The position numbers and the translations under genes were made by a program. The notes below the pieces were generated by a model, which was given only the letters and a program-made list of their open reading frames with translations, was not told where the DNA came from and ran no database searches. A stretch of DNA of 12,996 nucleotides, taken from Candidatus Aenigmatarchaeota archaeon. Lineage in GTDB: Archaea > Aenigmatarchaeota > Aenigmatarchaeia > QMZP01. The stretch is taken from assembly GCA_039091855.1 (NCBI GenBank), contig JAWCLA010000020.1:1-12996 (forward strand), in the 5' to 3' direction. Shown here one piece after another: positions 1-12,996 of the stretch (positions within the stretch are counted from its first letter, which is position 1; each line of letters opens with the position of its first letter).

Positions 1-1
1 A

Positions 2-1987
2 AAGAAAGTCGTCCTTGCGCCTGCCCAGAAGGGAGTTATTCTCCAAATGTCCCCAGACATTCTGAAAAAGAACCTCATTATGAGACCGCTGACAAAGAAG
101 GACATAGTAACCCCTTTCCCTGTTGTAAAGCAGAGAAGGGGCAGCCCGTTTGATGACCTGTTTGGGATGGACATAGAGGAGATATTTTTCGCTCCAATAC
201 CAGGAGAAACAAAGCTCGTTGTTGTTTCAACAAATCCCGAGGGAATAGTAAGGGTTACTGAAGACACAGAGGTTGAGCTCAGGCCAGAGGCGGTTGAGAT
301 AGAGGAAAAGGTCATACCAACAATAACCTACGAGGACATAGGAGGCTTGGGCGATGCCATAAACAAGATAAGGGAGATGGTCGAGCTTCCAATGAGGCAC
401 CCTGAGCTGTTCACGAAACTTGGTATAGAGCCACCAAAAGGCGTTTTGCTTTACGGGCCACCTGGAACGGGAAAGACACTGCTTGCGAAGGCTGTTGCAA
501 ACGAGTCCGGAGCAAATTTTTACTCTATAGCAGGACCTGAGGTTATGAGCAAGTGGTATGGTGAGTCCGAGGCAAACCTTCGCAAGATTTTCGAGGAAGC
601 GGAAAAGAACGCGCCTTCAATAATTTTCATAGACGAGATAGATGCCATCGCCCCGAAGAGGGAAGAGGTTACAGGGGAGGTTGAGAGAAGGGTTGTTTCA
701 CAGATTCTTACTTTAATGGATGGGTTGAAATCAAGGGGAAAGGTCATAGTAATTGCTGCCACAAACAGGCCTAACGCCATAGACCCCGCACTAAGGAGGC
801 CTGGAAGGTTTGACAGGGAGATAGAGATAGGGGTCCCTGACCAGAAGGGAAGGAAAGAGATTCTTCAAATACACACGAGAAACATGCCTATTGACCTCTC
901 CACTGTTGACCTTGACCATCTTGCCTCGATAACATATGGTTTTGTTGGGGCAGACCTTGAGGCTCTCTGCAAGGAAGCTGCAATGTCAGCCCTCAGGAGA
1001 AACCTTCCACAGATATCCTGGAAGACTATGGACGAGCTTCCACCAAAGGTGATAGAGAAGCTGAAAGTTACAAAGCAGGATTTTGACAACGCGTTGAAGA
1101 TTGTTGAGCCCTCTGCAATGAGGGAGGTTCTTGTTGAAGTTCCAAAGGTGAAGTGGGATGATGTGGGAGGATTGAAGGAGGTGAAGCAATCCCTCCAAGA
1201 AATAGTTGAGTGGCCGTTGAAACATCCGGAATCCTTCGAGAGAATAGGCATAAGGCCCCCAAAGGGAATTTTGCTTTATGGCCCGCCCGGCTCAGGAAAG
1301 ACGCTTCTTGCAAGGGCTGTTGCCACTGAATCTGGAGCGAATTTCATCTCAATAAAGGGACCCGAGGTCTTTTCAAAATGGGTTGGCGAGTCGGAGAAGC
1401 ACATAAGAGACATATTCAGGAGGGCAAGGCAGGTTGCACCTGCTGTGATATTCTTTGACGAGATAGACGCCCTTGCACCGCACAGGGGTCTTGAGGTTGG
1501 AACAAGGGTTTCTGAGAACGTTGTCTCGCAAATTCTTACTGAGATGTCAGGGCTTGAGGACATTCCTAATGTGGTGGTCATTGCTGCAACAAACAGGCCT
1601 GACATAATAGACCCCGCTCTTCTTAGACCTGGAAGGTTTGACAGGCAGGTTCTCGTTCCTGCTCCTGACGAGGAGGCAAGGCTTGAAATACTTAAGATAC
1701 ATACGAAAAAAATGCCTTTGAAGGGTGTTGATTTAAAGCACATAGCAAGGGAAACCGAAGGCTATTCAGGGGCAGACCTCGAGGCCTTGGTCAGGGAGGC
1801 GGGACTCAATGCACTGAGAAAGGACTTCAAGGCTAAGTATGTGACAAAGAAGGACTTTGAAGAGGCAATGAAAAAGGTAAAGCCCTCCGTGACCCCGGAG
1901 CTGGTTAAGTTCTACAACAAGATAGCGGAGAGGCTTAAGGCCCCGCCCACTGAAAAAGGAAAGGATAAGGTGGAATACGTAGGTTGA
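2..1987 (+). CDS. cdc48: Cdc48/VCP (p97/VAT) family double-ring AAA+ ATPase, 5'-truncated by the window edge
   Basis: Two AAA modules: Walker A GPPGTGKT and GPPGSGKT, Walker B IIFIDE and [27 protein letters not shown] twice. The frame is open from position 2 ([11 protein letters not shown]...), so the Met at 47 is internal to the N-domain. Confidence 0.97.
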
Positions 1988-2059
1988 TTGTAAAATAAAA
2001 CTGATGATATTTTGTTATATTTGATAGAATAAAGACACATAAAACCAATCTAATAAACG

Positions 2060-2943
2060 GGCTGTGTAGAAACCATCCGTAAAAGCCCATAATAACCTTC
2101 CTGTGCACGTTGCAAATAGCACACATCAAGACGACCTCATTGCATTGGTGAACCAATGACCTTGACTGAAGCCATGAGCCCATCAACCGTTTCCTCACGC
2201 TGTTAACAGTTTCTACCAACGATCTCTTGTGATATATGGTGTTATCAAAATGTCTTAGCATTTTCTTCCTGTACGAGCCGTATGTCTTGCCGTCTCTTCT
2301 CTTCCTTACCGGTATCATAGGTTTGCTGCCCAATTGCTTGACAAGGCGGTGGTTAGTCGCTGTAATGACCCTTATCAGCTGTTATGTATGCAGGTTTGGC
2401 AAGGCTGGCTGACTGCCTTGCCAGCCATTCAAAGTCTGTGTTGTCATTTCTTGGACCGAGCCTTGTTTTCACTGCCAGTATGGACTGGTTAACTGTGCAC
2501 ACGGCTAAGCTTGTCTTTATGTAGGTCTTCCTTTCCTGTTCCCCATGCATCCTTTGTGCATAGTATACGCTTGCATGGGTACTGGAGTAGCCGGTTGAGT
2601 CCATGGCGACTATGGTTTGCTCGCTATGAAAAAGGCAAACAGTTCGAACAAAAACAGCATAAATAACAGATGAATTGGAGCGAAGGAAGAATTTGTTAAC
2701 TGTTGTGAAGTGAGGTGGTTGGTGAATGCCAATTGCCTGCCTGAGTTCAGGCATCAGTTCAAGCAGCTCAATTATCCGTCTGTAATCTGTTTTTGTGTAT
2801 TTCATCAGGCACCATATAGCCGCTAATTGATACTGCTTATAGGTGTGCCTGGACTTCCTGCATGAATATGCTGGGAGAGAGCGGGAGAGAACCGAACATA
2901 AACGGACAGTTAGCTTTATTATCCGATTGACCTTATTATTCAT
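2060..2943 (-). pseudogene. IS5-family DDE transposase, split by a frameshift near 2355
   Basis: The N-part (2943-2353) has PHFTTV, AMDSTGY and ITADKG. The C-part continues in the +1 frame (NHRLVKQLGSKPMIPVRK...YHKRSLVETVNS..KR). The junction reads GAC-T-AAC, and the usual DKGYDS motif appears as DKGHYS. Confidence 0.88.
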
Positions 2944-3019
2944 AAGGCTCCCTCCTTATTGGTTTAAAATATATAATTAGTTAAGGCTGGGAGCCTGCTT
3001 ATATGTTTTCTACAGAGCC
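2060..3019 (-). mobile_element. IS5-family insertion sequence (~960 bp)
   Basis: Terminal inverted repeats GGCTGTGTAGAAA (2060-2072) and TTTCTACAGAGCC (3007-3019; reverse complement GGCTCTGTAGAAA, 12/13 match) enclose a DDE transposase. No clear target-site duplication. Confidence 0.9.
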
Positions 3020-3028
3020 AGAGAAACA

Positions 3029-3110
3029 GCCTGTAGAAACCATCCATAAAAGCCTATAACAATATTCCTAGTGTATTGTAAATTCCACACATCATCAACT
3101 CATTAAACTG
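3029..3110 (-). mobile_element. Degenerate remnant of the 3' end of a related IS5 copy
   Basis: tgtagaaaccatccataaaagcctataacaatattcc...cacacatca...ctcatt aligns with 2065-2145 (tgtagaaaccatccgtaaaagcccataataaccttcc...cacacatca...ctcatt) with substitutions and small indels. Weaker similarity may extend to about 3200. Confidence 0.8.
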
Positions 3111-3286
3111 TGGAATTTTTCAATAAATTGACTAGGAAGGGAGAGTTTCTAATTAATTCACCTCAACAATATTTCTTAGTATGTGGTTATAATGAAGATG
3201 GCTGAGGAACAGTCTCCTCAAGATGGGAATATATATTGGGAAATATAAATGTTTTAATTGATTCTTTATTTAAAATCAAAAACAGA

Positions 3287-3550
3287 TTACCTCTCAACTA
3301 TCTCAACCTTTGTTCCCATCGCTGTTCCAGGAAGCCCCTTTGGAAACCTTGCCCTTAACACCCCATTGTTGCCGTGGGTTTTTACTATCTTTCCGAAAAT
3401 CTTTTTCTTTGCAGGAGTGGTCCAAACCACCCTTTTGCCTATGTACCTGGCAGCGAGCTCCTTGGAATTAACTCCTTCTATCTCTATCAGGAGCTGGTTC
3501 CCGTGCATTGTGTGAGCTCCTCTCCTGTAGCTTATTATTGTTGCCTTCAT
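3287..3550 (-). CDS. rpl35ae: 50S ribosomal protein L35Ae
   Basis: 87 aa with SYRRG.H...NQ.LI, YIGKRVVW and GKI...HGN.GV.RARF..GLPG.A.G, the L35Ae signature. Confidence 0.96.
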   Translation of the reverse strand: MKATIISYRRGAHTMHGNQLLIEIEGVNSKELAARYIGKRVVWTTPAKKKIFGKIVKTHGNNGVLRARFPKGLPGTAMGTKVEIVER

Positions 3551-3625
3551 AGGTATGAGATTGTGCGCAAAGGTTTAAATATATTTTACAGGATGGTTGA
3601 TAAAGGATGCTAATTCAAAAGCATA

Positions 3626-4207
3626 TTAAGGCCTGAACATCCTTTTTCTTGGCATAACGTCAAGATTCGATTTAATCATAGCCTCCACGGGATGCGTTCC
3701 ACCTGCCACATCACATAAAAGTGAGATTGCCAGCTGGCTCCCAATTCTGCCTTTGGGTACAGCAACATTTTGATTTTTGCAGATTTCGTCCAATTGCTTT
3801 TGTTTTCTTTCAGGTCGGCCGTTAAAATTTATATCTTCCTGTTCAAGTATCCATTTCAGGCAGTATAAAATGTATTCAAGCGAATAACCAGGAAGGTTTT
3901 GTGTTTTTGCTGAATATTTGGAAAGCAGCTTTTCTATGGGTATATTATTCCATAATTCTATAATCGCATTAAAGACTTCTCTTGCTTGTTGTCTATTTGC
4001 ACATATTTTGCCATAAAGATCAATTGCAAAATGAGCGTGTTTTGGGGTTAAAAAATGCAAAGGATTTAGAGAGAAAACCGCTCTAACCTTAAAATCATTT
4101 GCAGACTTTCCGTCCTCTGTTTTTATGACGTACCATCCATTCGAGAGCCTCACAAAATCTATTATGCCTTTTCCTCTTAATTTTTCGCCTTTTTTAATTT
4201 CTACCAT
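3626..4207 (-). CDS. Hypothetical protein (about 193 aa), candidate nuclease or defence partner of the adjacent methyltransferase
   Basis: Long AT-rich ORF. The start was placed at ATG 4207 (MVEIKK...) because a TTTTAATA box lies about 21-28 nt upstream and the longer start overlaps the divergent promoter region. No family recognised. Confidence 0.7.
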   Translation of the reverse strand: MVEIKKGEKLRGKGIIDFVRLSNGWYVIKTEDGKSANDFKVRAVFSLNPLHFLTPKHAHFAIDLYGKICANRQQAREVFNAIIELWNNIPIEKLLSKYSAKTQNLPGYSLEYILYCLKWILEQEDINFNGRPERKQKQLDEICKNQNVAVPKGRIGSQLAISLLCDVAGGTHPVEAMIKSNLDVMPRKRMFRP

Positions 4208-4245
4208 AAAAATAAACTTAGAAAGAATATTAAAATGATTCATCA

Positions 4246-4271
4246 ATTAATAAATATTTATATTTATTAAT
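4246..4271. promoter_or_regulatory. Perfect palindromic operator overlapping the TATA box of the RHH-methyltransferase operon
   Basis: ATTAATAAATAT-tt-ATATTTATTAAT (12-bp arms, 2-nt spacer). TTTATATT at 4257-4264 lies about 20 nt before ATG 4285. Confidence 0.6.
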
Positions 4272-4284
4272 CAATAGAGATAGT

Positions 4285-4425
4285 ATGAGAAAAACAGTAA
4301 TAACGATAACTATTGACAGAGAAGTTTTGGAAAAGTTTAGAAGTATTTGTGAAAAAAATGACATAAAAATTTCAACCAAAATAAATACACTTATGAAGGA
4401 ATGGGTTTCTAAAAATGGAGAATAG
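4285..4425 (+). CDS. Ribbon-helix-helix (CopG/MetJ/Arc-type) DNA-binding protein, 46 aa; absent from the ORF track
   Basis: Manual translation MRKTVITITIDREVLEKFRSICEKNDIKISTKINTLMKEWVSKNGE: alternating beta strand, 'ID.EV...F' helix A, 'IS..IN.LM..W' helix B. Its stop is 2 nt before the methyltransferase ATG. Confidence 0.85.
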   Translation: MRKTVITITIDREVLEKFRSICEKNDIKISTKINTLMKEWVSKNGE

Positions 4426-4427
4426 AT

Positions 4428-5354
4428 ATGTCAAAATTAATCCCAATGCAGGAAATAACAAAGAGGGACTATTTAGAATTTATCAAAAACCATAATTCAG
4501 TTACAATCGAAGACGCAGTTTTGAATGTTGGTAAAAACTGGAAAATAAAATCCCTTCACCCCCAGGATTTTGAAATGGAAACCACTACAATTTGGAGTTT
4601 TCCAAAGAGGGGTGATTGGGCAACACACTACCTGAATGCTAAATACAGAGGAAACTGGGCTCCACAAGTTGCAAGAAACCTTATTTTGAGATATTCAAAA
4701 GACGGTGACACGGTTTTGGATCCTTTTGTGGGATCAGGAACCACTCTTATTGAATGCAAAATAACAGGCAGGAAGGGAATAGGAATTGACATAAATAAGG
4801 AAGCCCTTATAGTGACTTTGGACAGATTAAATATGCCATCACTTGACAAAAAAATGCTAGATAATTGTCAAAAGGTTTTCTTGGGCGATGCAAGAAATCT
4901 TAACGAAATTGGTAATGAAAGCATTGATTTTATTGCTACGCACCCGCCGTATGCAAGCATTATATCTTATACAAAAAACTCAAACCACAAGGAGGAAGGT
5001 GATCTTTCAAAGGTTCGCTCCATAGACGAGTTTGTAAAAGAGATGAAAAAGGTTGCTATTGAGTTATGGCGGGTATTAAAACCAGGAAAGTATTGTGCAA
5101 TTTTGATAGGTGATACGAGACGACACAAACACCAAGTTCCAATATCTTTCAGGGTTATGCAAACATTTCTTGATGTCGGTTTTGTTCTAAAAGAAAACAT
5201 AATCAAGGTACAACACAACACAAAAACTGCTCCGCTTTGGAAAAAAATGTCCTTAAAAAACAACTTTCTGCTTCTTGCGCATGAGCATTTATTCGTTTTC
5301 AGAAAGCCGGAAAAAGGAGAAAAGACGAAAATTTTTAGGGAAAGCATGAAGTGA
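4428..5354 (+). CDS. SAM-dependent amino-methyltransferase (N6A/N4C DNA methylase-like, TRM11-related fold)
   Basis: Motif I VLDPFVGSGTT, GIGIDIN, GDARNL, catalytic motif IV ATHPPY, RVLKPGKY, C-terminal HEHLFVFRKP. Confidence 0.88.
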   Translation: MSKLIPMQEITKRDYLEFIKNHNSVTIEDAVLNVGKNWKIKSLHPQDFEMETTTIWSFPKRGDWATHYLNAKYRGNWAPQVARNLILRYSKDGDTVLDPFVGSGTTLIECKITGRKGIGIDINKEALIVTLDRLNMPSLDKKMLDNCQKVFLGDARNLNEIGNESIDFIATHPPYASIISYTKNSNHKEEGDLSKVRSIDEFVKEMKKVAIELWRVLKPGKYCAILIGDTRRHKHQVPISFRVMQTFLDVGFVLKENIIKVQHNTKTAPLWKKMSLKNNFLLLAHEHLFVFRKPEKGEKTKIFRESMK

Positions 5355-5358
5355 TATT

Positions 5359-5682
5359 GTGGGAGGCGCACCTAATTATTCAAAAGGAAGGCAGATGATG
5401 AGGAAGATTTCAGAAGGCAGGGCAAAGGCGTTTGCACAAAACATAATAATAAAGGACGGTAAAGGCAGATATCCAGACTGCTTAAAGATTCTTCCTTACA
5501 ATTGGTGTCCAAACCAAAACGAAATTTCAAATGATTCAAAAAACCTGCCAGAAACCTGTAAAACATGCCAAGAGTTTCTTAAAAGCAGGTTTTATTTACA
5601 GCATTTTGCACAAAAAATCCATAAAGATATGCTCAAAAGGATAAGTGAGCAGGGATTGCCGACTTCAATAGAAATAAAATAG
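5359..5682 (+). CDS. Hypothetical protein with four cysteines (C-x8-C-x16-CxxC)
   Basis: 107-aa ORF with a GTG start 4 nt after the methyltransferase stop; fills the gap up to the PINA stop codon. Confidence 0.65.
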   Translation: MGGAPNYSKGRQMMRKISEGRAKAFAQNIIIKDGKGRYPDCLKILPYNWCPNQNEISNDSKNLPETCKTCQEFLKSRFYLQHFAQKIHKDMLKRISEQGLPTSIEIK

Positions 5683-5683
5683 T

Positions 5684-7495
5684 TTACCCTTTCCCGTAAA
5701 TCTTCAGCCGTCCTGAAGATATTGCCTGCAACACAGTTTTACCGAGGGAGGACTTCTTTTTAACCCTTATCCTTCCCTTTTTTCCCACTATTGCGGAGAA
5801 TATAAAATCATTCCCGCTGTAAACGTCAACCTGCTCGCCTGTCAGGGAGGAATTAACCTTAAGGTCAAAGTGGTTCCCTGTCTCCTCAAAGCCGAAGGGT
5901 ATGGACTGCTTAAGGGTTTTTTCCTTAGGCTCGACAGAGATGTGAAGCCCCAGCTTCTTTTCAAGGGACTCTATGTTTTTGCCCTTTTTTCCTATAAGCT
6001 TTGATATTACCTCGTTTTTTACCCTCACAACTACCCTGTCCTCAGACTCAAACTCAACCTCAGGGTTTGAATCCCAGTTCCTGAGCTCCTGAAGTATCCT
6101 CGCCTTTGCCAGGTCTTTTAGTGGCGATTTTTCGTGCTGCTTCGTGACAGGGATTATGACATTTTCCTCTCCGTAGGTGTAAATCTCGTATTCGAGCCTC
6201 TTTGTCTCGTAATCCCTGACCTCGACAACAGGCCTTGCCAAGTCCGCTTCCTTCATGCCTGTCGGGACTTTTACCTTCATCCCTATCTCGAATGTCTTTA
6301 GGATTTTTCCTCCCGAGATGTAAATCACCGTGTCTATCACGTGGGGAATTGTCCCCAGCTCGAGCCTGCCTATGAACCTTTGTATAGCGCTGACAGGGTT
6401 GGTTGCGTGGACAACCCCTATCATACCTACGCCCGCAAGCCTCATGTCAGCAAAAACCTTGAAGTCCTTTGTCCTCCTGACCTCATCAAATATTGTGTAA
6501 TCAGGCCTAACGAGAAGGAGTATCTCTGCTGTTTTCTCCCAGTCCCCCTCAAGCGGTGCGTACTGCGTAACCTCCGGCCCAACCTGAAGGTCCCTTGGCT
6601 GCTCAAAGGTTTTCACAACCTTTCCCTTTGCCGAAAGGAAGTCGGCAATGGAGGCGGCAAATGTTGACTTTCCTGAGCCTGGCGGTCCTGCTATGAGAAT
6701 CCCGTACGAGCCTTTGAGGATTTTTTCCTCAAGCTCCTTGTGCAAATTGTAGTCAGAAAGCGTGAGCTTTGCAACGGGCCTTACCGCCGTGAGCTCAAGC
6801 CTGTCTGAAAAAGGAGGCCTTGTTATAGCTATCCTGTAGTTTCCGAGCTGTATGACCATTGCCCCGTGCTTTCCCATTTCTATGAAGCCGTCCTCATCAA
6901 CCCTTACCTTTGACTCTATCTGTTCTATTATCTTCTTCAGTTCTGACTCTTCCATTGGGGTTTCGCTGAGGAAGTGCATCCTTACTTCCCCTGGTTTTCC
7001 CTTTTTGGCATAAGGTATAACTCCTGCCTTTAAATGGATAGATTGCGTGTCAGGGGTGAAGAATTTCTCAATAATCAGCTTCTCCTTACTTACATCATAC
7101 TTCACGTGCTCTATCGGGACTCCCTCCGCCTCGCCAACAAGCGCCTGAACGTAATCGGCAGTAACAAGTGTTGCATTGTGCTTTGCGGCAACATCCCTTA
7201 TTATGGCGTCTATCCTTCCCTTCTTTGCAAGCTGTATCTCCTCAAGCGTGGGCCTTTTTCCCGTGAACTCAACCTTTACGTTGTGCTCCTTTCCTGCCTC
7301 TCTTATCTTCTTTATTTCTTCCAGTCCCTGGAATCCTATCTCCTTCCCCCTTGATGCCTGGGCCTGCAGCTCATCCACCACAGCCCTTGGTATCAGTATA
7401 GTGACGTTTTTTATCTTTCCTGACTTTATTAGGGCAGAAAGCTCCCCGTGTATCAGTATGCTCGTGTCAGGAACGAGTGTTTTTGACTTTTCCAT
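5684..7495 (-). CDS. PINA-type PIN-domain / P-loop ATPase / KH-domain protein (archaeal Holliday-junction branch-migration ATPase family)
   Basis: N-terminal PIN domain (VPDTS, ELQAQA, IDAIIRD, LVTAD), Walker A GPPGSGKST, LLVRPDYTIFDEVR, DMRLAGVGMIGVVHA, C-terminal KH loop LIGKKG. Confidence 0.93.
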   Translation of the reverse strand: MEKSKTLVPDTSILIHGELSALIKSGKIKNVTILIPRAVVDELQAQASRGKEIGFQGLEEIKKIREAGKEHNVKVEFTGKRPTLEEIQLAKKGRIDAIIRDVAAKHNATLVTADYVQALVGEAEGVPIEHVKYDVSKEKLIIEKFFTPDTQSIHLKAGVIPYAKKGKPGEVRMHFLSETPMEESELKKIIEQIESKVRVDEDGFIEMGKHGAMVIQLGNYRIAITRPPFSDRLELTAVRPVAKLTLSDYNLHKELEEKILKGSYGILIAGPPGSGKSTFAASIADFLSAKGKVVKTFEQPRDLQVGPEVTQYAPLEGDWEKTAEILLLVRPDYTIFDEVRRTKDFKVFADMRLAGVGMIGVVHATNPVSAIQRFIGRLELGTIPHVIDTVIYISGGKILKTFEIGMKVKVPTGMKEADLARPVVEVRDYETKRLEYEIYTYGEENVIIPVTKQHEKSPLKDLAKARILQELRNWDSNPEVEFESEDRVVVRVKNEVISKLIGKKGKNIESLEKKLGLHISVEPKEKTLKQSIPFGFEETGNHFDLKVNSSLTGEQVDVYSGNDFIFSAIVGKKGRIRVKKKSSLGKTVLQAISSGRLKIYGKG

Positions 7496-7751
7496 AATTT
7501 TCTCCTTATTTGCAATATCTTCACTGAACGTGAGATATATTAAATTTTTTCAATAGATGACCCACATCACTAAAACAATAAGCTGCTAATGATATGGGCA
7601 ACTCATCATTCAATTAGAACTAGTTTGCTGGCTCAAACTTTGTTCCTTTATGAATTGTTTTATAACTATTTAAATACTTTATCGTTATATTTATAAGTCC
7701 CTTTTTAAAGCTTTGGGTTATCTTTATAAGGGAAAGGCGCTTGCCTTTTCG

Positions 7752-7760
7752 AAAGGAGGT
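7752..7760 (+). promoter_or_regulatory. Shine-Dalgarno site of tbp
   Basis: AAAGGAGGT, 6 nt before ATG 7767. Confidence 0.8.
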
Positions 7761-7766
7761 TTGAAT

Positions 7767-8333
7767 ATGCCTGCGGAATTTCAGGTTAAAGTTGAGAATG
7801 TGGTTGCTTTTACTTCGCTGGGAAAGGACATACCTTTGAACAAGCTCATAAACAAGATAGAAAACGCTGAATACGAGCCCGAGCAGTTTCCCGGGCTTGT
7901 TTACAGGACAAACGATCCAAGGGCTGCTGCCCTCATATTCTCATCAGGGAAGATAGTGTGCACAGGTGCAAAAAGCATAGACATGGCGAAGGTTGCAATG
8001 AAAAAGGTCGTTGACAGGGTCAGGCAAACAGGTATAAACCTTCCCACCAAGTTCAACGTTCAGGTGGAAAACATAGTCGCTTCGTCAAAAATCAAGGCAA
8101 ACCTCAACCTTGAGGAGATAGCCTTTTCGCTTGAGAATGCAGAATACGAGCCCGAGCAGTTTCCCGGGCTTGTTTACAGGATAAACGACCCGAGAGTCGC
8201 TTTCCTGCTTTTCAGCTCCGGGAAGATAATATGCACAGGAGCGCACAACATCGATGACATACACAGCGCGCTCAACAAGCTGAAGAAGAGATTGGAGGAA
8301 ATAGGGATAAAGGTCACACCATTGAAGGACTAA
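7767..8333 (+). CDS. tbp: TATA-box-binding protein
   Basis: Two TBP repeats (ENVVA/ENIVA...YEPEQFPGLVYR..DPR...L.FSSGKI.CTGA). Start moved from TTG 7713 to ATG 7767 because of the SD site. Confidence 0.98.
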   Translation: MPAEFQVKVENVVAFTSLGKDIPLNKLINKIENAEYEPEQFPGLVYRTNDPRAAALIFSSGKIVCTGAKSIDMAKVAMKKVVDRVRQTGINLPTKFNVQVENIVASSKIKANLNLEEIAFSLENAEYEPEQFPGLVYRINDPRVAFLLFSSGKIICTGAHNIDDIHSALNKLKKRLEEIGIKVTPLKD

Positions 8334-8348
8334 TTTCTTAGAACAAAG

Positions 8349-8534
8349 CTATTTCCTTCTGTCTCCCTGAACGGTCTTCCACTGCCAGGCATACTTGCGG
8401 ATTTTTGCTGATTTTCCGAAGCCGCACGCTGAGCAAAACTTTTTTGTCACGTTATAGCTTCTCCTTCCGCATCTCCTGCAAACTATGTGGACTTTTTTCT
8501 GCCTCTTCCCGAAACTGGGAGTTCCCTTTGTCAT
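8349..8534 (-). CDS. rpl37e: 50S ribosomal protein L37e
   Basis: [11 protein letters not shown]...[12 protein letters not shown]....KFCSACGFG zinc ribbon; GAGGT SD upstream. Confidence 0.97.
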
Positions 8535-8578
8535 AAACTACCTCTTTATACAGCACAAGTTGAACTGGTTTTAACCAA

Positions 8579-8794
8579 TCATTTTCCCGGAGAGATGTAG
8601 ACTATGTTGTCTCCCCTGACAAGGACCTTTCCGAGGGTTATTTCGTTTTCTCCCTGTATCTTTGCATCCTCGAGCCATATGTTTATGTGTGAGTCAAACG
8701 CCTTCAGGACACCCACTATGTCCTCTCCCTTTTTTGTCCTTATCAGGATTCTCTTCTCCAGGGAACTTCCAAGAACATCCAAAGGTCTCTGCAT
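8579..8794 (-). CDS. Sm-like archaeal protein (SmAP/Lsm)
   Basis: RPLDVL, G.LKAFD.H.N..LEDA (Sm1) and VLVRGDNIVYISP (Sm2). Lies directly upstream of rpl37e, the conserved archaeal pairing. Start taken at ATG 8794 (MQRPLD). Confidence 0.95.
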   Translation of the reverse strand: MQRPLDVLGSSLEKRILIRTKKGEDIVGVLKAFDSHINIWLEDAKIQGENEITLGKVLVRGDNIVYISPGK

Positions 8795-8866
8795 TAACCT
8801 AACACCCCAATCAATCAAAAATATTAGTTTATTCCCACAGGTATTTAAATACGCAAAACGGATTTT

Positions 8867-8882
8867 GCAAAAACTATATAAA
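8867..8882 (+). promoter_or_regulatory. Putative BRE/TATA promoter for rps8e (divergent from the lsm promoter at about 8842-8850)
   Basis: GCAAAAAC-TATATAAA on the + strand; TTTAAATA on the - strand at about 8842-8849. Confidence 0.5.
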
Positions 8883-8922
8883 GGATTGCTGTATTAGTAG
8901 AATAAGTACCAGATTGCAAAGC

Positions 8923-9105
8923 GAATTGTCACAAGGCGAAGGTTAAGTGGAAGTTCCGAAGGAACTTCTCCGTCAAGTCGGAAAGGTAAACAATAATAAT
9001 GTGAATTGTCACAAGGCGAAGGTTAAGTGGAAGTTCCGAAGGAACTTCTCCGTCAAGTCGGAAAGGTAAACAATAATAATGTGAATTGTCACAAGGCGAA
9101 GGTTA
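8923..9105. repeat. Exact tandem repeat: two 80-bp units plus a 23-bp partial third unit
   Basis: Units start at 8923, 9003 and 9083 (GAATTGTCACAAGGCGAAGGTTA...). The units are identical, each full unit contains the hairpin GAAGTTCC-GAA-GGAACTTC, and the last base is the A of the rps8e ATG. Confidence 0.97.
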
Positions 9106-9503
9106 TGGTAAGATGGCACTTACGCTCGAACAGGACACCTACCGGGGCATTGGTAAAGAGGAGCAGCAAGAAAAAAAGGTTTCAAAGAGGCTCTGAGTTT
9201 CTGGAGACTAAAATAGGCAAAAAAAGGACAAAAACAAAGCGATGTAGGGGTGGAAACCAAAAAACCAAGCTTCTTTCTATTGATTTTGCAAATGTTGCTG
9301 ACCCAAAGACAGGAAGAATGCAAAAGGCAAAGATAATCTCTGTCCAGGAAAATCCTGCAAACCCGCACTACATAAGAAGGAACATCATAACAAAGGGCGC
9401 TGTGATTAAAACTGATATGGGTCTGGCAAAGGTTACATCAAGGCCAGGACAGCACGGGACTGTTAATGCAGTTCTTATAGAAGAAAAGAAAGCCTCAAAG
9501 TGA
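9105..9503 (+). CDS. rps8e: 30S ribosomal protein S8e
   Basis: RS.R.PTG, R.RGGN.K.KL, ANV.DP.TG, ENPANPHY.RRNIITKGAVI.T..G.A.VTSRPGQ.G.VNAVL. The true start is ATG 9105; the longer ORF is read-through of the repeat. Confidence 0.97.
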   Translation: MVRWHLRSNRTPTGALVKRSSKKKRFQRGSEFLETKIGKKRTKTKRCRGGNQKTKLLSIDFANVADPKTGRMQKAKIISVQENPANPHYIRRNIITKGAVIKTDMGLAKVTSRPGQHGTVNAVLIEEKKASK

Positions 9504-9511
9504 CTTTTGGG

Positions 9512-10633
9512 CTAAAACATTTCCCTCATCCTTTCAAAGAAACCCTTGCCTGTTTCCGCCTTTCTCTCTCCCAAAAATTCCCTTATCAAATGCTCTTGTT
9601 TTCTGGAAAGCCTTTTGGGTATCTCAACAACAACCTTTACAAGCTGGTCGCCTCTCTTTCCTGATTTTATGTGAGGCATTCCCTGTCCCTTCAGGCGAAA
9701 GACGGTATGGCTCTGGGTTCCTGGTGGTATTTTAAGTCTTGCCGTTCCTGTTAAGGTTGGTATTGTTATCTCCCCGCCTAAGATTGCAGTTCCTATGTCT
9801 ATGGTTGTCTTGCAGAAAATGTCATTGCCGTGCCTCTCAAAAACAGGATGCTCCTTTACCCTGATTTCTATGTAAAGGTCGCCTGACGGTCCTCCTTTAT
9901 AACCGGGCTGTCCCTGTCCTGCAAGCCTGAGGTATTGACCATCATCCACTCCTGCTGGTATTTTTACCCTCACCTTTCTTGTTTTCCTTTCCTTTCCCGT
10001 GCCGTTGCAGTTTTTACACGGGACCTCTATTATCGTTCCTTCGCCTTCACACCTGTCGCAAGGAGATATGCTGATTGACTGCATAAACGCTGTTCTTTTA
10101 ACTGTCCTTATCTCCCCTGTGCCACCGCATTTCGGGCATTTTTTTGGATATGTTCCTGGCTTCGCCCCGCTTCCACTGCATACAGAGCATTGCTCAAATC
10201 TCGGAACTTCTATTTCTGTGTCCGCTCCACGGAATGCATCTTCCAGACTTATTTCAAGCTCGTATCTCAGGTCAGCACCCTCCTCCTGCTCATATCCGCT
10301 TCTTCCCCTCTCTCCAAAGCCAGAAAAAACATCAAATATGTCGCCAAAGCCAAAATTTTTGAACAGCTCGTCAAAGCTGAATGTCCTGAAGCCCGCAAAA
10401 TCCTCCGGCCTGAAGGCGGCATGGCCGAACTGGTCATATTGCGCCCTTTTTTCAGGATCACTCAAAACCTGGAATGCCTCGTTTATCTCCTTGAACCTCT
10501 CCTCTGCCTCCTTGTTCCCTGGGTTTACATCGGGATGCCACTTTCTAGCAAGATGCCTGAACGCCCTCTTTATCTCTTCCTGCGAGGCATTCCTGCTCAC
10601 GCCGAGTATCTCATAATAGTCCTTTTTTGTCAT
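9512..10633 (-). CDS. dnaJ: Chaperone DnaJ (class A Hsp40)
   Basis: J-domain DYYEILGV...WHPD, G/F region, four CxxCxGxG repeats, C-terminal IPAGVDDG and GDLY; GGAGG SD upstream. Confidence 0.97.
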
Positions 10634-10843
10634 ACATCCTCCGGATAATAATTTGATAATATGTCAGAAATATTTTTCGGGTATTTAAATCAAGCCTGTC
10701 TTTGCTTCTTTCCTGCCTCAAAAATCCTTTGCCACAAAAATGTATGCCTTTCCCGTATGGAATTGGTATTTCCGATTCTGTTAACTTATATAAGTATTAA
10801 CAATATAGGGTAATTAATCTTCTACTTAAAAGAGCTCTAAAGC

Positions 10844-11653
10844 CTAAAGCAGATTTGCAAGTTTCTTTATGTCTTTATTTGCGACGTGAGTGTAGATCTG
10901 CGTAGTCTTCAAATCTTTATGGCCTAATAACTGCTGAATGTATCGAATATCAGCACCAGATTCTAATAGATGGGTCGCAAAGCTGTGCCTTAGCGTATGT
11001 GGTGTCACATTCTTTTTGATTCCTGCTTTATTATGAGCGGATTTTACGATTTGCTGAATTGTCCGCTTGTTGTATTTTCTCTCTCTTTGAGAAATAAATA
11101 TTGAACCTTTTTCCTTAGTTCCGAAAATCCTCAAAGTTTCTATTAATCTTTTATGAAGAAATACGACCCTTTCTTTATCTCCTTTCGCCGTTTTTAGATG
11201 TATTATCTCTCTGTCAAAATCAATGTCGTCCCATTTAAGATTTCTTACTTCATCCAGACGAAGCCCTGCATAATAAAGAAACATAATAACAAGCTTGTGC
11301 TTCAAATTGTTTGTAGCTTCTATCATCTTGTTTATTTCTTCTTTGCTCAAAACTAAAGGCAGTTTCAACGACTTTCTCGCGAGGGGAAGTTTTTCCTCAA
11401 ATCGTGTATTTAGTACGTTTTCATAAAAGAACTTCAGAGCAAAGTATGCAGACCTCATTGTTGATTTGCTTTTAGTTGTGTAGGATAACAGAAATTCTCT
11501 TGGTGTTTTGCCTGAAGACAGAAATTCTTTAACTATGAAAATATATGATTTGCCTGTTTGATAGGAATATCTTCTGAGTTTTATTTCCTCAATCAGCTTG
11601 CCAATAAGTTTATACTTTTCTTCTGGAGAATAGATTTTACTATTATCTGCCAT
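10844..11653 (-). CDS. Tyrosine recombinase, integron-integrase/Xer-like but without the IntI-specific insertion
   Basis: Intact catalytic set: GLR (R), KG.K (K), HTLRH (H-x-x-R), LLGH (H), IYTH (Y). The N-terminal LRRYSYQT..SY and KLPLVLS resemble integron integrases. Only 269 aa. Confidence 0.93.
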   Translation of the reverse strand: MADNSKIYSPEEKYKLIGKLIEEIKLRRYSYQTGKSYIFIVKEFLSSGKTPREFLLSYTTKSKSTMRSAYFALKFFYENVLNTRFEEKLPLARKSLKLPLVLSKEEINKMIEATNNLKHKLVIMFLYYAGLRLDEVRNLKWDDIDFDREIIHLKTAKGDKERVVFLHKRLIETLRIFGTKEKGSIFISQRERKYNKRTIQQIVKSAHNKAGIKKNVTPHTLRHSFATHLLESGADIRYIQQLLGHKDLKTTQIYTHVANKDIKKLANLL

Positions 11654-11683
11654 ACATTTTATTATGGAAACTAACTTTATAAA

Positions 11684-11750
11684 ATCTCGCTTTTTATACT
11701 CATATATACTATAAAACGAATATTTATCTCGCTTAATAGTTGTTCAACGC
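11684..11750 (+). other. Putative attI-like primary recombination site with crossover G|TT at 11742/11743
   Basis: Lies just upstream of the divergent recombinase. GTTCAAC core at 11742-11748; direct repeats ATCTCGCTT at 11684-11692 and 11726-11734. Confidence 0.55.
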
Positions 11751-11774
11751 AATGCTCACTACGGGGCTCCAAAA

Positions 11775-11788
11775 GAAAAATTTAAATA
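11775..11788 (+). promoter_or_regulatory. BRE/TATA promoter of the HNH gene (probably leaderless)
   Basis: GAAAAA-TTTAAATA ending 23 nt before ATG 11812. Confidence 0.6.
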
Positions 11789-11811
11789 CAAACTAGTAAT
11801 AATGAATTATT

Positions 11812-12216
11812 ATGCCAAGAAATCCATTTGCGATTGATATAAAACCTGTTGATATTTGGGGAACTTCAAAAAAATCTAAAAAGAGGAAAAATATTTCTTT
11901 TACAGAAAAAGCAATTTTATGGGAAAAAAATAAATCACACATTTGTCATATCTGCAGACAGAAAATACATTCTTTAACTGAAGCAGAAGTTGACCATATA
12001 AGAGCACATTCTAAAGGTGGTCAGACTGTGAGTTGGGCACACCGTGCGTGTAATAGATTAAAAGGTAAAAAATCGCTTTCTGAAATTCATAGAAGATTAG
12101 GAATTAAAACTAAGTCTAAGAAAAGAAAATCTACTAGAAAGAAATCAAAAGGGAATTATTGGGTTAATCCTATAACAGGTAGAAAAGAAAAGGTCCAACC
12201 TTTATTTCGACTTTAA
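11812..12216 (+). CDS. HNH endonuclease with a basic C-terminal tail
   Basis: CHIC, EVDHI...SKGG and AHRACNRLKG; zinc-binding HNH pattern. Confidence 0.9.
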   Translation: MPRNPFAIDIKPVDIWGTSKKSKKRKNISFTEKAILWEKNKSHICHICRQKIHSLTEAEVDHIRAHSKGGQTVSWAHRACNRLKGKKSLSEIHRRLGIKTKSKKRKSTRKKSKGNYWVNPITGRKEKVQPLFRL

Positions 12217-12220
12217 ACAA

Positions 12221-12352
12221 CTAAAACTCGATTCGTGTCCTTCTTTTAGGTCTTCTTCTTGCTTTGAAACTAACTCTTTGACCACTACTTGTTCTAAAGG
12301 ACACAGGTCTCTTAGTTTTAGTTTTCTTTCTTCTTGCTAAAAACGATGGCAT
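12221..12352 (-). CDS. Small, highly basic 43-aa protein; absent from the ORF track
   Basis: Manual translation MPSFLARRKKTKTKRPVSFRTSSGQRVSFKARRRPKRRTRIEF (17 of 43 residues K/R, one acidic). It fills the gap between the HNH stop and the hairpin region and is preceded on the - strand by GCAAAA-TTTTTATA about 22 nt upstream. Confidence 0.65.
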   Translation of the reverse strand: MPSFLARRKKTKTKRPVSFRTSSGQRVSFKARRRPKRRTRIEF

Positions 12353-12457
12353 AATAATCAATAGAAACTTATTCTATAAAAATTTTGCGGAGCCCCTCCG
12401 TTCGCACTTCTTCGTCGCTTCGCTCCTCGACCACATTGCATTCTCACTTCGTTCGGG

Positions 12458-12547
12458 GCGTTGAACAGGCATTTTACGGCTCACTTCGTTGCACTCGTTC
12501 GCCAAAATTTCCCTGCGGGAAACTTCGTAAAATGCCATATGTTCATT
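12458..12547 (+). other. attC-like hairpin recombination site
   Basis: TGAACA (12462-12467) pairs with TGTTCA (12540-12545). GGCATTTTACG (12468-12478) pairs perfectly with CGTAAAATGCC (12526-12536), leaving a 3-nt ATA bulge. Inner hairpin TTTCCC-TGC-GGGAAA (12508-12522). The AAC...GTT triplets are conserved as in attC R''/R'. Confidence 0.7.
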
Positions 12548-12627
12548 TCAATCGCTCGGGCGCCTACGGTTCACGCTTCAAAATCAATTTAAACATTTGT
12601 TAAACATAAAATAAATTATCTGATTTA

Positions 12628-12996
12628 TTATGATTGTAGAATGCTTCTAAACTGAGATGAATTTTCCCATTCTGGAATTGTTATAAGATATCTACTAACA
12701 AAATGTTTTAATGCTTTTCTTCGGGTTCCAGCAGACGTTAATGTAGATTTCTCCCACAAATCTCTTCCAGAACTATCTTTTTCGATTAAGAAATCTTTAA
12801 GATTGGGAAATATTTTTTTGAAATTATCTTTTGTAAGTGGAAGATTCCTATATTCAAATTCTTTTTTGATATATGGTAATAATTCAATAAATATAGATAA
12901 CCCATAGTGACTTTTTATGAGAGAAGTTTTGTATTTTTTAGTTGGCCAAAGGTTACCAGAACATTCTTGAATTGCAGCTAAAAAATCATTAAGAAC
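12628..12996 (-). CDS. 3' part of a gene whose start is outside the window (cassette 2 cargo), possibly a DGQHR/DndB-like protein
   Basis: Open frame of 122 codons: VLNDFLAAIQECSGNLWPTKKYKTSLIKSHYGLSIFIELLPYI...RSILQS*. The 'N.F.AI....W....SLI...GL..FI.LL' pattern recalls DGQHR-domain C-termini. The ORF is solid; the family call is weak. Confidence 0.6.
   Translation of the reverse strand, partial: VLNDFLAAIQECSGNLWPTKKYKTSLIKSHYGLSIFIELLPYIKKEFEYRNLPLTKDNFKKIFPNLKDFLIEKDSSGRDLWEKSTLTSAGTRRKALKHFVSRYLITIPEWENSSQFRSILQS

Follow-up and report, generated by a model that had tools for sequence, protein, structure and literature searches.

A probable integron-type gene-cassette platform headed by a XerA-like recombinase on an archaeal chromosome

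Gene order and composition of the locus

The window, i.e., the whole stretch of 12,996 nt analyzed here, corresponds to an entire contig, of which positions 10844–12996 were considered as the cassette region. It comprises, in this order, the tyrosine recombinase gene int, an attI-like docking site upstream of it, a complete cassette with an HNH gene, an attC-like site, and a partial cassette. The intact recombinase, the GTT core, the cargo and the hairpin described in a first-pass annotation were all found in place. The individual features are:

10844–11653, minus strand: int, coding for a 269-aa tyrosine recombinase (Int) of the "simple" Xer/IntI type, without the IntI-specific insertion
11677–11696: TATA-like box TTTATAAAAT.TCGCTTT, 24–43 nt ahead of the int start and retained in 6 of the 7 Int-clade loci aligned; judged from its sequence, probably the int promoter region
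11730–11753, plus strand: attI-like docking site, composed of the conserved left arm CGCTTAATAG-T, the invariant core TGTT (11741–11744), the cassette-specific hexamer CAACGC, and AAT
11745–12543, plus strand: cassette 1, complete, about 0.8 kb, with complementarity of its own ends as read from the sequence
11812–12216, plus strand: HNH cargo gene of cassette 1 (134 aa, Pfam HNH)
12221–12361, minus strand: Lys/Arg-rich 46-aa ORF, no family match
12385–12457, plus strand: GC-rich 5' module of the attC-like site, with small hairpins and a conserved block common to the elements of other genomes
12450–12562, plus strand: core attC-like folded site (covariance model match of 102 bits, E 2.8e-20; covariation)
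12544–12996, plus strand: cassette 2, cut by the contig end, carrying the open-ended ORF 12628–12996 (minus strand)

The GC content amounts to 0.45–0.48 in dnaJ and to 0.28–0.38 from about position 10750 onward, with a local peak in the hairpin region; int is located at the edge of this low-GC block, adjoining the housekeeping gene dnaJ. A tRNA scan of the window yielded zero tRNA genes, and Int therefore is not a tRNA-targeting integrase. A repeat finder applied to positions 10600–12996 returned repeats at chance level only, and no direct-repeat att sites.

The HNH protein scores just above the Pfam HNH cut-off (21.7 vs. 21.4 bits) and below that of HNH_5 (23.0 vs. 27.5 bits), and matches PHROG HNH endonuclease families with E values down to 1.4e-6. 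Neither the HNH gene nor the other cassette proteins of the window were found in the fetched loci or elsewhere in the assembly. It is doubtful whether the 46-aa ORF is a gene; searches of Pfam, NCBIfam and PHROG gave no match, and a contig of sequencing run X4 skips positions 12216–12318, which include part of it. No family match was obtained for the ORF at 12628–12996 (at least 122 aa) either.

The recombinase Int in relation to XerA and IntI

Int contains all peptides quoted in the first-pass annotation, including KGDKERVVFLHKRLIETLRIFGTKEKGSIFISQRERKY at residues 157–194, matches Pfam Phage_integrase with an E value of 2.5e-45, and has its catalytic residues R132, K160, H219, R222, H245 and Y254 in place. 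The claim that it lacks the insertion typical of IntI proteins was confirmed in three ways. The alignment with VchIntIA (2a3v) breaks at query 174/190 vs. target 177/238, skipping target residues 178–237; in a MAFFT alignment, IntI1 is longer than Int by about 44 residues in the insertion region; and the IntI model TIGR02249 matches Int in two separate pieces, with 196.1 bits as compared to a cut-off of 265. Int thus is devoid of the IntI-specific additional domain near patch III, and the AlphaFold model (mean pLDDT 80.3) predicts no extra helix between the β-hairpin and the HxxR helix. The best fold matches of the model are XerA (5hxy, E 3e-15) and VchIntIA (2a3v, E 3e-14). The suspicion that standard models may miss such a system proved justified for the NCBIfam IntI model. 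On the XerA model NF040815, Int scores 212.2 bits (210.8 in a six-frame search), narrowly missing the cut-off of 220 by about 8 bits, so that it falls below both family cut-offs.

Canonical IntI proteins, as judged by the TIGR02249 cut-off, were detected in none of the 91 genomes of the order. Each of the TIGR02249 matches listed for these genomes covers one side of model positions ~180–236, and never the segment between. In a phylogenetic tree, Int and its relatives are united in a clade of their own (100/100 support), which is set off by a long stem; the tree included one IntI, had an unresolved backbone and a bootstrap that had not settled, and did not separate a position of Int nearer IntI from one nearer XerA. 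The distribution of Int is patchy, with 86% identity to a protein from another family and at most 45% within the same genus, and the clade mixes labels of different phyla at 80–90% identity.

Could Int be the XerA of the cell, "attI" the chromosomal dif site, and the cassettes IMEX-like elements stacked at dif? Stacking at dif by host Xer recombinases is known in bacteria, the NF040815 score of Int is close to the cut-off, its best solved relatives are the XerA structures 5hxy and 4a8e, and in the window's own assembly, which is 84% complete and encodes just two tyrosine recombinases, Int is the best XerA candidate. Nevertheless, 3 of 5 Int-bearing genomes contain a separate XerA above the family cut-off, among them a complete Pacearchaeota genome (243 bits vs. 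210), in which XerA and Int were the only hits at E ≤ 1e-10. A second XerA in the same genome, the patchiness, the well-supported separate branch and the intermixed phylum labels do not fit a housekeeping, vertically inherited, single resolvase acting at dif. Besides, the docking site always lies 50–100 nt from int, in chromosomal contexts that vary. Identity with the housekeeping XerA, which would have spoken against the reading first proposed, is thus countered, and the explanation by XerA and dif appears unlikely. Int most probably represents a dedicated paralog of archaeal XerA. The Int of genome G015 is missing 12 residues, among them those of the catalytic-lysine hairpin. As an array nevertheless follows it, arrays can survive the loss of an active Int at the locus or manage without one.

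Folded sites, docking sites and junctions in the window and its relatives

The hairpin of the window extends from AAC (12464–12466) to GTT (12541–12543) and has an 11-bp stem (12468–12478/12526–12536) and an ATA bulge (12537–12539). The core site consists of R'' GCGTTGAACA (12458–12467), the first stem strand, two inner hairpins joined by CCAAA, the second stem strand, the bulge, and TGTT (12540–12543), followed by the hexamer CATTTC and AAT of the next cassette. Single-sequence folding of 12370–12600 was not decisive (z scores of –1.45 as DNA and –2.08 as RNA). Taken alone, the hairpin is unremarkable, and it is only due to the comparison with relatives that it can be regarded as more than chance. 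A relaxed scan for AAC...GTT hairpins was discarded as too noisy, with many 8/9 chance matches.

Eight related copies, all from one order, served to build a covariance model, whose sensitivity may be limited by this origin. It detected relatives of the element in 43 of the 91 genomes, often in same-strand arrays. Compensatory changes were observed at 7 of 16 stem pairs among the 8 sequences and at 11 of 16 among 45 aligned copies. In the 45-copy alignment, which was fitted to the covariance model and hence favors the structure, 92.1% of the cells are paired, as compared to 76.2% in shuffles, of which 0 of 500 reached the observed value, and 35–47% in slid controls. Among 37 sites, GTT is present in all and AAC in 36, while the full consensus motifs GTTRRRY and RYYYAAC are each found in 12. 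The elements, like attC sites, are imperfect palindromes bounded by AAC and GTT and arranged in arrays, whose structure is conserved and whose sequence is not. DNA matches to the 5' module were found in 20 of the 91 genomes. Within this module, GGAGCCCC (12389–12396) complements GGGGCTCC (11763–11770) at the head of the cassette; however, a "private clamp" of 8 nt is within the range of the mismatched control, 25% of which reaches at least 8 nt, and was rejected for the window. A private outer inverted repeat exceeding every mismatched control is present in 5 of 13 cassettes. In the window's own assembly, blastn detected no second copy of the GC-rich element or of the regions upstream and downstream of int. 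The covariance model identified two solitary copies in this assembly, and the exact 10-mers expected at their left boundaries were not found on their contigs.

Since the contig of the window stops at position 12996, further sites were sought in relatives. As anticipated in the first-pass annotation, they recur there at distances of one or two genes. Same-strand arrays recognized by the covariance model comprise 9 hits on G081:C9, 4 each on G081:C8 and G056:C53, and 3 on G015:C17. On G081:C9, at least 9 sites on one strand adjoin a gene for a 73%-identical Int, and on G015:C17, 3 to 4 sites adjoin a dnaJ-linked int. The layout of int plus array recurs in many other archaeal genomes. Its linkage was assessed at 80 Int-clade loci of named archaeal genomes, which provided 188 kb of sequence on the upstream side of int and 623 kb on the downstream side. 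All 42 model hits at E ≤ 0.01 are located upstream of int and on the opposite strand. Upstream sequence of 700 nt or more was available for 42 loci, of which 23 have one or more hits and 19, e.g., G029:C2, have none; 36 of the 80 contigs break off <400 nt upstream of the gene. As the window contains one complete cassette and one folded site, the case rests on these relatives. All genomes except one are metagenome bins, which may include chimeric contigs or mis-binned sequences; for the contig of the window, the presence of genes for TBP, ribosomal proteins and DnaJ argues against this.

The TGTT core of the docking site precedes the start codon of int by 88 nt. Seven loci were aligned, and among the 65 loci with at least 110 nt upstream of int, the attI motif occurs 50–100 nt upstream of the gene in 51, with a hexamer after TGTT that differs among loci. 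A contig from another metagenome (run X3) matches the window from int through attI to position 11744 and then departs into a different cassette. Gene content at this junction hence varies, as the first-pass annotation had supposed, and, as in integrons, an attI site with insertion at the GTT core adjoins the integrase gene. A contig of run X2, in which the HNH cassette follows a different left flank, was rejected as proof of cassette relocation, because the match starts inside the conserved attI arm. Among the assembled contigs of four runs, and within the parts of the window covered by them, none joins attI (11744) to position 12544, as would result from excision of cassette 1.

A further regularity concerns the junctions. 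TGTT plus CAACGC (11741–11750) is the exact reverse complement of GCGTTGAACA in the attC-like site of cassette 1 itself. We compared 23 pairs of consecutive elements, i.e., the six bases that follow TGTT in the first element with the six that precede AACA in the second. Twelve pairs are reverse complements in 6 of 6 positions, and 2 in 5 of 6 positions. In the controls, a full match was seen for 2.0% of 1274 pairs combined across loci, and in 1 of 38 cases when the two ends of one element, as placed in the array, were compared. The remaining 9 pairs score 4/6 or lower, some of them due to gaps of 5.5 and 7.9 kb in which sites may have been missed. At attI, reading of the sequences gave matches of 10/10 for the loci of G000, G015 and G011 and 9/10 for that of G081; the second-class locus of G003 also showed 10/10. 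R'' thus complements the core at the 5' boundary of its own cassette rather than that at the 3' end, and such junction complementarity is a signature of integron cassettes.

The cargo of cassettes in relatives includes genes for GNAT and NUDIX proteins, a type IIG restriction-modification enzyme, a GmrSD-like nuclease, a DUF4258 toxin-like protein, a cupin, and small membrane proteins. The cassettes examined contained no backbone genes of phages or plasmids. The first-pass annotation had considered the cargo to be, probably, defense genes. This holds for part of the G081 array, which also carries GNAT, NUDIX and kinase-like genes: three of six cassette proteins tested matched PADLOC, one of them weakly, the firm ones being the type IIG enzyme and the GmrSD-like nuclease. 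For the window, the claim was not substantiated, as neither of its two cassette proteins matched.

These data bear on three further explanations. It is improbable that the elements are ordinary CALINs on which a canonical IntI acts in trans, with a merely coincidental Xer-like neighbor. The AAC/GTT cores with their partly complete consensus motifs, the array layout and the cargo are typical of integrons, and archaeal CALINs without a nearby IntI have been described (PMC9668308). However, none of the 91 genomes of the order reaches the IntI cut-off, the complete Pacearchaeota genome offers only XerA and Int, and the strictly upstream, divergent position of the sites together with a conserved attI adjoining int is at odds with coincidence. 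Equally improbable is the assumption that Int served to integrate one plasmid or provirus, which would make up the low-GC right side and in which the hairpin would act in termination or replication. The low-GC block indeed starts at int, at its edge next to dnaJ, but besides the lack of a tRNA gene and of direct-repeat att sites in the window, the corresponding block of relatives is modular, with a folded site per one or two genes and complementary junctions, and its cassettes lack phage and plasmid backbone genes. The least credible explanation is that the GC-rich elements are REP/MITE-like repeats or small RNA genes without a role in recombination: strong covariation, the G-T pair at the inner stem end kept in 35 of 45 copies, and the solitary copies elsewhere in the genome would also suit repeats or RNA, but no Rfam family matched at E ≤ 1, and neither the junction rule nor the strict linkage to int is expected of dispersed repeats or RNA genes.

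Proposed mode of action and comparison with known systems

We consider it highly probable (roughly 85%) that positions 10844–12996 represent the head of an integron-type gene-cassette platform on the chromosome of a small-genome (DPANN-like) archaeon. The non-canonical gene-cassette capture system proposed in the first-pass annotation is supported on all three points at which it might have failed, namely, the occurrence of further sites, the variability of gene content at the junction, and the distinction of the recombinase from the housekeeping XerA.

In the proposed system, int, coding for the XerA paralog, would be placed back to back with its docking site attI (...AATAGT-TGTT). Circular cassettes, each consisting of one or two genes and a folded attC-like site of ~115–200 nt, would be inserted at the TGTT core and accumulate in a same-strand array that extends away from int. 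A pair of complementary boxes, six bases plus AACA, and TGTT plus six bases, would belong to each cassette and be split on insertion, so that the hexamer following a junction is complementary to the one preceding AACA in the next downstream site. By analogy to integrons and to the Xer-dependent integration of folded single-stranded phage DNA, Int may bind the folded site at its stem-bulge-stem, which would imitate a duplex core site, and cut within or next to GTT; strand exchange with attI would insert a cassette, and exchange with another attC-like site would excise one. Int is the presumed catalyst of cassette movement, and folded (single-stranded or cruciform) DNA its presumed substrate; as to which strand is used and how the cassettes are expressed, we likewise rely on inference.

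On a broader scale, Int and its arrays might constitute a large, horizontally spreading integron-like lineage in Archaea, comprising DPANN phyla, Thermoplasmatota and one Methanobacteriota bin, in which a XerA paralog devoid of the IntI domain would recombine attC-like DNA in its folded form, and which might account for many of the archaeal CALINs lacking IntI; it could reflect either an independent invention or an ancestral, insertion-less state. We put this forward tentatively, with odds somewhat below even. A literature search found no published description of such a system. Ghaly et al. (2022, PMC9668308), in the single survey of archaeal integrons published, list 539 attC sites and just six IntIs. 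If our proposal is true, a common Xer-type recombinase heading the arrays would be the missing enzyme for archaeal attC sites, and the integron principle would not require the IntI domain. Int, with its 269 residues and defined sites, would provide a tractable test of how structure-specific recombination evolves from dimer resolution. "XerD-like" genes in small archaeal genomes may then mark hypervariable gene-capture loci, which break metagenome assemblies, as seen from the 36 of 80 Int contigs stopping within 400 nt of int.

Integrons recombine the folded bottom strand of attC, and the extra domain of IntI is regarded as what enables the handling of this folded site. The locus resembles integrons in the divergent orientation of the recombinase gene and the adjoining attI, in same-strand arrays of one- or two-gene cassettes ending in an AAC...GTT imperfect palindrome of conserved structure and variable sequence, and in a crossover at or near G|TT, due to which the inverse core of a cassette matches the junction at its 5' end. 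The low GC content and a cargo of acetyltransferase, restriction-modification and toxin-like genes are shared as well. In contrast to integrons, the recombinase lacks the IntI-specific insertion (196 vs. 265 bits on the IntI model), and the boxes comprise 10 bp (six bases plus AACA). The folded element exceeds an attC site in size; it includes a three-way junction, a conserved linker of sequence CCAAA, and the GC-rich 5' module. An outer inverted repeat private to the cassette is found in many cases, and cassette genes occur on either strand.

With archaeal XerA (NF040815; 5hxy, 4a8e), which provides the best sequence and fold matches, Int shares architecture, length and the lack of an accessory domain. 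Unlike XerA, it scores below the family cut-off, forms a separate, patchy and horizontally spread clade, coexists with true XerA, and is coupled to cassette arrays rather than to a lone dif, a site of 28 bp. IMEX are phages or plasmids which borrow the housekeeping Xer of their host at dif; notably, for the CTX phage, XerCD recombines a folded single-stranded attP. A Xer-type recombinase without the IntI insertion, tandem stacking and, presumably for Int, a folded hairpin mimicking a duplex site are common to both systems. The cassettes described here are devoid of a recombinase of their own. They differ from IMEX in being minimal gene cassettes presumably served by a dedicated Int paralog, whose own attI adjoins it in varied chromosomal contexts. 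The pdif modules of Acinetobacter plasmids, which are flanked by short duplex XerC/D sites in alternating orientation, likewise consist of few genes between Xer-type sites, and their presumed mobility is ascribed to Xer recombination; the array of the present locus is set apart from them by its folded attC-like site, its attI, and its adjacent dedicated recombinase.

Recombinase and chromosomal setting

The window spans one entire contig (12,996 nt) of an assembly that comprises 0.69 Mb and is 84% complete. Since archaeal housekeeping genes (CDC48, L35Ae, TBP, L37e, an Sm protein, S8e and dnaJ) are distributed across window positions 1–10633, the contig is chromosomal and archaeal. From about position 10750 onward, the GC content drops from 0.45–0.48 to 0.28–0.38. 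The details quoted by the first-pass annotation for 10844–12996 are all present in the sequence, with the following features:

10844–11653, minus strand: int, encoding an intact 269-aa tyrosine recombinase (Int)
158 nt: spacer between int and the HNH ORF
11812–12216, plus strand: HNH-domain ORF
Between the HNH ORF and the GC-rich block: doubtful 46-aa ORF
12385–12575: GC-rich block, 190 nt
12628–12996, minus strand: ORF running off the contig

A second low-GC block (0.28–0.38) lies at 3626–5682, between the L35Ae gene and a PIN/KH ATPase gene. It comprises a 206-aa ORF of unknown kind (minus strand), a 46-aa ORF, an N4/N6 DNA methyltransferase gene (4428–5354) and a 107-aa ORF, and may be an orphan methylase or restriction-modification islet; the covariance model of attC-like elements described below had no match within it. 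Two neighbouring minus-strand ORFs of 132 and 196 aa beside CDC48 (1935–2943) are probably a broken IS transposase, the match of the 196-aa ORF to DDE_Tnp_1 being confined to profile positions 2–87 of 200.

Int matches the Pfam Phage_integrase family (E 2.5e-45), contains all of the catalytic residues R132, K160, H219, R222, H245 and Y254 and, judging from its sequence, looks active. It scores 212.2 bits on the NCBIfam XerA model (cut-off, 220) and 196.1 bits, with the match split in two pieces, on the integron-integrase model TIGR02249 (cut-off, 265). The solved structures closest in sequence are XerA (5hxy; 1.2e-42), Pyrococcus Xer (4a8e) and VchIntIA (2a3v); the alignment with 2a3v leaps from query 174/target 177 to query 190/target 238. 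In a MAFFT alignment of Int, IntI1, XerC, XerD and archaeal relatives, about 44 extra residues of IntI1, arranged in two blocks, are missing in Int, XerA, XerC and XerD. In the AlphaFold model of Int (mean pLDDT 80.3), the stretch from the lysine β-hairpin to the HxxR helix contains nothing more than a short helix and short strands, and Foldseek placed XerA (E 3e-15) narrowly above VchIntIA (E 3e-14). Because the NCBIfam, structure-alignment, MAFFT and AlphaFold results agree, the IntI insertion is truly absent from Int, which bears out the initial reading of the sequence.

Grouping of the recombinase with housekeeping XerA, which would argue against a cassette system, was not seen. In a 37-row tree, Int and its close homologues form a monophyletic clade (100/100) on a stem of 1.04 substitutions per site, with intermixed phylum labels and very short branches inside; the backbone linking this Int clade, XerA, a second integrase class and IntI1 is without resolution. 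A separate XerA above the family cut-off occurs in three of five Int-bearing genomes examined, and in the complete genome among them XerA reaches 243 bits versus 210 bits for Int. By sequence, Int is not the housekeeping XerA. Homologues of 64–86% identity were found full-length in 5 of 40 related genomes and as fragments in three more (four families), while the four genomes of the same genus reach at most 45% identity to Int. Among database relatives 72–90% identical to Int, labels of several phyla occur, and the only names given are "tyrosine-type recombinase/integrase" and "XerD". Across the 91 genomes of the order, no match reached the IntI cut-off (TIGR02249), and the TIGR02249 matches listed each lie on one side of model positions ~180–236, none extending across that segment. 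The window's assembly contains two tyrosine recombinases only.

attC-like elements and cassette junctions

Repeat, folding and DNA searches indicated that the window hairpin is unremarkable and apparently unique within the window and its assembly. When the order was searched at the DNA level, partial matches appeared in 20 of 91 genomes, two of them located 2–3 kb upstream of the Int homologue of the related genome G015, which itself adjoins dnaJ. At this locus, int is followed by small low-GC genes with a GC-rich element after each, all on one plan: AACA, a 10–11-bp stem of variable sequence, two inner hairpins linked by CCAAA, the complementary stem, a 2–3-nt bulge, TGTT, six variable bases and AAT (5' to 3'). 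Eight copies align cleanly, and RNAalifold yielded 16 pairs, seven of them with compensatory changes. A covariance model built on these eight copies (E ≤ 0.01) matches in 43 of the 91 genomes, typically several times per contig on one strand. In 45 model-aligned copies, an alignment biased towards structure by having been fitted to the model, 92.1% of cells pair, compared with 76.2% after shuffling (0/500 as high) and 35–47% with partners slid; 11 of the 16 pairs changed on both sides. A G–T pair at the inner stem end is retained in 35 of the 45 copies, where the other strand would have a mismatch. The further related hairpin sites, one or two genes apart, which the first-pass annotation had anticipated thus exist in relatives, as in the arrays of G015 and of another related genome, G081. 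The window's own genome (G000) contains two solitary elements without int nearby, G000:C36:25976-26090 (-) and G000:C33:18322-18423 (-); the left-boundary 10-mers expected for them are absent from contigs C36 and C33.

Integron cassettes insert by a cut at G|TT, which leaves each junction followed by bases of the next cassette, complementary to the inverse core of that cassette. Among 23 consecutive pairs formed by 38 elements in the fetched loci, the six bases that follow TGTT in the upstream element were the exact reverse complement (6/6) of the six bases preceding AACA in the downstream element in 12 pairs, and matched at 5/6 in two more. For element pairs from different loci, a 6/6 match occurred in 2.0% of 1274, and for an element's own two ends as placed in the array in 1/38. 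Nine consecutive pairs score 4/6 or lower; two of these span gaps of 5.5 and 7.9 kb, inside which sites may have been missed. In the window, the int-proximal site TGTTCAACGC (11741–11750) is the reverse complement of 12458–12467, and the int-proximal comparison gave 10/10 in G015 and the related genome G011 and 9/10 in G081. A further feature of many cassettes is a private outer inverted repeat, one arm of which lies in the first 60 nt and the other at the start of the GC-rich module. In 13 cassettes its longest exact matches were 17, 16, 15, 14, 14, 12, 11, 9, 8, 8, 7, 6 and 6 nt, against mismatched controls that averaged 6.8 and did not exceed 12; the 8-nt repeat of the window cassette is within the control range. 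Within 12091–12334, the HNH gene's Lys-rich 3' end forms an inverted repeat with 12308–12334 (21–24 nt, 75–81% complementary). Segment 12216–12318 is absent from a contig of metagenome run X4 and hence varies between populations.

Linkage of the arrays to int

In G081, an Int 73% identical to that of the window is followed by at least nine elements on one strand, as far as the contig end. Linkage was assessed in 80 Int-clade loci of named genomes (188 kb of sequence upstream of int and 623 kb downstream), labelled Pacearchaeota, Woesearchaeota, Aenigmatarchaeota, Iainarchaeum, Diapherotrites, Micrarchaeota, Thermoplasmatota/DHVE2 and Methanobacteriota and including one complete Pacearchaeota chromosome. 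All 42 covariance-model matches lie upstream of int on the opposite strand, and 23 of the 42 loci having at least 700 nt upstream of int contain at least one. The contig ends less than 400 nt from the int start in 36 of the 80 loci, the pattern which a hypervariable array gives in metagenome assemblies. Upstream of int, at a distance of 50–100 nt, the docking site attI is recognizable as (A/T)AATAG(T/G)TGTT in 51 of the 65 loci whose sequence extends far enough; the hexamer after its TGTT differs between loci and is followed by AAT. When contigs of four metagenome runs were compared with the window, one contig of run X3 matched from int through attI to 11744, the last T of TGTT, and continued with unrelated sequence in the form of another cassette head, so that gene content at the locus is variable, as a cassette system would predict. 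Identical attI junction hexamers and following bases in different genomes (L097/L104/L127; L083/L092; L096/L133/L146) suggest, from sequence comparison, the same first cassette in different hosts.

At L026 (G015:C17, 8386-17405), int and three to four cassettes lie between dnaJ and dnaK/grpE, genes which usually form one cluster; the window's own 84%-complete assembly yielded no dnaK. The G015 Int lacks 12 residues, the catalytic-lysine hairpin among them, and may be inactive. G003, of the same genus as the window genome, encodes a second-class integrase 43% identical to Int; at L075 (G003:C28, 7300-9106) it adjoins an attI of different sequence with its own 12–13-bp hairpin, and the one cassette there (206-aa protein) follows the junction rule at 10/10. 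At L079 (G012:C10, 3918-9600) and L080 (G026:C190, 2092-4217), in two further related genomes, attC-like elements are located downstream of a class-2 Int-like gene on the same strand, the opposite of the usual divergent layout, which may reflect an inverted arrangement or an unrelated neighbour.

Cassette cargo and relation to known integrons

The window cassettes code for an HNH protein and one protein of unknown kind, neither of which was matched by PADLOC. Array genes of G081 encode a DUF4365 protein, a GNAT acetyltransferase, a NUDIX hydrolase, a GmrSD/Schlafen nuclease, a type IIG restriction-modification enzyme, a DUF2085 membrane protein and a shikimate-kinase-like protein; those of G015 encode a PQ-loop protein, a cupin and a DUF4258 protein. 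Judged by this cargo, defence genes are present in the cassettes but not dominant. The suggestion that the cassettes stock defence genes is partly supported, by the type IIG and GmrSD/Schlafen genes of G081.

The evidence presented here is that of architecture and comparative genetics. We consider it highly probable (about 85%) that the locus is a platform of the integron type with a XerA paralogue as its recombinase; the insertion-less recombinase first noted is confirmed, and its interpretation as part of an integron-like cassette system is supported. Int would be the catalyst of cassette recombination, cutting presumably inside GTT, and the attC-like site would work in folded form, the covarying stems favouring intrastrand pairing. 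As to the strand likely to be used in recombination, the retained G–T pair hints, weakly, at folding of the strand shown.

In the sections consulted, Ghaly et al. 2022 (PMC9668308) report archaeal integrons in 75 MAGs, with 539 attCs versus six IntIs, the IntI-specific domain being said to be present in all six; most arrays were CALINs, and Nanoarchaeota were among the hosts. These CALINs may already include some of the arrays described here. The insertion is "not fully conserved" in an integron-like subgroup according to the relevant passage of Smyshlyaev et al. 2021 (PMC8138268), and the portions consulted of a review of archaeal tyrosine recombinases (PMC8371274) treat integrons in general terms only. 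An insertion-less Xer-type integrase at the head of cassette arrays was not found described in the portions of the full-text literature covered, nor did a term search of a 2026 preprint on complete Nanobdellota genomes reveal one. Compared with integrons, the platform of the window would be a variant of the integron kind with an Xer-type integrase.

Follow-up and report, generated by a model that had tools for sequence, protein, structure and literature searches.

The question raised by this locus is whether the segment at positions 11743–12541 of the window (by which we mean the whole 12,996-nucleotide stretch of DNA analysed here) was integrated as a circle, as a sequence-only reading had proposed from the complementarity of its two ends. 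The host is a tiny hot-spring archaeon with a small genome. We consider it probable that the segment is a mobile gene cassette occupying the first position of an integron-like platform, which is composed of a XerA-type recombinase, a docking site and extended, branched attC-like sites. All coordinates and sequence strings of the sequence-only reading were found to be correct.

The segment is preceded by a tyrosine recombinase gene of XerA type (10844–11653, minus strand, 269 aa) which lacks the IntI-specific domain. An attI-like docking region (11654–11742, plus strand) separates the two and contains a TATA-like/TCGCTTT box (11675–11693) and an imperfect 11-bp inverted repeat (11709–11719 with 11729–11739, 9 of 11 pairs, 9-nt loop) followed by T and TG. 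The crossover falls after G11742 (G11742|T11743), 90 nt from the start of the recombinase gene. In the window, as at nine orthologue loci, the attI motif lies upstream of the start of the recombinase gene, and at all of these loci the region is kept up to GTT and is variable past it. The docking site adjoins the recombinase gene and has its cassette insertion point at G|TT, as in integrons. Where at least 0.7 kb of flank is available (eight loci), an attC-like site is located at most 1.2 kb away in seven.

The left motif of attI, an exact 18-mer (11727–11744), occurs in at least 120 metagenome stretches. Among the 80 metagenome loci listed, which were found by this exact 18-mer alone, 79 were usable and 43 different hexamers follow the motif in them. 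All of the 54 model matches at the 80 listed loci are downstream of the 18-mer and on its strand, and an attC-like site is present within 4 kb in 27 of the 38 attI-context loci among them which have at least 1.5 kb downstream. The hexamer of the window is CAACGC (11745–11750, plus strand) and is followed by a conserved AAT (11751–11753), which is present after the hexamer in 41 of the 52 parsed sites and in 58 of the 79 usable metagenome attI loci among the 80 listed. No pairing partner could be established for the AAT at 11751–11753.

The core of the attC-like site extends from 12458 to 12541 (plus strand). It begins with R'' (12458–12467), made of a hexamer and AACA; L'' (12468–12478) and L' (12526–12536), the latter overlapped by an ACTTCG motif, form a perfect stem of 11 bp. 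A 3-nt bulge, ATA (12537–12539), and TG (12540–12541) complete the core, and its interior contains CCAAAAT (12502–12508) and a hairpin (12508–12513 with 12517–12522). The core scored 80.7 bits (E 2.6e-13) against covariance model R1, and compensatory changes are seen at 16 of 23 pairs among the 13 seed sites. In alignment A3, 92.9% of cells are paired compared to 69.8% in shuffles (0 of 500) and 31–47% with slid partners, the first share being inflated because this alignment was fitted to the structure of the model. Sites of the family are folded palindromes of 86–146 nt in which the AACA/TGTT pairs are kept in 47–59 of 63 sites, and the imperfect palindrome R''-L''...L'-R' with AAC/GTT cores and a hairpin fold, known from integrons, is thus present here. 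On parsing, 9 of 61 sites from related genomes and 5 of 49 from the metagenome remained unparsed. The L stem is free of extrahelical bases; it is perfect over 11 bp in 26 of 52 sites and reaches at least 10 of 11 pairs in 42 of 52 when G-T pairs are counted, while a one-sided bulge of 2–4 nt between L' and R' is present in 48 of 52. The interior, with two conserved hairpins and the CCAAAT and ACTTCG motifs, is partly conserved and not freely variable. The earlier suggestion of a site longer and more branched than a canonical attC is supported by this two-hairpin interior, by the strong covariation and by a cassette-private outer stem.

Folding of 12458–12541 gave –29.4 kcal/mol with a z-score of –3.08 for the bottom strand and a z-score of –1.32 for the top strand. 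The bottom strand folds somewhat better, a difference which is not decisive for strand choice. A search of Rfam at E up to 1 returned no credible family and no attC family, the two far-below-threshold matches being located outside the site.

Because integron circles are cut at G|TT, the R'' of an integron cassette complements the 5' end of that same cassette. The same relation is found here. The R'' hexamer of the window (12458–12463) is complementary at 6 of 6 positions to the start of its own cassette (11745–11750) and at 3 of 6 to the next start (12544–12549). This hexamer is the informative part, since TGTT/AACA, which is conserved, accounts for 4 of the 10 bp; among non-own partners in the family, 20 of 1056 pairs match at 6/6. 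Among related genomes, which are not independent samples, 19 of 33 cassettes match their own end perfectly and 25 at 5/6 or better, and the next start is matched at this level in none. The corresponding numbers for metagenome contigs are 18 and 24 of 40, with the next start matched perfectly in none and at 5/6 or better in one. The observed own-end total was reached in 0 of 10,000 permutations in the related genomes and likewise in 0 of 10,000 in the metagenome set. Along with the 43 hexamers found after one attI and the divergence of other contigs at 11744 and 12543, these counts lend comparative support to the proposal that the segment was integrated as a circle at G|TT. A match below 5/6, counted as a failure of the rule, is seen in 8 of the 33 related-genome and 16 of the 40 metagenome cassettes, including those of the relatives G015 (3/6) and L171 (1/6), which share the 5' module found downstream in the window. 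Some of the failures may result from missed or degenerate intermediate sites. Four rule-failing cassettes (the third of G015, L171, L151 and the second of L105) carry an identical hexamer on both sides, and the second of L105 may instead represent a tandem duplication.

Such cassettes bear on a different explanation, in which classical double-strand Xer recombination acts on a dif-like attI, the cassettes are dif-exploiting modules (IMEX, pdif/xrs) moved by two staggered exchanges and the hairpins serve another purpose. A dif consists of a single duplex site in which a 6-bp spacer separates two 11-bp arms, and classical second-strand exchange does not normally tolerate differing hexamers. The four cassettes with the same hexamer on both sides, of which L105 perhaps arose by tandem duplication, are not predicted by a pure G|TT single-strand exchange; the AAT six bases past GTT could mark a second cleavage point; and the enzyme itself is of XerA type. 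However, the hexamers of partner sites do differ, with 43 kinds at one attI among the 79 usable listed loci, and a cut after the hexamer predicts an R'' complementary to the next start, for which a 6/6 match was observed in 0 of 73 cassettes. No 11-6-11 inverted repeat was seen across the junctions on informal inspection by eye. Moreover, the L stems covary with no single kept sequence, which points to recognition of a structure and not of a duplex sequence. We therefore regard this explanation as rather unlikely. A predicted dif close to xerA in Sulfolobales also speaks for it (Cortez et al. 2010, PMC2958812, in its available text). Archaeal Xer/dif systems, as described there, and Xer-exploiting elements resemble the present system in having a single XerA-type recombinase, apparently of the same enzyme family. 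They differ from it in that the sites here are folded palindromes of 86–146 nt with covarying stems, arranged in direct arrays downstream of one docking site, and a dif-type site was seen by eye at no junction. Bacteria are known to carry adaptive genes flanked by Xer-type sites, and those xrs cassettes that were tested in A. baumannii could not be excised, according to the available sections of PMC11705084.

We give next to no credence to the idea that the segment is immobile, with the hairpin acting as a terminator of the HNH gene or as an RNA element and the end complementarity due to chance, or that it is an invertible, shufflon-like segment. The hairpin does come after an ORF, and cassette ORFs point either way, 19 being on the plus strand and 14 on the minus strand. 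The comparative data already contradict this idea: the own-end rule holds in two data sets with 0 of 10,000 permutations each, 43 different hexamers follow one and the same attI across the 79 usable listed loci, and the sites in arrays are direct and not inverted, with 54 of 54 matches on one strand at the 80 metagenome loci listed. The site also has no Rfam family at E up to 1, and no strand-changing joint is listed among the contigs of the four sequencing runs compared with the window.

The integrated and circular forms of the proposed cassette differ in their pairing. As integrated, 12462–12467 pairs with 12540–12545 over 6 bp only, in agreement with the sequence-only reading. Joining of G12541 to T11743 allows 12458–12467 to pair with 12540–12541 and 11743–11750 over a perfect 10 bp, as that reading had also anticipated, and this stem adjoins the 11-bp stem (12468–12478/12526–12536) and the bulge (12537–12539). 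The 5' arm of the cassette-private outer stem, GGAGCCCC (12389–12396, plus strand), is the exact complement of the 3' arm (11763–11770, plus strand); this helix, too, had been noticed before, and both strands of the joined form contain it in their minimum-energy fold. For a further proposed pairing, between CATTGC and GCAATG, the strings are present, but the pairing overlaps the 10-bp stem by 2 nt and the fold uses 12438–12442 with 11751–11755 in its place. The predicted stability of the joined as against the integrated form in the window is –37.6 versus –29.8 kcal/mol for the top strand and –40.1 versus –34.1 kcal/mol for the bottom strand, and the circle form is predicted to be more stable in 28 of 31 cassettes, by ~8.6–8.9 kcal/mol on average. 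The longest perfect outer stem has a mean of 9.4 bp with the own partner compared to 5.9 bp with non-own partners; the own partner ranks first in 16 of 33 cassettes and the total was reached in 0 of 10,000 permutations. A cassette-private outer stem is clearly general across the family, and with it the site measures roughly 190 nt in the circular form. In the window the own 5' end is the 4th of 33 candidate partners for the 3' region by duplex energy and therefore the outer stem alone is only moderately distinctive here. The spacer between the outer arm and R'' (12397–12457, plus strand) is rich in GC and in CTTCG. On informal reading, its part at ~12425–12445 recurs in similar form upstream of two other sites, the third of G058 and the first of G054.

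The cassette (11743–12541, plus strand) is a single gene cassette of 799 bp, which begins with the TT that follows the G of attI and ends with the G of its own attC-like site. Its ORF (11812–12216, plus strand) encodes a protein of 134 aa that weakly matches HNH endonuclease families (Pfam HNH 2.2e-4, 21.7 bits against a cut-off of 21.4; HNH_5 7.8e-5), and homologues with 33–45% identity are present in 3 of 60 related genomes. A TATA-like TTTAAA (11781–11786, plus strand) lies 26 nt 5' of the ORF start and is the putative promoter of the cassette itself. TTTAWA is enriched 20–40 nt past G|TT, with 10 matches there compared to at most 3 in every other 20-nt bin. Cassettes have a median length of 799 bp and mostly contain one ORF each; of 33 cassettes, 19 carry their longest ORF on the array strand and 14 carry it on the opposite one. 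Given both orientations and the TATA-like peak, these are not the promoterless, co-oriented cassettes expressed from a platform promoter that are typical of integrons.

The region downstream (12542–12996, plus strand) is either the start of the next cassette or an array flank. It consists of TT, the hexamer CATTTC (12544–12549), AAT and a 5' module of ~40 nt, which recurs twice in G015 and directly after attI in L171. An orphan ORF on the minus strand (12628–12996) runs past the contig end at 12996 and has no match in 60 related genomes and no Pfam/NCBIfam match. The sequence-only reading expected the next site to begin with the complement of this start. In the relatives this is borne out in L165, where the same hexamer heads a different cassette, and not in G015 or L171; a complement of the start together with a site was not found elsewhere in the contigs of this genome. 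Candidates for the remainder of the array were rejected, as the two other model matches in this genome, on C36 and C33, each stand alone among ordinary genes and the contig ends C17 and C19 carry only loose motif matches and are unrelated. A MAFFT alignment of the two junction regions was uninformative.

The recombinase contains all of the catalytic residues (R132, K157/K160, H219, R222, H245 and Y254) and matches Phage_integrase of Pfam with 2.5e-45. Its best NCBIfam model is XerA_Arch (212 bits, just below the cut-off of 220), and TIGR02249 gives 196 bits, in two stretches and below the cut-off of 265. It aligns end to end and contiguously with the XerA structures 5hxy and 4a8e (1e-42 and 4e-40). 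Against VchIntIA (2a3v), residues 174–190 of the query stretch over residues 177–238 of the chain (16 versus 61 residues), and ~45 residues of the extra domain of VchIntIA are absent. Since the IntI-specific domain around patch III is missing from the 269-aa recombinase, the element does not qualify as a canonical integron. No other full-length gene of the XerA family was found in this genome, which is 84% complete.

It is conceivable, and in our view very unlikely, that the array is an ordinary integron of standard attC cassettes (CALIN) served in trans by a canonical IntI encoded elsewhere or unassembled, the XerA-like gene being a bystander. In the 48 metagenome loci with at least 900 nt upstream, a full recombinase gene of 81–87% identity is present in 20 and N-terminal fragments in 5; in 23 the recombinase is absent beside the motif. 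About 7 of these 23 resemble chance matches, leaving ~16 attI-like sites without a recombinase gene, as an enzyme acting in trans would allow. However, TIGR02249 exceeded its cut-off in none of the 61 related genomes, where all matches skip profile positions ~180–236, the IntI-specific part. A canonical integron integrase was thus not found in these 61 genomes by this model, with the caveat that the control included no positive genome, the model matching in 0 of 14. The conserved docking site is immediately beside the XerA-type gene, and attC-like matches are present in 13 of 13 related genomes with a full or partial recombinase orthologue compared to 21 of 47 others. The L stems, perfect over 11 bp in 26 of 52 sites, also lack the extrahelical bases read by the IntI domain. 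In favour of the trans-acting enzyme, the available text of Ghaly 2022 (PMC9668308) describes archaeal attC clusters mostly without IntI and recombination of archaeal attCs by bacterial IntI1. Archaeal integrons with IntI-domain integrases are also reported there, and Aenigmatarchaeota is named among the attC-bearing phyla.

A further comparison is offered by the Vibrio cholerae repeats, attC sites that are homogeneous, exceed 100 nt, have extended stems and make up sedentary arrays on the chromosome. They resemble the present sites in length and extended stems and differ in being served by IntIA with its extra domain and in carrying extrahelical bases. We know of no cassette-private outer stem described for them. 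Integrons in general, including the archaeal ones in the available text of PMC9668308, share with the present system a recombinase gene beside the docking site, the G|TT crossover and short, mostly one-ORF cassettes. Both have an imperfect palindrome at the cassette end with AAC...GTT cores and R''/L''/L'/R' boxes, an R'' matching the cassette's own first bases, structure kept more than sequence, and many arrays without a recombinase gene. Strand choice in attC is set by the unpaired central spacer and extrahelical bases, along with a variable terminal structure (PMC8946536). Unlike integrons, the system described here has a XerA-like recombinase without the IntI-specific domain, an uninterrupted 11-bp L stem whose sole asymmetry is the one-sided bulge of 2–4 nt, and a two-hairpin interior with conserved CCAAAT and ACTTCG which is not simply variable. 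A conserved AAT after the hexamer, an 11-bp inverted repeat inside attI, a cassette-private outer stem giving a site of roughly 190 nt in the circle, and cassettes facing both ways, many with a TATA-like box, are further differences.

A cassette platform of XerA type was described nowhere in the literature found, and the attC/IntI lists of Ghaly 2022 may include such sites. No literature was found on integron-like systems, or on XerA with cassettes, in DPANN; on archaeal integrons from 2022 only Ghaly et al. was found; and titles and abstracts joining XerA, integron, gene cassettes and archaea held nothing on such arrays. A 2021 review of archaeal tyrosine recombinases mentions integrons in lists only and does not contain the words 'cassette', 'hairpin' or 'DPANN'.

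By analogy with integrons, it seems plausible that the neighbouring XerA-type enzyme performs the reaction and that its substrate is folded single-stranded DNA. The recombinase would join G|TT of the upstream boundary to G|TT of the cassette's own site and thereby release a circle. In the circle the site would fold as a long hairpin with a 10-bp R stem (own hexamer and TGTT against R''), the 11-bp L stem, the two-hairpin interior, the one-sided bulge of 2–4 nt and the outer stem of cassette-private inverted repeats. The outer stem may aid folding or bring the two crossover points together. The folded site would then recombine with attI, and the newest cassette is therefore proposed to be the one beside the recombinase gene.

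Integron integrases are defined by an extra domain which reads flipped-out attC bases and is held necessary for cassette recombination. Here the same cassette logic (docking site, G|TT, own-end complementarity and structure-conserved sites) is found, yet the neighbouring recombinase has no such domain. The system is widespread, as attachment-site matches are present in 57 of the 151 genomes sampled from the phylum and the 18-nt docking motif in at least 120 metagenome stretches. We tentatively suggest, with somewhat less than even confidence, that it is a phylum-wide analogue of integrons built on a plain XerA-type recombinase, representing either an ancestral-like stage derived from Xer/dif or an independent invention. 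The IntI domain and extrahelical bases would be replaced by the perfect L stem, the one-sided bulge and outer stems which pair the ends of the integrated cassette in single-stranded DNA, pre-assembling the excision synapse in cis. Provided that the reaction is catalysed by the XerA-type enzyme, the origin of integrons from Xer-type recombinases becomes directly testable, surveys requiring the IntI domain undercount archaeal cassette platforms, and a small recombinase acting on folded DNA sites is open to study.

For variation in the population, 12 runs are available, all as assembled contigs, which drop rare forms, and contigs of four of these runs were compared with the window. Among these, neither the circle nor the empty-site junction looked for in the sequence-only reading was seen. 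L171, in which attI is joined to the start that follows the site of the window, was rejected as an empty site since only 43 nt are shared (88% identity), with a different cassette beyond. Two joints were listed in all, of which the one in a 275-nt record of X2 with pieces of 18 and 21 nt was set aside as spurious. Contigs of X3 and X5 depart from the window sequence at precisely 11744 and 12543 and continue into other starts of hexamer and AAT. In run X1 the summed contig depth is 3.6–4 over the cassette compared to 45 at the attI bin. The other listed joint is a 99-nt skip, at 11605–11705, in one contig of X5.

Cassette 1 spans positions 11743–12541 of the window and carries an ORF (11812–12216) with a weak match to HNH nuclease. 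The strings and coordinates of the sequence-only reading are all correct. In the attC-like site at the right end of the cassette as integrated, 12462–12467 pairs with 12540–12545 over 6 bp, adjoining a perfect 11-bp stem (12468–12478 with 12526–12536) with a 3-nt bulge at 12537–12539. With G12541 joined to T11743, as in a circle, the outer helix grows to 10 bp without a mismatch, as had been proposed. When the joined form is folded to minimum energy, both strands show the proposed 8-bp helix (12389–12396 with 11763–11770) and, along with it, a 7-bp A/T helix (12380–12386 with 11777–11783). The CATTGC/GCAATG pairing, also proposed, would overlap the 10-bp stem by two bases and is absent from the top-strand fold, which has a 5-bp helix (12438–12442 with 11751–11755) instead. 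Predicted folding energies favour the joined over the integrated form by 7.8 kcal/mol on the top strand and 6.0 kcal/mol on the bottom strand. The observation of self-complementary ends is confirmed, and its interpretation, that the cassette would have been integrated as a circle, is supported by comparison of related sequences.

Cassettes downstream of docking sites (attI, beside the recombinase gene) share one architecture in the sites that terminate them. Six variable bases and AACA lead into the 11-bp L stem, which is followed by a first hairpin and CCAAAT; then come a second hairpin, ACTTCG leading into L', a 2–4-nt bulge and finally TG|TT, six variable bases and AAT. The consensus fold of 13 sites has compensatory changes in 16 of its 23 pairs. 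The covariance model built from these sites matches three sites in the source genome; of 61 genomes from the order it has matches in 35, and of 151 sampled from the phylum in 57. Over 63 matches in the related-genome set, the paired share of cells is 92.9%, against 69.8% in shuffles (0/500 reach the observed value) and 31–47% with the partners slid, shares that are favoured towards structure because the alignment was fitted to the model. Two matches cut by locus ends were dropped, and 52 of the 61 full-length sites could be parsed, the other nine being without GTT or AAC where expected. Extrahelical bases are absent from the L stem, which is perfect in 26 of the 52; a one-sided 2–4-nt bulge is present in 48. 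In the source genome, two solo sites stand apart from any array, each in an ordinary gene context and on the minus strand: C36:25983–26085 (58 bits), just ahead of where a 593-aa ORF starts, and C33:18329–18418 (47 bits). No own-start hexamer was found for them in the fetched 4.2 kb (C36) and 5.0 kb (C33).

Cassettes bounded by consecutive parsed sites at most 4 kb apart (n = 33) were used for testing whether the R'' box is complementary to the first six bases of its own cassette after G|TT. It is so perfectly in 19/33 and with at least 5/6 matches in 25/33, whereas none of the 33 reaches 5/6 with the bases now downstream of the site. None of 10,000 permutations reaches the own-end total, and only 20 of 1056 non-own pairs are perfect. 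For replication, the exact 18-nt attI-left stretch (window 11727–11744) was used as a probe; it occurs in at least 120 metagenome stretches, from which 80 loci (L097–L176) were taken. These gave 54 model hits, all downstream of the motif and on its strand; five were dropped (two cut by locus ends, three weak on attI) and five were unparsed. In the 40 non-duplicate cassettes, the match to the own start is perfect in 18 and reaches 5/6 in 24, against 0 and 1 with the next start; again, 0/10,000 permutations reach the own-end total.

The own-end rule fails (<5/6) in 8/33 and 16/40 cassettes. The sequence-only reading had expected the complement of the next cassette's start at the following site. 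The roughly 40-nt 5' module of that cassette (12542–12580, starting TT-CATTTC-AAT) recurs in related genome G015, at two places in one locus (L035), and in metagenome locus L171, the remaining sequence of the sharing cassettes being unrelated. The expected complement is missing from R'' in G015 (3/6) and L171 (1/6), where the same hexamer and module flank one cassette on both sides, and it is present in L165, a different cassette beginning with the same hexamer. These failures, the G015 and L171 pattern and the conserved AAT, for which the fold offers no pairing partner, keep alive a staggered two-strand Xer-type mechanism as a minority alternative to recombination through a folded, integron-like site. 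Metagenome contig L105 has two equally scoring attC-like sites, 1247 nt apart and both followed by the same hexamer, apparently through duplication of a cassette in tandem.

When cassette bases 9–48 were compared with the 90 nt upstream of R'', the longest perfect outer stem averaged 9.4 bp with the own partner and 5.9 bp with the ends of other cassettes. The own partner ranked first of 33 in 16 cases (0/10,000 permutations as good), although the own end of the window cassette ranked only fourth. With two of the 33 cassettes left out because their flanks were short, the circle form is the more stable one, compared with the integrated form, in 28 of 31 whichever strand is folded, with a mean gain of 8.6–8.9 kcal/mol. 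Both tests agree with the earlier suggestion, and therefore the site extends further and branches more than a canonical attC does. In the 33 related-genome cassettes the TATA-like motif TTTAWA is most frequent 20–40 nt past G|TT, and the longest ORFs run along the array in 19 and against it in 14, which suggests that cassettes bring promoters of their own instead of depending on one in the platform.

A conserved motif ending in GTT is present directly upstream of the recombinase start in the window and in 9/9 orthologue loci, that of G042 being the one variant that differs. Beyond GTT the sequence is variable except for AAT six bases on. In the replicate set, 79 of the 80 metagenome loci taken from the at least 120 stretches had enough sequence, and show 43 different hexamers after GTT and the AAT in 58. 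Within the docking site is an inverted repeat of 11 bp around a 9-nt loop (window 11709–11739; 9/11 in the window, perfect in many metagenome copies), with a TCGCTTT box about 40 nt upstream, and in three loci the attC model weakly matches the docking site itself (31 bits). Of the metagenome loci, 48 extend 900 nt or more upstream of the motif; in 20 of them a full-length recombinase homologue (81–87% identity) occupies the same divergent position, five have N-terminal fragments and 23 have no recombinase beside the motif. About seven of these 23, without any attI context, look like chance matches, and about 16 are attI-like sites with full upstream context. These 16 and the five with fragments (L099, L103, L104, L108, L119, L130 and L155 among them) suggest frequent loss or decay of the gene. 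The attI–recombinase linkage is strong and not universal, an incompleteness likewise known from bacterial integrase-less arrays.

Variation at the predicted crossover points is seen in metagenome runs compared as assembled contigs. Contigs of X3 and X5 (another study) match the window to 11744 and then continue into other hexamer-AAT starts; an X5 contig leaves the window likewise after 12543. In an X2 contig, different upstream DNA precedes a version of the HNH cassette that has 23 differences. Summed contig depth in X1 is 45 at the attI bin and 3.6–4 over the cassette, a mere hint of heterogeneity because depth sums all contigs. No circle or empty-site junction is listed among the assembled contigs, in which rare junctions stay invisible.

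The tyrosine recombinase gene (269 aa; 10844–11653, minus strand) starts 90 nt left of the crossover and has a complete catalytic set (Arg, Lys, His-x-x-Arg, His, Tyr). It scores best with the archaeal XerA family (212 bits, under the cut-off of 220), and it aligns end to end with the XerA structures of Thermoplasma (5hxy) and Pyrococcus (4a8e). The integron-integrase model covers it in two pieces only. In the alignment with Vibrio IntIA (2a3v), a stretch of 61 chain residues corresponds to 16 in the recombinase, so that about 45 residues are missing, in what we take to be the region of the additional domain of IntI. None of 61 genomes has a canonical integron integrase over the TIGR02249 cut-off, in a comparison whose control set held no positive genome, and every TIGR02249 match in them skips profile positions ~180–236. 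The element works like an integron cassette, yet fails the defining integrase test.

No other full-length member of the XerA family was found in the source genome (84% complete). Among 60 related genomes, nine have orthologues of 60–86% identity and four more have fragments. Same-genus genomes have matches of 36–45% identity only, and close orthologues (up to 86% identity) were seen in other families of the order, which suggests that the platform itself moves horizontally or is often lost. For many orthologues the contig breaks off on the side where the gene starts. A second clade (L013–L015, from G019:C68, G003:C28 and G004:C31; 43–45% identity) is over the XerA_Arch cut-off; its docking site differs, consisting of a short hairpin and then ..GAGCATG|TT. 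This clade keeps the same cassette grammar, including hexamer-AAT starts after the docking site, and in G003 an attC-like site 855 nt downstream matches its own start 6/6. Many genomes of the order also have ORFs of ~190–200 aa, often two in tandem, that match only the catalytic half of the XerA model (positions ~88–263).

Integrons have been reported in 75 archaeal genomes, with six archaeal IntIs having the IntI-specific domain and attC clusters that are mostly integrase-less, including those of Aenigmatarchaeota (Ghaly et al. 2022, PMC9668308). Canonical attC sites are described with an unpaired central spacer, extrahelical bases and variable terminal structure, and with bottom-strand recombination and replicative resolution (PMC8946536). 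In contrast to these, the L stem of the sites analysed here is without extrahelical bases, an absence that goes together with that of the IntI domain. Xer-linked gene modules (pdif/xrs) are known in bacteria (PMC11705084), and dif sites have been predicted near xerA in Sulfolobales (PMC2958812). We found no paper on cassette arrays run by a XerA-type enzyme in a search that took in Ghaly et al. 2022 short of its supplementary lists.

The source genome comprises 689 kb in 38 contigs, of which the window is one entire 12,996-bp contig. Upstream of the platform lie genes for a DNA methyltransferase (N6_N4_Mtase, 4428–5354) and a PIN-ATPase-KH protein (5684–7495), with no apparent relation to it. 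The contig carries the archaeal markers TBP (7713–8333), ribosomal protein S8e (9027–9503) and a CDC48-type ATPase, and therefore the element lies on a piece of archaeal chromosome and not on a mis-binned bacterial contig. Runs containing the window sequence are labelled as hot-spring and groundwater metagenomes.

Follow-up and report, generated by a model that had tools for sequence, protein, structure and literature searches.

A candidate cassette recombination site with strand-biased GNA motifs beside a XerA-type recombinase in a DPANN archaeon

In integrons, the closest described system, a recombinase gene diverges from a docking site and from a row of short accessory-gene cassettes in one orientation, each of which ends in an inverted repeat that is conserved in structure, variable in sequence and furnished with ..AAC and GTT.. 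boxes. Junctions lie after GTT, the bottom strand is the favoured one and the cassettes are promoterless. Integron recombination is thought to require an IntI-specific domain that reads extrahelical bases of the folded attC site. In archaea, 75 genomes, Nanoarchaeota among them, yielded 539 attC sites and six IntI genes according to passages of Ghaly et al. (2022, PMC9668308), which describe the additional domain as present in the archaeal IntIs; members of the site family described below may be among those 539 sites or CALINs. For bacteria, passages of Bouvier et al. (2009, PMC2727003) describe a bottom-strand 5'-GAA terminal loop in some attC sites, a change of GAA to TTC that reduced IntI1 binding to attCaadA1 in vitro, and a GAA/TTC swap in the terminal loop of the VCR site that altered recombination just ~2-fold; extrahelical bases are given there as the main strand determinant. 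The weak VCR loop effect and the strand control by extrahelical bases, as those passages present them, count against strand choice by loop motifs.

Two further systems bear comparison. Xer/dif recombination and the elements exploiting it use an Xer-family recombinase without accessory domains, as the present locus does. Phage CTX integrates through a folded single strand mimicking dif, and a folded single strand is also the substrate that we propose here. Unlike these exploiters, the present system has arrays of many small cassettes and a dedicated site family, without phage or plasmid genomes. The other comparison is with the d(GCGNAGC) mini-hairpins of Hirao and co-workers, which have exact counterparts on the bottom strand of our site in GCGAAGC at 12417-12423 and C-GCA-G at 12513-12517. 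Parts of one source (PMC13037366) describe such hairpins as extraordinarily stable and poorly bound by SSB, and give a melting temperature of 39 C for the RNA mini-hairpin r(GCGAAAGC) against ~82 C where GCGAAAGC is part of a DNA fragment; parts of another (PMC3201870) state that the closing pair strongly governs d(GNA) loop stability. Known natural cases of d(C-GNA-G) are priming signals and phage N4 promoters. For substrates of site-specific recombination, a role of such hairpins has been raised in connection with single attC loops only, and a full-text literature search found, Asgard mobile-element papers aside, no description of cassette arrays that depend on a XerA-type recombinase.

We analysed a window of 12,996 bases, which is a whole contig (C13) of a DPANN archaeon. 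The island at 12385-12575 would be the recombination site that ends the first (HNH) cassette of an integron-like platform, composed of a XerA-type recombinase, an attI-like docking site and cassettes that each carry a ~200-nt multi-helix site. That the element is a cassette recombination site we regard as very probable. As in integrons, the recombinase is divergent from the docking site and from a co-oriented array of short accessory-gene cassettes, each cassette ends in an inverted repeat kept by structure and variable in sequence, which mostly carries AAC and GTT and in a minority of copies the full integron boxes, junctions come after GTT, and the bottom strand appears to be favoured. Unlike integrons, the recombinase is without the IntI-specific domain around patch III, the sites are ~200 nt long with five or six helices and an L stem without conserved extrahelical bases, a cassette-private outer helix of 8-14 bp spans the cassette, and the cassettes appear to carry TATA-like boxes of their own.

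Contig, recombinase and cassettes

The source genome comprises 689 kb in 38 contigs, is 84% complete and has a G+C content of 42%. Archaeal genes recognised on the contig with Pfam include those for TBP, a CDC48-type ATPase and a PIN-ATPase-KH protein. The final 2.2 kb of the contig consist of the recombinase gene (- strand), the HNH gene (+ strand), the island and an ORF (- strand) running off the end; G+C over this stretch is 0.27-0.38, the island excepted, which reaches 0.48 and stands above its low-GC flanks. Elsewhere on the contig, a 196-aa ORF at 2353-2943 (- strand) has a partial DDE_Tnp_1 match (2.1e-5, profile positions 2-87 of 200) and is, on the strength of that match, probably a truncated IS transposase. 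A perfect tandem repeat at 8923-9105 (period 80, 2.3 copies, 100% identical) overlaps the 5' end of the ORF at 9027-9503, and its repeat unit contains the hairpin GGAAGTTC-CGAAG-GAACTTCC, which is capped by C-GAA-G on the + strand.

Matches to window 10800-12996 were present in 12 sequencing runs (X1-X12) of hot-spring or groundwater metagenomes from six studies; none of the runs listed was of RNA, which bears on expression in neither direction. More than half of the sampled words of this region occurred in just one of the 12 runs, and contig evidence was counted solely for its covered parts. In three runs the recombinase portion was covered far deeper than the cassettes, as is expected where relatives share the gene and not the cassettes.

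The recombinase gene (10844-11653, - strand) encodes a XerA-type tyrosine recombinase of 269 aa and is divergent from the cassette array. Its product matches Pfam Phage_integrase at 2.5e-45; the best NCBIfam model is XerA_Arch, with 212 bits, just under the equivalog cut-off of 220, and the integron-integrase model TIGR02249, whose cut-off is 265 bits, matches in two pieces with a score of 196. The closest structure matches are the XerA structures 5hxy and 4a8e, to which the alignment is unbroken. Against VchIntIA (2a3v), query residues 174-190 stand opposite chain residues 177-238, which leaves ~45 residues of the IntI-specific domain without a counterpart; the remark in the sequence-only reading that the I2 insertion is missing was thus correct.

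This recombinase was also searched for in the 91 genomes of the DPANN order that were searched for sites. An ortholog of 43-88% identity adjoins and diverges from the first site of the array in ten genomes (G058, G015, G064, G031, G011, G055, G071, G054, G077 and G003) and, according to a sensitive search, in G083 too, for a total of 11 genomes besides the window. In three more (G030, G012 and G038) the contig with the recombinase gene also carries sites, arranged differently. The 3.5 kb adjacent to the 69% ortholog on G041:C2 contained neither a site nor the docking word. The enzyme is the sole full-length homolog found in the 84%-complete source genome, where the next match has 27% identity; most relatives likewise have one full-length copy, and G043 has two homologs (86% and 43%).

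Cassette 1 encodes a small HNH endonuclease of 134 aa (11812-12216, + strand; Pfam HNH 2.2e-4, HNH_5 7.8e-5). A 1652-nt contig of run X2, from a separate study, carries this HNH cassette (11733-12474; 23 differences, 5 gaps) behind a different upstream sequence. The gene of cassette 2 lies in reverse orientation (12628-12996, - strand), is cut by the contig end and had no hits in Pfam or NCBIfam. In the relatives, many sites form co-oriented arrays with a spacing of 0.3-2.5 kb. The array on G058:C9 has nine co-oriented sites, with ORFs mostly in the direction of the sites, and the cassette products of G058:C9 and G015:C17 include GNAT, NUDIX, a GmrSD-type nuclease, DUF2085, a cupin and a DUF2283/DUF4258 pair. 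Between one and three accessory genes make up a cassette, with none for replication or transfer. In locus L002 (G055:C41), positions 1-55 and 1066-1120 form a 55-nt direct repeat over the 5' ends of two adjacent cassette genes, both on the - strand and with a site between them; the two genes have their N-terminal coding sequence in common.

Docking site, junctions and outer helix

The attI-like docking site (11726-11753, + strand) reads ATCTCGCTTAATAG-T-TGTT-C-AACG-CAAT, with the junction after GTT (11742-11744). In aligned relatives it takes the form ..TCGCTTAATAG-N-TGTTA-NNNN-CAAT, ~80-92 nt from the recombinase start codon, and 7 of 67 loci contain the exact word TTAATAGNTGTTA, invariably beside the recombinase gene. 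Upstream of it, beside a TATA-like box, lies the first copy of a ATCTCGCTT direct repeat (11684-11692, + strand), and the word ..TCGCTTTTT is kept in the recombinase-proximal regions of all seven loci compared. This repeat is a possible accessory recombinase-binding or promoter element.

Metagenome contigs with at least 88% likeness to the window support the position of the junctions. Three of them, two from X3 and one from X5, leave the window match after 11744, and a contig of X5 matches to 12543 and then diverges. Beyond both breakpoints the diverged sequence has the form A-NNNN-CAAT. Both breakpoints come directly after GTT, which is the integron crossover position, and the register of the outer helix, P0, agrees. 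At this level of likeness the contigs speak to the position and mobility of the junctions among relatives, not to the chemistry.

P0 is formed by two segments at the two ends of the cassette. Its 3' strand for cassette 1 (11754-11770, + strand) reads GCTCAC-TAC-GGGGCTCC and contains the CTACG at 11759, and its 5' strand (12389-12405, + strand) reads GGAGCCCC-TCC-GTTCGC and contains the CTCCG at 12396. The duplex between them is calculated at -15.3 kcal/mol, against -9.5 for pairing with the site's own downstream tail. The same arrangement is found in the arrays, where a segment 45-110 nt upstream of a site core complements the tail following the preceding site. There the mean duplex energy is -14.3 kcal/mol, against -8.4 with the own tail and -7.9 with others, and in 21 of 28 neighbouring pairs no tail pairs better than the preceding one. 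P0 begins directly after the (C/A)AAT that follows GTTA-NNNN, ends directly before a conserved ACTTC(T)TCG, has 8-14 bp, is private to its cassette and spans it. As the left end of a cassette complements the 5' end of the cassette's own site, the full P0-closed structure would require a looped-out or circular cassette. By analogy with the arrays, the segment 12553-12575 (+ strand; CGCTCGGGCGCC-TAC-GGTTCACGC, containing the CTACG at 12564) would be the P0 3' strand for the next cassette, its partner lying beyond the contig end. A helix between 12391-12396 (GCCCC) and 12455-12459 (GGGGC) was considered and dropped, since the 5' segment pairs with the tail of the preceding cassette.

TATA-like boxes (TTTAAATA, TTTATA) occur at 11783-11792 of the window and in the post-site tails of locus L054, 10-30 nt past the P0 3' strand and ~20-30 nt ahead of the cassette start codons. 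These positions may point to a promoter for each cassette and a near-leaderless transcript.

Architecture of the site family

BLAST returned partial matches to the site in 15 of 61 genomes, several per genome and many near contig ends. The latter had prompted the idea of an rRNA fragment, which was dropped for want of any rRNA match; repeated sites explain the location, and the contigs of G083 and G043 break 0.1-0.7 kb past the recombinase gene, as expected at repeats. An alignment of 19 copies revealed one common plan. In the window, P0 is followed by a conserved 5' domain (12406-12459, + strand), defined by that alignment, in the order ACTTCTTCG, H1 (12417-12423), CTCGACCACATTGCATTCTC (12426-12445), H2 (A-C-TTC-G-T, 12446-12452) and TCGGGGC. 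In other copies, H1 and H2 are hairpins of 4-6 bp with different stems and an identical TTC loop.

The attC-like core (12460-12552, + strand) is defined by covariation and scores 101.7 bits with the covariance model R1. Its R stem, GAACA/TGTTC, pairs 12463-12467 with 12540-12544, and its L stem of 11 bp pairs 12468-12478 with 12526-12536; an ATA bulge (12537-12539) separates the two on the 3' side. Within L lie the inner hairpin Ha (12478-12503), followed by CAAAATT, and Hb (12505-12525; AAATTTCCC-TGC-GGGAAACTT), followed by AACTTCG. The junction comes after GTT (12541-12543) and is followed by C-ATTT-CAAT. The covariation model covers the 101 most conserved positions (window 12455-12555), that is, the R stem (..AACA with TGTT..), the L stem of 9-11 bp and the first inner hairpin. 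Compensatory changes keep these stems: 80.2% of cells were paired, compared with 64.3% in shuffles, of which none of 500 reached the observed value, and with 27-45% in slid controls.

R1 matched at E<=0.001 in 41 of the 91 genomes, and 83 matches were counted in 43 sources. The source genome holds three good copies. The two outside the window, on G000:C36 (25983-26085, - strand, 51 bits) and G000:C33 (18326-18418, - strand, 48 bits), lie away from any recombinase gene found. Across the family a site measures ~200 nt and comprises five or six helices, with conserved words at the junctions. Over the 83 matches the L stem shows zero insert columns and hence no conserved extrahelical base; apart from a bulge of 3-4 nt between L' and R', no asymmetry is conserved. 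Of 80 copies, 76 contain AAC and 70 contain GTT, but just 26 have the full RYYYAAC and 20 the full GTTRRRY. Rfam gave no match at E<=1 in the window and none at gathering score in 19 related loci, and ARAGORN found no tRNA or tmRNA.

Strand bias and its interpretation

The sequence-only reading had drawn attention to a one-sided cluster of CTNCG motifs, read on the bottom strand as C-GNA-G triloops that would nucleate folding or set strand choice, perhaps taking the place of extrahelical-base readout. Its positions are exact: CTNCG occurs on the + strand at 12396, 12410, 12418, 12447, 12484, 12513, 12523 and 12564, and at 11759, a motif search placed the opposite orientation (CTNCG on the - strand) at 12388 alone, and the CTCACTTCGTT direct repeat is present at 12443 and 12480. 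Within 12389-12570 there are eight CTNCG and no CGNAG, against 1.52 +/- 1.14 and 0.19 in dinucleotide-preserving shuffles of this segment (n=2000), none of which reached eight. The genome-wide count that was suggested as a control gave 1159 CTNCG and 1169 CGNAG, an unbiased background.

The triloop reading itself held for two or three motifs of this copy and failed for the rest. The motif at 12418 (GC-TTC-GC) caps H1, here a 2-bp hairpin, and that at 12513 (CCC-TGC-GGG, with an A/T extension) caps Hb; those at 12447 and 12484 are at best 2-bp mini-hairpins (A-C-TTC-G-T), and those at 12410 and 12523 lie inside the conserved words ACTTC(T)TCG (ACTTCTTCG) and AACTTCG. The CTCCG at 12396 stands opposite the CTACG at 11759, and the two form a 3x3 internal loop within the long-range helix P0, which on the bottom strand is GNA x GNA; a 2x2 T.C/C.T mismatch in P0 becomes tandem G.A there. 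By analogy, the motif at 12564 would be the same loop half as 11759, for the partner in the next cassette. Four motifs of this copy fall in a repeated ACTTCG word.

The bias extends to the other copies of the site. We sampled 78 of the 83 model matches, dropping three duplicate places (two locus ids) and two cut by contig ends, and extended each by 85 nt upstream and 45 nt downstream. The 78 copies contain 285 CTNCG and 30 CGNAG, whereas 200 dinucleotide shuffles gave 85 +/- 8.7 and 46 +/- 6.7; CTNCG outnumbers CGNAG in 75 copies, equals it in two and is the rarer in one, with the proviso that the copies are kin and the counts not independent events. Because the search model includes AACTTCG, which guarantees about one CTNCG per copy, a separate count was restricted to perfect hairpins with 3-nt loops. 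Among 98 such hairpins with stems of at least 5 bp, the top-strand loop was TNC in 60 and GNA in 5 (C-TTC-G 31, T-TGC-A 14, C-TAC-G 7), and among 165 with stems of at least 4 bp the figures were 80 and 9. Counted as distinct combinations of a 4-bp stem and a loop, the numbers are 47 and 9, with TTC on 29 stems and GAA on four, so the triloops are not copies of one hairpin. On the bottom strand C-GAA-G is the commonest cap across the family, and on that strand the family loops follow the d(C-GNA-G) mini-hairpin rule in their sequence. A UUCG tetraloop in top-strand RNA was rejected as an explanation, because the register of the stems leaves loops of 3 nt and few TTCG tetraloops occur.

Mismatches and wobbles lean the same way. 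In the model stems, top-strand T.C/C.T mismatches number 88, compared with 16 G.A/A.G, and pyrimidine-pyrimidine mismatches number 131, compared with 41 purine-purine; the bottom strand thus reads G.A, often in tandem and at fixed positions of Ha and P0. Top-strand A.C, which is G.T on the bottom strand, occurs 75 times and top-strand G.T 37 times, and an A.C at the base of Hb is conserved. When both strands were folded with DNA parameters, the bottom strand was the more stable in 70 of 75 copies, by a mean of 3.0 kcal/mol. With RNA parameters it was the more stable in 66 of 75, by a mean of 9.25 kcal/mol, and for this copy the RNA folds were -64 (z -2.1) for the bottom and -51 (z -1.2) for the top strand; as both parameter sets favour the bottom strand, the energies cannot tell DNA from RNA. 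The top strand of the elements is pyrimidine-rich (C 4667, G 3612), so part of the loop bias could be general skew.

The bottom strand is, in our estimation, probably the strand built to fold. The earlier proposal of a folded bottom-strand DNA substrate gains from the strand bias, the loops, the mismatches, the wobbles and the fold energies across the family, and the attC-like reading gains from the finding of a cassette-array site beside a recombinase without the extra domain of IntI. We somewhat favour the further step, that the site acts as single-stranded DNA and that the motifs bias strand choice; the asymmetric bulge of 3-4 nt between the R and L stems is an alternative and would serve equally well as a strand mark. 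Under the proposed mechanism the site would work as folded bottom-strand single-stranded DNA, on the strand that integrons use too. That strand presents GNA triloops closed by C-G, GNA x GNA or tandem G.A loops and a conserved G.T wobble, and the top strand has at the same places pyrimidine loops and pyrimidine-pyrimidine or A.C mismatches. The purine motifs would speed folding of the bottom strand and help it to resist re-annealing and single-strand-binding protein, and a faster and steadier bottom fold would in turn bias which strand the recombinase meets.

Three other explanations were weighed against this one. The site could be recognised as duplex, or as a transient cruciform, with the motifs being by-products of skew or words for double-strand DNA-binding proteins (ACTTCG, TTGCA) and not folding nuclei. 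In the archaea studied, XerA does act on dif as a duplex. The elements have a skew of C>G, this copy contains ACTTCG four times, two positions of the family hold that word almost without variation, and sequence conservation of the attI-like partner is what a duplex site would show. Such a reading is nevertheless unlikely to our mind, because the stems vary freely with pairing kept, which a sequence-reading dimer would forbid, the TTC loop is constant over 29 stems compared with four for GAA, shuffles that preserve the skew yield 85 CTNCG and not 285, and the T.C/C.T mismatches cluster at fixed helix positions. We hold it somewhat less probable still that the element is, also or instead, a structured RNA, either a non-coding RNA of the bottom strand or a terminator or stabiliser at the 3' end of cassette transcripts. 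Its many helices, covariation, conserved junctions and G+C of 0.48 in low-GC surroundings would suit an RNA, RNA parameters favour the bottom strand by the larger mean, 9.25 kcal/mol, and co-oriented cassette genes would transcribe through the site. That read-through would produce the top strand, however, which is the poorer folder; Rfam is without a match in the window or the 19 related loci, the loops are 3-nt GNA closed by C-G and not GNRA or UNCG tetraloops, and the RNA counterpart of the mini-hairpin melted far below the DNA form in the part of PMC13037366 cited above. A P0 split across a whole cassette and junctions inside the element are features of a recombination site, not of an RNA gene. 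The recombination-platform context, the internal junctions, the split P0 and the mini-hairpin loop rule together favour DNA.

About as improbable as an RNA are IMEX-like mobile elements that exploit a host resolvase, integrating one after another at dif beside xerA through folded single strands as Vibrio phage CTX does, with the platform as a by-product. For these speaks that the XerA-type enzyme is the sole full-length homolog found, as in most relatives. Against them speak cassettes with 1-3 accessory genes and without replication or transfer genes, and one conserved site family in fixed orientation relative to the recombinase gene; the two homologs of G043 (86% and 43%) may do so too, and the identity of the docking site with dif is a supposition in a genome of 38 contigs.

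To the described systems the present analysis adds a motif set of GNA loops and G.A mismatches that is one-sided across a whole site family, and its link to the missing domain. On the folded bottom-strand reading, the design of the sites would let the bottom strand alone fold well, and P0 would complete the fold when the cassette is looped out or circular. More tentatively, these loci may represent widespread, XerA-run platforms for gene capture in ultra-small archaea, in which the top strand is unable to fold, strand choice is thermodynamic and not made by protein readout, and P0 switches between the stored and the mobile state. If the inference holds, a tyrosine recombinase would have a second way to strand-selectivity on folded DNA, the exchange of accessory and defence genes among DPANN archaea with very small genomes would be explained, and recombination tools would gain compact, thermostable folded-DNA sites.
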